Of a stretch of DNA of 64,000 bases, positions 1 through 64,000 are shown in pieces (positions within the stretch are counted from its first letter, which is position 1; each line of letters begins with the position of its first letter). Below the pieces are notes generated by a model. That model saw only the letters and a list, made by a program, of their open reading frames with translations. It did no database searches and had not been told where the DNA came from. The position numbers and the translations under genes are program-made. The DNA comes from a bacterium (GTDB lineage Bacteria; Patescibacteriota; Doudnabacteria; UBA920): the NCBI GenBank assembly GCA_016699995.1, contig CP064996.1, positions 412,330-476,329 of the forward strand, in the 5' to 3' direction.

Positions 1-1385
1 ATGCGGTCGCATTTGCCGTAAGGCACTGCCAAAGCCCGGCCTACGTCGCGCACCACCGCGCGCGCCTTCATGGTTCCGAAAGTGATAATCTGAGCCACTT
101 TGTCTGCGCCGTATCTTTCTGCGATCCAGCCGATAACTTCGTCTCGGCGATCGTCGGCAATGTCCAAGTCGATATCAGGCGGGGTCGGGCGGTATACAGT
201 TAAGAAACGTTCAAAAGGAAGTTCGTATTCGAGCGGATCAATAGCGCTGATATTTAACAAGTAGCCGACAATGCTACCTGCCGCGCTTCCTCGAGTATTG
301 GTTAAAACGCCAAGCTTATGGGCGCCTTCCACAATGTCGGCCACCATTAAAAAGTAGGCGTCGAATCCCATCGTGGAAATAATTCCTAATTCATAGTCTA
401 TGCGCTCCTGAATCTGGCGATCCAGTTTGCCGCTGGCATACTTGCCTTGCGGTTCGTAAATCTCTTTGGCTTTTTGGTAGACAACATCTTTCAGATGCTC
501 CGCAGCTGTCTTGTTAGGGGGCAGTTCGACTTTGGCAAAGTAGCGCTGGTTGATAGGAATTTCTACATCCACCTGATCTGCGATCACCTGGGTATTACTG
601 ATAGCTTCTGGTAAATCGGCAAATTTTTTAGCCATTTCTCCGGGTGCCGAAAATGAAAGATCATGCGATCGCATATCGAGTCTATTGGTGTCGGTAACGT
701 TGCGTCCAGTTCCAATGCAAACCATGATGTCTTGAGCTTCGGCATCGTCTTTGTGGACATAATGGCAGTCCTGTGTCGCCACAATTGGGACATTGTATTT
801 TTGTCCTAGAGCAACAAGCTCTTCGTTCGGCATTAATTCATGCCCGTCTAAGCTGTTTCTCTGAAGCTCTAAGTAAAAATTTTCCACGCCAAAAATAGAT
901 AAGTATTGCTGCAGCGCTTTGGCTCCTTCTTCCTCGGATACTTTTAAAGCGCGTGCGATTTGCCCGCGGGGGCAGCCGGATAATGCGATCAATCCTTCGG
1001 AGTGTTTTTGGATAGCTGCTAGGTCTATACGCGGCTTGTAATAGAATCCTTCGGTATGTCCTAAAGTCGCCAGCTTCACCAAATTTAAATATCCCTGATA
1101 GTTTTTTGCTAACAGAGTTAAATGATGGTAGTCGGCGTCTTGTTTGCCTTCCTTCATTATCATGCCGCGAGGCGCGATGTAGGCTTCCATTCCGATTATT
1201 GGTTTGATGCCTTCGGCAACACAGGCGTTATAAAATTCGATCACTCCGTACATAGAGCCATGGTCGGTAATAGCCAGACTGGTCATGCCATGAGCTTTGG
1301 CTGCTTGAATCAGGTCCGGAATTTTTGATAGTCCGTCCAGAAGAGAGAAGTGCGAATGGCAATGTAAATGAGTGAATTTCTCCAT
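1..1385 (-). CDS. dnaE: DNA polymerase III alpha subunit, N-terminal (PHP-domain) part; rest of gene lies beyond the window start
   Basis: Minus-strand frame is open from the ATG at 1385 to the window edge. It is absent from the ORF track only because it has no in-window stop. Translation MEKFTHLHCHSHFSLLDGLSKIPDLIQAAKAHGMTSLAITDHGSMYGVIEFY... shows the HxH/D metal-binding motifs of the DnaE PHP domain. Confidence 0.8.
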   Translation of the reverse strand, partial: MEKFTHLHCHSHFSLLDGLSKIPDLIQAAKAHGMTSLAITDHGSMYGVIEFYNACVAEGIKPIIGMEAYIAPRGMIMKEGKQDADYHHLTLLAKNYQGYLNLVKLATLGHTEGFYYKPRIDLAAIQKHSEGLIALSGCPRGQIARALKVSEEEGAKALQQYLSIFGVENFYLELQRNSLDGHELMPNEELVALGQKYNVPIVATQDCHYVHKDDAEAQDIMVCIGTGRNVTDTNRLDMRSHDLSFSAPGEMAKKFADLPEAISNTQVIADQVDVEIPINQRYFAKVELPPNKTAAEHLKDVVYQKAKEIYEPQGKYASGKLDRQIQERIDYELGIISTMGFDAYFLMVADIVEGAHKLGVLTNTRGSAAGSIVGYLLNISAIDPLEYELPFERFLTVYRPTPPDIDLDIADDRRDEVIGWIAERYGADKVAQIITFGTMKARAVVRDVGRALAVPYGKCDR

Positions 1386-1452
1386 GTTTCGTTAAAATTT
1401 GCTATACTAAATTTATCATAACACACCGCCAAAAACTTAAAAGCAACCTAAA

Positions 1453-2301
1453 ATGAGCGAATTAAAGGAAAATTTAAAAGTCCAATATGCCGGCGCCACG
1501 CTGGCAGTTCAAGACGGCCTGTATAAGCTTAACCAGTGGTTTACCGGCCTTCCGGGGTGGGAGCGAACTCTTTTGGTGAGCTTAATTATTTTGCTCATCC
1601 CTGGCGTGGTGGCCTTACGCTACGGCAGCGAACTTTATTTTACTAAATCGCTTAATCAGCACGCCGTCGCGGCTCATCCCGCTTTCGACGCACCGGAACC
1701 GATTCAGGTCTCCAGCGCTAAGATTGTTCAAAATTATAATGGCACAGTCTCTGCCTATGCAGAGGTCACCAATCGTAATTTGGACTTAGCCGCAGAAAGT
1801 TTAAAGTACACCTTCCGTTTCTTGAATTCTAAAGAAGAGGAAATTACTCAGTCTTTCGGGGAAACTTATTTGCTTCCAGATGAAAAGAAGTGGATTGTGG
1901 TTTCTAGGGTTCAATCGCTGCAAAGCATTAGTTCTGCAACTGTAGAAGTAGAACAGCCGACCTGGCAGAAGAAGATCCAATTGCCGGAAGTTGCTTTGCG
2001 AATGTCCGAACCTTATGTGTACGAAGAGGTTAATCCCTTGGCGACCGCTGCAGAGGGCTCTGTGGTTAATAATAGCCCGTATAATTTGAAGCAGGTCACT
2101 TTACTGTTAATCTTATACGATAAAAATGGTAAGATTTTGGCCGTTACAACCAGGGAAGAATACACTCTGAAGGCTTTCGAACGGCGGGCATATAAGCTGC
2201 AGTGGCCGGGAATATACAAAGCGAATGTAGATCGCATAGAACTTCAGGCCTATACCAATACTCTAGATCCAAACAATCTCAGCGCGGGGAGTGCTAAATA
2301 G
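1453..2301 (+). CDS. hypothetical membrane-anchored protein (single N-terminal TM, internally repeated beta-rich segments)
   Basis: 282 aa ORF in the track with a hydrophobic segment LLVSLIILLIPGVVAL. No recognisable catalytic motif. It abuts the SEDS gene with a 2 nt gap. Confidence 0.45.
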   Translation: MSELKENLKVQYAGATLAVQDGLYKLNQWFTGLPGWERTLLVSLIILLIPGVVALRYGSELYFTKSLNQHAVAAHPAFDAPEPIQVSSAKIVQNYNGTVSAYAEVTNRNLDLAAESLKYTFRFLNSKEEEITQSFGETYLLPDEKKWIVVSRVQSLQSISSATVEVEQPTWQKKIQLPEVALRMSEPYVYEEVNPLATAAEGSVVNNSPYNLKQVTLLLILYDKNGKILAVTTREEYTLKAFERRAYKLQWPGIYKANVDRIELQAYTNTLDPNNLSAGSAK

Positions 2302-2303
2302 AC

Positions 2304-3404
2304 ATGAATCAGCTGTTTCAAAAATTGAAATTTTATGACATACCGCTACTAGTAGTTAGCGGTTTGTTGCTTGTTGTGGGCCTATCCATTCAGTATGCCA
2401 TTTCGCTGGGTGAAGGTGATTTGGGTTTATTCTACCGCCAGTTCGCGTTCGCTAGCGGGGGTTTGGTGGTGTTTGTTCTGCTGGCTAATTACAACTACCA
2501 GGTGTTGGCTAAGCAAAACCGGATCATATATCCGATTTTAATCTTCGCGCTTATTTATCTGGTTCTGTTCGGAGACCCGATTCGCGGCAGCGCGCGCTGG
2601 ATTGATTTTGGATTTTTTCAGTTGCAGCCCGCAGAATTGGCAAAAATTATTATCGGTTTAGGATTATCGCGCTGGCTGTATCTTCATCGGGGCGAAATCA
2701 ATTCGTGGAAAAATATTCTACTGACTTTTGTCTACGCTGCGATGCCTGCAGTACTGATAGCCATGGAGCCGGATTTGGGCTCGTCGTTAATTGTTATGGC
2801 GGTATGGTTTGGAATTATTTTACTTAGTCCGATCCGCCGGTCTTTAATAGTAGTATTTCTAATTGCAGGAATTTTGTTTGCTGGCTTTTCCTGGCAGTTC
2901 CTGCTGCGCGATTACCAAAAGTTGCGCGTAGAAGTATTTTTGAATCCGGATAAGGATCCGCAGGGCAAAGGGTATAACGTACGGCAGGCGACAATTGCTG
3001 TAGGGAGCGGACAGCTTACCGGGCGTGGCCTGGGCCAGGGCGTGCAGAGTGGACTAAAGTTTTTGCCGGAAAAGCATACTGACTTTGTTTTTGCTGCATC
3101 AAGCGAAGAGATCGGCTGGGTCGGATCCATCGCGGTGTTAACTCTTTTTTATATTTTGATGATTCGTATAATCAAAATTATGCAGACTGCCCGCAATGAT
3201 TTGGCTATGTATATTGCCGGCGGTATTTTGTTCTTATTCGGATCGCAGGTTGTTATTAACATCGGCATGAACATCGGATTGCTGCCGGTAACAGGGATTC
3301 CTTTGCCGTTTATCACTTATGGAGGCAGCTCGATGCTAGTTACTGCCATTGCATTGGGGATTGTGCAAAACATCGCCAAACAGTCCAAAGTGCTCCGGTT
3401 TTAG
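2304..3404 (+). CDS. rodA: SEDS-family peptidoglycan glycosyltransferase (RodA/FtsW family)
   Basis: Polytopic membrane protein with the conserved SEDS segments DFGFFQLQPAELAKI, GYNVRQATIAVGSGQLTGRGLGQG and PEKHTDFVFAASSEEIGWVGS. A second SEDS copy sits in the dcw cluster at 47718, so this one is provisionally called RodA. Confidence 0.75.
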   Translation: MNQLFQKLKFYDIPLLVVSGLLLVVGLSIQYAISLGEGDLGLFYRQFAFASGGLVVFVLLANYNYQVLAKQNRIIYPILIFALIYLVLFGDPIRGSARWIDFGFFQLQPAELAKIIIGLGLSRWLYLHRGEINSWKNILLTFVYAAMPAVLIAMEPDLGSSLIVMAVWFGIILLSPIRRSLIVVFLIAGILFAGFSWQFLLRDYQKLRVEVFLNPDKDPQGKGYNVRQATIAVGSGQLTGRGLGQGVQSGLKFLPEKHTDFVFAASSEEIGWVGSIAVLTLFYILMIRIIKIMQTARNDLAMYIAGGILFLFGSQVVINIGMNIGLLPVTGIPLPFITYGGSSMLVTAIALGIVQNIAKQSKVLRF

Positions 3405-3463
3405 CCAAGTTTTTTAATTGATGTAGCCATTGGTAGCTGATATAATATAGAGGAAAGGAATAT

Positions 3464-3826
3464 ATGCGCAAAAATGATCTAAAAAGAGTGCTCGGTTGGC
3501 TGGGTTTTATGCTCCAATGTCCGGTGTGTAGTACCAAATATCAAGTTTCAAACATCAAAGTTTTGGACAGCCAGCAGGAAGAAGGTTTTCCGGAAGCGCA
3601 CTTGCTGATTCATTCCGACTGTCATAAATGCAAAAGTTCTGTTATGTTCAATATTGACATCAATGGCCCCGACATCTTCACTGTTATTGCCAAAACCGAC
3701 TTAACCAAGAAAGATACCGCTAAATTCAATGATCTTCCGGCTTTGGTGCCTAATGACTGTATTACCATTCATCAGTCTATAAAAGATTTTGACGGCGACT
3801 TTATTAAAGCCTTTAAGACTAAATAA
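3464..3826 (+). CDS. small zinc-ribbon protein (two CxxC pairs), hypothetical
   Basis: 120 aa with CPVC...CHKC. An AGGAAAGGAA Shine-Dalgarno sequence precedes the ATG, and an intrinsic terminator follows. Confidence 0.45.
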   Translation: MRKNDLKRVLGWLGFMLQCPVCSTKYQVSNIKVLDSQQEEGFPEAHLLIHSDCHKCKSSVMFNIDINGPDIFTVIAKTDLTKKDTAKFNDLPALVPNDCITIHQSIKDFDGDFIKAFKTK

Positions 3827-3836
3827 ATTACTTGCT

Positions 3837-3862
3837 AAACCCGCCACTCGGCGGGTTTTTTG
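3837..3862 (+). terminator. rho-independent terminator
   Basis: AAACCCGCC-ACTC-GGCGGG hairpin followed by TTTTTT. Confidence 0.7.
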
Positions 3863-3932
3863 TCTTTAGCGAGGCCTCTTGCCAAAAATCTCCAAATACT
3901 ATATAATTCTGAAGTATTTAATTTACTACTAT

Positions 3933-4613
3933 ATGGAAAAAATTCAATTAAAGGCCGTTAGCCGAGAGTTAACTCACCGCAATTCTAAGACAGAATACCG
4001 CGCCGGTTTGATTCCTGCCGAAATGTACGGCAACAAAGTCGATAACGTTCACTTGGCTGTGGACGCAATTGAGTTTGAAAAAGTATTTCGAAAAGCTGGC
4101 GAAAGCACAGTTATCGAGCTGGTGATGCCAGACGGATCTGCTACTAATGTACTGATCCATGATGTGCAGCACCATTACTTAAATTCCAACCCGATTCACA
4201 TCGACTTCTTTGCTGTTAACATGTCCGAAAAGCTGCAGGCAACTGTACAGATCGAATACGTTGGCGAAGCTGAAGCTGTGAAAGTTTTGGGCGGTACGTT
4301 GGTAAAAGTATTAAACGAAGTAAACGTAGAATGTTTGCCTATGGACTTGCCTCCTCATTTCGAAGTGGATATTTCTGCCTTAAAGACTTTTGAAGACTCA
4401 ATCACTGTCGCTGACATTAAAGTAAGCGACAAAGTGCAGATTTTAGCCGAAGCCGAAGAAGTGATCGCTAAGGTACAGGCTCCTCGCGATGTAGAAGCAG
4501 AATTAACCAAACAAGTGGACGAAGCAGCAGCTGTAGCTGCAGCCGTAGGTCCTGAACCGGAAACTGGCAATGTTGAAGGCGGCGAAAAAGCTGACGACAA
4601 GGCTGGCGAATAA
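3933..4613 (+). CDS. rplY: 50S ribosomal protein L25 / general stress protein Ctc form
   Basis: MEKIQLKAVSRELTHRNSKTEYRAGLIPAEMYGNK...IHDVQHHYLNSNPIHIDFFAVNMSE matches the L25/Ctc N-terminal domain. An acidic C-terminal tail is typical of the Ctc form. Start is chosen at the conserved Met (3933), not the upstream TTG at 3879. Confidence 0.8.
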   Translation: MEKIQLKAVSRELTHRNSKTEYRAGLIPAEMYGNKVDNVHLAVDAIEFEKVFRKAGESTVIELVMPDGSATNVLIHDVQHHYLNSNPIHIDFFAVNMSEKLQATVQIEYVGEAEAVKVLGGTLVKVLNEVNVECLPMDLPPHFEVDISALKTFEDSITVADIKVSDKVQILAEAEEVIAKVQAPRDVEAELTKQVDEAAAVAAAVGPEPETGNVEGGEKADDKAGE

Positions 4614-4626
4614 TTGCTAAATTTTT

Positions 4627-4660
4627 AACCGCTCTATCCTAACCGATAGGGCGGTTTTTA
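4627..4660 (+). terminator. rho-independent terminator
   Basis: CCGCTCTATC/GATAGGGCGG stem followed by TTTTT. Confidence 0.6.
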
Positions 4661-4665
4661 TATTG

Positions 4666-5496
4666 TTAAAATTCCAAGACAGCGTATCGGATGAGCTGAT
4701 TTAGGTCCTTGTGGAAGGTGAGTTTATAAGGTCTCTGTTCTGATTTTGGTCCAAGAAATTGTCTGACTGCAGAGGACAGGATAGGCTTAGTTGATGGGTC
4801 TAGTTCGAATAGAATCACTTTAGGCTTCTGTTTTCTTTTGGAGATCTGTTCGATAAGTTTTGTATAGAGGATGGAGTCGTTGGTGCCGTCTGTGAGCGCA
4901 AGTTTAGGCTCTTGCTTGAGATTGCTTATAAACTTTCTATAATCACTAACTGGAACGTAGGGGAGATTGGCAATAATTAAATCAGGATTGCTGCGAATAT
5001 TGGAAAGCAGATCGCTTTGTTTGAATGTGACTTTGGATTTTAGACTTTTTGCATTAGCCTGGGCAATTTTTAATGCCTTCGGGGAGATATCCGTTGCGGT
5101 CACCTTTATTTTAGTTCCAGCCGGTGAGTTTTGAAAGATGGAGATGGCCAAGCATCCCGATCCGGTGCCTATATCCAAAATCGATTTTATGTTTTTAGTG
5201 TTGATATAGTCTAAGGTTTTATCTACCAACCATTCGCTTTCGGGCCTGGGGATGAGTACGCTGCGATTCACCTTAAACTTTTGGCCGTAAAAATATTTAT
5301 ACCCCAGCAGGTACGCCGCCGGCGCACCTTTTTTAAAGGCCCCAATCATTTTATCCAAACTAAATTCCTGGCTTTTTGTGAGCTTTTGGCTAGGGTTTTT
5401 AATTAAATCCGATTTTGAATATTTTAAAAGATGAGACAAAAATAATTCTGTCTCATCAATGGAATGATATTTTTTTAAGGCTTCGCGAATGGTCAT
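4666..5496 (-). CDS. prmC: release factor glutamine N5-methyltransferase
   Basis: SAM motif DIGTGSGCLAISI and the NLPYVP (NPPY-type) motif. Its start overlaps the prfA stop by 1 nt (TAATG). Confidence 0.85.
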   Translation of the reverse strand: MTIREALKKYHSIDETELFLSHLLKYSKSDLIKNPSQKLTKSQEFSLDKMIGAFKKGAPAAYLLGYKYFYGQKFKVNRSVLIPRPESEWLVDKTLDYINTKNIKSILDIGTGSGCLAISIFQNSPAGTKIKVTATDISPKALKIAQANAKSLKSKVTFKQSDLLSNIRSNPDLIIANLPYVPVSDYRKFISNLKQEPKLALTDGTNDSILYTKLIEQISKRKQKPKVILFELDPSTKPILSSAVRQFLGPKSEQRPYKLTFHKDLNQLIRYAVLEF

Positions 5497-6590
5497 TACG
5501 AGTTTTTGATCGCTTCTTTTTTGAGTTCAGTATCAGCTTTCTGAAGCGCTTCGATTATTCCGCCCAGTTCTCCTTCCATAATCAAGTTAATTTGGTTAAA
5601 GTTTTGGTTAATGCGATGATCAGTTACGCGGTCCTGCGGGAAGTTATAGGTGCGGATTTTTTCGCTGCGATCGCCGGTGCCAATCTGACTGCGCTTGTTG
5701 TCGGACAGCTTTTTTTCTTCGATTTCACGGTAGTAGCTAGAAACGCGCGCGCGGATAACCGCCAGAGCTTTTTCTTTGTTCTGTGACTGGCTGCGTTCAT
5801 CCTGGCAGGTAGCCATAATTCCTGTTGGAATATGGACTACGCGGATAGCACTATATGTTGTGTTTACGCTCTGGCCGCCTGCGCCCTGCGAGGTAGTGGC
5901 TTCGATCCGCAGATCTTTTGGGTCAATGCTGTAATCGTTTTCTTCCAATTCCGGCATTACAGCGACGGTTATCGTAGAGGTGTGCACTCGGCCGCTTTTC
6001 TCTGTTTCCGGTACGCGCTGCACGCGGTGTACTCCGGATTCGTACTTAAAGATACCGTAGGGGCCAATGTCGCTATTAGGTCCGGCGCTCGGACGGCCGG
6101 TAATCTCGAAGATGACTTCTTTATAGCCGCCGGCATCATTCGTAGAGCTGGAAACAACATTAACTTTCCAATTATTGCTTTCGGCATATTTTGAGTAAGC
6201 TCGGAAAAGCTCGGCAGCAAACAATCCTGCTTCATCGCCGCCGGCACCGGCGCGCATTTCTAAAATAGCGTTCTTTTGGTAGTACTCGTCTTTGGGAATT
6301 AGGTCGGTTTCTATTTCTTCGTTTAGTTCCAAAATGCGCCCTTCAATGGTTCGGATTTCTTCTAGGGCCATGTTGCGCATTTCTTCATCTACTTCGCTCC
6401 CGGCCTCCGCTAATTCTCTGTTGCCGGTTAATTCATCTTCTAATTTTTGTATTGTCTGAATTTTTTCAACGACAGGCAAAAGCTCAGCTTGGCGTTTGCC
6501 GAGTTTGGCGAGGTCAATATTACCGCCAGAACTGAGCTGCTCGGTAAGCTGATTGTATTCTTCTAAAATTTTATTGAATCCTGGGTTCAT
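5496..6590 (-). CDS. prfA: peptide chain release factor 1
   Basis: GGQ motif in SQGAGGQSVNTTYSAIRVVHIPTGI. Start is placed at MNPGFNKILEEY, 12 codons inside the track ORF. Confidence 0.9.
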   Translation of the reverse strand: MNPGFNKILEEYNQLTEQLSSGGNIDLAKLGKRQAELLPVVEKIQTIQKLEDELTGNRELAEAGSEVDEEMRNMALEEIRTIEGRILELNEEIETDLIPKDEYYQKNAILEMRAGAGGDEAGLFAAELFRAYSKYAESNNWKVNVVSSSTNDAGGYKEVIFEITGRPSAGPNSDIGPYGIFKYESGVHRVQRVPETEKSGRVHTSTITVAVMPELEENDYSIDPKDLRIEATTSQGAGGQSVNTTYSAIRVVHIPTGIMATCQDERSQSQNKEKALAVIRARVSSYYREIEEKKLSDNKRSQIGTGDRSEKIRTYNFPQDRVTDHRINQNFNQINLIMEGELGGIIEALQKADTELKKEAIKNS

Positions 6591-6681
6591 AACTCTGTAA
6601 TTATACTGATCACACTGCCATTGCACAAGGCTGGGAGGTATGCTACTTTATTATATCGATAAATCTTTAGGAGGAAGTAAT

Positions 6682-7206
6682 ATGTACTTATTCATACAAT
6701 GGTACTGGATCCCTTTGGGTGTCCTCAGCGTAACATTCTCCATTATCCTTCTGGTTGTTGCCTTTATTGCTTATTTGAATTGGAAGGAAAGTAGAGCGCA
6801 AAGGTTATTCTTTAAATTAACCTCTACAGTGTACGGAAGATTGCAGGAAAGTTGGGAAAAGATGGTGCAAGATGAAGCTGCGGCACGAGGACTGGAGGAC
6901 TGTAAATTATTTCGCACAGAATCCGGTAATATTATCATTGAAAAGAAAAATACCCCTGATCATCTAGGCAGGCATCCTACTCAAATACCCAGGGTTGTAT
7001 TCATATACAACCCACACAATAAAACTCTCTATTTAGACTTGATGGTGAAGTTTTCAACGCGTGCGTGGGGTGGGCCTGTATCACTGTACGAAAGCCGGGA
7101 AGTAAACTTAGATCAAACTAGTCCGGAAATTGTTTATGACAGGACAATGAAGGATGCCATGGAGCTTTATAGGCATGGTTTGGTTGTAGAAGATCACAGA
7201 AATTAA
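6682..7206 (+). CDS. hypothetical membrane-anchored protein
   Basis: Track ORF 6640-7206. The internal ATG at 6682 has a TAGGAGGAAG SD at proper spacing. One N-terminal TM segment. Confidence 0.45.
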   Translation: MYLFIQWYWIPLGVLSVTFSIILLVVAFIAYLNWKESRAQRLFFKLTSTVYGRLQESWEKMVQDEAAARGLEDCKLFRTESGNIIIEKKNTPDHLGRHPTQIPRVVFIYNPHNKTLYLDLMVKFSTRAWGGPVSLYESREVNLDQTSPEIVYDRTMKDAMELYRHGLVVEDHRN

Positions 7207-7220
7207 GTACGTTTACAAAA

Positions 7221-7255
7221 CAAAAACCACCGACTGGTCGGTGGTCTTTTTATTT
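7221..7255. terminator. bidirectional rho-independent terminator between convergent genes
   Basis: ACCACCGAC-TG-GTCGGTGGT 9 bp stem with an A-run on one side and a T-run on the other. Confidence 0.75.
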
Positions 7256-7260
7256 CTAGT

Positions 7261-7527
7261 TTATTCAGCTTTGGATCCGCGGGTCTTGCGAGGCTTCTTT
7301 TCTTTCTTTTCTGTGATAGCCTTGGCTCCGGCTGCGACTCGCTTCTTAAAGCGGTCAACGTTACCAGTGGTGTCGAGGATCTTCTGCTTACCGGTGTAAA
7401 ATGGGTGGCAATTGCTGCAGATTTCGGTTTCGATGGATTCCATAGTGGAACCTGTTGTAAACGAATTTCCGCAAGAACAAGTCACTTTTACGGCGGTATT
7501 ATAATTTGGATGGATTGCTGTTTTCAT
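7261..7527 (-). CDS. rpmE: 50S ribosomal protein L31 (Cys4 zinc form) with a Lys-rich C-terminal extension
   Basis: [28 protein letters not shown]...[12 protein letters not shown]. Start is at the conserved MK..IHP Met, inside the 99 aa track ORF. Confidence 0.85.
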
Positions 7528-7596
7528 ATATTTCAGCACGCTTGGGCGCTTGCAAGGCATGGCGCGATACGTGCATTACTGATTAGAACTTTTCTA

Positions 7597-7625
7597 AGTA
7601 TACTAGGACTTGCGCGTTTCGTCAA
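7597..7625 (-). promoter_or_regulatory. candidate sigma70 promoter for rpmE (TTGACG-N17-TATACT)
   Basis: Minus-strand -35 box corresponds to plus-strand CGTCAA at 7620-7625, and the -10 box to plus-strand AGTATA at 7597-7602, with a 17 nt spacer. Confidence 0.45.
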
Positions 7626-7638
7626 TAGTTGGTATACT
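7610..7638 (+). promoter_or_regulatory. candidate sigma70 promoter for rpsB-tsf (TTGCGC-N17-TATACT), overlapping the divergent rpmE promoter
   Basis: -35 at 7610-7615 and -10 at 7633-7638 with a 17 nt spacer. About a 120 nt leader lies before the rpsB ATG. Confidence 0.45.
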
Positions 7639-7759
7639 TTTCGGGTAATTAATTAAACATATCTTGCTTAGCTGAGTAGTATTACTCTGCTAAAAATCCT
7701 GTCGTTTCGGGCCATCTGGCCGATTATCGACCCCGCAAGATAGAAGTTAAAGGATCAAT

Positions 7760-8518
7760 ATGAAAGACATTAGTCTCTTAGACCTGCTTAAGAGCGGGGC
7801 TCATTTTGGGCATAAAACATCTCGTTGGAACCCAAAGATGAAACAGTTTATTTTTGCTTCCCGCAACAATATTCATATCATCGATTTAGAAAAAACCCGC
7901 GCTAACCTCCAGAAGGCTGTTAGCTTTGTTTCTGATATCGCTAAAACCGGCGGTACAGTTTTGTTCATTGGCACAAAGCGCCAGTCCCGCGATATCGTAA
8001 AACAGCAGGCAGAAAGCTGCGGCATGCCTTACGTTAACCTTCGCTGGCTAGGCGGCACATTTACCAACTATCGAACTATTCAAAAGACTGTTCGTAAATT
8101 GGAAAAATTACAATCCCGCAAAGACGCCCCTGACTTCGAATTAAAGTACACTAAGAAAGAACGTTTGCTCATCGAACGCGAAATCGAAAAACTAACCAAG
8201 TTGTTCGAAGGTATCAAGAACATGAAGCGTATTCCTCAGGCGGTGTTCATTACCGATATTCACCACGACGATATTGCCTTAACAGAAGCCCGTAAGATGA
8301 AAGTTCCTGTAATCGCAATCACCGACACTAACACAGATCCAAGTTTGGTGGATTACCCAATCCCGGCTAATGACGATGCCAGCAGTGCTGTAGCATTGAT
8401 CACAGAATTCATCGCTACTGCTGTGAAGGCTAATAAGTCTGCAGAACCTGTCGTCCAAGCTGCTCCAGCTGCTCCTAAGGCAGAGAAGCCAAACGCACCT
8501 GCTGCAAGCAGCAAATAA
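7760..8518 (+). CDS. rpsB: 30S ribosomal protein S2
   Basis: MKDISLLDLLKSGAHFGHKTSRWNPKM...RDIV...PVIAITDTNTDP is canonical S2. Confidence 0.95.
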   Translation: MKDISLLDLLKSGAHFGHKTSRWNPKMKQFIFASRNNIHIIDLEKTRANLQKAVSFVSDIAKTGGTVLFIGTKRQSRDIVKQQAESCGMPYVNLRWLGGTFTNYRTIQKTVRKLEKLQSRKDAPDFELKYTKKERLLIEREIEKLTKLFEGIKNMKRIPQAVFITDIHHDDIALTEARKMKVPVIAITDTNTDPSLVDYPIPANDDASSAVALITEFIATAVKANKSAEPVVQAAPAAPKAEKPNAPAASSK

Positions 8519-8537
8519 CATTATTAATAAAACTAAA

Positions 8538-9122
8538 ATGACTGACAACAATACTATCAAATTACTCCGCGAACAAACCGGCGCTGGTATTATGGACGTA
8601 AAAGAAGCTTTAGAAGAGGCTGGCGGCGATAACGAAAAGGCAATCGAAATTTTGCGCAAAAAAGGTTTAGCCAAGCAGGCTAAGAAGGCTGACCGTGCTG
8701 CCAACGAAGGCATTGTGGAAAGCTATATCCATGCTGGAGGTCGCATCGGCGTATTAGTGGAAGTGAACTGCGAAACCGATTTCGTAGCCCGCACTGATGA
8801 CTTTAAGAATTTGGTAAAGGAAATCGCTCTGCATATTGCTGCAGCTAACCCTCTATATATTTCTTCCGAAGATGTTCCTAACGAAGTAATCGAAAAGGAA
8901 AAGGAAATTTATAAAGAACAGTTTGCCGGCAAGCCGGATGACGTCATCGAAAAGATGCTCGAAGGCAAGATTGCCAAATACTACGAAGAAGCATGTTTGC
9001 TTAACCAGCCGTTCGTTAAAGATGGTGGCAAAACCATCGGCGAATTGCTTGGCGAAGCAACCGGTAAGATGGGGGAGAACATTCAGGTTCGCCGCTTTAC
9101 CCGCTACATGCTTGGTAACTAA
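8538..9122 (+). CDS. tsf: elongation factor Ts (short form)
   Basis: LREQTGAGIMDVKEALEEAGGDNEKAIEILRKKGLAKQAKKADR...VEVNCETDFVART. Sits in the conserved rpsB-tsf position. Confidence 0.9.
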   Translation: MTDNNTIKLLREQTGAGIMDVKEALEEAGGDNEKAIEILRKKGLAKQAKKADRAANEGIVESYIHAGGRIGVLVEVNCETDFVARTDDFKNLVKEIALHIAAANPLYISSEDVPNEVIEKEKEIYKEQFAGKPDDVIEKMLEGKIAKYYEEACLLNQPFVKDGGKTIGELLGEATGKMGENIQVRRFTRYMLGN

Positions 9123-9130
9123 ATTTTTTA

Positions 9131-9168
9131 GGCCTCGCGCACTGCAATTTTGCGGCGCGGGGTCTTTT
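9131..9168 (+). terminator. rho-independent terminator after tsf
   Basis: CCTCGCGC/GCGCGGGG stem followed by TCTTTT. Confidence 0.55.
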
Positions 9169-9204
9169 GTAATGCTATAATGAAGTTAATTAATTCCTGT
9201 AAGC

Positions 9205-9984
9205 GTGCCTTATAACACCATAATGAACATCACTTTTATAGTTTCTATCCTGGGGGTAATTTTTATGGTTCTGCGCCGCTTACCGGAAGCCACTATTCAG
9301 GATAAGAATAAGCCGGATTCAAAAAAAGACCGCATAGAAGCAGCTAACGAAGCTGGTTCTGTTTTGAGTGCCAAGGGTTTGCCGGTAAAGGCTTACTCCA
9401 AGTCCAAAGTTATCTTAAAGACCATTGGTCATAAGGCCGGTCAGTTCTTGTTAGAAGCTAAGGGCTTAAAGCAGGCTCCAAAAATTACTTATACTTTTCA
9501 GAAAGTCTTTCAGAATATTAAGGCTGACACTAATCCGGCTTTAGTAAAGGATGAAAAGTATTATATCAACCTCATTAAGCGCAATCCCAAAGACGATTCC
9601 TACTATGACCTCTTGGGGCAGTATTATTTAGAACATAAGAAGATGGAAGACGCGCTCAATGTGTATGAATATTTAATTACTCACGCACCGACCGAGACTT
9701 CCTATTGGGTTCGCTTAGGTTTAGCCGCGCTATTCTTAAACAATTACAAAAAGGCAGAGCAAGCTTACGAAAAGGCGGTTCAGCTCGATCCCACCAATCC
9801 GAGCCGTTTTTATAACCTTGCATTGGCAAGACAAGGGATGAAGCGCTTCGCTCCGGCTTTGGAAGCCATAAAAAAGGCTTTGGAATTGGACCCGAATAAT
9901 CAAAAGTACCAGGATTTTAATTTTGAGCTGGAGTCTAAAGCCAAGAACTCCATACCTCTTGATAATATTCACAAAAAAGAGTAA
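9205..9984 (+). CDS. TPR-repeat protein with N-terminal TM anchor
   Basis: Repeated A-x-x-Y/x-x-A-L-x-L-D-P-xN patterns (AEQAYEKAVQLDPTNP, ALEAIKKALELDPNN). GTG at 9205 or ATG at 9223. Confidence 0.6.
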   Translation: MPYNTIMNITFIVSILGVIFMVLRRLPEATIQDKNKPDSKKDRIEAANEAGSVLSAKGLPVKAYSKSKVILKTIGHKAGQFLLEAKGLKQAPKITYTFQKVFQNIKADTNPALVKDEKYYINLIKRNPKDDSYYDLLGQYYLEHKKMEDALNVYEYLITHAPTETSYWVRLGLAALFLNNYKKAEQAYEKAVQLDPTNPSRFYNLALARQGMKRFAPALEAIKKALELDPNNQKYQDFNFELESKAKNSIPLDNIHKKE

Positions 9985-10007
9985 ACTAACTGAGTATAAA
10001 TTTACCT

Positions 10008-10080
10008 GCCGTTGTAGCTCAGTTGGTAGAGCATCTCCATGGTAAGGAGAAGGTCTGCGGTTCAATCCCGCACAACGGCT
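10008..10080 (+). tRNA. tRNA-Thr (anticodon GGT)
   Basis: Cloverleaf folds by hand: acceptor GCCGTTG/CAACGGC, D arm GCTC-AGTTGGTA-GAGC, anticodon arm TCTCC-ATGGTAA-GGAGA, T arm TGCGG-TTCAATC-CCGCA, CCA encoded. Confidence 0.85.
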
Positions 10081-10096
10081 CCATGAAAGAAAACTT

Positions 10097-10120
10097 AACC
10101 CGCCTAGTGGCGGGTTTTTG
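10097..10120 (+). terminator. rho-independent terminator after tRNA-Thr
   Basis: CCCGCC-TAGT-GGCGGG followed by TTTTT. Confidence 0.7.
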
Positions 10121-10240
10121 ATTTGGTGAATTTGCCGTTTATGCCGATTTTGCAGATGAAAGTAGAGTATGGGAGAATTGACAAAACCATCCTTTTATAT
10201 TATAGTTAGCGGTTATTATCAATTTTTTAGGAGGAAAAAG

Positions 10241-12136
10241 ATGAAAGACTTAAAGCTATTTAATACTGTGCAGCCTGTTCAGTTTGTTAACGAAGAGGAT
10301 GCTCGTTTTTCCGACTTGCAAGATCGCATTGGCCTATACTCCTACAAGCTTGTGGATCTAGCTGAATCTAATCTTGAGGAAGTGCAGGCTCGTCAGTCAA
10401 TTTTGATGTGGCTGCTAAACAATAGTTCATTATTGGAAAAGTCATTCTTTAGATACGGGATGAGTGGATCCATAGATGGCTACAAGAGTGATGCGACGAT
10501 TCCAAGAAATGCTAGCAGCTTTCTAGCTTACGCACAGTTCATCTTAGAGAAACGAACAGCTTTTTGGCAACGTATCAAACAATTCAATAGTATCGATGAC
10601 TCTTTGTATCGTTTGCCTCAGCGCATTCAAAATTTAAGCAATTACCTTGCGACTGAAGGTGCTGTTAAGTACGAAGAAGAGATGGCTCTGACCAGGCGGA
10701 TGATCGCCGAATTGCGCGAGAGTACGGCGATTCAGGGGGTATTGAAATTCTCAGTGGAAAGCAGAACCCATACCGTAAGGTTTGAAAAAGATGAATCATG
10801 CTATGGTACTTGGTATTACCATCCTTGTGTTGATCCGCTCTTGGATCCTTCCTCGGGGGCGGTGGTCAAGTTCTTGAACAAAATCAAACCAGTCCGCTGG
10901 CTAATCAAGAAGACAAAGGATGCAATCTTCTACGTGAAGAAAGGAGTTGCTCAAATCCGCGAAACCCCCGAATCTATCATCGAGGACGTTCGTATGTTCC
11001 TGGTTAAGAAATGCCAGGAGGATGCCGATTTTGCCGCTTTAGGTAATTGCTCCATCACCGTCGGCTATGTGTTTGACCATACTGGCTTGACTGTATCGCT
11101 GCTGGATTGGAAATACAACAAAATTAGTTCCCGCGGCAGAGAGCTGTATGAGCCTGATCACGGCCTTGCGGTGCGAGAGCGTTCGGCGGACAAAGTTTCC
11201 AAAAAAATGAGCCAACTCCTACGGCTCCGGTATAAAAAGCAGCTCGATGTTTTGGCGGATAAGGTGTTTGTAGAAAACTGCGGACCGATCGAAATTCCTT
11301 GCAAGAATGCCCAACAGGCATTTGCCGATTTGAGTTTCCAGGATATATGGGATCAGTACGAGGAAGAAATCTCCGATCTTAGACAATGGCAAAAGGATGT
11401 AATTGCTCTCTTCAAGGATTTGGGTATCTATTCGGACCTGGCTCACATGATTATGGAACTGGAATTGCCGTATTGTTTTCCAAAAATTGTTGAACAAGGC
11501 GCTATACAGTTTGAGCGATTCTATCCCATTCGTGTTAGGACAGAGGCTAAGACCTATTGCGAACCATTCAGCGGTATCGAGATAGACGACAAGGTTGTGA
11601 ATATTACCGGTGCAAATGGGTCAGGTAAGTCAACCGTGATGTTGGCCGTTCTAGACAATTTAATGCTGGCTCATTGCGGCTTACCTGTCTTTGCAGCCGA
11701 TGCGCAGGTCATTTTGCTCGAACATATTATGCTGAGCTTTTTGGATCGCGATTCCGATAAAAGTACATTCACCGCCAAATTTGAGAAGGACGTTTTTACG
11801 ATGCAATCATTGGAGAAACTTTCTAAAGCTCAGCGGGCTAAGACGTTGATTATCAACGATGAGCTGGGTTCGGCTACGGATCCAGTGGAAATGCTCGATC
11901 TGGCAAAAGAGTATTTGATGTACCTTTATGATCTAGGGGCTCATAGCATTACTTCTAGTCAGATCAAAGAGCTAGGGATCTTTGTGGAGTCGGCGGAGTC
12001 AGGGGGCATCGGCAAGAACCTCGTCATCGACAAAACTTATACAATCAAGCCTGGCTTGGAATCTGGCCGACCCAAGGAGGTGGCCAAGCGACTGGGCTTT
12101 GATGAAATCATTAAGCGTAAGGCTGTCGCAGCCTAA
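10241..12136 (+). CDS. MutS-family P-loop ATPase (MutS ATPase domain V plus C-terminal helix) lacking mismatch-binding and Smr domains
   Basis: Walker A ITGANGSGKSTVMLAVLDNLMLAHCGLPVFAADAQVILLEHIMLSF matches GPNMGGKST...AQ.G..VPA of MutS. Walker B LIINDELGSATD. C-terminal YTIKPGLESGRPKEVAKRLGFDEII resembles the MutS Y.l.pG.a..S.gi.vA.l.G.p tail. Start at 10241 follows GGAGGAAAAAG. Confidence 0.65.
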   Translation: MKDLKLFNTVQPVQFVNEEDARFSDLQDRIGLYSYKLVDLAESNLEEVQARQSILMWLLNNSSLLEKSFFRYGMSGSIDGYKSDATIPRNASSFLAYAQFILEKRTAFWQRIKQFNSIDDSLYRLPQRIQNLSNYLATEGAVKYEEEMALTRRMIAELRESTAIQGVLKFSVESRTHTVRFEKDESCYGTWYYHPCVDPLLDPSSGAVVKFLNKIKPVRWLIKKTKDAIFYVKKGVAQIRETPESIIEDVRMFLVKKCQEDADFAALGNCSITVGYVFDHTGLTVSLLDWKYNKISSRGRELYEPDHGLAVRERSADKVSKKMSQLLRLRYKKQLDVLADKVFVENCGPIEIPCKNAQQAFADLSFQDIWDQYEEEISDLRQWQKDVIALFKDLGIYSDLAHMIMELELPYCFPKIVEQGAIQFERFYPIRVRTEAKTYCEPFSGIEIDDKVVNITGANGSGKSTVMLAVLDNLMLAHCGLPVFAADAQVILLEHIMLSFLDRDSDKSTFTAKFEKDVFTMQSLEKLSKAQRAKTLIINDELGSATDPVEMLDLAKEYLMYLYDLGAHSITSSQIKELGIFVESAESGGIGKNLVIDKTYTIKPGLESGRPKEVAKRLGFDEIIKRKAVAA

Positions 12137-12140
12137 ATAT

Positions 12141-12177
12141 AAAACCTGTTCTGAAGTTCAGAACAGGTTCTTTTTAT
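12141..12177. terminator. bidirectional intrinsic terminator between the convergent MutS-like and HD genes
   Basis: AACCTGTTCTGAA-G-TTCAGAACAGGTT 13 bp stem with a flanking T-run. Confidence 0.8.
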
Positions 12178-12186
12178 TTACTTTGC

Positions 12187-12801
12187 TTATTTTGATTCAG
12201 CAGCGGGGGACGCGGCGCAGCAGCGCTTGGCTCCGAGCCATGAATCGTGCCCTTCTGCTGGGTGATTGTACCAGATCCGAGCGCTGGCCACGTCTGCCAT
12301 GTGGCATAGAGCGGCCAGTTCGTTCATAACTCTGTTGCGGCTGGAATAATCCTTGCCTTCGCCTTCTACGTACTTCATTGCATTCAGTTGCATATCGTTG
12401 AGCTCAATTCCGTATTTCTTGAGCAGCGCCATGCGGAATTTATGCTGAGCGCGCTTTTGGGTAAGATGAGGTTTTACATGGAGCACGCCGTCTTCGTCGA
12501 TGTCGTACTTAAAAGGTTTTTCGACATCATGTAGAAATGTAATCAACAGCACGTCTGATAAAGTAAAAGACAGTTTTCTGTAAGCAGATAAAGTGTTGTA
12601 CAGCACCATGCCGATATTCATGATTTCGGCGATGTGATCATGGTAACCGCCGGGCCAAGCTTGGTGGTTGTTAGTCGAGCCCTGGGTTTTTTTGAATAGA
12701 TCAAAATTTTCTTTGTATAAGCGTATGCATCCCAGCTGATTGGGGCCGTGTATCCAACGCAACAGATCGTGCACAGGGTAAGATCTTTGCAAAGCAGTCA
12801 T
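12187..12801 (-). CDS. HD-domain metal-dependent phosphohydrolase
   Basis: H...HD...D motifs: GGYHDHIAEI, FLHDVEKP, LCHMADVAS. The track ORF (to 12933) runs upstream through the tRNA-Tyr exon. The real start MTALQRSYPV at 12801 follows a GGAGGAAT SD. Confidence 0.7.
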   Translation of the reverse strand: MTALQRSYPVHDLLRWIHGPNQLGCIRLYKENFDLFKKTQGSTNNHQAWPGGYHDHIAEIMNIGMVLYNTLSAYRKLSFTLSDVLLITFLHDVEKPFKYDIDEDGVLHVKPHLTQKRAQHKFRMALLKKYGIELNDMQLNAMKYVEGEGKDYSSRNRVMNELAALCHMADVASARIWYNHPAEGHDSWLGAKRCCAASPAAESK

Positions 12802-12852
12802 AATTCCTCCAGAAAAAAGTGAACTAAGTTTAGCAAAATTTTGCGGGCATTT

Positions 12853-12879
12853 CAAAAAACACCCTTGCGGGTGTTTTGA
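12853..12879 (-). terminator. intrinsic terminator downstream of the minus-strand tRNA-Tyr
   Basis: Minus-sense AACACCCGCAAGGGTGTT hairpin followed by TTTTTTG. Confidence 0.6.
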
Positions 12880-12882
12880 TGG

Positions 12883-13158
12883 TGGGCAGGACAGGATTCG
12901 AACCTGTGAAGGCACAAGGCCGGCTGATTTCACTTTATCCTAAAGTTACCTAAAGGCGTGGACTATATCTTCACCATTGCAGGTGTCCCGGTATCTAGTC
13001 TCTACGGCGCTCTCATGATTGTGAGTTCCCACGGTATTGCCCTTGTCTTACGACAGTCGGGTTTCACCGTTATCCCGGAAAGTTTATCGTACAGTTCTTG
13101 TTCCCGTACGAGCTGCATTTTTACAGTCAGCTGCGTTTGACCGCTTCGCTACCTACCC
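12883..13158 (-). tRNA. tRNA-Tyr (anticodon GTA) interrupted by a ~192 nt group I intron in the anticodon loop; mature tRNA about 84 nt
   Basis: Minus-sense exon 1 is GGGTAGG-TA-GCGA-AGCGGTCAA-ACGC-A-GCTGA-CTGT (13158..13123). Exon 2 is AAA-TCAGC-CGGCCTTGTGCCTTC-ACAGG-TTCGAAT-CCTGT-CCTGCCC-A-CCA (12930..12880). Joined, they give a class II tRNA near-identical in architecture to E. coli tRNA-Tyr (long variable arm, anticodon loop CU-GUA-AA, CCA encoded). Confidence 0.7.
12931..13122 (-). ncRNA. group I self-splicing intron within tRNA-Tyr
   Basis: 5' exon ends in U, and CUGU pairs with intron GCAG to form P1 with a U.G at the splice site. Intron ends in G (…GGATAAAGTG). Contains J6/7-P7 GUAGAGACUAGA and P7 3' strand GAAGAUAUAGUCC, closely resembling the Azoarcus and Tetrahymena group I cores. 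Confidence 0.65.
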
Positions 13159-13173
13159 GTAGCTAACTGTAGA

Positions 13174-13202
13174 ATTCTAACTCATTTTGGGCTTTTTGGC
13201 AA
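13174..13202 (-). promoter_or_regulatory. candidate promoter for tRNA-Tyr (TTGCCA-N17-TAGAAT)
   Basis: Minus-sense -35 and -10 boxes with a 17 nt spacer, ending about 15 nt upstream of the tRNA 5' end. Confidence 0.45.
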
Positions 13203-13460
13203 GAATTGTTGGTTATAAAAGAAAAAAACGCTGTGGAAGCGTTATAAAGGTGGGATGCGAGAATGGGTCCGACTTACCCTGAGAAAACGCTGGTATAGTT
13301 CGGATTCGCGCATGGTGGAGGATATATCCTCCGGTGGGTTGTTATGGTGGGGTTTGTTAAGGTGGGATAGCTTTTCAGCTACTTTCAGAATACCCCTCGG
13401 ACTGGACAATGTCAAGGGTTTATGTTAAACTTTGAAAGTTAATTTAATAGCTTAAACCGG

Positions 13461-13533
13461 GCCGGCTTAGCTCATCCGGTAGAGCAACGGTTTTGTAAAC
13501 CGTAGGTGGTCGGTTCGAGTCCGACAGCCGGCT
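13461..13533 (+). tRNA. tRNA-Thr (anticodon TGT)
   Basis: Acceptor GCCGGCT/AGCCGGC, D arm GCTC-ATCCGGTA-GAGC, anticodon arm ACGGT-TTTGTAA-ACCGT, T arm GTCGG-TTCGAGT-CCGAC, CCA encoded. Confidence 0.85.
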
Positions 13534-13558
13534 CCAGCCAAAATATTAAAGATCAGAT

Positions 13559-13714
13559 ATGTCACAAGATCACAGAATTCAGTTGGAATGCACTGAATGC
13601 CGCAACATCAACTATAATACTACTAAGAATAAAAAGAATACCCAGGCTCGCTTGGAGATTAAGAAGTATTGTAAGTTTTGCCGCAAGCAGACCGTTCACA
13701 AGGAAACCAAGTAA
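13559..13714 (+). CDS. rpmG: 50S ribosomal protein L33 (51 aa; below the ORF-track length cutoff)
   Basis: [51 protein letters not shown]: CxxC...CxxC zinc ribbon and the conserved KNK..RLE.KKYC..C.KHT.HKE L33 signature. Confidence 0.85.
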
Positions 13715-13715
13715 C

Positions 13716-13740
13716 ACCCGCACCCCATGCGGGGTTTTGG
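13716..13740 (+). terminator. weak terminator/attenuator after rpmG
   Basis: CCCGCACCCCATGCGGGG hairpin followed by TTTT. It overlaps a TATAAT box (13741-13746) that may drive tRNA-Trp. Confidence 0.4.
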
Positions 13741-13777
13741 TATAATAGGGGAGTCGACTAGCAGGTGAATCATGCGA

Positions 13778-13848
13778 GGGGGCTTCGTATAATGGTAGTA
13801 CAATGGTCTCCAAAACCATTTGCGTAGGTTCGATTCCTACAGCCCCTG
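13778..13848 (+). tRNA. tRNA-Trp (anticodon CCA)
   Basis: Acceptor GGGGGCT/AGCCCCT (G1.U72), anticodon arm ATGGT-CTCCAAA-ACCAT, T arm GTAGG-TTCGATT-CCTAC, discriminator G, CCA encoded. Confidence 0.8.
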
Positions 13849-13889
13849 CCACAAAAACACTCAGTTATGCTGAGTGTTTTTGTTTGAGG
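13844..13889 (+). repeat. direct repeat copy 1 (tRNA-Trp 3' end plus terminator), 46 nt
   Basis: CCCTGCCACAAAAACACTCAGTTATGCTGAGTGTTTTTGTTTGAGG recurs at 14484-14529 with 4 mismatches. Confidence 0.8.
13853..13884 (+). terminator. rho-independent terminator after tRNA-Trp
   Basis: AAACACTCAG-TTATG-CTGAGTGTTT followed by TTGTTTG. Confidence 0.75.
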
Positions 13890-13908
13890 GTATGCGAGAA
13901 TCGAACTG

Positions 13909-14433
13909 GTGTATAATAAGTTTATGAGTAAAATACTTATTGTAATTGGGATACTAGGTGCAATCGTTATTGTGCTAAAACTTGTATTGAACAATACTGA
14001 AGCAGAAGCATATCCTTTTGAGAGGAAACCAAATTTTCTGACACCTAGTGAAATGGCTTTTTTTAGAGTTTTATTGAAAATAATAAATGATCAGTATTTT
14101 GTTTTTCCACAAGTACATCTGGCTAGTATTTTGCAGGTAAAAAAGGGAGAATTTGATAGAAAGGAGTGGAAAAGATATTTTAACAAACTAATTCAAAAAT
14201 CTTTCGATTTCGTTATCTTAGATAGGGAAACCTTAAACCCTCTGCTTGTAATCGAATTAGATGATTATACACATTTACAGAGTAAGCGAATTAAGAGGGA
14301 TCTATTTGTAGATAACGCCTTAAAATCAGCCCAAATCAATATCTTACATATTAAGTGTGAAAAGGAGTACAATATCGAAGAACTAAGAACTCTAATTTTC
14401 CAAGCACTATCTCATCCTGGTGAACGACAGTAA
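13909..14433 (+). CDS. DUF2726-family protein (restriction-endonuclease-like fold) with N-terminal TM helix
   Basis: FLTPSEMAFFRVLLKII...VFPQVHLASIL...QKSFDFVILDRETLNPLLVIELDDYTHLQSKRIKRDLFVDNALKSAQINILHI fits the DUF2726 pattern l.p.E..f...L...y.vf.qv.l..il....fDFvl.d......l.aIELDD.sH....RD.f. AT-rich relative to neighbours. Confidence 0.6.
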   Translation: MYNKFMSKILIVIGILGAIVIVLKLVLNNTEAEAYPFERKPNFLTPSEMAFFRVLLKIINDQYFVFPQVHLASILQVKKGEFDRKEWKRYFNKLIQKSFDFVILDRETLNPLLVIELDDYTHLQSKRIKRDLFVDNALKSAQINILHIKCEKEYNIEELRTLIFQALSHPGERQ

Positions 14434-14483
14434 GATAGACAGTGACGCAAAGTGGATATAGAGTTCTAATATCCTCCATAACA

Positions 14484-14529
14484 CCCTGCCACAAAAACAC
14501 TCAGTCATGCTAGGTGTTTTTGTTTGGGT
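14484..14529 (+). repeat. direct repeat copy 2, with slightly degraded terminator hairpin
   Basis: ACACCCTGCCACAAAAACACTCAGTCATGCTAGGTGTTTTTGTTTGGG. One hairpin position is now an A.C mismatch. Confidence 0.8.
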
Positions 14530-14532
14530 AAT

Positions 14533-14575
14533 AAAAGAGAGCGTGGATTCTTTTTAAGAATCCACGCTCTGCATA
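14533..14575. terminator. bidirectional intrinsic terminator
   Basis: AGAGCGTGGATTC-TTTTTAA-GAATCCACGCTCT 13 bp perfect stem. Confidence 0.75.
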
Positions 14576-14578
14576 ACT

Positions 14579-14929
14579 TTAGTACCTGCGGCCGTACGAG
14601 CCATTCCCGGTCGGCTGCCACTGAACACATGCTTCCGGAGGCGGGTTTGGGGTTCGGTACTGACCTTTGAAAACCCTTACCATACCAGTCTGGCTATGCA
14701 TCAGCTTCTTAAGCAAAGTTTCGGGCAGACTGCTCGTTTCTACCTGGAATGGCTTGCCATCGGTGTAAGTTGCTTCGCCTCGGTTGCCAATGCGAAAAGG
14801 TGCTGCGTACCGATCAAGGTTGTTCTTGTCTAAGTGCAGCGAAAAACCATCGGGCTTGTCGCCAAAAAACTCATCCGCTTCCAGATATACCTGGCAGTAT
14901 ACCTTGGATGGTACTGTATTTTTTTTCAT
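14579..14929 (-). CDS. hypothetical protein (116 aa)
   Basis: Strong GGAGG SD 5 nt upstream of the ATG, and a terminator downstream. No recognisable motif. Confidence 0.5.
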   Translation of the reverse strand: MKKNTVPSKVYCQVYLEADEFFGDKPDGFSLHLDKNNLDRYAAPFRIGNRGEATYTDGKPFQVETSSLPETLLKKLMHSQTGMVRVFKGQYRTPNPPPEACVQWQPTGNGSYGRRY

Positions 14930-15177
14930 ATTCCCCTCCTTAAGGTGCGCTTGGTTGCTTTTTTAAGATTTATTTTTATTGCTCAAGTAGTCAACGAATC
15001 AGCTTCGTTGTTGACTCTAGAGCCTAGCAGAAAAAAAGGGTTTTGTCAAGGCGGCAACGTCCTCAGATTATAATATTTGGATGCTTTAATCATTAAAATT
15101 AGACATTCTGAAAATAAAAAAGAGATGAATTTTTCATCTCTCGATATTTCTTTACTCGTCTACTGTCGAATAATATC

Positions 15178-15444
15178 TTAATCATCTTTCTCAATAAACG
15201 TTTTATAGATGGCTACACCCCAGGCTATAAGGCACAGCCCAGGGTTCGTCTCCCAGTAGAACGTGGTGGCGATGATAGCATTTAAGAAGTAGGGGATAAA
15301 TACCCAAGCTGCGAACCCTAGCAGGGAAATGCCAGGGTCAGACGGGACTGTGTCCAGTGTAAATAGAGTCGTTAGTCTTGGAAAAAAAAATGCTGCAACT
15401 ATAATGATAAGTCCAGTGTCTGGATGTGCTTGCCAGAATTCCAT
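15178..15444 (-). CDS. small integral membrane protein (possibly YqaE/Pmp3-like)
   Basis: 88 aa with two hydrophobic helices. Weak resemblance only. Confidence 0.4.
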   Translation of the reverse strand: MEFWQAHPDTGLIIIVAAFFFPRLTTLFTLDTVPSDPGISLLGFAAWVFIPYFLNAIIATTFYWETNPGLCLIAWGVAIYKTFIEKDD

Positions 15445-15542
15445 GAATTATATTGTGCCTCCGTACTAAGATTTTATAAGCCTATTTTACCATATTTGTC
15501 TAATTTTGTCAATATCACTCGATTTACTGATATAATCAATCT

Positions 15543-15962
15543 ATGGAAATAAACTATATTGCGGTACTAGTTGCCGCTGTTGCGCAATTCATTTTTGGCG
15601 CAATTTGGTACATGCCGCTGTTTGGCGGCATGTGGGGCAAGATCCATGGCTTTGATGCTCACAGTAAAGAAGCTCAGGATGAGATGCGCAAAGGCATGAT
15701 GCCTTTGTTGGTTATTCAGTTTATTGGTACATTAGTCACTTCGTATGTTTTTGCACTCCTATACAAAGACATGCCCAGCCAGTGGCACGCCTACGGTTTC
15801 GCCGGCTTTTTGTGGTTAGGATTTATGGTCCCTACTCAAGTTGCGGCAGTATTGTTTGGCGGCACAGAACCAAAATGGGTTACCAAAAAAATCGCCATTA
15901 TGGCTGGAGCAGCTTTGGGTTGTATGATGATTTTGGCTTTCACGATCAGCGCTTTCAACTAA
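15543..15962 (+). CDS. DUF1761-like polytopic membrane protein
   Basis: LVAAVAQFIFGAIWYMPLFGGMWGK N-terminus is typical of DUF1761 (inference from memory). Confidence 0.5.
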   Translation: MEINYIAVLVAAVAQFIFGAIWYMPLFGGMWGKIHGFDAHSKEAQDEMRKGMMPLLVIQFIGTLVTSYVFALLYKDMPSQWHAYGFAGFLWLGFMVPTQVAAVLFGGTEPKWVTKKIAIMAGAALGCMMILAFTISAFN

Positions 15963-16014
15963 AATCCAAAAAACTGCCTTACCTAATGGGGCAGTTTTTT
16001 GTTATGCTATTTTC

Positions 16015-16557
16015 ATGACCGAGCAGGATATTAGAAATTTGATTTTAGATGATAGTGAAATGATGAATGTGTTAAAGGCCGTGAAGGACCTGCGACTACC
16101 GGATTGCTGGATAGGAGCGGGTTTCGTAAGGAATAAAGTTTGGAACTACTTACATCAATATCCTAACGACCTTAATTCGTCCGACATTGATGTTGTTTAT
16201 TATAATGATCGTAACACCGATTCAGAGCAGGAAAAAGCTATCGAAAATGCTTTAGCTCAGAAAATCTCCAGCGATTGGTCTGTTACGAACCAGGCTCGAA
16301 TGCACACGGAAAATGGAGATGAGCAATATACGTCTACTGAGGATGCGATTAGCTATTGGCCAGAGACTGCTACTGCAGTCGCGGTACGGCTCGGCCAAAG
16401 CCATGAATTGGAGATTATTGCCCCGTATGGTTTAGACGATCTGCTTTCTATGATTATAAGAATGTCACCAAAATTTAAAGATCCTAACAAGTTCAAGCAG
16501 AGGCTATCAAGTAAGCGCTGGCAGGAGAGATGGCCACAAGTTACAATTATTAATTAG
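16015..16557 (+). CDS. small nucleotidyltransferase-family protein (about 180 aa stand-alone NTase)
   Basis: LPDCWIGAGFVRNKVWNYLH...SDIDVVYYND carries a G[GS]-x9-13-DhD nucleotidyltransferase signature. Confidence 0.5.
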   Translation: MTEQDIRNLILDDSEMMNVLKAVKDLRLPDCWIGAGFVRNKVWNYLHQYPNDLNSSDIDVVYYNDRNTDSEQEKAIENALAQKISSDWSVTNQARMHTENGDEQYTSTEDAISYWPETATAVAVRLGQSHELEIIAPYGLDDLLSMIIRMSPKFKDPNKFKQRLSSKRWQERWPQVTIIN

Positions 16558-16562
16558 ATTTT

Positions 16563-17153
16563 ATGAGTATAGAACAAAATCGATTCGGTGAACAATTTTC
16601 GGAACAAGAAAGTCGTCAGCAAAGATGGAATGAACTTACTGTGGAGATTGACCAAATAAAAGATCGTTTAGGTAAAGGGATAGACGAAGGTATTAAAGAA
16701 GCTGTCATTGGTCTTCGAGCTTTGGATGTGAACGTAACCCAATCATGTGAAGGTCATAATGATCACGGGACAGGCGGGCCTTACATCGACGTAGAGTCTG
16801 ATTTGAATACAGTCCATGAGAAAGTATTGGAGCCTATGTATGGCAACCTGGACGATAAGGAAACACAGCAGAAATTTGACGATTTGGTAGAAGAAATTAA
16901 TTATAATAATTTGCGCGAAAGAAAAAAGCTGATCGAATTACTAGATGAATTCTATACCGGGCGAGAGACTCCTTATGAAATACGGCTATCCGTGAGCCCA
17001 ATGGCAAGATCTTGGAGCCGGCTAGAAAATCAGGGCGTGGGGTTACAAACGATTGAAGAAGACGCTGAAAAAAAGAACTTGCGATTAAAAATGTTTAAGG
17101 CCGAAATGGACGATTTTAAAGAATTTTTAAAGAACAAATTTTTCCAAACCTAA
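16563..17153 (+). CDS. hypothetical protein, acidic coiled-coil-rich with an SCEGHNDHGTGG segment
   Basis: 6 nt after the NTase stop and 17 nt before the kinase, implying an operon. Confidence 0.45.
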   Translation: MSIEQNRFGEQFSEQESRQQRWNELTVEIDQIKDRLGKGIDEGIKEAVIGLRALDVNVTQSCEGHNDHGTGGPYIDVESDLNTVHEKVLEPMYGNLDDKETQQKFDDLVEEINYNNLRERKKLIELLDEFYTGRETPYEIRLSVSPMARSWSRLENQGVGLQTIEEDAEKKNLRLKMFKAEMDDFKEFLKNKFFQT

Positions 17154-17169
17154 TTGAACAAGCAAACTG

Positions 17170-17757
17170 ATGCCTAAACCTGTGATCATCTTAGTAAACG
17201 GTTTGCCGGCAACTGGCAAAACCACCATAGCGACGAAAATCGCCGGTCATTTGCAATGGCCGATTTTTCGCAAGGATGACATCAAAGAGCAGCTCGCAGA
17301 TAGATTAAATGAATTTAACCTCGAAAGTTCTCATCGTTTAGGATTAGTGTCGCGGGTTATGCTGCGATATATCACAGAACAGCTTTCCCGATCCAATTCA
17401 AATTTTATAATCGACTCCAATTTTTCCAACGGCGTTCAGACAGACGAGTTTATTAACATGATGAAAAACGCTCGCCACCGTATCATCGAGGTGTTCCTTC
17501 ACACGGACGGCGAAGTGCTCTATGAAAGATTTAGGGACCGAATTAAGGATCGGCATCCGATCCATTTAGAACACTTTCAGGGCTTTGAAGATTTTAGAGA
17601 AACTATCAGTAAAGGATCGCTGCAGCCATTGTCTTTAGACGGAATCGTTATTAGAGTCGATACAACCGATTTTAGTAAATTGGATGAAAGTAAATTGCTA
17701 GAGGAAATCAAGAATTCATTAAATAATATTTATGAACATAATAGCGATTGGATTTGA
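17170..17757 (+). CDS. P-loop kinase-like ATPase (AAA_33/zeta-toxin/Cpt-like fold)
   Basis: Walker A VIILVNGLPATGKTTIATKIA at the N-terminus. Small-molecule or polynucleotide kinase architecture of about 190 aa. Confidence 0.55.
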   Translation: MPKPVIILVNGLPATGKTTIATKIAGHLQWPIFRKDDIKEQLADRLNEFNLESSHRLGLVSRVMLRYITEQLSRSNSNFIIDSNFSNGVQTDEFINMMKNARHRIIEVFLHTDGEVLYERFRDRIKDRHPIHLEHFQGFEDFRETISKGSLQPLSLDGIVIRVDTTDFSKLDESKLLEEIKNSLNNIYEHNSDWI

Positions 17758-17968
17758 TTACGGTGGAGTTATTGGGCTGCATAAAAGAGATTGAAGGAAA
17801 GCGGCTATAAATTAGGGATGTTGAGTAATAACTCCAAAGAGAAAACAGTTCAGAGATTGGATTCACTCCTATCCTGTATTTAAACGTTCGACAGCTCGAA
17901 GCCAGGCTTAAAGAGTTGGGAATTTTTTAGCCCTATCTATATATCTCGACTACAGGTATGATATAGAT

Positions 17969-18355
17969 ATGTCGGCACTGCAAAAGGAGCAAATTTACGT
18001 AGAATTGCGCAAATATCATTTGGACGAACTTCCAGATTCTTTTGCTAATCCTAAGCTAAATGAACTACTAGCCGAGTACCGGCTGCTGGAAGACCAGTCG
18101 ATCAGCATGCTGCTTGGGTTGGTAAATGGAAAGTCAGAAATTGCAGACTTTTCCAATGACTACGAAAATTTCGCTGCTAAAATTGAAATGTTAAATGATG
18201 TAGAAGATAAAAATGATAAGCAGCATTTTCATTCCAAGCTGGAGAGCTTAAAATATATTATTTCTATGGCCCAAGCCGCATCCTTTACCATTAGGCCAGT
18301 AAGAAAAATTAAACAGTCCAGCAGAGCAGTCGTGACAAAGATCAATAAAAAATGA
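17969..18355 (+). CDS. hypothetical protein (128 aa)
   Basis: Track ORF followed by a terminator. No motif. Confidence 0.4.
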   Translation: MSALQKEQIYVELRKYHLDELPDSFANPKLNELLAEYRLLEDQSISMLLGLVNGKSEIADFSNDYENFAAKIEMLNDVEDKNDKQHFHSKLESLKYIISMAQAASFTIRPVRKIKQSSRAVVTKINKK

Positions 18356-18386
18356 AACCGCGTTGTAACTCAAAGCGGTTTTTTGT
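18355..18386 (+). terminator. rho-independent terminator
   Basis: AAACCGCG...GCGGTTTTTTG. Confidence 0.5.
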
Positions 18387-18398
18387 TATCCTGATTTT

Positions 18399-18941
18399 AT
18401 GAATTTAAATGAATTGTTTGAAAAGGCCATCGTGCACAGAGAGCAACATCAGTGTAGCGCTTATCCCTATGAAAGCTATGATAGACTTTTTGAGATTGTT
18501 ACCGTCGAAAATCCAGACCGTATACTGGAGATAGGCTCTGGCTGCGGTTTTAGCGCTTGCGTTATGATGCTGGCCAGCCCAAGATTGCAGCTGGATAGTA
18601 TAGAGAAAGACCCAGAGCACGTTAAAGCTGCGCGTCAATTTTTGCAGGAAAATTTAACTCCGCAGGCAGCAGGGCGTGTAAGGATTATTGAGGGTATCGC
18701 GGAAGAAGTTTTAGAAAGATTGACTGAAGGGTATGATTTAATTTTCTTTGATGGTTATCAGATCCATTATGAATTTTTACCTCATTACAAAAGGCTGCTT
18801 AAAGCCGGCGGGCTGTTGGTTTTAGGAAACACGCATTTGAGCAGTAAAACCAGTGATAATTTCTTTGCGGAATTAAGTAACGGCAAGGATGGGAAGATCA
18901 TGGACCGATTCGCAGAAACGATACTGGCCCGCCGCATATAA
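18399..18941 (+). CDS. class I SAM-dependent O-methyltransferase (family 3, YrrM/TrmR-like)
   Basis: Motif I ILEIGSGCGFSACVMM and motif II DLIFFDG. Confidence 0.65.
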   Translation: MNLNELFEKAIVHREQHQCSAYPYESYDRLFEIVTVENPDRILEIGSGCGFSACVMMLASPRLQLDSIEKDPEHVKAARQFLQENLTPQAAGRVRIIEGIAEEVLERLTEGYDLIFFDGYQIHYEFLPHYKRLLKAGGLLVLGNTHLSSKTSDNFFAELSNGKDGKIMDRFAETILARRI

Positions 18942-18987
18942 GATTTTCAAACTAAAAAAATTGTGATAATATAGATGAATCGTAGAT

Positions 18988-19689
18988 ATGAACTTAACAG
19001 ACAAGTTAAATCATTTAGCAATTATTCCCGATGGGAACCGAAGATGGGCGAAGGCTCGTCTTTTGTTACCCTGGAAAGGCCACATAGAAGGCGTGAAGCG
19101 CTTTTGGGAGTTAGCAGAAGCAGCAGCACAGATGGGTATTAAGTACCTGACTTTCTGGGCCGGTTCCTATGGCAACTTAGACAAGCGCAGTAAAGAAGAA
19201 GTAGATGTCTTATTTCAGCTTATGGCCGATGAGCTAGCCAAGCCAGAGTTGCTCGAAAAATTAGAAAAGAATAAAACCAGCTTAAAGGTCATAGGGGAGT
19301 GGGAATTATTTGCCCGGGATTCTAAGCTAAAAGACACCTTGCAGGGTATTGAAAACAAGACCACCGAAGGTGCGGAGTATCAATTAACCATTTTATTTGG
19401 TTACGATGGCCAGCGCGAAATGCTGGCTGCTGTTAAATCTCTCCAGCAATCGGGGCAAGAGGTTAACGCCGATAACTTACAGCAAAGCCTTTGGACCAAA
19501 GAATTGCCGGCCGTGGACCTAGTTATCCGCACCGGCGGTGAACCGCACTGGTCCGCGGGTTTCTTAATGTGGCAGACAGCTAACAGCCAATACTATTTTA
19601 CAGAAGATTTGTGGCCGGACTTTAAAGTGCCGCAATTAAAAACAGCGCTCGAAGATTTCGAGCGCCGCGAGCGGCGTTTGGGTAAATAA
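18988..19689 (+). CDS. uppS: undecaprenyl diphosphate synthase (cis-isoprenyl transferase)
   Basis: HLAIIPDGNRRWA, LTFWAGSYGNLDKRSKEEV and the C-terminal RRERRLG motif. Confidence 0.9.
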   Translation: MNLTDKLNHLAIIPDGNRRWAKARLLLPWKGHIEGVKRFWELAEAAAQMGIKYLTFWAGSYGNLDKRSKEEVDVLFQLMADELAKPELLEKLEKNKTSLKVIGEWELFARDSKLKDTLQGIENKTTEGAEYQLTILFGYDGQREMLAAVKSLQQSGQEVNADNLQQSLWTKELPAVDLVIRTGGEPHWSAGFLMWQTANSQYYFTEDLWPDFKVPQLKTALEDFERRERRLGK

Positions 19690-19720
19690 AAAATACGCAA
19701 CCTCAGTTGCGTATTTTTTA
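19689..19720 (+). terminator. rho-independent terminator after uppS
   Basis: ATACGCAAC-CTCA-GTTGCGTAT followed by TTTTTT. It abuts the 3' end of antisense rnpB. Confidence 0.7.
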
Positions 19721-19721
19721 T

Positions 19722-20077
19722 GCTTCAAGCAGACTCGTAAGCCGAATTTTGTTTTTAAGCGATAATCAATCTTGGCAGCTTGTTACCAAACTGCTCGTGC
19801 GCCCTACCAAATTTGGGCTTGCACTCAAGTAAGAATTTAGCCGTTTCATCCTCTGCATCTCTGCAGTGATTAATCCTCAAGCAAGCTTGTAGGATTCCTT
19901 TGCATTTCTGCGCCGGCGTCACTGTTCGCATCTCGTAAGTTACCTTAGACGGGTGTTACCCGCTACTAGTTGTTAAAAGCTCATATGATACCTTCAACGC
20001 GAGTGTTCGGACTTTCCTCTCTGGCCCTCAGCCTTGCGGCATAGTTCCAGAGTAATCGCTCGATCTGCTTAAAGCTC
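19722..20077 (-). ncRNA. rnpB: RNase P RNA, bacterial type A
   Basis: Minus-sense reading gives the P4 5' strand GAGGAAAGTCCGAACAC and the P4 3' strand ACAAAATTCGGCTTA. Also AGCGGGTAACACCCG and CAGTGACGCCGGCGCAGAAATGCAAAGG, matching E. coli CAGUGCAACAGAGAGCAAACCGCC. P1 pairs 5' GCUUUAAGCAGAU with 3' GUCUGCUUGAAGC. No ORF in the track across these 535 nt. Confidence 0.8.
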
Positions 20078-20081
20078 ATAA

Positions 20082-20110
20082 ATAATGCCATAGTTGAGGG
20101 GTTTTGTCAA
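20082..20110 (-). promoter_or_regulatory. candidate rnpB promoter (TTGACA-N17-CATTAT)
   Basis: Perfect -35 box 17 nt upstream of a -10-like hexamer. Predicted transcription start coincides with the P1 5' end. Confidence 0.5.
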
Positions 20111-20157
20111 TGTGGCTGCCAAGTAACCGCGGTTAATTCACTGTGAGACTAAAGTGG

Positions 20158-20186
20158 TGCCAAAGCCGGAAAAACAATGGTATAAT
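20158..20186 (+). promoter_or_regulatory. candidate promoter for the glycosyltransferase cluster (TGCCAA-N17-TATAAT)
   Basis: Consensus -10 box at 20181-20186. Confidence 0.4.
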
Positions 20187-20224
20187 TAGCATAAATTCAG
20201 TATTTATTAATCCTTTATATAACC

Positions 20225-21325
20225 TTGAAACAAAGTTCAGAAGTAGTCTTGGCACATGACTCATTTACCCAATATGGTGGCGCAGAGCGAGTAATGGGAG
20301 CAGTGGCAGAACTCTATCCAGAAAGCGAAATTTATACTTTAGCAACTGATCCGGTAATTACAAAGAATTTTCCCGATCGAGTTTTCAAACCGAGCCTGGT
20401 TCAGGTTTTTTATTCTATTATCCCAAAGCTGCAGTGGTGGTTTCCGTTAGCCCCAGTAGCTTTGCGGGTTATGAAGTTGCCGCCTGCAAAAGTTGTGGTC
20501 AGCAGCAGTTCGGCGTTTATGAAGGGGCTGCGCAAACCGAAAGGGAGTATTCATATTGATTACTGCCATACTCCCACCCGGTTTTTATGGAGCGATGCTG
20601 TTTATGCCGAAGGAGAAGTTCCAAAAATACTCCGCGGGGTGATGCGTTTGTATTTGCGCTGGCTGAGACGCTGGGATATTGCCGCCGCTAAGCGCGTTGA
20701 TTATTTTATTGCTAACTCTAAAGAAGTTCAAAATCGCATCCAAAAATATTACAAACGAGATAGCGAACTCATTTATCCGTTTATCGATGTGAACTTTTGG
20801 CAAAACTCCGCGCCTCGAGGCGAGTACTTTTTAATGGCCGGCCGCATTACTCCCTACAAGGGTTACGAAAAAATCATCACTATCTTTAACGAATTAAAAA
20901 TTCCATTACATGTAGTGGGCGAGGGTCGTTATTTGTCTTATTTAAAGACCATTGCTAAAGACAACATAATATTCATGGGCAAGGTTTCTGATGATGAATT
21001 GCGCAATCAGTATAGTGGCGCCAAAGCTTTTATCTATCCTCAAGTAGAAGATTTTGGATTAATGCCTTTGGAGGCAGCCAGCTGCGGCACTCCTACAATA
21101 GCTTTAGCAAAAGCAGGTAGCTTGGAAACAGTTGTATCTGGGGTAACTGGCGAGTTAATCGACGAATTCAATTTCAGTACTGTTTCGGATATTATTCAGC
21201 ACTGGCAGGGAGAGAAATATCAAAGCAACGCTATGCGTGAGCACGCATCAAAGTTCAGTAAGGAAATTTTTCAGGCCAAAATTTCCGACTTTGTTAACAA
21301 GGTGAAACATGAACATAACTATTGA
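20225..21325 (+). CDS. GT4-family glycosyltransferase
   Basis: N-terminal VVLAHDSFTQYGGAERV and C-terminal E..G..LE...CG.P motif (EDFGLMPLEAASCGTPTIA). TTG start. Confidence 0.8.
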   Translation: MKQSSEVVLAHDSFTQYGGAERVMGAVAELYPESEIYTLATDPVITKNFPDRVFKPSLVQVFYSIIPKLQWWFPLAPVALRVMKLPPAKVVVSSSSAFMKGLRKPKGSIHIDYCHTPTRFLWSDAVYAEGEVPKILRGVMRLYLRWLRRWDIAAAKRVDYFIANSKEVQNRIQKYYKRDSELIYPFIDVNFWQNSAPRGEYFLMAGRITPYKGYEKIITIFNELKIPLHVVGEGRYLSYLKTIAKDNIIFMGKVSDDELRNQYSGAKAFIYPQVEDFGLMPLEAASCGTPTIALAKAGSLETVVSGVTGELIDEFNFSTVSDIIQHWQGEKYQSNAMREHASKFSKEIFQAKISDFVNKVKHEHNY

Positions 21326-22424
21326 TCTTCGCAGTCTCCATACTAAAGAATTTAGCGGCGTTGAATATTTTTCTGAGCAAGTCATTCAGCATTTACTGCA
21401 ATTGGATAAGCAGAATCAATACCTGCTTTTTTATAACGGCTATAAAAAGAAAACCTTCGACCAGTTCCATTTTGTAAATGGCAAGTATAAGCAGACCCGC
21501 ATTCCTAACCGTTTGTTAAATTTAAGCTTTAAGTTTTTAGGCTGGCCAAAAATAGAGAACCTGACGAATAATAACCATGTTTTGTTGCTACCAAACCCAA
21601 CAATGGTCAGCATACATTCTGTAACTAAGCTAATCTTGGTGGTGCACGACCTGTCACCGGTATTGATGCCAGAAATGTATACGTTAAAATCCCAGTTATG
21701 GCATAAAATGATAAATATTCCCAAGCTAGCAAAGCGCGCAAACAGAATTCTGGCAGTATCGGAATACACCAAGCAGACTTTGGTCAGCGAATTTGGCATT
21801 AGTCCCGAAAAGATTTCTGTAGGATTATTGGGTATTGATAGTAATCGCTACCGTTACAACCAATCAATAGGCAATCTGCGCAATATTCGCAATGTATATG
21901 GCTTGCCAGGCGAATTCATACTGTTTATTGGCACGCTGGAGCCCCGCAAAAATTTGTCTCGTCTCATAAAAGCTTACGAAGCTTTGGATACCGAAGCGAG
22001 TTTGGTGATTGCAGGGAAAAAAGGCTGGCGTTACGCGGAAGTTATGCAGCTAATCGAATCCAGCCCAAAACGCAAACAGATTGTATACTTAGGCTATATT
22101 TCCGAAGAGCATAAGCCCGGCCTGATAAAATTAGCTAAAGTTTTTGCCTGGCCAAGCTTGTACGAAGGGTTTGGCCTGCCAGTGTTGGAGGCCATGGCCG
22201 TTGGAACCCCGGTGTTAACCTCTAATGTGACCTCATTGCCGGAGGTGGTCGGGGATAGCGCCATAACTGTGAATCCTTATAATATTACAGAGATCACCCA
22301 AGGCCTCAATGTTTTGTTAAATGATTCGGCTGTGCGCGAAAATTATATCGCAAAAGGCTTGGAACGTAGTCAAAAGTTTAATTGGGATAAGACAGCGCAA
22401 GTGCTGCACAGCTTACTGGCATAA
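21309..22424 (+). CDS. GT4/GT1-family glycosyltransferase
   Basis: [20 protein letters not shown] retaining-GT C-terminal motif. Overlaps the previous gene by 17 nt. Confidence 0.75.
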
Positions 22425-22437
22425 TTTTAATTTTAGA

Positions 22438-23646
22438 ATGAAAATAGGCTTTGATTTCAGAATGGGCGGGAGCATCAATGCCGGCATTGGCCGGTATAGT
22501 TTTGAGTTACTCAAAACCATGCTGGACCGTAGTACAAATGATGACTTCGTCGTCTTCTACAATGCCAACAATGTAAACACTGCAGATTTAGAGGAATTAC
22601 AAGCACGAGGGGCGGAATTGGTGGAGGCAAATTATCGCCACTATTCTTTTAGCGAACAGTTGTTTTTTCCGCGATTGCTTAAAGCTCATCATTTGGATAT
22701 AGTTCATTTTCCGAATTTTAATGTACCTTTGCTGTATAAGGGTGAGTATGTCGTTACCATTCATGACATGGTCCACCACAAAATTAGCGGCCATAAAAAG
22801 AGCCGGTATATAAAATTCTTGGCTTATAAATATATTATCGAACAGGCTGCCAAGCGAGCCAAGAAAATTATCACTGTCACCGAAGCCGCGAAAAAAGAAA
22901 TTATTGAATATTTAGGAACAGACCCGAATAAGATTGAAGTGACTTACGAAGCTCCCGCGCCAGTCGTTAAGAACCCCGGTGACTTTAACAGACTCAAAGA
23001 AAATTTTTTAATCAATGCCCCTTACCTGTTGTTTGTGGGCACTCTCGAACGTAAAAAGAATATCGTTAATCTATGCCTAGGTTTCGACAAGTTGTTGTCT
23101 AAATACAACTACAACTTAGATTTAGTTTTGGTAGGAAAAGTAGATAGTCATTATCCAGAAGTTAAAGAGCAGGCTCTGAGCATCAAACACCGCAACCGGC
23201 TCATTTTTACCGGTTATGTAAATAATAACGATCAGGCAAATTTTTACCAAAATGCGTTTGCATTTGTGACTGCTTCTTTGCATGAAGGCTTTGGCTTGCC
23301 GGGTTTAGAGGCCATGCAGTACGGTACTCCCGTACTGGCAGCCAATACCGAGGTTTTTAATGAGGTGTATGATGATGCCGCGATTTACTTTGACGGCTTA
23401 GATCCTGACGATATTGCTGATAAAATTAACTTGCTAGTTTCGGACCAGCCCTTCCACGAATCTATGCGCAAAAAATCGCTCAAGCGCGCAGCGATGTATT
23501 CTTGGGAAAGAACTGCCGACCAAACCTTAAAAATTTACAAAGATACTCAGTCGTTAATACCAATTCCAGATAAAAAACCGGAGTCGATTCCTCAGGTCGA
23601 GCCTCGTGCGCCCGAGTCTAAGGAGTATTCTCCAGAATTAGAATAA
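22438..23646 (+). CDS. GT4-family glycosyltransferase with C-terminal Pro/Glu-rich tail
   Basis: HEGFGLPGLEAMQYGTPVLAAN. Start MKIGFDF is chosen at 22438, not the frame-overlapping 22321. Confidence 0.75.
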   Translation: MKIGFDFRMGGSINAGIGRYSFELLKTMLDRSTNDDFVVFYNANNVNTADLEELQARGAELVEANYRHYSFSEQLFFPRLLKAHHLDIVHFPNFNVPLLYKGEYVVTIHDMVHHKISGHKKSRYIKFLAYKYIIEQAAKRAKKIITVTEAAKKEIIEYLGTDPNKIEVTYEAPAPVVKNPGDFNRLKENFLINAPYLLFVGTLERKKNIVNLCLGFDKLLSKYNYNLDLVLVGKVDSHYPEVKEQALSIKHRNRLIFTGYVNNNDQANFYQNAFAFVTASLHEGFGLPGLEAMQYGTPVLAANTEVFNEVYDDAAIYFDGLDPDDIADKINLLVSDQPFHESMRKKSLKRAAMYSWERTADQTLKIYKDTQSLIPIPDKKPESIPQVEPRAPESKEYSPELE

Positions 23647-24776
23647 TGTCTCATCCAACAAACCCAAAATACATTGCCATAGCCGGAGGCTTAACCGGCG
23701 GTCCAATTGCTCCGCTTCTAGCTGTTACCGATTACTGGCGGACGAAAGACGAACTGATCACTCCGGTTATTTTTGACGTGCGCAACAGCTTTGGAAAAAC
23801 TGTAGCTCAGCGTAGAAACATAAGGTTCTACAGCATAACTACTGGCAAACTTCGCCGCTATTGGACCATAAAAAATTTCCTTGCGCCTTTTTTGCTTTTG
23901 ATCGGCTTGATTCAATCTTTATATTACTTATCCAAGCTGCGCCCAAGGCTGGTATTAGGGGCCGGCGGTTTTGCCCAGCTGCCGGTAATGTACGCTGCTT
24001 GGATCTTGCGAATCCCGAGAGTGATTCATCAGCAAGATGTTTCTGTTACGCTTTCGAACCGGTTATGCACTCCGATCGCTAATTTGATTACAACCACCTT
24101 CGAAGGCTCGATCCGAGATTTCCCTCAGGGCAGCGGTTTAGGCAAAAAATATATCCAGGGCACAAAGGTGTATTGGACAGGCAATCCGGCCAGTCTTCCG
24201 GATAAGCATTCAAAATTCCCTGCGGACATTAAGTTAAATGGCGAACTGCCGGTATTGCTGGTTTTTGGGGGAGCTAGCGGAGCTGCTGCTTTGAATAAAA
24301 TAATTGCTGACGCTGTTCCGACTTTGAGCAGAGTGGTAGAAATCATCCATATCACCGGTCCGGGCAAGAATTTATTTAAGCCGGCAAAGAATTATCATCC
24401 AATAGAGATCTTAACCAGCATGAAGCCTGTTTACGAAGCAGTCGACGTGGTGCTAGGTAGAGCGGGGATTAACACACTCACGGAATTGGCAGAGTTTGGT
24501 AAGCCGGGTATAATTGTTCCGATGCCCGACACTCATCAAGAAGTTAATGCGGAGCTCATTTTCCGCAGCGGTTCGGCTATGGTACTGGACCAAAATTCAT
24601 TAAACGGCGATTTATTGGTTAAAGCCATCAGGAAGATTATTTTCGAGCCAGATCGTCAAAAGAAATACGTCACCAATTTAAGGAAGCTATTTAAGAGTAA
24701 TGCAGCGCGGGAAATTGTGTCTTTAATAGAACATACGGTTTTGCACAAGTCATCAAAACAGAATTATGCAAAATAA
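23646..24776 (+). CDS. murG: MurG-like GT28 glycosyltransferase
   Basis: N-terminal IAIAGGLTGGPIAPLLAV (compare GGTGGH.FPALA) and C-terminal VFGGASGAAALNKII...RAGINTLTELAEFGKPGIIVP. Sits upstream of murC-murB. Confidence 0.65.
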   Translation: MSHPTNPKYIAIAGGLTGGPIAPLLAVTDYWRTKDELITPVIFDVRNSFGKTVAQRRNIRFYSITTGKLRRYWTIKNFLAPFLLLIGLIQSLYYLSKLRPRLVLGAGGFAQLPVMYAAWILRIPRVIHQQDVSVTLSNRLCTPIANLITTTFEGSIRDFPQGSGLGKKYIQGTKVYWTGNPASLPDKHSKFPADIKLNGELPVLLVFGGASGAAALNKIIADAVPTLSRVVEIIHITGPGKNLFKPAKNYHPIEILTSMKPVYEAVDVVLGRAGINTLTELAEFGKPGIIVPMPDTHQEVNAELIFRSGSAMVLDQNSLNGDLLVKAIRKIIFEPDRQKKYVTNLRKLFKSNAAREIVSLIEHTVLHKSSKQNYAK

Positions 24777-25821
24777 GCGGAATAAAATTCGAGTCGGATT
24801 TGCTTTTAGCGGCGCTTCTACCCGTTCCATTTTTTATATTGGCTTTTTAGAAGCTCTTAAAGAAAACGGTTATCCAATCGATTACATTGCATCGATGTCT
24901 GGAGCAACTATCGTAGCAGCCAGTTTTGCCTCCGGAACCATGGATAAGCTTAAAGAGATGGCCTTCAGCATTAACAAAGAAGTAGTGCTTGGCTTCCTGG
25001 AACGCAGCCGCAGCAAAGGCGGTTTATATCACCTTAGAAAAGTGGAAGAGCTGCTGCGGACTTTTACCAAAAATTATAATTTTGAAGACGTTTCCCCTCG
25101 ATTGGGTTTTGTAGCGACCGATATCGTGGCAGGCGAGGAGGTCGTGCTTCAGGTTGGAGATTTGGCCAAAGCCATTTGCGCGTCATGCACCTTGCCGGTG
25201 GTATTTGAACCGCAACCATGGGGCAACAAAGTATTAGTAGATGGAGGGATCATTAACATTGTTCCCGGAAATGTGGCGCGTCAAGCCGGCATGGATCTTA
25301 TTATCGGTGTAGATTTGCGCGCCACCAGGCATGTATTTAGCCCGTGGCAGATTTTTTTAAGAAAAGCCATTAACCGTGTTAAAAAAGTTCTATGGCCGCA
25401 GTTTGCTAAAAATTTCAAGGAAAGGATCATGAATCAATTGCGCCTATCCGAATTCTGGGAAGATAATTTTTACCTTGGACAGACTGGGCATAAGCTCACT
25501 GACCCAAATCTTCTAACCGTTATTGGGCGATCTTTGGATATTGCTATAGAAGCTCAACAGCGCGATAAGCATAGCGAAAATTTTGAGTGCGATATGTTAA
25601 TAGTTCCAGAACTAGAATTGCCATTTTGGAAGCGTAATCTATTTTTGCGCTTCACTCACGTGGATAACACCAAAGATTACTATTTGGCTGGGCGCAAAGC
25701 GGCAGAAGAATATCTACCAAAGATGTGGCAGCTGCTGAAGGACAAGGAAGAACAGGAAAAGGCCCGGGCAAAGCAACTGGAAACATTGTTTACTCAAACC
25801 GAAAATAACAAAACTAAGTAA
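24766..25821 (+). CDS. patatin-like phospholipase
   Basis: Oxyanion GFAFSGASTRS, nucleophile elbow SMSGAT (GxSxG) and catalytic VDGGI (DGG). Overlaps the murG stop and abuts the murC start. Confidence 0.75.
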   Translation: MQNKRNKIRVGFAFSGASTRSIFYIGFLEALKENGYPIDYIASMSGATIVAASFASGTMDKLKEMAFSINKEVVLGFLERSRSKGGLYHLRKVEELLRTFTKNYNFEDVSPRLGFVATDIVAGEEVVLQVGDLAKAICASCTLPVVFEPQPWGNKVLVDGGIINIVPGNVARQAGMDLIIGVDLRATRHVFSPWQIFLRKAINRVKKVLWPQFAKNFKERIMNQLRLSEFWEDNFYLGQTGHKLTDPNLLTVIGRSLDIAIEAQQRDKHSENFECDMLIVPELELPFWKRNLFLRFTHVDNTKDYYLAGRKAAEEYLPKMWQLLKDKEEQEKARAKQLETLFTQTENNKTK

Positions 25822-27240
25822 ATGAATTTATTACCTAACTCAAAAATCTATTTTATTGGAATCGGTGGTATTGCGATGTCGGCTGCTGCAGGCATCGCCA
25901 AACAAGCCGGTTTCGAAGTTACGGGCAGCGACAGCAAAGCATTATACGATCCGGCAAAGTCAGTGCTGGACGAATTGGATATCGATTACTTTATCGGATA
26001 CAGCGCCGAGCAGCTTAAGAACGCGCAGGTTGATGTTTATGTTGCTTCTGCGGGCGAGGATTTGTCGAATCCGGAAATTGCATACCTTCGTGATAAAAAC
26101 ATAGAAATTTATTCTCTTAGCGAGCTGCTTCATGCATTGGCCGAAGATCAATTGCGTATTGTTGTTACCGGAACTCATGGCAAGTCCACCACCACCGCGA
26201 TGCTTGGCCAGACTTTGCAGACCATCGACGACAGTTCATTTATGACCGGCGCAGTGTTAGCAGAGGCAAAAAGGAATTTTCATTATGGTACAGGTCATTA
26301 TTTCGTATTCGAAGGCGACGAATACAAGGCTCTGTATGATGATCCGACCCCTAAGTTTCAGCAATATCACCCCGATATTCTGCTTCTCACTAACTTAGAG
26401 TTCGACCATCCGGATGTGTTTAATTCTATAGAGGAGATACAAGATGAATTCCGTGAGCTGATAGATAAGATGCCGGACGATGGCATTGTGGTTTACAATG
26501 CCGACTCCAGCGATTTAGCCAAGGTTGTTCATACTAGCAACTTGGGACAGGTTAGCTTTGCCTTGGATAACAGCGCCGATTTTACCGTTTCTAACATAGA
26601 AACCTTGCCGGATAAGACGATGTTTACAGTCAATCGTAAAGATCCTGCATCCGCTGAATACAGCACAGAGCAGTATGCTATCAACGCCTTTGGACGAATT
26701 AATGTGTATAACGCTTTGGGAGTGATTAGTTTGCTGAGAACTTTAGGTTTTAGCCATGAGCAAGTGCAGGATGGCCTAGATAGATTCCGCGGCATCAAGC
26801 GCCGCTTTGAATATATCGGGCAAACCAACGGCGGTACAGGAGCAAAAGTTTTTGATGATTATGCCCATCATCCCACTGCAGTGAAAGAAACTTTAGCAAC
26901 CGCGCGATTGCGCTTTCCCAATTCAAAAATTTGGGCAGTTTTTGAACCGCATACCTTTAGCCGTACAGAAGCTGTGCTTGCAGATTTATCGAAAGCTTTC
27001 GAATCTGCAGATAAAGTCTTACTTGCCGAGATTTATCCGGCGCGAGAAAAGAAAACCGAAAATTCCATCACTGGTCAGCAGGTAGTTGAAGCAATAGCAA
27101 AGAACCATACAGACGTGCAATTGGTGGCAAATAAAAATGAAGTTATAGAGATTTTACAAAAGGAGCTTAGTCCGACAGATGTAGTAATAGTTATGGCGGT
27201 AGGCAGCTTTAACACGCTAGCTCTCGATTTGGTTAAATAA
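25822..27240 (+). CDS. murC: UDP-N-acetylmuramate--L-alanine ligase
   Basis: IYFIGIGGIAMSAAAGIAKQAGFEVTGSD and GTHGKSTTT. Confidence 0.9.
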   Translation: MNLLPNSKIYFIGIGGIAMSAAAGIAKQAGFEVTGSDSKALYDPAKSVLDELDIDYFIGYSAEQLKNAQVDVYVASAGEDLSNPEIAYLRDKNIEIYSLSELLHALAEDQLRIVVTGTHGKSTTTAMLGQTLQTIDDSSFMTGAVLAEAKRNFHYGTGHYFVFEGDEYKALYDDPTPKFQQYHPDILLLTNLEFDHPDVFNSIEEIQDEFRELIDKMPDDGIVVYNADSSDLAKVVHTSNLGQVSFALDNSADFTVSNIETLPDKTMFTVNRKDPASAEYSTEQYAINAFGRINVYNALGVISLLRTLGFSHEQVQDGLDRFRGIKRRFEYIGQTNGGTGAKVFDDYAHHPTAVKETLATARLRFPNSKIWAVFEPHTFSRTEAVLADLSKAFESADKVLLAEIYPAREKKTENSITGQQVVEAIAKNHTDVQLVANKNEVIEILQKELSPTDVVIVMAVGSFNTLALDLVK

Positions 27241-27264
27241 CTTCAAACTAATTGCTGTAGATTT

Positions 27265-28335
27265 ATGCAGATTACAGAAAACGCACAATTAGCGCCTTAT
27301 ACAACCTTTTACATCGGCGGCCCTGCTAGGTATTTGATCTTTGCCCAGGATGACAGTGAAGTTATTGAAGCTATAAAATTTGTGAAGAGTAAAAATCTAC
27401 CCCATCTCATTTTTGGCGGGGGCAGCAACATGCTGGTAAGCGATAACGGTTTTGATGGCGTGGCAATCCGCATCGAGAGTGTAGGAATGGATATTATCGA
27501 GGACTCGCCAGAATCTGTGACTTTAAAAATTGCCAGCGGCGAAGTATGGGACGATGCTGTTCGGTTAGCGGTGGAAGAGAATTGGTGGGGGATCGAAAAT
27601 TTATCGCACATCCCCGGCTTTGTAGGTGCGTTTTGCGTTCAAAACGTGGGCGCATATGGTCAAGAAGCTAGTGATGTGGTGCAGAGCGCTGAGGTGTATG
27701 ATATTGAACGCGATGAGGTTTTAGTCATGCCCGCAGCAGATCTTAATTTTGGCTACCGATCTAGTATTTTTAATACAACGCAAAAAGGCCGCTATATCAT
27801 TTTAAGCACGACTATAAAATTAATAAAGAACGGAAAGCCTAATTTATCTTATGGTGATTTAGCAAGCTATTTCCAAAATTTCACGCCATCGATAGAACAA
27901 ATCCGCGAAGCAGTAATCGAAATTAGAAATAAAAAATTTCCTTTTCCTTCCGAGCCGACAAAAGGAAATAGCGGTTCATTTTTCCGCGGTCCGCTACTGT
28001 CTAGAAACGAGTTTGTTCAATTAAACGAAAAGATCAAACAGAACTTTCCAGAAGCCGCAGATAAATTCGACAACATGGAAAACAAACTTAAAGTATCTCA
28101 AGGATACAAAACCCCAGCAGCCTTTTTAATAGATCTATGCGGTCTTAAAGGGAAAACAGTAGGTGGCGCAAAAATCAACGAAGACCAGCCGGCAATTATT
28201 TTAAATTTTACTGGTCATGCAACAAGCGATGATGTAATGACGTTATATAAAGAAGTAAGCTCCGTTGTTTATGAAAAAACAGGGGTAAATCTGGGCATGG
28301 AACCAGAATTGGTCGGATTCAAATCTGAGAAGTAA
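27265..28335 (+). CDS. murB: UDP-N-acetylenolpyruvoylglucosamine reductase
   Basis: FAD-binding TTFYIGGPARYL...GGGSNMLVSD and C-terminal MurB domain. Confidence 0.9.
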   Translation: MQITENAQLAPYTTFYIGGPARYLIFAQDDSEVIEAIKFVKSKNLPHLIFGGGSNMLVSDNGFDGVAIRIESVGMDIIEDSPESVTLKIASGEVWDDAVRLAVEENWWGIENLSHIPGFVGAFCVQNVGAYGQEASDVVQSAEVYDIERDEVLVMPAADLNFGYRSSIFNTTQKGRYIILSTTIKLIKNGKPNLSYGDLASYFQNFTPSIEQIREAVIEIRNKKFPFPSEPTKGNSGSFFRGPLLSRNEFVQLNEKIKQNFPEAADKFDNMENKLKVSQGYKTPAAFLIDLCGLKGKTVGGAKINEDQPAIILNFTGHATSDDVMTLYKEVSSVVYEKTGVNLGMEPELVGFKSEK

Positions 28336-28387
28336 CGTTATTTTCTGTCGTTGTTTGATATAATTAATGCAGAAAGGACAAATCAAT

Positions 28388-28720
28388 ATGAACATCAACA
28401 TCAAGGCAACTAATACCACCTTAACACCCGCAATTCGCAGTAATATCGAGAATAAACTAGAGGTTCTAAGCAAGTTTCTCAAGCCTGAAGACGTTATTCA
28501 TGTTGAATTAGCCGAAGACACTCACCACAATAGCGGACAATTCTTTAGAGTAGATATTCAAATCAGTCCTCGGGGTAGCTATGCAGAAGCTCGCGCCAAC
28601 GATTTTTATGAAGGAATGGATCTGGTTATTCCAAAAATTACTCAACAATTACGTAAAGAAAAGGAGAAGGGGATCAGCCTCCGACGAAGATTAGGCAACC
28701 TTTTCAAGCGGGGAGAATAG
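28388..28720 (+). CDS. hpf: ribosome hibernation promoting factor (HPF/RaiA family, short form)
   Basis: MNINIKATNTTLTPAIRSNIENKLEVLSKFL...FRVDIQISPRG...EGMDLVIPKI. Start after an AAAGGA SD. Confidence 0.85.
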   Translation: MNINIKATNTTLTPAIRSNIENKLEVLSKFLKPEDVIHVELAEDTHHNSGQFFRVDIQISPRGSYAEARANDFYEGMDLVIPKITQQLRKEKEKGISLRRRLGNLFKRGE

Positions 28721-28818
28721 CCCGATTTTAGGCCACTGGAAGCAGTGGTTTTTAATTTTCTTGCTAATTGCCTAAGTAGTGTATTTTAGCTATACTAAAC
28801 TGGTATTATTTACCCATT

Positions 28819-31563
28819 ATGTCTATATTTTCTAGAGTTTTCTCGTTTGCTTCATCTGATCCGCTGCAAAAGTACAGCGGGGAACTGGCAAAAATTAACA
28901 GCTACGCAGATGAAATTTCTAAATTATCCGACGAACAAATCCAGCAAGAAATTGCTGGCTTTAAAGCTGTCTTAAAAGAAATTACTGATTCGAAAGAAGC
29001 AGTTAAAAAGCTTGCCGAAATCCGCCCCCGTGTATTCGCATTAACCCGCGAGGCCGCGAAGCGCGCTATCGGCCAGTTCCATTACGATGTGCAAATTGTC
29101 GGTGGCATTACTTTAGCCGAAGGTGCGATTGCCGAAATGAAAACCGGTGAGGGTAAAACTTTAACTGCCACTTTGCCATTGGCTTTATACGCACTGGCCG
29201 GGCGCGGAGCACATATCGTAACTGTTAACGATTACTTGGCGCGTTGGCAGGCCAGTCTAATGGGTAAGGTTTTTGCCCAGCTTGGCTTGTCTACTGCCAG
29301 CATTCAGCATGAAGCTTCCTTTTTATACGATCCAACGTATCAGCCCGAACAGGAAGAAATCGAAGCATTAGAAAGCGGTACCCAAGGACTGGTATTAGAT
29401 GTAAAGCATATGCGCCCGATTACGCGTCGACAAGCTTACGAAGCCGATATTACATACGGTACCAACAATGAATATGGGTTTGATTACTTGCGCGATAACA
29501 TGGTCCAGTCTATCGAACATCTTCGACAGCGCGAATTATTCTTTGCAATTGTGGACGAAGTCGACAGCATTTTGATCGATGAAGCCCGTACGCCGTTAAT
29601 TATTTCTCAACCGGACACAGAACCGACTGATAAGTATTTTCAGTTTGCAAAATTAGTAGACCGTTTGCAGGAAGAAAAAGATTATACCGTAGACGAAAAG
29701 CATAAAGCGGCCAGCTTAACCGATGAAGGTATTTCTGAAATCGAACAGATTCTAAAAATTCCAAACATTTACGATACCAGCCAGGGCGTAACAACTTTGC
29801 ATCATATCGAACAGGCTCTGCGTGCCAAGACGCTGTTTAAGCGCGACCGCGATTACGTGATTCGCGACGGCGAAATTGTGATTGTAGATGAATTTACCGG
29901 ACGCCTGATGTTCGGCCGCCGTTATAGCCAGGGTTTGCACCAAGCTATTGAAGCCAAGGAAAATGTAAAGATTCAGCAGGAAAGCAAAACTTTAGCGACT
30001 ATCACTTTCCAGAACTTGTTCCGTTTGTACGACAAGCTTTCCGGTATGACAGGTACTGCTAAGACTGAGGAAGAAGAATTCTTTAAGATTTATCAGTTAA
30101 CAGTAGTCCAGATTCCGACTAATCGCGATATGGTTCGCATGGATCATTCTGATTTGGTATTTAAGAATGAAAACGGCAAGTTTGCTGCAATTGCCAAGGA
30201 TGTTAAAGAGCGCAACAAGCGCGGGCAGCCGGTATTGATCGGTACTGTAAGTATTGCCAAGAACGAATTGCTTGCAGAACACCTTAAAAAAGAGGGCGTA
30301 AAGTTCGAAGTGTTGAACGCTAAGAACCACGAACGCGAAGCTCAAATTATTGCTCAGGCAGGTAGCTTAGGTGCCGTGACATTGGCTACTAACATTGCCG
30401 GCCGTGGTGTAGACATTCTACTCGGAGGCAATCCGGTTGATAAAGAAGAAGCTGCTAAGGTGCGCGAAGCGGGTGGTTTGGCTGTGATCGGTACAGAACG
30501 GCATGAATCCCGCCGTATCGACAACCAGTTGCGTGGCCGTGCCGGCCGTCAGGGTGATCCTGGTTCGAGCCAGTTCTATGTTTCCATGGAAGACGATCTG
30601 ATGCGTCTGTTTGGAGGCGGCCGTATGCAGAGCCTGATGGACACTCTAAAGATTCCAGAAGACCAGCCAATTGAGGCCAAGCTGGTATCCCGCTCGATTG
30701 AATCGGCACAAAAGAAAATCGAAGGCATCAACTTTGATACCCGTAAGAGCGTGCTAGAATTTGACGATGTACTAAACAATCAGCGCAAGAGCATTTACAA
30801 CCGCCGCCGTCGCTACCTTGGCGGGCTAGAGAAGAGCGGCCAGGAAGACAAGCATATCCGTGAAGAAATTTTGGATATGATCAGAGCTGAAATCGAAAGC
30901 ATCGTTACCTTCAACATGGGCAGTCTTGATTTTGAAGAAGGTCTTAAGCAAGTTTTCCAATATGCCGGCAATATCTTAACCACACTCGATGGCAACAAGC
31001 AGGCAGTAATATCCGAAGCTCTCCAAAATGCTGCAGATCGCGACTTTGTATTAATTGACGAATTGAACAAATTGGCCGAGCAGGAAATTAAAGCTAAAGG
31101 TGAAGAAATCGGCGATGAGCTATACGACAGCGTACTGCGTTCTTTGATGTTGTCTTCCATTGACCGTTTATGGATGGAACATCTGGATACTATGGATCAC
31201 TTGCGCGATTCTGTTCGCTTGCGTGGCTATGGCCAGCGCGACCCATTAGTGGAATATAAAAAAGAGGGCTACACTTTATTCAAAAATTTGCAGGCAGAAA
31301 TCGACAAGAGTGTAATCTACGCTGCGCTGCGCGTAGGAGTTCAGATTCATAATGAAGGCGGCCAAACCCATCAGCATATTACTTTAGGCGGTGGTAGCAA
31401 TGATGTTTCTAATAAGAGCAGCGCAGCTCAGGTAGAGGCAGAACCGCAAGATCCGCGCGCAGCTGGTTTAGGGCGCAATGATCCTTGTTATTGCGGATCA
31501 GGTTTGAAGTATAAAAAGTGCGGTTTGATTAATTCTGTAGAACACCAAAAGAATTTGGCATAA
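28819..31563 (+). CDS. secA: preprotein translocase ATPase SecA
   Basis: 914 aa. DEAD-like motor AEMKTGEGKTLTATL and DEVDSILIDEARTPLIIS. C-terminal zinc finger CYCGSGLKYKKCG. Confidence 0.95.
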   Translation: MSIFSRVFSFASSDPLQKYSGELAKINSYADEISKLSDEQIQQEIAGFKAVLKEITDSKEAVKKLAEIRPRVFALTREAAKRAIGQFHYDVQIVGGITLAEGAIAEMKTGEGKTLTATLPLALYALAGRGAHIVTVNDYLARWQASLMGKVFAQLGLSTASIQHEASFLYDPTYQPEQEEIEALESGTQGLVLDVKHMRPITRRQAYEADITYGTNNEYGFDYLRDNMVQSIEHLRQRELFFAIVDEVDSILIDEARTPLIISQPDTEPTDKYFQFAKLVDRLQEEKDYTVDEKHKAASLTDEGISEIEQILKIPNIYDTSQGVTTLHHIEQALRAKTLFKRDRDYVIRDGEIVIVDEFTGRLMFGRRYSQGLHQAIEAKENVKIQQESKTLATITFQNLFRLYDKLSGMTGTAKTEEEEFFKIYQLTVVQIPTNRDMVRMDHSDLVFKNENGKFAAIAKDVKERNKRGQPVLIGTVSIAKNELLAEHLKKEGVKFEVLNAKNHEREAQIIAQAGSLGAVTLATNIAGRGVDILLGGNPVDKEEAAKVREAGGLAVIGTERHESRRIDNQLRGRAGRQGDPGSSQFYVSMEDDLMRLFGGGRMQSLMDTLKIPEDQPIEAKLVSRSIESAQKKIEGINFDTRKSVLEFDDVLNNQRKSIYNRRRRYLGGLEKSGQEDKHIREEILDMIRAEIESIVTFNMGSLDFEEGLKQVFQYAGNILTTLDGNKQAVISEALQNAADRDFVLIDELNKLAEQEIKAKGEEIGDELYDSVLRSLMLSSIDRLWMEHLDTMDHLRDSVRLRGYGQRDPLVEYKKEGYTLFKNLQAEIDKSVIYAALRVGVQIHNEGGQTHQHITLGGGSNDVSNKSSAAQVEAEPQDPRAAGLGRNDPCYCGSGLKYKKCGLINSVEHQKNLA

Positions 31564-31564
31564 T

Positions 31565-31596
31565 AAAAAACCTCGATCAGTTTGATCGAGGTTTAT
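31565..31596. terminator. bidirectional terminator after secA
   Basis: AACCTCGATCA-GTT-TGATCGAGGTT. Confidence 0.65.
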
Positions 31597-31832
31597 CCAT
31601 AATCGCCCACATTTGTCTCCCTGGTATGACATACTTCACAGTACCAGCCGACACAACCGAGCTTCCTAATACCTTCGTTTTTAGATCTGGCGTAACGGAT
31701 AATTCTTCTCATGAACGTTTGACAGTGGACATGAAAGAGTGAAATACCCCTAAGTAGTTCTCTATATTCATGTTCACCGTAGTTGCTCCCTTCCCATTCA
31801 GACTCAATTTCTGAATCTCTTTGATAAGACAT
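31593..31832 (-). CDS. small Cys/His-rich hypothetical protein (about 79 aa)
   Basis: AAGGAGGTAAT SD before MSYQRDSE. HVHC...CVGWYCEVCH suggests a possible metal-binding site. Confidence 0.4.
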   Translation of the reverse strand: MSYQRDSEIESEWEGSNYGEHEYRELLRGISLFHVHCQTFMRRIIRYARSKNEGIRKLGCVGWYCEVCHTRETNVGDYG

Positions 31833-31903
31833 ATTACCTCCTTGAATATCATAACAAGGTAACATATAATACATTCAACGTCAAGAGTGTATTAAGGAGG
31901 AAT

Positions 31904-32212
31904 ATGGCTTTAACAACAGAGAAAAGAATCAAGCAATTGATGATGAAAGGTCAAGAAGAAACCAAACACCTTTCTAATCCGAACGTCATTTTACAATCAG
32001 AGTATCATCAGAAAGTTAAGGAATTTGGCCAAGAGGCGATTAAATCTCTATTCCAATTATTGAAGGACAATGAAGGGTGTTCAATAGCAATTTTTGGTTT
32101 ACTTTCAGAGATACACGGCCGTGGGCCAATTATTCCGCTGGATAAACGCGGCAACATCACTTTCATCCGAAAACGATGGCTGCGTCTAGGCAAAGTCCAT
32201 GAGCTATATTAA
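31904..32212 (+). CDS. hypothetical protein (102 aa)
   Basis: TTAAGGAGGAAT SD, with a terminator hairpin immediately after the stop. Confidence 0.45.
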   Translation: MALTTEKRIKQLMMKGQEETKHLSNPNVILQSEYHQKVKEFGQEAIKSLFQLLKDNEGCSIAIFGLLSEIHGRGPIIPLDKRGNITFIRKRWLRLGKVHELY

Positions 32213-32242
32213 AAACCCGCATCTATGATGTGGGTTTTATTT
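32213..32242 (+). terminator. rho-independent terminator
   Basis: AACCCGCAT-CTATG-ATGTGGGTT followed by TTATTT. Confidence 0.65.
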
Positions 32243-32323
32243 CAAGTTCCGCTAATGTCATCAATGCCTCCATTAAAATGTTATAATTAGCTCTGACTTT
32301 GCAGATTATCTACTTCTAAAGCC

Positions 32324-32884
32324 ATGTCAATCAAGAAAAAAACTGATGAACTTCTAAAGATAAATAGGCAGATATTAAAATGCTCCGTATGTTTAAAATC
32401 GGCTAAAGGCCTGCTAGTACCCGGCGAAGGTAGTCGAAGTGCAGAGATAGTTTTAGTAGGAGAAGCCCCAGGCAAGAACGAAGCCGTCACTGGCAAACCG
32501 TTTATTGGCAGAGCAGGGAAGCTGCTCGACTCTTTGCTAGAGACAATCAAACTGGATAGAAACGATATCTTTATCACCAGCGCAGTAAAATATTTGCCTA
32601 AAACCTATATTACGCCCAAGCCAGCAGACATTGAGCATGGCCGTATTCATCTCTTTGCTCAGCTCGAAGCTATCCAGCCAAGAGTAATTGTCTTAATGGG
32701 CAATACTGCAGCTATGGCGGTACTGCACGAAAAGTTTTCCATTGCCAAGGATCATGGTAAATTTATTATACGCGACGGATTAATTTACTTTTTAAGCTAT
32801 CACCCTGCAGCACCTCTTTACAGTCCAAAGCTTAGGGAAATTATTATCAAGGATTTTAAGAAACTCAAACGGTATATCAAATGA
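32324..32884 (+). CDS. uracil-DNA glycosylase family 4
   Basis: LVGEAPGKNEAVTGKPFIGRAGKLLD (GEAPG motif) and C-terminal HPAAPLY. Confidence 0.8.
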   Translation: MSIKKKTDELLKINRQILKCSVCLKSAKGLLVPGEGSRSAEIVLVGEAPGKNEAVTGKPFIGRAGKLLDSLLETIKLDRNDIFITSAVKYLPKTYITPKPADIEHGRIHLFAQLEAIQPRVIVLMGNTAAMAVLHEKFSIAKDHGKFIIRDGLIYFLSYHPAAPLYSPKLREIIIKDFKKLKRYIK

Positions 32885-35460
32885 AAGCTTACTTAAAGAA
32901 ACCAGCCAGGCTGCCGAACCATGTAGTTCCCAGCTATTACCACATTCAAATTACGCCCAATCTGACGGATTTTACTTTTACCGGAAAAGAAAAGATTAAA
33001 CTGGCAATTAATAAGCAAAGCGATCGTATTGTTTTGCATTCCTTAGATCTGAATATCTCTAGCGCCAAATGGGAAAGCGGTAAACAGGAAGTTGTAGCAA
33101 AGAAAATTTCTTATAATAAAAAGGCAGAGACTGTCCAAGTATTCTTGCCAAAAAAAATCACAGGCAAGGGAATTTTACACCTGGAATTTTCTGGCACTAT
33201 CTTAGACGGCTTACAAGGATTTTACCGAAGCAAGTATTTGCACAATGACCAAGAAAAACATTTGGCTACCACTCAACTAGAAGCCACCGATGCCCGCCGA
33301 TTTTTTCCTTGTTTTGACGAACCTGCCCATAAAGCAATTTTCGAAATGGAAGCTATAGTTCCGAAAAAGCTGCAAGTGATCTCTAACACCATCGAAGACG
33401 AAATTTTGCCGCATCACGATACCGGCTTAAAAATTGTCCGCTTTCAGCCTACGCCGCAGATGTCTACATACTTGCTGGCTTTAATAATAGGCGAATTGGA
33501 ACATTTGCAAACGCAAACTAAGAGTGGAGTGCAAATTCGCGTGCATACAACCCCCGGGAAGAAATCGCAGGGAAAGTTTGCTTTGGAGACCACCAAAAAC
33601 GCATTAGAGTTTTTAGAAGATTATTTCGGCATACCTTACCCCTTGCCGGTGTTGGATATGATTGCGATTCCGGATTTTGCTGCCGGGGCAATGGAGAATT
33701 GGGGAGCAGTGACCTTCCGCGAAAAAGAATTGCTCGTGGATGATGACCATACGCCATTTATCGCCAAGCAGCGCATTGCAGAAGTAATCAGCCACGAGTT
33801 GGTACACCAGTGGTTCGGCAACTTAGTGACTATGGAATGGTGGACGCACTTATGGCTCAACGAAAGCTTTGCCTGCTACATGGCGTACTTGGTAGTGGAT
33901 AATCTGCATCCGGAATGGAACTTTTGGACCAAATTCATCTTACAGGAGCAGTCTTATGCGTTAAATCAAGACAGTTTGCATACCAGTCATCCCATAGAAG
34001 TCGAAGTTCATCATCCCAACCAGATCGGCGAAATCTTTGATGGCATCAGCTACTCTAAAGGCGCAAGCATATTGCGCATGCTTTCCAGCTATATTGGCGA
34101 AGAAACTTTTCGGAAAGGATTGTCTTTGTACTTAAAGAAGCATTCCTATAAAAACACTTCCTCTATTCATTTGTGGGAAGCATTCGAAAAAGCATCAGGA
34201 AAGCCGGTAAGAAAGTTTATGAAGCGCTGGACCCAGGAAGTAGGTTATCCGATGGTGGACGTATCTCTGCACAACAACCGCTTGCTCTTAACTCAAAACA
34301 AATTTACTCAGCTGCCTCAGAGGGCTTCAAAAAGACAACGCAGCCCAGTTTGGTCAGTGCCAATTTTACCTTTTTACGGAAAAAATGTACCAACTGGCGA
34401 TATCGAGCTGACCAGAAGTTCTCAATCTTTCCCAGTGCCTTCCAATTACCAGTTGATAAAATTGAATGACCAGGAGCAAAGTTTTTTCATTACTAATTAC
34501 GATCTGCCCCTACTGGCTAGGTTAGCGCAGGAGGTAAAGGCGAAAGAATTTTCCAGCGTGGACCGCCTGGCTATTTTGCGCAACACTTTTTTGCTGGCCA
34601 AGGCGGGGAAGTTAAGCACTGATATCTTTTTAGAATTAGCTAAAAATTTACAGCAAGAAACCAGTTATGTTGTATGGTCAGAGGTAGCTGGTAGTCTTAA
34701 TAATCTTGGGCAAATGCTTGCAGGTACCAGTACGGAGAAGTTTTACAATAATTTCTTATCCAAAATCTACGGACAGCTTATCAGCAAAAAGGAATTAGGC
34801 TTCAATGCAAAAGACAGGGAGACATATAACAATAAAACCTTGAGAGGACTGGCTTTTTTGCAATCGGGCTTATACGGCCATAAGCCTTCTATCTCTGCCG
34901 CCAACCAAATGTTCGCTCAGCGCTTGAAGGGAAAAGCAACCGACCCCGACACCCGTCTGGCTGTTTATGCGACCGTTGCTAGGTGGGGTAATGCAAAAGC
35001 CTACCAGCAGCTGGTTGCGCTGTACAAAAAAGTAGAATCGGCTCAAGAAAAGCAGCAGCTGCTTTTGGCATTAACTAAATTTCAGCAGCCAGAACTGCAA
35101 AGGAAAGTTTTGAAATTCTTTTATGGCAAAGAGATCCGCGATCAAGACCGTTTTTTGGTTATCAATTACTCGCTGCAAACATCTAGCTTAAAAAAGCAGG
35201 CATGGAAAGCTTTGCAGGCAAACTGGAAAAATTTGGAAAGAAAGTACGGCTCCAGCAAAATGCTTGGTTCTATAATTTCCGGAGCTTCGAGCTTTAACTC
35301 TAAACAAGAATCCAACAGTTTCGAAAAATTTGTTAAGACCCACGACCTCAGCAGTGCAAAGCAGGCCGTTAAGCAAACCCGAGAGAAAATTGCGATTAAG
35401 CTGGCATGGCTGAAGAGGGATTTGGGCTTCGTGCGGGCGTATTTGATAAAAAACCAATAG
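32881..35460 (+). CDS. pepN: M1-family aminopeptidase N
   Basis: GAMENWG exopeptidase motif and HELVHQWFGNLVTMEWW...LWLNESFA (HExxH-x18-E). Confidence 0.9.
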   Translation: MKAYLKKPARLPNHVVPSYYHIQITPNLTDFTFTGKEKIKLAINKQSDRIVLHSLDLNISSAKWESGKQEVVAKKISYNKKAETVQVFLPKKITGKGILHLEFSGTILDGLQGFYRSKYLHNDQEKHLATTQLEATDARRFFPCFDEPAHKAIFEMEAIVPKKLQVISNTIEDEILPHHDTGLKIVRFQPTPQMSTYLLALIIGELEHLQTQTKSGVQIRVHTTPGKKSQGKFALETTKNALEFLEDYFGIPYPLPVLDMIAIPDFAAGAMENWGAVTFREKELLVDDDHTPFIAKQRIAEVISHELVHQWFGNLVTMEWWTHLWLNESFACYMAYLVVDNLHPEWNFWTKFILQEQSYALNQDSLHTSHPIEVEVHHPNQIGEIFDGISYSKGASILRMLSSYIGEETFRKGLSLYLKKHSYKNTSSIHLWEAFEKASGKPVRKFMKRWTQEVGYPMVDVSLHNNRLLLTQNKFTQLPQRASKRQRSPVWSVPILPFYGKNVPTGDIELTRSSQSFPVPSNYQLIKLNDQEQSFFITNYDLPLLARLAQEVKAKEFSSVDRLAILRNTFLLAKAGKLSTDIFLELAKNLQQETSYVVWSEVAGSLNNLGQMLAGTSTEKFYNNFLSKIYGQLISKKELGFNAKDRETYNNKTLRGLAFLQSGLYGHKPSISAANQMFAQRLKGKATDPDTRLAVYATVARWGNAKAYQQLVALYKKVESAQEKQQLLLALTKFQQPELQRKVLKFFYGKEIRDQDRFLVINYSLQTSSLKKQAWKALQANWKNLERKYGSSKMLGSIISGASSFNSKQESNSFEKFVKTHDLSSAKQAVKQTREKIAIKLAWLKRDLGFVRAYLIKNQ

Positions 35461-35494
35461 TTTAATATACTTAGTAGGTGATTAATTGATATTT

Positions 35495-36982
35495 ATGAAA
35501 CCATTTATTAAGCGAATTTTGGTTTTTTTATTTGTCATTTTATTGGGTGCAGCGGCAGCCTGGGTAGTCCATCCGCAGGGCAGTAAAATCGACTTAAATA
35601 AAATCGGAATTAACTACAAAAAAGAGTTCAATCTGCGCCTTGGGCTAGACCTTAAAGGCGGTGCTCACTTAGTTTATAAGGCAGATTTTAAGGATGTCGC
35701 AGATGCCGACAAATCCGATGCGTTAAACAGCGTCCGCGATACTATCGAGCGCCGCGTTAATGCTTTTGGCGTATCCGAACCAGTCATTCAAGTTCAGGGC
35801 TCGGATCAGATTATTGTTGACCTACCCGGGGTGGCAGACGTTAACGAAGCTATTAACCAAATTGGCCAAACTCCACTATTAGAATTTCGTACCCAGGGCG
35901 ACCCAAATGCGGTACAGAACGCAACTGTCGGAGCAGACGGTCAGGTAGTGTTGGATCCTTTGGCAGGCTGGGATCAAACAGCCTTATCCGGAAAGCAGCT
36001 GAAGCGGGCCACCGCAGACGTTCAAGCTCAGCAGGGTTCTTTGAACTCGGGAATTATTGTTCGGTTGCAGTTTGATGATGAAGGCACCAAGCTATTCTCA
36101 GAACTGACCCAGGCTAACATCGGCAAGCAAATTGCAATTGTTCTGGACGGCCAAATCATCAGCGCACCGACTGTACAAACAGCAATTACCGACGGCGAAG
36201 CGATTATTTCCGGCAACTTCCCAGCAGACGAAGCAAAGGAGTTGGCTACTCGTCTAAATTCTGGTGCTTTACCTGTGCCTGTCAGCTTAATTTCTCAACA
36301 GAATATCGGAGCCTCTTTGGGACAAGAATCCATTCAGCTCTCTCTCATCGCCGGTCTCATCGGCTTGCTGATGGTGGTGCTATTTATGATTTTCTACTAC
36401 AGATATCCAGGCCTATTGGCCGTATTAGCCCTGATTATTTATGTATTGCTTTCTATTGCAATATTTAAGATCGGCATCTCGATCACAGCTATCGTTCTGG
36501 TCGGCGCATTCTTCCTGCTCGGCGTAGTTGTGAGTGGCTGGTTCGGCATCCTGGCGTTGGTTAGCTATATTGCGTTAATGCTCTTAAATGGCGTACAACC
36601 AGTGACTCTAACATTGGCTGGCATTGCTGGATTCATTTTGTCTATCGGTATGGCTGTGGATGCCAATATTTTGATCTTTGAGAGAATGAAGGAAGAAATC
36701 CGCAGCGGCAAGGAGCTTACCAAAGCGATTGACGATGGCTTTGCCCGAGCTTGGCTATCTATTCGTGACTCGAATGTATCTAGCTTGATAACAACTTTCA
36801 TCTTGTACATGTTCGGCACGCCTTCGATCAAAGGGTTTGCCATCACACTGTCTATCGGTATTTTAATCTCTATGTTCAGCGCTATCACAGCTACCCGCAC
36901 TTTCTTAAGATTATTAATGACAAAGCGAATCTCAACAATGCCATGGCTATTTGGGGCGAAGCTTAAGAAAGCAAAGGAATAA
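35495..36982 (+). CDS. secD: protein translocase subunit SecD
   Basis: Periplasmic domain plus six C-terminal TMs (GFAITLSIGILISMFSAITATR). Followed 5 nt later by secF. Confidence 0.9.
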   Translation: MKPFIKRILVFLFVILLGAAAAWVVHPQGSKIDLNKIGINYKKEFNLRLGLDLKGGAHLVYKADFKDVADADKSDALNSVRDTIERRVNAFGVSEPVIQVQGSDQIIVDLPGVADVNEAINQIGQTPLLEFRTQGDPNAVQNATVGADGQVVLDPLAGWDQTALSGKQLKRATADVQAQQGSLNSGIIVRLQFDDEGTKLFSELTQANIGKQIAIVLDGQIISAPTVQTAITDGEAIISGNFPADEAKELATRLNSGALPVPVSLISQQNIGASLGQESIQLSLIAGLIGLLMVVLFMIFYYRYPGLLAVLALIIYVLLSIAIFKIGISITAIVLVGAFFLLGVVVSGWFGILALVSYIALMLLNGVQPVTLTLAGIAGFILSIGMAVDANILIFERMKEEIRSGKELTKAIDDGFARAWLSIRDSNVSSLITTFILYMFGTPSIKGFAITLSIGILISMFSAITATRTFLRLLMTKRISTMPWLFGAKLKKAKE

Positions 36983-36987
36983 AATAT

Positions 36988-37881
36988 ATGAAATTACTAA
37001 ATTACTACCGGCAGTTCTTTGTTCTCTCTATAGCTATTACTCTGATTAGCATCATCGCTTTAGCTGTATTCGGGCTTAAACTCGGCATAGATTTTAAAGG
37101 TGGTTCCGTAACAGAGTTGGAATTTAACCAAGCTGTAGATACAGGTAAAGTCAGAGAGGTTATTCAACAGAAGGGGATTAGCGGTGCGCAGGTTCAGTCT
37201 ACAGAAGATAACGGCGTGATTATTCGCACCGAGCAGCAAGATGAAGAAAAGCATAAGGAGCTTTTGGCTGCTTTAAAAACTGACGTGGGTGAATTTACCG
37301 AAAAAAGCTATCAGTCGATCGGTCCTATCGTGGGAGAACAGCTCACTAGGCAAGCTGTATATCAGCTTATCTTAGTGTCATTGGGTATTGTGTTATACAT
37401 TGCATATGCGTTCCGTAAGGTTACTAAGCCTATTTCCAGCTGGCAATTCGGTATTGCAGCAGTTGTAGCCCTCCTCCATGACTTGATTGTCGTACTCGGT
37501 ATTTTTGCACTTCTTGGACACTTCTTTAACATCGAAATAGACAGCATGTTCGTTACCGCTATGCTTACCGTATTGGGCTTCTCGGTTCACGATACGATTA
37601 TTGTGTTCGATAGAATCCGCGAAAATCTGCGAGTGTATGCAGGGCAGTCGATCGAGTTCGTCGTTAATCATAGTATTTCGCAAACATTAGTCCGTTCGCT
37701 CAATACTAGCTTAACCGTACTCTTTGTATTGCTTGCACTGCTCCTATTTGGAGGCGAGACTATCCGTTATTTCGTTCTAGCCTTATTCGTAGGTATAGTG
37801 GCCGGTACTTATTCGTCCATCTTCGTAGCTAGTCCAATACTAGTTTTGTGGCAAAATTACAGATTGCGTAAACGAAAATAA
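36988..37881 (+). CDS. secF: protein translocase subunit SecF
   Basis: LGIDFKGGS N-terminal motif and six TMs. Confidence 0.9.
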   Translation: MKLLNYYRQFFVLSIAITLISIIALAVFGLKLGIDFKGGSVTELEFNQAVDTGKVREVIQQKGISGAQVQSTEDNGVIIRTEQQDEEKHKELLAALKTDVGEFTEKSYQSIGPIVGEQLTRQAVYQLILVSLGIVLYIAYAFRKVTKPISSWQFGIAAVVALLHDLIVVLGIFALLGHFFNIEIDSMFVTAMLTVLGFSVHDTIIVFDRIRENLRVYAGQSIEFVVNHSISQTLVRSLNTSLTVLFVLLALLLFGGETIRYFVLALFVGIVAGTYSSIFVASPILVLWQNYRLRKRK

Positions 37882-37883
37882 CT

Positions 37884-37912
37884 AAAAACCCCTTATATAA
37901 GGGGTTTTTTAT
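37884..37912 (+). terminator. rho-independent terminator after secF
   Basis: AAAAACCCCTTATATAAGGGGTTTTTTATTT. Confidence 0.85.
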
Positions 37913-37985
37913 TTGAAAAATGGTATAATAATTATTTGACGAACTCATATATATATGTTATAATCTTGAATATTAAGATTTAGTT

Positions 37986-39077
37986 ATGGGCATTTTAGAT
38001 ACTATAATCGATACGCACCAACGAGAATCTTTGCAAGAATTTGAGTTAAACTTGATCATTGCGAAGATCCTTGAACCTTTGAAAGAGCGCGAAAAGCTGA
38101 TTCTTTCCAAGCGTTATGGTTTAAACAGCGAACCTGTTCAGACTTTAAAGGTAGTCGGGGAAGAACAGGGCTTAACTCGCGAGCGCGTTCGACAAATCGA
38201 AAAGGAGTTACTCAAGAACTTAAAACGTGGCGTTAACCAGCTGGAAGAGTTTATCTCTGCCCGTGACCTTTTAGTTACTACTATCGCCGAACACGGCGGT
38301 TTGATGTCGGAAAAGTCTCTGATCCAATTTTTAGGCTACTCGGAAGAAAGCGATGTCCAGGCATTAAAATTCTTATTGCGTTTAATTACAGAAATTGAAG
38401 AGCACAGCGAAGATGAGCATATCCGACAGTCCTGGTCTAAGATTGGTTTCGATAAAGATTTTTTGCGAGACTTTGTAAAAACCACAAAAGAATTGCTAGA
38501 TAACCATGGTCAGCCTTTGGAACCCGAAAAGTTTATCGAAAAATTTGAACAATCGGAATTCTTTAAGCAGAATCAGGACAAGCTTACTCCGAAAGTAGTA
38601 TTGAACTACCTGCACGCTGCAAGCGGCGTTAAGAAGAACCCTTTCGGAGAATTTGGATTGCATCACTGGAACGAAATTAAGCCAAAAGACGTTGGCGATA
38701 AAGCTTATTTAGTAATGAAGCACCACAAGAAGCCGGAGCATTATTCTGCAATTACCGATCTGATCAACGAGCACAACATTGACGGCCGCAAGGCTTACAA
38801 AGAAACAGTTCACAATAAGCTCATTAAAGACAAGCGCTTTGTACTAGTCGGCCGCGGCATTTATGCCTTAACCGAATGGGGCTATAAGCCAGGGGTTGTG
38901 TCCGACATCATTGTAGAAATACTTAAGGAATCTGGCGAACCTCTTACTCGCGACGCGATCGTAGAAAAAGTTTTGGATCGCCGCCTTGTCAAAAAAAATA
39001 CTGTATTGGTTGGCTTGTCTAACAAGAAATTATTCAAAAAAGTGGGTAAAAACCTTTACTCTTTAGCTAACAGTTAA
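37986..39077 (+). CDS. sigma-70 region-4-like HTH protein fused to tandem HARE-HTH-like winged-helix modules
   Basis: N-terminal LSKRYGL...TLKVVGEEQGLTRERVRQIEKELLKNLKR is a sigma r4 / LuxR-type HTH. C-terminal KAYLVMKHHKKPEHYSAITDLINE...KRFVLVGRGIYALTEW and IIVEILKESGEPLTRDAIVEKV...VGKNLYSL follow the HARE-HTH pattern. Confidence 0.55.
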   Translation: MGILDTIIDTHQRESLQEFELNLIIAKILEPLKEREKLILSKRYGLNSEPVQTLKVVGEEQGLTRERVRQIEKELLKNLKRGVNQLEEFISARDLLVTTIAEHGGLMSEKSLIQFLGYSEESDVQALKFLLRLITEIEEHSEDEHIRQSWSKIGFDKDFLRDFVKTTKELLDNHGQPLEPEKFIEKFEQSEFFKQNQDKLTPKVVLNYLHAASGVKKNPFGEFGLHHWNEIKPKDVGDKAYLVMKHHKKPEHYSAITDLINEHNIDGRKAYKETVHNKLIKDKRFVLVGRGIYALTEWGYKPGVVSDIIVEILKESGEPLTRDAIVEKVLDRRLVKKNTVLVGLSNKKLFKKVGKNLYSLANS

Positions 39078-39113
39078 ATTTAATTTTCAGAAACAAAAAC
39101 CAGGTCTAATATT

Positions 39114-40337
39114 ATGGAAAACGGTCTATTCCCAGACGTAATCAATTTGTTAAGCACTATTTGGTTCCTATTCAGTCATGGGGGATGGGTCGTTTTTGTT
39201 ATTATCACAATTTATATTCTGTATCAGTTGTATATTAACGAAATACAGGGGCAGTATGTAAACAGTATTGAGTGGACCCTATTAGAAATTAAGCCTCCCA
39301 AAGAGAATCCGACCAGCTTCTATAACGCGGAACAAGTATTTATTCAGCTGCACCAGCTGTTTGATAATTTTACATTCCAAGAAAAATACCTCGAAGGCAA
39401 GGTGGTGTTTACCATTGCTTTCGAAATTGTCAGTTTGGGTGGCCGCATCTCTTACTTAGTGCGAGTGCCGACCAAGCAGCGCGATCTATTAGAGGCCGCC
39501 TTATATGCCAATTATCCAAGCATAGAATTGACAGAAGTAAAGGATTACTTGGACAATTTTCACTATGATCCAGAAGACAAGCGCTACGATTTATTTGGTG
39601 CGGAATTTGTACCTGTTAAAAATCAGGCATATCCGATCCGTACTTACCGCGAGTTTGAAAGTTTGCACGGTCCAGAACTGAGCGAAATAGTAGTGGATCC
39701 ACTATCGCCGTTACTAGAAACTTTTACTAAGATTAGCGACCAGGAATTTTATGGTGTGCAATTCATCCTGCAGCCGGTAATGGATTCTTCTTGGGAACCG
39801 GATGCCTTGGAGCAAATTGATAAGCTGCTAGGCGAAAAGACTATCGTCACTGCTGACGGTAAAAAGGCTAAAGTCAAGAACGACATGATGGGCGTAGACG
39901 AAATTGTAAAGCAACAGATCGTCTCGATTAAAAGCAAGCTTAACCGTCCCGGTTTTAGAACCAAGATCCGAATGCTGCACTTAGGAACTAAAGAGCAATT
40001 TAATAAGAATGCAAAAAAACTAATCTTAAGTCCATTTCGAGTTTTTGCCGCACCAAACTTCAACAGCCTAAAGCCGACCTACGGTCCTAAAAAAGATTAT
40101 CGCATCTCCCCGAGCTTAGAAGGTGCGTATATCGACTGGTGGGTTAAACGCCGCAAAAAGGAACTATTTGAGGCTTACAAAGGGCGCAGTAGTTATATGG
40201 GCGATAAAACTGCTATTCTTAATACAGAAGAGCTGGCCACTCTATATCATTTCCCGATTACTACGACTTCTGTCACTCAGCCGGTAGAATCGCTCGAAGT
40301 GAAGAAGATTCAGCCACCAGCCAACCTACCTATTTAA
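39114..40337 (+). CDS. hypothetical membrane-anchored protein (N-terminal TM)
   Basis: 407 aa with one hydrophobic helix FLFSHGGWVVFVIITIYILYQLY. 21 nt upstream of the ATPase gene. Confidence 0.45.
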   Translation: MENGLFPDVINLLSTIWFLFSHGGWVVFVIITIYILYQLYINEIQGQYVNSIEWTLLEIKPPKENPTSFYNAEQVFIQLHQLFDNFTFQEKYLEGKVVFTIAFEIVSLGGRISYLVRVPTKQRDLLEAALYANYPSIELTEVKDYLDNFHYDPEDKRYDLFGAEFVPVKNQAYPIRTYREFESLHGPELSEIVVDPLSPLLETFTKISDQEFYGVQFILQPVMDSSWEPDALEQIDKLLGEKTIVTADGKKAKVKNDMMGVDEIVKQQIVSIKSKLNRPGFRTKIRMLHLGTKEQFNKNAKKLILSPFRVFAAPNFNSLKPTYGPKKDYRISPSLEGAYIDWWVKRRKKELFEAYKGRSSYMGDKTAILNTEELATLYHFPITTTSVTQPVESLEVKKIQPPANLPI

Positions 40338-40358
40338 AGCAAGAACATTTATACCTTT

Positions 40359-42302
40359 ATGGAACAAAAAGAACAAATCAATTTTTTTGGCAAAACGAAC
40401 TTCCGCAATCGGCAAGTTCCTTTTGGCATTAAAACCGACGATCGCCGTCGTCACATGTATGTGATCGGTAAAACAGGAATGGGGAAGACCACGTTGATGG
40501 AAAACATGGTTATTCAGGATATCCGCAACGGCAACGGCGTCTGCTTCATCGACCCCCATGGCGATCCGATAATGAAAATTTTGGATTTTGTTCCGCCTCA
40601 TCGGATTAACGACGTGGTGTACTTTAATCCGGCCGATTTAGACTACCCGATCGCGTTCAATATATTAGAATCTGTGGAAAGCCGGTATAAACATTTAGTC
40701 GCTTCCGGCTTGATGGGTGTGTTCACCAAAATTTGGGCCAGCATGTGGTCTAGCCGTATGGAATACATTCTAAACAACACCATTTTGGCTTTGCTCGACA
40801 GTCCTGGCAACACTATGCTTGGTATTGTGCGAATGTATGTAGATAAAAAGTACCGTAAAAAAATTGTCGATAATATCAAGGATCCAATGGTTAAGGCTTT
40901 TTGGATTGAAGAGTTCGCCAATTATGCAGAAAAGTACCGAACAGAAGCCGTGGCTCCGATCCAGAACAAAGTCGGACAGTTTTTATCCTCGGCCGTCATT
41001 CGCAACATCGTGGGGCAGCCAAAATCTACAATAGATTTGCGCGATATAATGGATAACCAAAAAATTCTATTGCTGGACCTTTCTAAAGGTAAAGTGGGTG
41101 AAGATAACTCCGCGTTACTCGGAGCCATGATTATTACTAAACTCCAGTTGGCAGCTTTATCTCGCGTGGACATACCGGAAAGCGAACGTAAGGATTTTTA
41201 TTTATACGTGGACGAATTTCAAAACTTCGTCACGGACAGTTTTGCGACTATTCTAAGCGAAGCGCGTAAATATCGTTTAAACCTTACCATGGGCCACCAG
41301 TATATCGGCCAGCTGACTCCGGAAAACAATACCAAAGTTCGCGATGCCGTATTCGGTAACGTTGGCTCTATGATTGTATTCCGAGTAGGAGCGGCGGATG
41401 CCGAGTATTTAGAAACGGAGTTCGAACCGGCATTTACCCCTACAGACATCGTCAATTTGCCTAAATTCCATATCGTCTTAAAACTAATGATCAACGGCGT
41501 GGCCAGCGATCCTTTCACGGCTACAACCATTCCTGTCGATGAGAACTGGAGAATAGGGGACGGTGAAAAAGTAATTAAAGTTTCTCGAGAACGCTATGCT
41601 AATCCGCGTGAAGAAGTAGAAGAAAAGATTCAGCGCTGGATGGGCACAGAATTTCATGAGGCTTCTGCCGATTCGCACAGTGCTGAAAATGGCGAACAGT
41701 CTATCCGCAGACAGCGAGATCTTCCCGCACAAAAAGCTGGGACGGGCGGTTATGCTGCGTCCAGAGAACGCACCCCAGTGACTCGTCCGGAGAGCAATGA
41801 GAATATGCGCCAAACTGATCAAAATGATCAGCCTGGGGTAGTCGCGGAAGTAAGTGAAGTGGCTGTGCGTAAAGCCAGCATCCAAATCGCCGATGATTTC
41901 TTAAACCGCGTAAAGACTCCGGCCAAAGCTCCAGCCTTTGGTCCATCCGCCGCTGCGCCGGGAAAGCTGGGTCCAAATAGTAATTCAAATAGAACTGGAG
42001 GCCGTTCCTTTAGCAAGCCTAACAGTAGAACAGCTGCGGCACAGCCTGGCAACGCGTATTCGCGCCCAAAACCGGCTCCAAAAGGCCCAAAGAAGCCCGA
42101 CTTTTGGAAAACTGCCCAAACTCTAAATCAACAAAACCAGGAAGGATTGGCTAATAACATCGCTGATGCTTTAGAAGGCGCGTTTACAACAGCACCACCA
42201 AAACCTCAGCCAGCTGCACAACAAGCTCCAAAACCTCCAGTAGACGGTCAAAGTGCAAATCAGACCGGCATAGCAGAGGAAGGACAGACTTACAATTTAT
42301 AA
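40359..42302 (+). CDS. TraD/TraG/VirD4-like (AAA_10-type) P-loop ATPase with long low-complexity C-terminal tail
   Basis: Walker A YVIGKTGMGKTTLMENM and Walker B LYVDEFQNF. The last roughly 200 aa are rich in P/A/Q/G/N. Confidence 0.6.
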   Translation: MEQKEQINFFGKTNFRNRQVPFGIKTDDRRRHMYVIGKTGMGKTTLMENMVIQDIRNGNGVCFIDPHGDPIMKILDFVPPHRINDVVYFNPADLDYPIAFNILESVESRYKHLVASGLMGVFTKIWASMWSSRMEYILNNTILALLDSPGNTMLGIVRMYVDKKYRKKIVDNIKDPMVKAFWIEEFANYAEKYRTEAVAPIQNKVGQFLSSAVIRNIVGQPKSTIDLRDIMDNQKILLLDLSKGKVGEDNSALLGAMIITKLQLAALSRVDIPESERKDFYLYVDEFQNFVTDSFATILSEARKYRLNLTMGHQYIGQLTPENNTKVRDAVFGNVGSMIVFRVGAADAEYLETEFEPAFTPTDIVNLPKFHIVLKLMINGVASDPFTATTIPVDENWRIGDGEKVIKVSRERYANPREEVEEKIQRWMGTEFHEASADSHSAENGEQSIRRQRDLPAQKAGTGGYAASRERTPVTRPESNENMRQTDQNDQPGVVAEVSEVAVRKASIQIADDFLNRVKTPAKAPAFGPSAAAPGKLGPNSNSNRTGGRSFSKPNSRTAAAQPGNAYSRPKPAPKGPKKPDFWKTAQTLNQQNQEGLANNIADALEGAFTTAPPKPQPAAQQAPKPPVDGQSANQTGIAEEGQTYNL

Positions 42303-42304
42303 AT

Positions 42305-42338
42305 CAAAAAACCGTTGAAAGTTTCAACGGTTTTTTTG
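42305..42338. terminator. bidirectional terminator
   Basis: AAAAAACCGTTGAAAG-TTTCAACGGTTTTTTTG. Confidence 0.85.
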
Positions 42339-42662
42339 TTAAGCTAAGAGTTTTTCTATTTCTGCTTCGATAGTAGCTTTTGGGGCAGCTCCTACGATTT
42401 CGCCAACGATCTGTCCGTCCTTAAAGAATTTCATAGTTGGGATGCTCATAATGCCGTATTCCTGTGTGAGTTCGGGCTCTTCGTCAACGTTGATTTTTGC
42501 TACCTTAATTTTACCTGCATACTGTTCGGCTAATTCTGCGACAATTGGACCGAGAATTTTGCAAGGACCGCACCATACCGCCCAGAAGTCCACCAGAACC
42601 AAACGATCCGATTTTAGCACCTCAAAATCAAAAGTGCTTTTAGTTGCTTTTATTTCGCTCAT
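42339..42662 (-). CDS. trxA: thioredoxin
   Basis: WAVWCGPCK active site, 107 aa. Confidence 0.9.
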   Translation of the reverse strand: MSEIKATKSTFDFEVLKSDRLVLVDFWAVWCGPCKILGPIVAELAEQYAGKIKVAKINVDEEPELTQEYGIMSIPTMKFFKDGQIVGEIVGAAPKATIEAEIEKLLA

Positions 42663-42754
42663 AAATATAAATTAATGTACCCATTCAGTGTATTAAAATT
42701 CGGGTGTAGTGTCAATGAGTTGCCTAAAACCAGCAAGGGATTTATTATGTTAAT

Positions 42755-43657
42755 ATGGTCAAATCCCTCAAAATAATCGGCTTAATAGTACTTGCGATCA
42801 TTATACTGTATGCGATCTCTTTTTTCTTTTCTAATGCAGGTTTGGGTCCCAGTTATAATTCCAAATTATCTAACAAGGAACAGGTGAATATTGGAAGCAT
42901 GGCTACATATTCTGTGGGCGCGCAAGACATCCCTGAAGTTAAGGCAAAAAGCTATATGGCGGTAGATCTGGCAAACGATGAAATAATTTATTCCAGGCGA
43001 GCAGATAGTCCGTTGTTAGTAGCTAGCTTAACTAAGCTGATGACAGCTTGGATAGTGTTAAATTATGGCGACATGTCCGACAGGTACACAGTCTTGAAAG
43101 AGGATGCCACCGCCTTCAGCCCGGCTTTAAAGCTAGTACCAGGGGATAAAGTACTTGTATCGGATTTATTTAACGCCATGCTAATCGGCTCAGCCAACGA
43201 TGCCGCAGCCGCACTTTCTCGTTATATAGAAAAGAAACAGCCTCAATCGTTTATTGAGTTAATGAATCAGGAGAGTAAAAAGCTGAATATGAAGGATACG
43301 CGCTTTAGCAATCCAAATGGTTTTGACAGCGAAACAAATTATTCTTCTAGCAATGATCTTCGCATCCTCGCTACAAAATTGTTAGAAAAAAGCGCGTTCG
43401 ATGCAACCAACCGTGCTACAGGTTACACTTTTTCTGGAGAAATAAAAACGGATTACCAGATTAATGCCACAAATATTCTCCTTAAACAGTACTCCGACCT
43501 GAGAGCAATCAAAACCGGTTTTACCGAAGAAGCGCAAGGAAGTATGATAAATATTTTAAGACATAACAATCAAAATTACCTGCTAATTGTGATAGGCAGC
43601 CCCGATCGGGAAAGCGATACGCTAATCCTCAGAAAGAAAGTCCTGGAGATCCAATAG
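42755..43657 (+). CDS. dacA: D-alanyl-D-alanine carboxypeptidase (S11 peptidase, PBP5/6-like)
   Basis: SxxK (SLTKLM), SxN (GSAND) and KTG (IKTGFT) motifs. Confidence 0.8.
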   Translation: MVKSLKIIGLIVLAIIILYAISFFFSNAGLGPSYNSKLSNKEQVNIGSMATYSVGAQDIPEVKAKSYMAVDLANDEIIYSRRADSPLLVASLTKLMTAWIVLNYGDMSDRYTVLKEDATAFSPALKLVPGDKVLVSDLFNAMLIGSANDAAAALSRYIEKKQPQSFIELMNQESKKLNMKDTRFSNPNGFDSETNYSSSNDLRILATKLLEKSAFDATNRATGYTFSGEIKTDYQINATNILLKQYSDLRAIKTGFTEEAQGSMINILRHNNQNYLLIVIGSPDRESDTLILRKKVLEIQ

Positions 43658-43696
43658 ATTTCACTTTGATGCTAAAAATATGGTATAATAAATCCA

Positions 43697-44737
43697 ATGA
43701 TCACCGATTTATTAATCAAAATATTTAGCTTAACTGCTATAGCTTTTTTGTTTGCTATTGCCATCACGCCGCTCGTGACCAGCTTGCTTTACCGTTTTAA
43801 TTTGGGGAAGCAAATTCGCAATGATGGCTCTACGCCGCTATTTTCCCGTATGCATTCTCATAAAGAAGGCACTCCTACCATGGGAGGGGTAATTGTGTGG
43901 GGAACTGTCTTGATTTTAGGCGTTGTCTTTTGGTTCTTCGACCGCGCGCTAGGCATAGAAAATTTTCATATTCTAAACTTCCTAACCAGAAAAGAAACCT
44001 TGCTACCTCTGGGAGCGTTGATAGGCGCAGCGATTGTGGGCCTGATGGACGATTATCTAGACATTCGCCGCCTCGGACACATGGGGCGAGGCTTCCGGTT
44101 CCGCTTTAAATTAATTTTATACACTTTGGTAGCCTTAATTGGTGCCTGGTGGTTTTATTTTAAGCTTGGCTTTGACTTCGTGCACGTTCCTTTTTATGGC
44201 GATGTAACTATAGGATGGTTGTTTATTCCGTTCTTTTTACTCGTAACAGTGGGGACAAGCTTTGCCGTAAACCAGACCGACGGTTTGGACGGTTTGGCAG
44301 GAGGAGTTTTACTAGTAGCCTTTATAGGTTTTGCGGTTATATCTTTCATGATCGGCCGGGATAATCTAGCGTCTATGCTAGGCGTAATCTCCGGATCTTT
44401 ACTGGCTTTTTTATGGTTCAATGTGCACCCCGCCAGATTTTTTATGGGCGATACAGGCTCAATGGGCTTAGGGGTGTTGCTGGCTATTGTGGCATTTTTG
44501 ACCAACAGCGTATTACTGCTTCCTCTGATGGGATTTGTCTTCGTAATCGAAGCCGGCAGCTATTTTATACAATTGTTTTGGAAAGTAGTATTTAAGAAAA
44601 AATTCTTTTTAGCTGCCCCTATCCACCACCATCTCGAAGCGGTGGGGTGGCCGGAAGCTAAAGTTACCATGCGATTTTGGATTCTCTCCAGCATCGCAGG
44701 AATCATGGCCGTTATCATCTTCTTCCTGGACCGTTAA
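43697..44737 (+). CDS. mraY: phospho-N-acetylmuramoyl-pentapeptide transferase
   Basis: NQTDGLDGLAGG, FFMGDTGS and HHHLE motifs. Confidence 0.9.
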   Translation: MITDLLIKIFSLTAIAFLFAIAITPLVTSLLYRFNLGKQIRNDGSTPLFSRMHSHKEGTPTMGGVIVWGTVLILGVVFWFFDRALGIENFHILNFLTRKETLLPLGALIGAAIVGLMDDYLDIRRLGHMGRGFRFRFKLILYTLVALIGAWWFYFKLGFDFVHVPFYGDVTIGWLFIPFFLLVTVGTSFAVNQTDGLDGLAGGVLLVAFIGFAVISFMIGRDNLASMLGVISGSLLAFLWFNVHPARFFMGDTGSMGLGVLLAIVAFLTNSVLLLPLMGFVFVIEAGSYFIQLFWKVVFKKKFFLAAPIHHHLEAVGWPEAKVTMRFWILSSIAGIMAVIIFFLDR

Positions 44738-44768
44738 TTTATTCATAACTTCAATTACAAAAACAAAA

Positions 44769-46325
44769 ATGTATTCACTGCTCATAAAAAACGCAAATAT
44801 AATCGACGGGTCTGGTAAGAAAGGTTTTGCTGCGGATGTCGCGGTAGAGGGCGATAAGATAGTTGCTGTATCGGAAAAGATTACCGTGGGTGCTAAGCAA
44901 ATTTTTGACGGTACGGGTTTAATTCTAACGCCGGGGTTTATAGATGTACAAAACCATAGCGACAGTTATTGGCAGCTGTTCGACAATCCCGCATTAGAGA
45001 GCTTGGTCACCCAAGGCTATACAACTATTTTGGTAGGAAGCTCTGGCAGCAGCCTGGCCCCTTTGCTTTCCGAGCAAAGCCTTTTGGGTATTCAAAAATG
45101 GAAGCCCACCTCGGGCATTAATGTAAACTGGCGGACTTATAAGGAATATGCGGAGCAATTGGCGGGAAAGAAATACGGAGCAAATGTCTCGACCTTAATT
45201 GGGTATTCTACTGTCCGTCGCGGTCTATTAGGCGATTCGGTATCAGCACCGACAAAAGAAGATCTAGACGCCCTGACCAAGCTATTGGAAGAATGCTTAG
45301 TTGCCGGAGCCAAAGGCGTTTCTTTGGGATTGCAGTATTCACACGAGTTAAATGTCAGCGAAGCAGAGATTTTTAACCTTGCTCAATTGTGCGCCAAGCA
45401 TAATAAAGTTTTGGCTGTGAGCTTAAGGAACGAGAGCTCGGAAATGATCGCCAATATCCGAGAACTGGCTGCCATTGCAGAACAGACCGGCGTGAGGCTA
45501 AAAATATCTCATTTGAAGATCAGATTCCGCAACAATCAAAATCTGCTTACGGAATTATTAGACACCTTAGAATCCAGCTGGCATAGGGGAGTAAAGATTT
45601 CTTTCGATTCCTATCCGTACGATTTTACCTGGCAACCCTTGTACACTTATTTGCCAAAGTGGGCCATAGAAGGCGGTCGCAGCAAAATGCTGGAACGGCT
45701 TAAAGATGAAGTGCAGCATAAAAAAATATTGAGTTATCTACGAGATCATCCGGGCAAGATCACGGAGTTGATTATCGCGTCCACAGGACCAAATTTAAAA
45801 GTCAACGGCAAAGCCGTGTCTAAAATCGCCAAGGATATGAATCTAACCAGCGAAGAAGCTGTATTAAGCCTTATCAAAAGCGGAGGCAGCAGCGTTCTTG
45901 TTTTCGATAAATGTTTAGATCCCAAAACAGTATCAATAATTAACAATCACGCTATGGGCCTGATTGCCACCAACGGAGGCGGTTTTAACCTTATCCATGG
46001 CGAAAACTTAGTCCACCCGCGCAGTTTTGGAACCAGTACTAAATTTTTAAGATCTGTAATAGACGATAAAAGCATCAGCCTGGAAGAAGCGGTTGCCAAG
46101 CTGAGCGGCAGAGCTGCAGAGGTCGCAGGCTTAACTGACCGGGGCATCTTAAAAACCGGCAATTACGCAGACTTGGTTCTGTTTGACCCGGCGCATATCA
46201 ATTCCGAAGCCAGCATGAGCAATCCATACCAGTACAGCAAAGGCATAACAGCCGTCTGGGTAAATGGCGAATTAACAGTTCGCAACGGACTGCCTTTAGA
46301 AACATTAGCTGGGACTTTCATTTGA
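44769..46325 (+). CDS. amidohydrolase of the N-acyl-D-amino-acid deacylase (D-aminoacylase) family
   Basis: N-terminal LILTPGFIDVQNHSDSYW (family GFID.H.H; first His replaced by Gln here) and C-terminal ADLVLFDP. Confidence 0.65.
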   Translation: MYSLLIKNANIIDGSGKKGFAADVAVEGDKIVAVSEKITVGAKQIFDGTGLILTPGFIDVQNHSDSYWQLFDNPALESLVTQGYTTILVGSSGSSLAPLLSEQSLLGIQKWKPTSGINVNWRTYKEYAEQLAGKKYGANVSTLIGYSTVRRGLLGDSVSAPTKEDLDALTKLLEECLVAGAKGVSLGLQYSHELNVSEAEIFNLAQLCAKHNKVLAVSLRNESSEMIANIRELAAIAEQTGVRLKISHLKIRFRNNQNLLTELLDTLESSWHRGVKISFDSYPYDFTWQPLYTYLPKWAIEGGRSKMLERLKDEVQHKKILSYLRDHPGKITELIIASTGPNLKVNGKAVSKIAKDMNLTSEEAVLSLIKSGGSSVLVFDKCLDPKTVSIINNHAMGLIATNGGGFNLIHGENLVHPRSFGTSTKFLRSVIDDKSISLEEAVAKLSGRAAEVAGLTDRGILKTGNYADLVLFDPAHINSEASMSNPYQYSKGITAVWVNGELTVRNGLPLETLAGTFI

Positions 46326-47716
46326 TGGATATTAAAGGTTTACAAAATAAATCAGTCGGGATATTAGGTTTCGGACAGGAAGGGCAAGCAATCGCTGAAT
46401 ATTTAGTTAAAAGCGGTCTGAACCCTGTTGTTTACGACGCAAAAAAATTAGACGAATGGTCATCTTTAAATTTAGCCAAGCTGCATTCGCTCGGTTTGCA
46501 AGCTGTGACCGGAGAGGATTATTTGCAGCATGCAATTGATTCGCAAGAGATCATTTTTCGGAGCCCGGGGATTCGCCTGCCTGACAAGCAGCAACAATTA
46601 GCGATTTCTAAAAATATTACAATCACTAGCCAGACTCAGTGGTTTTTTGAACATTGCCCAGCAAAAATAATAGGCGTTACTGGCACAAAAGGCAAAGGCA
46701 CTACTTCTAGCCTAATATACGAGATCCTCTCAGCGGCAGATTTACAAAGCAAAGTCTATCTAACTGGCAATATCGGCAAGATCCAGCCTTTGGAGTTTTT
46801 AAGCGATCTTACCCCCGAGGACTGGGTCGTTTATGAATTGTCCAGTTTTCAGCTTCAAGATCTCAAGCAAAGCCCTCACATTGGAGTTTGCTTAATGGTA
46901 ACTTCCGACCATTTGGACTATCATTCGGATTTAAATGAATACCACACCGCTAAATCTGCCATTTCGGCATTCCAAAATGAGGAAGATATTTGCATTTATA
47001 ATGCCGATTATGAGGCGACGAAAAAAATAGGCGAACTAGGTTCGGGGCAAAAATGGAAGATTAGCAAATTGCAGCCTGTGCAGAACGGAGCTTGGATCAA
47101 CGAAAAGTCCGAGGAAATTCAGATCAGTGGCACCAGCGAACATCCTTTAATCATTAGTGGCAGTAAGAGGTTACTGCGCGGAAACCATAATCTCGAGAAC
47201 ATCGCGGCTGCCAGCCTAGTTGCGGCAATTTTACAAATTCCAGATGAAATTATCAAAAAAACAGTTAATGAATTTCCAGGTCTTAAGCACCGCTTACAGT
47301 TCGTAACAGAAAAGAAAGGTGTTAAATACTACAACGATTCTATTTCGACAATCCCGGAAACTGCCATTGCAGCTGTTAAGGCTTTCCCAGAGGAATCCAT
47401 CGTGCTGATACTCGGCGGTTCGGAAAAAAATTTGGACTATTCCGAGCTTGCTACTGTTATTGGCAAGTCCAAAAATATAAAAGCAGTTGTAACTATGGGC
47501 CCAGTCGGGAAGAGAGTCCAGCCATTGCTAATTTCTAATAATTTTTCTGGCAACATACAAGGGCCGTTTAGCGATTTTAATCAGGTAATGCAGGCGGTCA
47601 ACAGAGTTTCGGAAACCGGAGATATAGTTATATTGAGCCCCGCCGCACCATCCTTTGATATGTTTGAAGGTTATGCGTTTCGAGGCGATGAATTTATAAA
47701 GCAAGTGACTCAATAA
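46322..47716 (+). CDS. murD: UDP-N-acetylmuramoylalanine--D-glutamate ligase
   Basis: IIGVTGTKGKGTTSSL and HNLENIAAA. Confidence 0.9.
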   Translation: MMDIKGLQNKSVGILGFGQEGQAIAEYLVKSGLNPVVYDAKKLDEWSSLNLAKLHSLGLQAVTGEDYLQHAIDSQEIIFRSPGIRLPDKQQQLAISKNITITSQTQWFFEHCPAKIIGVTGTKGKGTTSSLIYEILSAADLQSKVYLTGNIGKIQPLEFLSDLTPEDWVVYELSSFQLQDLKQSPHIGVCLMVTSDHLDYHSDLNEYHTAKSAISAFQNEEDICIYNADYEATKKIGELGSGQKWKISKLQPVQNGAWINEKSEEIQISGTSEHPLIISGSKRLLRGNHNLENIAAASLVAAILQIPDEIIKKTVNEFPGLKHRLQFVTEKKGVKYYNDSISTIPETAIAAVKAFPEESIVLILGGSEKNLDYSELATVIGKSKNIKAVVTMGPVGKRVQPLLISNNFSGNIQGPFSDFNQVMQAVNRVSETGDIVILSPAAPSFDMFEGYAFRGDEFIKQVTQ

Positions 47717-47717
47717 T

Positions 47718-48824
47718 ATGCCTAAGACAAAGTCAAAATTGAATCTGCCGGTCTTACTGCTCACGGCTGCGCTGGTTGTGATCGGGTTAAGCATGCTTTG
47801 GTCTGCGTCTACTGCGGAATCCACTCAAAATTTTGGGAATACTACCTATTATTTAGTCCATCAATTAACCCGCGGGGTTTTAATAGGAGCCATCTCTTTA
47901 TATTTCTTTAGCAGATTTGACTACAACAAATTAAAGAAGCCAGCTGGAATATTTTTAGCAGTGGCTTTAGTGCTTTTGGTTTTAGTAAAGATGCCTGGCC
48001 TGGGAGTAACCGCCAATGGTGCAACCCGCTGGATAAGCTTGGGTCCAATTTTCTTCCAGCCAGCGGAATTAGCCAAGCTTGCAGTCATAATTTACCTAGC
48101 TGCGTGGATGTCTAAACCAGACCGCGCGCCCTCTAATAATTTTTGGCATTCGGTTTTTCCTCCTCTGGTCTTGATCGTTGTAATGAGCATGTTAATCATA
48201 TGGCAGCCGGACTTGGGATCCACTCTTTCTTTATTGGCTATTAGCATGACCATGTTTTTTGCCGGCGGTGTCAGGTTAAAATATTTAGCAGGTTTAGCGG
48301 TGAGCGGAGTGGTGGCAGTTTTAGGTATTGCCTGGATAGAACCCTACCGTCTCCAGCGCATCACTGCTTTTCTAAATCCAAGCGGGGATCCGCTCGGCAT
48401 CGGCTATCAGATCAATCAGGCGTTGATTGCCGTCGGAAGTGGCGGCCTGTTTGGCTATGGTTATGGACTTTCCCGGCAAAAGCACTTCTATTTGCCAGAA
48501 ACGATTAACGACTCTATTTTTGCTATAATCGCTGAAGAGCTGGGCTTTATCAGAATTGTGCTGATATTGCTTATATTTGGTGCGTTGCTGTATAAAATGA
48601 TGCAGGTTGCCCTAAAAGCCTCGGATAATTTCGGCCGAATGCTCGCCATTGGCATTACCTCGCTTATAGCGATAAATGTTACTATAAACATAGCCGCCAT
48701 TATCGGATTAGTGCCTCTTACCGGCATCCCGCTCCCATTCTTTAGCTACGGAAGCACAGCTATGATAGTCAACCTTACTGCCATCGGCATACTCCTGAAC
48801 ATATCCAAACAAAGTAAAGCATGA
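47718..48824 (+). CDS. ftsW: SEDS-family lipid II polymerase, dcw-cluster copy (FtsW)
   Basis: RWISLGPIFFQPAELAKL and GYQINQALIAVGSGGLFGYGYG motifs. Sits directly after murD. Confidence 0.85.
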   Translation: MPKTKSKLNLPVLLLTAALVVIGLSMLWSASTAESTQNFGNTTYYLVHQLTRGVLIGAISLYFFSRFDYNKLKKPAGIFLAVALVLLVLVKMPGLGVTANGATRWISLGPIFFQPAELAKLAVIIYLAAWMSKPDRAPSNNFWHSVFPPLVLIVVMSMLIIWQPDLGSTLSLLAISMTMFFAGGVRLKYLAGLAVSGVVAVLGIAWIEPYRLQRITAFLNPSGDPLGIGYQINQALIAVGSGGLFGYGYGLSRQKHFYLPETINDSIFAIIAEELGFIRIVLILLIFGALLYKMMQVALKASDNFGRMLAIGITSLIAINVTINIAAIIGLVPLTGIPLPFFSYGSTAMIVNLTAIGILLNISKQSKA

Positions 48825-51010
48825 AACGAAAAGTAAAAATTGTATTGCACCATCATATCGACCAAAATTACGAAACGGGCAACAGAGGTTTTTCTTGGCC
48901 GTCTTTTAAGTCTCTGGGTAAGTCTCTAGGATATGGAGTGCTGAACGGATTAGTAGCATTAAGCTACGCCTTCGGCTGGGTTCTAGTAAACGCCTTTAAG
49001 CTGCCCAAGACCCTAGCGCAGGCAGTTAAAAAGAATAATTTTCAATACAAGAATTTTGATTTCAAAAGGGCAGGCAGCTTCGCCTTGCTTATGATCATTG
49101 CCCTAGTTCCAATCTTTGCATTGCAAGTAGCGTCAGAAGGACAACGCATCAGCGGCCGAATCTTGGGAATCAGCGACAGCTTATTGGGCAACGTAAATTC
49201 CGCCCAGGAAGCAATTAAGCAGCAGGATTACGAACTCGCGCAAAGCAACTTTGCTGGAGCTCTGTCTGACCTAAAAATCGCCCAATCGGAGCTGGATCAA
49301 TCCAGCCTGTTCTTAAGATCCATTATTAACTTTGCACCGGCCGGCTATAACACCGGTAATGTTTTAAAAGCCGCAGAATTACTAACAGAATCCGCGCAAA
49401 TCGGCAGCGGCCTACTGGCCCAAATTGAACAATTCAGATTCTCACCAGAAGGATTGACGGTAGTAAATACCGGCAAAAACACATCAGCGCGAGATGCTCT
49501 GAACCAGGTAAGATCAGATGTCGCAGCCGTGAATCTGAAGCTAAACGAAGCCAATGCATTATTGGCTCCGCTAGATAGCGGGGCTTTGCCAGCAAAATAT
49601 CAAGCACCTTTACGGGATAGCCAGGAGCTAATTGCGGATCTGTCGTCTCAGATGAAATCGTTGAGCGCCGCTACGGATTTATTCACCCAAATCCTTTTGG
49701 GCGAAAAGCGATTTTTAGTTTTTTTGCAAAACAACAATGAACTCCGAGCTACCGGCGGATTTATAGGTACTATTGCCCAAGGGAAATTACAGGATGCCTC
49801 TATTAAGCATTTGGATATCCGCAGCGTTTATGATCTAGACGGTCAGTTGGCAAGCTGGATAGTTCCGCCCAAGCCGATGCGCGCGGTTAACAATAGATGG
49901 TTTATGAGAGACGCTAATTGGCTGGCCAGCTTCGCCGAATCCAGCCAGAGGCTTTCTATTCTTTATGAGAAAGAAGGCGGGGAAACTCCAGATTTAATTT
50001 TGGGCATAACGCCGGACTTATTCATAGATTTATTAAATAAGACCGGCCCGATTACTCTGCCCACATATAAAGTCACAATTTCCAGCAGTAACTTTATCGA
50101 GCAGATTCAGACTACCACTTCTGTGGCATACGACAAGAACCTTAACCAGCCTAAGCAGCTCTTGGCCGATTTATACCCTCTGCTCTTGCAAAAAATCGGC
50201 GCCAGCAATGGTTCTGGCTTAGGAATGTTAAGTCTATTGGAGTTGTTCCAAAAGAATTTAGCGGCAAAGAATATTTTAGCTTATTCTAGAGATCCCAACC
50301 TTCAATCTCAGCTAACTAAATTTCATTGGTCCGGAGAACTGATAGCAACCCACAAAGATTACCTGCACATCAACAGTTCTAACTTAAGCGGCACCAAAAC
50401 TGACAGGTCTTTAAAGCGAAATGCTACTCTAATTACCACTATCCAGCCTGACGGCGCTATTATCAATCAGGTTCGATACACGATTACCAATCCGCTACCT
50501 AACAGTCCTGGGTTAACTAATACCAGCTTTGTAAGATTCTATGTTCCAGATAATTCCAGGATTTTAGCAGCAGATGGCTTTGATAATATCACCATGCCAG
50601 AATTACCAAAGGATAAAGGTTATGTTAACGACTCGGTAATTGAACAGTGGAACCGCGATCTGCAATTCGACGACGCTCATAATGTTTTCTTTGGGAAAGA
50701 GAGCGGAAAAATGTTCATAGCTAACTGGTTTAAGGTGGCAGGGGGAGAGACTAAAACTGTTACCGTAACCTACCAGCTTCCGTTTAAAATAGATAACCCG
50801 GATAACTATAGCTTGTATTGGCAAAAGCAGGCAGGAATGCTCCCGTTCGAGATATCTCAGGAGATCATTTTCCCCGATCGCTCGTTGATTTGGGATAATT
50901 TTGGCAACCAAAACAGGGGAGTCGAAAAGCCCAGTTCAGATAAGTCAATCTGGAGGCAGCAAAGTTTTAATCAAGACCAATTCATCGGCGTAGTGATAAA
51001 GGCAAAATAA
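48821..51010 (+). CDS. large membrane-anchored protein of unknown function in the dcw cluster (possibly DUF4012-like)
   Basis: 729 aa with a TM near residue 85 and no catalytic motifs. Translationally coupled to ftsW and murJ. The DUF4012 assignment is from memory of CPR annotations. Confidence 0.5.
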   Translation: MKRKVKIVLHHHIDQNYETGNRGFSWPSFKSLGKSLGYGVLNGLVALSYAFGWVLVNAFKLPKTLAQAVKKNNFQYKNFDFKRAGSFALLMIIALVPIFALQVASEGQRISGRILGISDSLLGNVNSAQEAIKQQDYELAQSNFAGALSDLKIAQSELDQSSLFLRSIINFAPAGYNTGNVLKAAELLTESAQIGSGLLAQIEQFRFSPEGLTVVNTGKNTSARDALNQVRSDVAAVNLKLNEANALLAPLDSGALPAKYQAPLRDSQELIADLSSQMKSLSAATDLFTQILLGEKRFLVFLQNNNELRATGGFIGTIAQGKLQDASIKHLDIRSVYDLDGQLASWIVPPKPMRAVNNRWFMRDANWLASFAESSQRLSILYEKEGGETPDLILGITPDLFIDLLNKTGPITLPTYKVTISSSNFIEQIQTTTSVAYDKNLNQPKQLLADLYPLLLQKIGASNGSGLGMLSLLELFQKNLAAKNILAYSRDPNLQSQLTKFHWSGELIATHKDYLHINSSNLSGTKTDRSLKRNATLITTIQPDGAIINQVRYTITNPLPNSPGLTNTSFVRFYVPDNSRILAADGFDNITMPELPKDKGYVNDSVIEQWNRDLQFDDAHNVFFGKESGKMFIANWFKVAGGETKTVTVTYQLPFKIDNPDNYSLYWQKQAGMLPFEISQEIIFPDRSLIWDNFGNQNRGVEKPSSDKSIWRQQSFNQDQFIGVVIKAK

Positions 51011-51016
51011 TATCTT

Positions 51017-52642
51017 ATGGTAAAACTATACCGCTTCTTTAGCCGGTTTGAACAAAATTTTCATTTAGGCAGAGCAACTATAATCATTGCTGTGCTAACT
51101 TTGCTTTCCAGGATCTTTGGGTTTATGCGCGATCTGTTGCTGGCTAAGAATCTGGGCCTGAGCAGTCAAACAGATATATATTTTTCTGCTTTCCGTGTCC
51201 CGGACCTTATTTACAATTTGCTCATCCTGGGTACCTTAAGCGCGGCTTTTATTCCAGTTTTTACTAAATACTATCTGAAAGATAAGAATGAAGCATGGAA
51301 AATAGCCAATAGTGTATTAAACATTGCAGTTGTAGGCGTAGGAGCCTTATCTGTTGTAGTATTCGTTCTGGCAAAGCCTCTCACAAAAATAATTGCGCCT
51401 GGTTTTGAAGGGCCAGAGTTTGACCAAACAGTTGCGCTGACCAGAATATTATTACTGTCTCCAATTATCTTTACAGTTTCCAACGTGTTTTCGAGCACGC
51501 TTTTAAGCTTCAAGAAGTTTATTTGGGTAAATACAGCGCCGCTCCTCTATAATCTGGGCATCTTGATGGGCATTTTATTCCTGCATCCTCATTTTGGATT
51601 AAAAGGAATAGCAGCAGGAGTAATAGCAGGTGCCTTAATGCATGCTTTAATACAATTACCTCAGCTGATTCAGTTAGGGTGGAGCTGGAGGCCGAAATGG
51701 GATTGGAAAAATGCCGGGGTTCAACAAATTGTTAAGCTGTTTATCCCAAGAGTCTTAGGGCTAGATATTTCTTATGTTAATTTGGTGATAGTAACTATCA
51801 TCGGCTCCACTTTAGCTACCGGAACCATCGCCGCTTATAATTTTGCAAATAATATTCAAGCTGTACCATTGGGGATTTTTGCTATTTCAACAGCCTTAGC
51901 GGTATTCCCAGTCTTATCGGAAGAGTACGCAAAAAAAGAACTAAATTCGTTTATTAATACTTTTAACCGGGCTTTTGTAAGAATTGTATATTTAATCCTG
52001 CCTGTAAGTATAATGCTCCTGCTTTTGCGCGCGTATATTGTGCGCTTGCTTTTAGGTTACGGTAAATGCGATTGGACATGCACCATTACTACTTTCGATA
52101 CTTTGGGCGTACTGAGCTTGAGCTTAATCGCTCAGAGCCTCATACCTTTGCTGTCTCGAGCATTTTACGCTAGGCAAAATACGAGGATTCCCGTTTTTAT
52201 TGGTTTAGCCGCTATGTTAATCAATGCCGGTTTGTCCTATACCTTATCTTTTGGATTGGGAATTCTGGGAGTCGCTTTAGGTTTTGTGGTTGCATCCATG
52301 TTCCAGCTGCTGTTCTTGATCATTTATCTGCACCGAGGCTTGCAACATGATTTGCGCAACCAAAAAATCATCCGCGAAAGCGATTACTATATAGTGTTCA
52401 ATTGCAGCAAAATACTAGTATCTGCGCTCATTACCGGTTGTGTAGCCTACGGGCTGCTTTATCTTTTCGCCTTAATCTTCGATACCCATACAATCGCTGG
52501 GATATTTCTGCAAACCGGGTTATCTAGCATTATCGCAGGGTTGGTGTACTTATTACTAACTGCCTGGATGGGCGTGCCCGATGCAGCGAGAATAAAGACA
52601 ACTTTAAACCGTATGGCTTCTTTCTTCAATGTTTCAGCCTAG
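51017..52642 (+). CDS. murJ: lipid II flippase MurJ (MviN)
   Basis: About 14 TMs. N-terminal RDLLLAKNLGLSSQTDIYFSAFRVPDLIYNLL is characteristic of MurJ. Confidence 0.85.
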   Translation: MVKLYRFFSRFEQNFHLGRATIIIAVLTLLSRIFGFMRDLLLAKNLGLSSQTDIYFSAFRVPDLIYNLLILGTLSAAFIPVFTKYYLKDKNEAWKIANSVLNIAVVGVGALSVVVFVLAKPLTKIIAPGFEGPEFDQTVALTRILLLSPIIFTVSNVFSSTLLSFKKFIWVNTAPLLYNLGILMGILFLHPHFGLKGIAAGVIAGALMHALIQLPQLIQLGWSWRPKWDWKNAGVQQIVKLFIPRVLGLDISYVNLVIVTIIGSTLATGTIAAYNFANNIQAVPLGIFAISTALAVFPVLSEEYAKKELNSFINTFNRAFVRIVYLILPVSIMLLLLRAYIVRLLLGYGKCDWTCTITTFDTLGVLSLSLIAQSLIPLLSRAFYARQNTRIPVFIGLAAMLINAGLSYTLSFGLGILGVALGFVVASMFQLLFLIIYLHRGLQHDLRNQKIIRESDYYIVFNCSKILVSALITGCVAYGLLYLFALIFDTHTIAGIFLQTGLSSIIAGLVYLLLTAWMGVPDAARIKTTLNRMASFFNVSA

Positions 52643-52692
52643 ATAAGCCTAAAACTATTGAAAATAAAAGCAAAAATTGCTAAACTAGCTCT

Positions 52693-54495
52693 ATGATTGT
52701 AAATCCCGAGCTAGCTCAAATACGAAATTTCTGCATTATTGCCCATATCGATCATGGAAAATCTACCTTAGCTGACCGGCTTTTAGAGGTTACTAAAACC
52801 GTTACAGCCAGAGAGATGAAGGCTCAGCTTTTAGACCAAATGGATCTGGAACGTGAACGCGGTATAACCATCAAACTTCAGCCTGTACAAATGGACTACC
52901 GCTTGGACGACAAGCCGTATGTTCTGAATCTTATCGACACTCCTGGGCATGTAGACTTCAGTTACGAGGTTTCAAGAAGCTTAGCCGCCTGCGAAGGCGC
53001 TATTTTAGTTGTGGACTCAACCCAGGGAATAGAAGCGCAAACTTTGGCCAACGCTTATTTGGCAATCGAGAATGATCTCACCATTATCCCGGTTATCAAT
53101 AAAATTGATCTACCCAACAGCGATCGAGTTAAGGTTGCAGAAGAGATGAAGGCCGTGTTCGGCTTTAAGGATGAAGAATTTATTTATGCTTCGGGCAAAA
53201 CAGGAGAAGGAGTGGAAGATATCCTCAGAGCGATTGTCGAACGAGTTCCTGCTCCGACAGGAGATTCCAACGAGCCTCTCCAGGCCATGATTTTTGATTC
53301 CAGTTATGATGCGCATCGCGGGGTAATCGCATACGTGAGAGTAATGAACGGCGTCCTCGAGCCTCGTCAAAAAATCACCATGATGGGCAGCGGAAGCGAA
53401 GCCGAAAGCTTAGAAGTCGGCGTGTTTAAACCGCGCATGACCAAATCAACTTCCATCGCAACGGGCAGCGTAGGCTATATCGTCACGGGATTAAGGGAAG
53501 TGAGCAAAGCCAGTGTTGGTGACACCATCACCTTAATTAAAAACAAAGCTCAAGAGCCATTGGCTGGGTATAAGCAAGTTAAGCCAATGGTGTATGCCAG
53601 TATCTTTCCAGTATCAGGGGACGACTACCCGCTGCTTCGCGAAGCAATGGAAAAATTAAAGCTTAATGATGCTGCGCTCACCTTTGAAGCAGAAAACATC
53701 CCTAGCATTGGCTTTGGCTTCCGAACTGGTTTTTTAGGATTGCTGCATATGGACATCGTCCAGGAGCGATTAACCAGAGAATATGATCTAGATTTGGTAT
53801 TAACGGCACCAAGCGTGGTTTACGAAATCAACTTAATGGGCGGAGGAGTAGAGACTGTCTACAACCCAGCCGGCTTCCCAGACCCTTCTACAATAATGTC
53901 AGTCAAAGAGCCGTGGGCAGATGTCGCGATTCTTTCGCCAACCGGCTATATTGGACCGATCATGGAGATTGTTAGCCAACGGCGCGGCATCAGCAAAGGC
54001 ATGGATTATGTAGGCCAGGAACGCGTGGAAATTAAGTTCGAAATGCCTTTAGCCACTATTATCATGGACTTTTATGATAAACTAAAAAGTGTTTCCAGCG
54101 GCTATGCTTCTTTAAACTACGAGGTAAAAGAGATGCGCGAAGGCAACTTAGTTAAGCTGGATATCCTGGTCGCCGGCGAAAAGATCGATGCCTTGTCCGC
54201 GATAGTTCACCGCAGCACTGCCGAAAGCGATGGGCGAGAACTAGTGGAAAAGCTTAAGACCCTAATCCCCAGACAGCAATTCGAAATTGCCATTCAAGCA
54301 GCCATCGGCAGTAAGGTAGTGGCTCGCGAAACAATTTCGGCCATGCGCAAAGATGTGACCACAGGCTTGTACGGCGGTGATGTAACCCGAAAAATGAAAG
54401 TATTAAACAAGCAGAAAAAAGGCAAGAAGCGAATGAAGAAAGTCGGGAAAGTCGATATACCTCAGGAAGCTTTTCTAGCTGTGCTCAAGAAATAA
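52693..54495 (+). CDS. lepA: elongation factor 4 (LepA)
   Basis: IRNFCIIAHIDHGKSTLADRLL, DTPGHVDF and the C-terminal LepA domain. Confidence 0.95.
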   Translation: MIVNPELAQIRNFCIIAHIDHGKSTLADRLLEVTKTVTAREMKAQLLDQMDLERERGITIKLQPVQMDYRLDDKPYVLNLIDTPGHVDFSYEVSRSLAACEGAILVVDSTQGIEAQTLANAYLAIENDLTIIPVINKIDLPNSDRVKVAEEMKAVFGFKDEEFIYASGKTGEGVEDILRAIVERVPAPTGDSNEPLQAMIFDSSYDAHRGVIAYVRVMNGVLEPRQKITMMGSGSEAESLEVGVFKPRMTKSTSIATGSVGYIVTGLREVSKASVGDTITLIKNKAQEPLAGYKQVKPMVYASIFPVSGDDYPLLREAMEKLKLNDAALTFEAENIPSIGFGFRTGFLGLLHMDIVQERLTREYDLDLVLTAPSVVYEINLMGGGVETVYNPAGFPDPSTIMSVKEPWADVAILSPTGYIGPIMEIVSQRRGISKGMDYVGQERVEIKFEMPLATIIMDFYDKLKSVSSGYASLNYEVKEMREGNLVKLDILVAGEKIDALSAIVHRSTAESDGRELVEKLKTLIPRQQFEIAIQAAIGSKVVARETISAMRKDVTTGLYGGDVTRKMKVLNKQKKGKKRMKKVGKVDIPQEAFLAVLKK

Positions 54496-54681
54496 AGATT
54501 AAATTTAACAAAACAAACATGAGAAACAGAAAATTGCTCAATCGAATCATGATAATCATTTCTGTACTAATTATTGCTTCAATGATTGGCAGCTTCTTCT
54601 TTTACATCGCCACCCAATCTACAGCGCCTACGGCAGTTCCAGCCACCGGCATGACGGGAATTCCTCAGTAACTAAAACATT

Positions 54682-55245
54682 ATGGCAAAATTCGCATTAT
54701 TAGAGGGCGAACATGTGAAGAACGTTTACCGTCAAAGCAGTGTGTTTTTAATCGAGGATTCTTTAGTCCCTCTTGCGGCCGCGATTATCCCCACGCTAAT
54801 TTTATGGAGGTACGGGTTGTTAGGGCAATTTCAGGGAGTGGTTTACGCGCTAGTGATCGTTTCAGGAATTTGGTTCATCAAAAAATGCATACTGTGGTAC
54901 TTAACGAGCTATGTACTAACTAACAGGCGCCTCATCCTTTTTTACCGACCAGGAATATTTAATAAGTCGGTCATGGAAACCCCTTTGGAGAGGGTATTAA
55001 ACGTCGGTTACAAGTCCAAAGGATTCATTTCCGCCATCTTCGATTATGGCAACGTAGAAGTACAGGTTGTGGGCCTGGTCGATTCTGTCACTTTAAAGAA
55101 TATCCCTAATCCTGCTGCTATTAAGGATTACTTATGGGAAATGCATAAACGGGTGATTGCTAAGCCGATAGCGTTCGACCAAGATGACATTACCCATTTC
55201 CAGGAAAAAATCGGTTATACTAAAAAGAATAAAAAGTCTCAATGA
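54682..55245 (+). CDS. membrane protein with bacterial PH (YdbS-like) domain
   Basis: Two TMs followed by a roughly 80 aa beta-rich domain. Weak assignment. Confidence 0.45.
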   Translation: MAKFALLEGEHVKNVYRQSSVFLIEDSLVPLAAAIIPTLILWRYGLLGQFQGVVYALVIVSGIWFIKKCILWYLTSYVLTNRRLILFYRPGIFNKSVMETPLERVLNVGYKSKGFISAIFDYGNVEVQVVGLVDSVTLKNIPNPAAIKDYLWEMHKRVIAKPIAFDQDDITHFQEKIGYTKKNKKSQ

Positions 55246-55607
55246 AGCTACCCAAAATCTTTTACAATAAATTCTTTTTAGGAGCTATGATTTTGGTATT
55301 TTTATTTTCAGCCTTATTAGAATATAATCAATACAGGCAAAGGCATAAAATAGATACCGAAATAGCCATGCTCAAACAGCAAGAGCAAGAACTGCAAGCT
55401 TCCAACCGACAGCTAGAGCAGTCTATCAATTTTCTGTCCTCGCCCGAATACCAGGATAAGCTTGCCCGCCTGCAATTAAATTTAAAAAAGGAAGGCGAGA
55501 TTGTTATTAATATTCCCCAGCAGCAAGCAGAACAAAACGGCGGCGCCGGGGGGCATTCACCAAAATCAAATCTTATTAAGTGGTGGGAATACATTTTTAT
55601 TAACTAA
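55242..55607 (+). CDS. FtsB/DivIC-like septum formation initiator
   Basis: N-terminal TM, leucine-zipper coiled coil and the C-terminal KLARLQLNLKKEGEIVINIP pattern. Confidence 0.55.
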   Translation: MKLPKIFYNKFFLGAMILVFLFSALLEYNQYRQRHKIDTEIAMLKQQEQELQASNRQLEQSINFLSSPEYQDKLARLQLNLKKEGEIVINIPQQQAEQNGGAGGHSPKSNLIKWWEYIFIN

Positions 55608-55612
55608 GACAT

Positions 55613-56539
55613 ATGACTCAACATAATGATCACATTGAAGAAGCAAAGCCAGCTAAAAAGCTAAAACGAAAGCACAAAATCGGCATCGGCGTTGCAATTA
55701 TCATAGTACTGGCTGCAATCGCCGGGTGCCTGGCTTGGCTGTATACTGGCCAGCTCAGCCCTGCCAAGGAAAAGGTTTTCCGCGCTGTACCATTGCCTAT
55801 TGCACTCATCGAAACTCACCACATTACCAGCAAAGACTTATACAACCGCCTAGATCTGGCAAAAAAAGTTTTAGAGAGCACCGGGCAAAGCACTAATAAT
55901 TTAGAAACCTTACTTCTGGATCAGCTAATAAAAACCGAAAAGATGAACCGAATCGCTGCCAAGCAAAACGTTACTGTAACCGATGAGGAAGTGGATAAGA
56001 GCTATCAGGCAATTATCAAGCGATTTCCGGATGCCAGCGAAGAGGAATTCGAAAAAACCTTGGCCTCTAGTTATGGCTTGGACCTTAACACCTTTAAGAA
56101 CGAAGTTGTCCGCCAGTCGGTACTGCAAGAAAACCTTCGCCTCTGGTTTGCTAAGCAAGAAAACTTAAACAGCGAACAATACAATAAAGCTCGCGACTTG
56201 GTACGCCAGCTAGATGAGGGTACTAGCTTCGAGGAAGTGGCTCGCAAATATAGCGAGGATAATGCTAGCAAGCCATTTGCAGGCGACAGCGGCTTCATTA
56301 AGTATTCCGACATGCTGCCGGAGTTTCAGCAGGCAGTCAAGGATCTGTCTATAGGGGATACGAAGATCGTAGCCAGCCGCGCAGGCATTCATGTTTTAAA
56401 GATCAACGCCATCGAAGGCGACAGCAGTAATCAGGATGGCCGTAATTATAACCTTCTGCAGATCTATATCGAACCCGCAGATTTTGAGGCTTGGCTGGAC
56501 ACCAAAACCCAGGAAATCAAAGCTGTAAAGCTCTTATAA
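55613..56539 (+). CDS. PpiC/parvulin-type peptidyl-prolyl isomerase (PrsA/SurA-like) with N-terminal TM anchor
   Basis: Rotamase motif FEEVARKYSED...GDSGFIKYSDMLPEFQQAV...GIHVLKI. Confidence 0.75.
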   Translation: MTQHNDHIEEAKPAKKLKRKHKIGIGVAIIIVLAAIAGCLAWLYTGQLSPAKEKVFRAVPLPIALIETHHITSKDLYNRLDLAKKVLESTGQSTNNLETLLLDQLIKTEKMNRIAAKQNVTVTDEEVDKSYQAIIKRFPDASEEEFEKTLASSYGLDLNTFKNEVVRQSVLQENLRLWFAKQENLNSEQYNKARDLVRQLDEGTSFEEVARKYSEDNASKPFAGDSGFIKYSDMLPEFQQAVKDLSIGDTKIVASRAGIHVLKINAIEGDSSNQDGRNYNLLQIYIEPADFEAWLDTKTQEIKAVKLL

Positions 56540-56551
56540 TCAAAAGTTAGC

Positions 56552-56583
56552 CAAACCCAGTTCAACAGAACTGGGTTTTTTGT
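56552..56583 (+). terminator. rho-independent terminator
   Basis: AACCCAGTTC-AACA-GAACTGGGTT followed by TTTTG. Confidence 0.8.
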
Positions 56584-56598
56584 TAAAATTGAAAGTAC

Positions 56599-56669
56599 GC
56601 GGGCGTAGTACAATGGTAGTATGCGACCTTCCCAAGGTTGAGACGTGGGTCCGATTCCCATCGTCCGCT
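56599..56669 (+). tRNA. tRNA-Gly (anticodon CCC)
   Basis: GCGGGCG acceptor, anticodon arm CGACC-TTCCCAA-GGTTG, T arm GTGGG-TCCGATT-CCCAT, CCA encoded. Confidence 0.8.
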
Positions 56670-56685
56670 CCATCGAAATGATTCT

Positions 56686-56758
56686 GCCGACTTAGCTCAG
56701 CTGGTAGAGCAGCGGTATCGTAAACCGCAGGTCATCGGTTCAAACCCGATAGTCGGCT
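56686..56758 (+). tRNA. tRNA-Thr (anticodon CGT)
   Basis: GCCGACT acceptor, D arm GCTC-AGCTGGTA-GAGC, anticodon arm GCGGT-ATCGTAA-ACCGC, T arm ATCGG-TTCAAAC-CCGAT, CCA encoded. Confidence 0.85.
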
Positions 56759-56803
56759 CCAGGAAATACCTATTACTAATTTCGAATTAAATTAATTGCG
56801 TTA

Positions 56804-57394
56804 ATGTCAAAAATTCCCAAGCATGCGATAAGTTTATATAAAGGTGTAAGTTTTGAGGTTCTGCAATGGTCTCAGGTGATGTTCGATAACTCCGTGCGGA
56901 CTTTTGAGGTCGCAAAAAATTTGGAAACTGTTTCCATAATGGCCACAGTCGGAGATAAAATTGTAGTTCTGTATCAAAAGCAGCCTGGGACAAAATGGTA
57001 CTACACTTTACCAGGCGGGTATATGGACATCCCAGAAGAGTCTCCCCGCAATGCAGCGCTGCGGGAATTAAGAGAGGAAACTGGCTTGAAGCCAAAATTT
57101 TTTAAAAAATTTCAAACCTATCACCGCCTGGGTCGAATCAGATCAACCCTTCACATGTATATTGCCAATGATTGCTATCAGGCAGGTGGCCAAAAACTAG
57201 ATGGCGGGGAGATTATTAAAGTAAAACTTTACTCATACGACGAGTTTCTAAGATTATCCGACAACCCGCATTTCCATAACAGCGACTTAGTTATTCTCAT
57301 GCTTCAGGCGCGCCTCTCTAAATCTAAATACTTGGCCTTTAAAAAAACCATTTTCCAAGGGGCGAAGAAAATTAAGAAAACCTTGCCAAAATAA
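56804..57394 (+). CDS. NUDIX hydrolase
   Basis: Nudix box LPGGYMDIPEESPRNAALRELREETGL. Confidence 0.8.
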   Translation: MSKIPKHAISLYKGVSFEVLQWSQVMFDNSVRTFEVAKNLETVSIMATVGDKIVVLYQKQPGTKWYYTLPGGYMDIPEESPRNAALRELREETGLKPKFFKKFQTYHRLGRIRSTLHMYIANDCYQAGGQKLDGGEIIKVKLYSYDEFLRLSDNPHFHNSDLVILMLQARLSKSKYLAFKKTIFQGAKKIKKTLPK

Positions 57395-57420
57395 GGTTTT
57401 TTTGATAACTTTTATAAGTA

Positions 57421-57672
57421 ATGCAGGACCAAATCCCAGACAATAACGAGAAAAAACCCGCTTATTCTGCACGAACCCTCGCTATTGCAGTAGAATTTGG
57501 TTTTATTATTGCCATCCCATTGGCTGGAACTACGCTCTTAGGAAAGTGGCTCAGCGTTAAATACGACCAGCCATTCTACTTATACGGTGCAATTATAGTG
57601 GCAATCATCCTTAGCAGCACTATTCTGACCGTCCGGATCAAAAAAATTTACGACGAAATAATTAAAAAATAA
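57421..57672 (+). CDS. AtpZ/AtpI-like small membrane protein preceding the ATP synthase operon
   Basis: 83 aa with two TMs, immediately upstream of atpB. Confidence 0.5.
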   Translation: MQDQIPDNNEKKPAYSARTLAIAVEFGFIIAIPLAGTTLLGKWLSVKYDQPFYLYGAIIVAIILSSTILTVRIKKIYDEIIKK

Positions 57673-58526
57673 TGGCCGCAGCCTTACCTCCGCTCGCCGC
57701 AGAACCGATCTTTCATGTCGGCAGTCTGCCAATCACCAATACCATGATCAACTCCAGCATTACTGTGCTGGGGTTTGTTGTGTTTGCGGTGGTTATTAGC
57801 CTAGCTGTCAAGCGCTATGCGGGCAAAGCTCCTCAAGGAATATTAAACTTTTTTGAATCCATCCTCGAAACTCTTTTCGGCTATTTCGATACGGTTACCC
57901 ATAGCCGCGAAAAGACTATCAAATTTTTGCCTTTAGTGGGAACCTTGTTCTTATTTATTTTAGTTTCTAATTGGATCGGCCTTCTTCCAGGCATCGGCAG
58001 CATTGGCCGCTACTTAGTGCATGAAGGACATGTTATGCTTGTGCCGATGTTTCGCCCTGCCACCACAGACTTGAACATGACTTTGGCCATGTCTTTAACG
58101 GCTGTAATCACTTCCCACGTAGTGGGGATTGCTGTAATTGGGTTCTTTAAATACTTTAACAAGTTTATTAAGCTGGGAGATTTGTGGCACGCATTAAAGA
58201 GCATGAACCCTATGACGATGTTAACTGCGGTTATCGAATTTTTCATTGGCTTTCTGGAAATTATTTCAGAAGTCGCCAAGATGCTGTCTTTATCTTTGCG
58301 TTTGTTCGGCAATGTTTTTGCAGGGGAAGTTTTGTTAACTGTACTGGCAGGGATTTTGCCTTTCGTATTGCCATTACCTTTTATTGCCTTGGAGCTGATT
58401 GTTGGCATAGTACAAGCTACTGTATTTGCCATGCTTACATTGGTTTACTTAACTGTCGCCACAACCGAGGTAGCCAGCCATCACAGCGAACACAAAGAAG
58501 ATCTAGAACCAACGCCGACCGTTTAG
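57672..58526 (+). CDS. atpB: F0F1 ATP synthase subunit a
   Basis: LSLSLRLFGNVFAGE (essential Arg) and C-terminal TM pair. Confidence 0.9.
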   Translation: MAAALPPLAAEPIFHVGSLPITNTMINSSITVLGFVVFAVVISLAVKRYAGKAPQGILNFFESILETLFGYFDTVTHSREKTIKFLPLVGTLFLFILVSNWIGLLPGIGSIGRYLVHEGHVMLVPMFRPATTDLNMTLAMSLTAVITSHVVGIAVIGFFKYFNKFIKLGDLWHALKSMNPMTMLTAVIEFFIGFLEIISEVAKMLSLSLRLFGNVFAGEVLLTVLAGILPFVLPLPFIALELIVGIVQATVFAMLTLVYLTVATTEVASHHSEHKEDLEPTPTV

Positions 58527-58569
58527 GTGTTTTTAATCAGGTATCGAATTATCGATATCTGATCTTTAA

Positions 58570-58851
<282 letters not shown>

Positions 58852-58918
58852 TTTCCAAACGGAACTCTTTGACCCCGCAAGCCGGAGCAGAGAGTTCGCC
58901 TTTGTAAATTATTATTAT

Positions 58919-59608
58919 ATGAAAAAACCTTTACTCACCATACTTATCATTGTCCCGTTGGCAGTCATTCTCTTTGTAGTAAACCCTTATGGCGTATTTG
59001 CAGCCACTACAGCACCGAGCGCTCAAACTACGGCTCAGACGACGGCTAATTTAGACGAGAGCCACTCCGGCGCCGCAACAACGTCGACCGACCATAGCGA
59101 GGACGCAGGGGTTGTAGGCCTGTTTGGCTTAAACTGGAAACTCTTCATCGCTCAATTGATCAACTTTGCAATTGTGTTGTTTGTGCTTTGGAGATTCGTA
59201 TTTAAACCGGTGACCAGCAATATGCAGGAGCGCGCAAAGAAGATCGAAGACTCCCTGGTTAACGCAGACCGCATCACCAAAGAGAAAGAAGAATTCGAAG
59301 CCTGGAAGAATGCCGAGATGAGCAAAGCTCGCAACGAAGCCACTGCCATTATTTCAGGAGCCAAGGATACAGCAGAAAAAGTTAAGCAGGAGACCGTAGA
59401 AGCAACCAAAAAAGAACAGCAAGCTGTATTAGATAAAGCAAAGCAAGATTTAGATAATGCTCAGAGGCAAGCCGTGAACGCAGCCAAGGCTTCTATCGCA
59501 GAAATGGTAATAAGCTCTACAGAAAAACTGTTAAAGTCGAAAATTGACGCAAAGACGGACAGCAAGATCATTAAAGACAGCATGGGACATCTTGAGGAGA
59601 GCGTATGA
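58919..59608 (+). CDS. atpF: F0F1 ATP synthase subunit b (with Ala/Thr-rich N-terminal extension)
   Basis: TM LFIAQLINFAIVLFVLWRFVFKP followed by a long charged coiled coil. Confidence 0.85.
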   Translation: MKKPLLTILIIVPLAVILFVVNPYGVFAATTAPSAQTTAQTTANLDESHSGAATTSTDHSEDAGVVGLFGLNWKLFIAQLINFAIVLFVLWRFVFKPVTSNMQERAKKIEDSLVNADRITKEKEEFEAWKNAEMSKARNEATAIISGAKDTAEKVKQETVEATKKEQQAVLDKAKQDLDNAQRQAVNAAKASIAEMVISSTEKLLKSKIDAKTDSKIIKDSMGHLEESV

Positions 59609-60006
59609 AATTTACAGTAAAACAATACGCCCAAGCTTTGCACGAAGCCATAAGCGACACCAACCCTAAAGACCATGATAAAGTAATTAATAATTTTATC
59701 GAGGCGCTTAAACAAAATGGCGATTTAGCTAGCTATGAAAATGTAGTGAATGAATTTGAAAGCATGGTCCAAGATGCTAACCAAACTACCAAGATCGAAG
59801 TTACTACGGCTTCCGAAGCAGCTGCCACCCCTGGCTTGATCAAAGAACTAAACACCTTCGCTAAAAGCAAGGGTCAAAAAGCGGAGATAACAACCAAAGT
59901 AAACGAAGAGATAATTGGCGGAGTACTCATAAAAGTCGACGATACGCTGATAGACGCAAGTCTAAAATCACAGTTAGAAAATTTAGAACAAGAGTTAAAG
60001 AACTAA
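59605..60006 (+). CDS. atpH: F0F1 ATP synthase subunit delta (short)
   Basis: YAQALHEA N-terminal motif. Positioned between atpF and atpA. Confidence 0.7.
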
Positions 60007-60010
60007 ACAT

Positions 60011-61522
60011 ATGCAAACAGATAGCATTATTCAAAAATTAAAAGACCAAATTCAAGGCTTTGGCCCAAAAGCCAATGTTTCCCATGTAGGAACAGTAATA
60101 GAAGTAGGGGACGGCATTGCTAAAGTTTCCGGTCTCTCCGAAGTGAAGTCAATGGAAATGTTGGATTTTGGCGGCGGAGTTATGGGCGTGGCTTTGAACC
60201 TCGAACAGAATAGCGTTGGAGCAATTATTTTGGGAGAATTCCAGCACGTAAAGCAAGGCGACACTGTAAAATCTACGGGACAGATCTTATCTGTACCAGT
60301 AGGGGAAAGCCTCATCGGTCGAGTAGTAGGCGCACTAGGAAATGCCAAGGACGGCAAAGGGGAGATCTCTTCAAATACTCAGTACCCTGTAGAGAAAATC
60401 GCCCCTGGCGTAATAACCCGCCAGTCGGTATTCCAGCCGGTACAAACCGGCATCAAAGCCATTGATGCTTTAATTCCGATTGGCCGCGGCCAGCGTGAGT
60501 TGATCATTGGCGACCGCCAAACCGGCAAAACTGCCGTGGCAATCGACACGATCATTAACCAAAAAGGACAAGACATGATCTGCGTATACGTAGCCGTGGG
60601 TCAAAAAGAAAGCAAGGTAGCCAAAATCGTGGCCGAACTCGAAGCCCGAGGAGCGATGGACTACACAATTGTCGTATCCAGCAGCGCCAGCGAACCAGCA
60701 GCGCTCTCTTACATCGCGCCGTATTCTGCAACAGCGATGGCCGAATACTTTATGGATCAGGGCAAGGACGTATTAATCGTATATGATGATCTCTCTAAAC
60801 AGGCTGTAGCGTACCGCGAAATTTCCTTGTTGCTGCGCCGACCGCCAGGGCGCGAAGCTTATCCGGGGGATGTATTCTACCTCCACTCCCGCTTGCTAGA
60901 ACGAGCAGCAAAGCTAAACGAAGATCATGGCGGCGGTTCGATTACGGCATTGCCGATTATCGAAACCCAGGCGGGAGACATCTCCGCTTATATCCCTACG
61001 AATGTAATTTCTATTACCGATGGACAAATCTTTTTGGAAAGCGATCTGTTTTATAAGGGCATTCGCCCGGCTGTAAACGTAGGTACTTCTGTATCCCGCG
61101 TAGGCAGCTCTGCTCAGACCAAAGCCATGAAGAAAGTAGCCGGCAAGCTGAAACTTGCATTAGCTCAGTTCCGGGAATTAGAAGCGTTTGCCCAATTCGG
61201 TTCGGACTTAGACGAAGCTACTCGCCAGCAGCTAGAACTTGGCCGCCGGTTAACAGAGCTGCTCAAACAGCCTCAGTACTCTCCGGTCGCGATGGAAAAG
61301 CAAGTAATTGCTTTGTACGCGGTTAATAACGGCTTTATGGATGATGTACCAGTAGAAAAGATTTCCGAGTTCGAATCCAAACTAACGGAATATATGGAAA
61401 CTACCGGCAAAGATACCTTAAGAGCAATTGCCGATAAAAAAGAATTAACAGAAGAAGTTGAAAGCAAATTAAAAACCCTGCTCGAACAATTCAAGCAGGG
61501 CTGGGAAACAATGGCTTCCTAG
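60011..61522 (+). CDS. atpA: F0F1 ATP synthase subunit alpha
   Basis: GDRQTGKT Walker A and [26 protein letters not shown]. Confidence 0.95.
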
Positions 61523-61523
61523 G

Positions 61524-61784
61524 TCAGGAAGCAACCGCGGACTTGCCGCGGGTAAAGATGAAGGAGATCATGCCGAGAATCGACACGATTCCGAGGACAG
61601 GAAGGAGTACCGCATGCGCGATATTCCATTCCACTCCCTCAGCGACCCAGCTGAGGATGGCCGCCGCTATGAGAGCGGGGGCGATGGCCAATGCTGCAGA
61701 CTGCAGCTTGACGCTGGCCCCACGGTAGAACCAAGCCACCAACATTATCACAACTGCCGCCACGAGCATTGCTAATCCTGTCAT
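61524..61784 (-). CDS. small two-TM membrane protein encoded antisense in the atpA-atpG gap
   Basis: Track ORF 61524-61904. The preferred start MTGLAMLVAAVV at 61784 follows GGAGGAAAAGAAG, downstream of a perfect TTGACA-N17-TATAAT promoter. The coding sequence is visibly GC-richer than its flanks. Confidence 0.5.
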   Translation of the reverse strand: MTGLAMLVAAVVIMLVAWFYRGASVKLQSAALAIAPALIAAAILSWVAEGVEWNIAHAVLLPVLGIVSILGMISFIFTRGKSAVAS

Positions 61785-61818
61785 CTTCTTTTCCTCCAGA
61801 TTTGATCTATATGAATAT

Positions 61819-61847
61819 ATTATAGCATAAAGTTTAGAATTTGTCAA
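61819..61847 (-). promoter_or_regulatory. consensus sigma70 promoter (TTGACA-N17-TATAAT) driving the antisense small ORF
   Basis: Plus-strand TGTCAA at 61842-61847 and ATTATA at 61819-61824, with an exact 17 nt spacer. Confidence 0.6.
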
Positions 61848-61879
61848 GTATAACCGAAAAGCACTAAATTCACAGTAAA

Positions 61880-62737
61880 ATGGCATCAACCCAAGAACTA
61901 ACAAGACGCATAAAATCGATTAAAAGCACGCGCAAAATTACCCGCGCGATGCAGCTTGTTAGTAGTGCAAAAATGCGCAAAAGCCAAGCAGTAGCAATGT
62001 CGAGCCGAGCTTATGCCCATCTGGCATGGGAGTTGATCAACAATGTAGGAAGCAAGTCTCGAGAGCACAAGCTGTTTAAAAGCTATCCAAAAGCAAAAAA
62101 AGTCGGCATCATTCTGGTAACAACCAACCGCGGCTTAGTAGGTGGATTCAACACCAATCTAATTAGAAAACTGGTCAAAGAGGAGCAGCTGGAACCAGAA
62201 CTTATTTCCGAATTAATTGTTGTGGGTAAAAAAGGAAGAGAGGCAGCGGTCAGGCTCAATAAGACGATTATCGCCGACTTCCCCAAAATGGATACTACTA
62301 TTCCCGTCAAAGAGGTTTATCCGATTATCAAAATGCTTACCGATATCTATAACAGCGGCGAATATAAAAAAGTCTACATTGTCTATAACCACTTTGTTTC
62401 GATGCTGGTTCAGGATCCGAAGGTAAAACAACTGTTGCCGATAATCCCCAAGTCTCAGCACGGCACCCAAACCATTGGCTCCGACGTTCTGTTCGAACCC
62501 AGCCCTCAAAAAGTACTGGATCACTTACTCCCACGCATTTTAGAATCTCAGGTATATCAGGCTATTCTAGAAAGCGACGCGAGCGAACACAGCGCCCGCA
62601 TGATGATGATGAAAAACGCTACAGATGCTGCCGGAGACTTAATTGACGACTTAACATTAACCTTTAACCAACTTCGCCAAAGCAAGATTACGACGGAACT
62701 TTCCGAAATCACTGCAGGCCGAATTGCACTAGAATAA
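61880..62737 (+). CDS. atpG: F0F1 ATP synthase subunit gamma
   Basis: MASTQELTRRIKSIKSTRKITRAMQLVSSAKMRKSQ and C-terminal ITTELSEITAGRIALE. Confidence 0.9.
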   Translation: MASTQELTRRIKSIKSTRKITRAMQLVSSAKMRKSQAVAMSSRAYAHLAWELINNVGSKSREHKLFKSYPKAKKVGIILVTTNRGLVGGFNTNLIRKLVKEEQLEPELISELIVVGKKGREAAVRLNKTIIADFPKMDTTIPVKEVYPIIKMLTDIYNSGEYKKVYIVYNHFVSMLVQDPKVKQLLPIIPKSQHGTQTIGSDVLFEPSPQKVLDHLLPRILESQVYQAILESDASEHSARMMMMKNATDAAGDLIDDLTLTFNQLRQSKITTELSEITAGRIALE

Positions 62738-62742
62738 CTTAA

Positions 62743-64000
<1,258 letters not shown>

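Follow-up and report, generated by a model that had tools for sequence, protein, structure and literature searches.

Background

A noncontiguous operon has been described in S. aureus, where it comprises menE-menC-MW1733-ytkD-MW1731 (Saenz-Lahoya et al. 2019, reviewed in PMC7154746). According to the account given in that review, the interspersed and the polycistronic mRNAs of this men locus regulate each other reciprocally, by polymerase collision and by RNase III cleavage (PMC7154746). We have analyzed a locus of comparable layout in the ATP synthase operon of a bacterium of the CPR (Patescibacteria), using a stretch of 64 kb that is referred to below, at its full length, as the window. At this locus a small minus-strand gene lies between atpA and atpG. 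Since the flanking atp genes are on the other strand and no plus-strand terminator stands between them, the arrangement matches that of a noncontiguous operon. ATP synthase operons are among the most conserved of bacterial gene clusters. Small hydrophobic peptides opposite a complementary RNA are also found in type I toxin-antitoxin systems, in which the toxins are usually shorter than 60 aa and consist of a single helix. From the sequence and its comparison with related genomes, we consider it likely that the small gene is a genuine, independently expressed membrane-protein gene and an old feature of its clade, and that its presence makes atp a noncontiguous operon.

Organization of the locus

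An earlier note on this DNA had described a 357-bp gap between atpA and atpG that encodes an 86-aa protein on the opposite strand, under a consensus promoter and a strong Shine-Dalgarno (SD) sequence. All of these features were recovered here. The atpA gene (F1 alpha subunit, 503 aa; 60011..61522, plus strand), taken from the ORF list, matches the Pfam accessions ATP-synt_ab_N, ATP-synt_ab (E = 6.6e-88) and ATP-synt_ab_C and ends at 61522. The atpG gene (F1 gamma subunit, 285 aa; 61880..62737, plus strand), which matches Pfam ATP-synt (3.2e-89), starts at 61880. Between them the 86-aa ORF runs on the minus strand from an ATG at 61784 to 61524, and its stop codon is one base from that of atpA. 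In full, the plus-strand genes atpB-E-F-H-A are followed by the small ORF on the minus strand and then by plus-strand atpG-D-C. The stop codons of atpA (TAG) and of the small ORF (TGA) are both contained in a perfect 8-bp palindrome, GCTTCC-TAG-G-TCA-GGAAGC (61514..61532), which is not conserved in the relatives. Plus-strand ORFs within the gap are short, a terminator scan found no plus-strand terminator-like site in it, and no Rfam family matched anywhere in 61300-62000. At the head of the operon, an 83-aa ORF (57421-57672, plus strand) immediately precedes atpB, whose start it overlaps; this ORF has no precomputed Pfam hit on record and may be a counterpart of AtpI or AtpZ.

An independent Logan assembly (L001) is 100% identical to the window across 7.4 kb, so the locus is not an assembly artefact. 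The closest named relatives of its atpA are found in Candidatus Doudnabacteria MAGs (74-77% identity). In GenBank the small ORF is entered on a 943-kb contig as QQS22482.1, 'hypothetical protein IPM19_02505 [bacterium]', with a length of 120 aa and a start at 61886. That start is probably wrong and the 86-aa start is better supported, because a gene starting at 61886 would begin ahead of its own promoter and overlap atpG.

Promoter and ribosome binding site

The small ORF is preceded by a predicted sigma-70-type promoter, TTGACA-17-TATAAT (61819..61847, minus strand), which matches the consensus at 12 of 12 positions and carries a TGn extended -10. It is the only perfect match within the 64 kb; when one mismatch is allowed there are 6 matches, against 0.54 expected by chance. 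Transcription is predicted to start near 61812, and the stretch between promoter and ORF is a short, AT-rich leader. The SD sequence GGAGGAAAAG (61788..61797, minus strand) contains GGAGG and lies 3 nt upstream of the ATG. It is the strongest SD of a genome in which such sites are rare: of the 47 long ORFs of the window, 31 have none at all, and a core of at least 5 nt is found in 0. When the leader was folded, the predicted accessibility of the SD varied with the length folded.

Other GGAGG-led small genes on the minus strand of the window include those at 31593-31832, 14579-14929 and 12187-12801. The motif also precedes a small plus-strand ORF (31904-32212) and internal starts of long plus-strand ORFs. 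A further small membrane protein gene of 88 aa, at 15178-15444 on the minus strand, has a near-consensus promoter, TTGACA-17-TAAAAT, at 15512-15484.

The same slot in related lineages

Contigs of relatives, all from independent assemblies, were traced from atpG homologs with 73-88% identity. In 10 of 12 related CPR lineages, the window included, the same slot holds a minus-strand ORF of 55-86 aa that has a GGAGG. The nine others are L095 (61 aa), L096 (69 aa), L098 (69 aa), L099 (81 aa), L101 (55 aa), L102 (81 aa), L103 (60 aa), L082 (56 aa) and L105 (71 aa). A promoter with a 17-nt spacer and a score of 10-12/12 is present in 7 of the 10 lineages, again counting the window, and the stop codon of the small ORF falls 1-16 nt from atpA in 8 loci. 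The two lineages without the unit are L097, where a 252-aa plus-strand gene fills the gap, and L104, where atpA and atpG are 10 nt apart. The unit was never found in the more distant genomes examined, which have short gaps or plus-strand genes instead. In this search of relatives for the insertion, which the earlier note had proposed, the slot is occupied in most lineages and the protein sequence is not shared.

The unit in the relatives also bears on whether atpG has a promoter of its own, which the earlier note had suggested might lie in the same AT-rich region. In the window atpG lacks an SD and its best plus-strand promoter match is 9/12; across the loci, plus-strand matches near atpG are poor, at 7-11 of 12, and their position varies. 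In L096, L098, L099 and L103 the -35 box of the antisense promoter is only 1-4 nt away from the atpG ATG, an arrangement that would leave no space for an atpG promoter and speaks, like the absence of a plus-strand terminator from the gap, in favor of read-through from upstream. Four loci have weak plus-strand -10-like hexamers 9-15 nt ahead of the atpG ATG. Because of these boxes, and because most genes are without an SD, a separate short-leader or leaderless atpG transcript could also be made. The sequence evidence for atp read-through across the antisense unit appears mixed.

Several other irregularities were seen around atpG in this group. Unrelated plus-strand orphan genes, none with a Pfam match, lie between atpA and atpG in L097 (2227-2985), L004 (5506-5961 and 6849-7259) and L002 (5500-5745 and 5971-6417), and in L004 also after atpG. 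It appears that the junctions of the atp operon serve this group as general landing sites. In L082 (3908-4091) and L002 (5751-5800), additional, truncated copies of the atpG 5' end are found upstream of the real atpG, and each is interrupted by a GC-rich element resembling a palindromic repeat. There are two such copies in L082, the first of which is identical at 22 of 23 positions to the atpG start of L095 and not to that of L082 itself; in L002 the truncated copy stands ahead of an insertion of ~650 bp with plus-strand ORFs. Such copies suggest an insertion of elements into the 5' end of atpG, or recombination there. In L003 (5576-6670) and L002 (6453-7505), from Doudnabacteria-like and Saccharibacteria-labelled MAGs, GC-rich insertions in frame extend atpG to 350-364 aa. 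The L003 gene has two related inserts of ~40 aa ending in ...DVSSGSPP[RK]VGG, which are reminiscent of the in-frame Rickettsia palindromic elements. The enlarged gap of L096 (2505-2700) contains repeated ctgcggaatcgttcgaagataatattccata units and inverted tggaatattatcttc in a MITE-like arrangement, located between atpA and the small ORF's own terminator. Finally, positions 1-80 of L100, just upstream of atpG at the start of the contig, are very GC-rich and look structured.

A predicted terminator within the atpA coding sequence

An intrinsic-terminator-like element of the antisense gene lies at 61464..61502 on the minus strand. Its 13-bp stem (61502..61474) is followed by UUUUUAAUUU as the feature was listed, and by TTTTTAATTT in the terminator scan, which places it 21 nt past the stop of the small ORF. 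The hairpin is embedded in the atpA codons for LLEQFKQGW, within the final ~45 nt of that gene. Because this predicted terminator sits inside atpA, the antisense transcript would have to overlap the atpA 3' end, as had been proposed for it. The calculated folding energy is -25.3 kcal/mol for the minus-strand RNA and -15.2 for the plus-strand RNA; the difference comes from two G.U pairs of the stem, whose counterparts in the plus-strand RNA are A.C mismatches. The minus strand has a U-tract after the hairpin and the plus strand has none. The G+C-rich stem-loop, the U-tract on the minus strand and the compensatory changes across lineages are those of a rho-independent terminator.

This asymmetry between the strands recurs in nine lineages with an atpA tail of the form LxxFKQG[WF]. 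Their hairpins have folding energies of -14 to -25 kcal/mol as minus-strand RNA and of -7 to -15 as plus-strand RNA, and 91.5% of the cells in the stem alignment are paired on the minus strand, compared with 75.2% on the plus strand. The nine-lineage stem contains 19 G.U cells, each of which is an A.C mismatch on the plus strand, and there are none in the opposite sense. Double changes occur at 3 stem pairs, with a covariation score that was reached by 0 of 500 shuffles.

The hairpin also follows the presence of the antisense gene. It is absent from L104, L083 and L002-L004, which lack the unit (0 to -6 kcal/mol), and in L097 it has decayed to -3.8 kcal/mol despite an identical LEQFKQGW peptide. 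L105 has no hairpin in atpA, and its small ORF has an intergenic terminator of its own. L096 has both, the atpA hairpin and a textbook minus-strand intergenic terminator, GGGAAC-TTCG-GTTCCC-T6. The co-variation of terminator and antisense gene is the strongest argument for real transcription of the minus strand.

Evidence for selection

The identity of atpG at four-fold sites is 0.27-0.40 among the lineages. These sites are saturated, so unselected DNA should share nothing. Since a unit in the same slot is found in 10 of 12 lineages in spite of this saturation of synonymous sites, the slot is evidently old and not a private, recent insertion. The same comparison bears on the simplest alternative, namely that the small ORF and its consensus signals arose by chance in a spacer that codes for nothing, or that the gene is an artefact of annotation. 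An orphan product without homologs would be expected under that explanation, and the ORF of the window taken alone has a 6% chance of being open. However, an ORF is open from the SD-linked ATG in every locus, with a per-locus chance of 0.003-0.07, and the summed log10 P for nine loci (the window and eight relatives, L105 left out) is -14.2, which corresponds to a joint P of ~1e-14. Promoter, SD, ORF and terminator recur in ten lineages despite saturation, and the hairpin is strand-specific with compensatory changes. The comparative data effectively refute a chance origin, to which we give a negligible probability.

Selection can also be sought at the protein level. The frequency of T at codon position 2 is 0.38-0.50 in eight of the nine ORFs tested, and the products of the same eight have one to three clear hydrophobic segments and basic termini. 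The product of L105, which is outside this test, reads as a two-helix hairpin. The enrichment of T at this position points to protein-level selection for hydrophobicity.

A different function would be served if the product that matters were the antisense RNA, or the act of antisense transcription, with the atp operon as its target. The ORF might then be translated merely to stabilise the RNA or to shield it from Rho, and its sequence would drift freely because translation served the RNA only. Such a role would account for the conservation of promoter, SD, open frame and terminator next to a peptide sequence that is not conserved, for a lineage (L102) whose product is not hydrophobic, and for ORFs that fill nearly the whole transcript, ending in 8 loci right beside atpA as described above. 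It does not sit well with the enrichment of T by codon position or with the transmembrane-hairpin layout and basic termini of eight of the nine ORFs, which argue that the protein is selected. Nor would it call for a strong SD, a signal that is rare in this genome. On balance a primarily regulatory RNA seems unlikely to us.

Composition of the small ORF

The small ORF had been described as noticeably richer in GC than the neighboring genes, and windowed GC values bear this out in stronger form, since it is the GC-richest 261-nt stretch of the entire 64 kb. Its GC is 0.579 and its GC3 0.678, whereas the 47 long ORFs have a mean GC of 0.434 and a GC3 of 0.26-0.52. Among 13,218 windows of 87 codons from host genes the maximum GC3 is 0.655, and none equals the small ORF. 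CTC is used for 6 of its 11 leucines, compared with a share of 8% in the host. The amino acid content alone is no explanation for the high GC.

Horizontal acquisition of the gene had also been raised as a possibility. The foreign-looking GC3 of the coding part agrees with it, and the presence of the unit in 10 of 12 lineages contradicts a recent insertion private to this genome. Because only the coding part is compositionally foreign, with a GC3 above every host window, a horizontal replacement of the ORF content is plausible but unproven. The foreign GC3 hints at such a replacement in at least the lineage of the window. As divergence is saturated, weak constraint alone might also have brought about the loss of similarity among the ORFs.

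The predicted protein

The 86-aa product had been expected to be a two-helix membrane protein. Hydropathy analysis gives three hydrophobic segments instead (1-25, 25-51 and 51-80), and a single-sequence AlphaFold2 model (pLDDT 80) likewise has three helices, at 2-19, 25-49 and 53-85. RGASVK and EGVEWN form the predicted loops, which are short, and the chain ends in TRGK; the positive-inside rule would place the N terminus outside and the C terminus inside.

Homology searches with the 86-aa sequence, which had been suggested as a check, returned no relative besides itself. A word-indexed search of 5.8 billion proteins matched only the query, and a full HMMER search of 1.84 billion representatives yielded no true homolog. 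The single extra match in the latter, P0003, was dropped, since the tandem repeats of this protein multiply a weak match eightfold. No homolog was found in scans of metagenome and viral contigs or among PDB sequences, and nothing scored above threshold in Pfam, NCBIfam, PADLOC or PHROGs. The positional counterparts are no more similar to one another. BLASTP of the window product against L082 gave nothing, Smith-Waterman comparisons with shuffling of the 36 pairs among nine counterparts stayed at z < 3 throughout, and there is no detectable similarity of the products even where atpG is 86-88% identical. All counterpart ORFs belong to singleton or near-singleton clusters. The product of L102 is basic and not hydrophobic; its JGI label, KpsC/LpsZ, was not reproduced by Pfam, NCBIfam or PDB. 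The idea of a function shared by these proteins is weakened by the dissimilarity of the products and by the non-hydrophobic product of L102.

Two more specific roles for the peptide can be considered in this light. The first is that of a membrane-depolarising peptide resembling a type I toxin, in which case read-through of atp would neutralise its mRNA and a drop in atp transcription would free the toxin. The peptides are indeed small, hydrophobic and lineage-specific, the gene would be fully overlapped by a transcript of the other strand, and type I toxin families are highly divergent. The window product has 86 aa and three helices and those of the relatives have 55-81 aa and mostly two, so that they exceed typical single-helix toxins in size, and no toxin model was matched in Pfam, NCBIfam, PADLOC or PHROGs. 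There is also no conserved plus-strand small-RNA promoter within or beside the ORF. A consensus promoter and a strong, apparently unhidden SD are unlike the signals of tightly repressed toxins, the folding of the SD being length-dependent as noted above. A toxin-like role is in our estimation improbable.

The second is a lineage-specific role in the F1Fo ATP synthase, be it as an accessory subunit, in assembly or, as the earlier note had suggested, in modulating the complex. The position within the atp operon is conserved clade-wide, and small membrane proteins often bind larger membrane complexes, both of which count for such a role. However, an interface for a specific partner would be expected to keep its sequence, which these products do not, no match to a family of the AtpI or AtpZ type was found, and the gene is missing from two members of the clade (L097 and L104). 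The antisense orientation, moreover, predicts expression that is anti-correlated with the operon and not coordinated with it. We regard a part in the F1Fo complex as very improbable.

Proposed function of the antisense unit

The sequence and its comparison among relatives together demonstrate a putative unit of transcription and translation on the minus strand, conserved and nested between atpA and atpG. The unit would consist of a consensus promoter, an AT-rich leader, a strong SD, a membrane-protein ORF and a terminator that works on the minus strand only and is located in atpA. It appears to have been kept vertically in one Doudnabacteria-related clade of the CPR. What selection seems to keep is the set of expression signals, the open frame and a mostly hydrophobic, helix-hairpin character, and not the amino acid sequence. 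Any atp transcript that reads through the gap would contain, at its atpA-atpG junction, the complement of the entire small mRNA. The small gene and read-through of atp (atpGDC and the atpA 3' end) might then be mutually antagonistic in their expression, through polymerase collision and cleavage of duplex RNA. The peptide itself may be a generic small membrane protein, which we judge likelier than a toxin-like or F1Fo-binding role.

As an extension of the preferred reading, it is conceivable, if tentative, that the clade keeps the antisense slot as such, with the signals under strong purifying selection and the peptide free to diverge or to be swapped, as the foreign GC3 of the window's ORF and the non-membrane product of L102 would indicate. 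The slot could then be a conserved switch of ATP synthase expression, with the gene in it mainly a vehicle, or, equally, a nursery or landing pad for small membrane proteins.

If the preferred reading is right, a wrong-way gene kept for so long in an atp operon suggests an unrecognised control of energy metabolism in genome-reduced, unculturable CPR bacteria. The locus also offers a clear case, visible by comparison, of a coding sequence overprinted with a terminator that would act in one direction only and that decays with the loss of the antisense gene while the encoded peptide is unchanged. A gene that is conserved by its position and expression signals, and not by its sequence, belongs to a class that homology-based annotation misses.

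Comparison with known systems

Type I toxin-antitoxin systems (hok/sok, tisB/istR, fst, txpA/ratA) resemble the locus in having a small, hydrophobic and fast-evolving peptide opposite a complementary RNA, and the atp transcript could take the role of the antitoxin RNA. The window product, with 86 aa and three helices, falls outside the usual size and helix number of such toxins. Unlike the repressed signals of those systems, the promoter and SD of the CPR gene are strong, and no dedicated promoter for an antitoxin RNA was found at the locus.

AtpI, AtpZ, KdpF and CydX are likewise small membrane proteins encoded inside the operons of membrane complexes. Their genes are on the same strand as the operon, co-transcribed and conserved in sequence, in contrast to the CPR gene, which is antisense and has its own promoter and terminator. 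It matches no AtpI or AtpZ family in Pfam or NCBIfam and lies between atpA and atpG, not at the head of the operon.

In excludons an mRNA doubles as an antisense RNA to an adjoining opposite operon, as it would here. The classic examples have long UTRs that extend across their neighbors, whereas the overlap with coding sequence at the CPR locus would cover only ~50 nt of the atpA 3' end, together with the intergenic part.

The closest likeness is to the noncontiguous operon. A protein-coding gene of the opposite strand lies among same-strand genes of one pathway, its small mRNA would be complementary, over its full length, to an untranslated part within the polycistronic transcript, and the S. 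aureus and CPR cases both concern energy metabolism. A literature search found no report that ties this architecture to ATP synthase or to CPR bacteria. The two cases differ in that co-transcription and reciprocal regulation have been demonstrated in S. aureus, whereas for the CPR atp genes we infer them. They differ further in that the CPR arrangement is conserved across a clade with an interspersed ORF of no conserved sequence, and in that the CPR terminator is embedded in the coding sequence of the upstream gene. The architecture is thus of a known kind; what goes beyond the described examples is the clade-wide conservation of position, the sequence-unconstrained ORF and the overprinting of the terminator on atpA.
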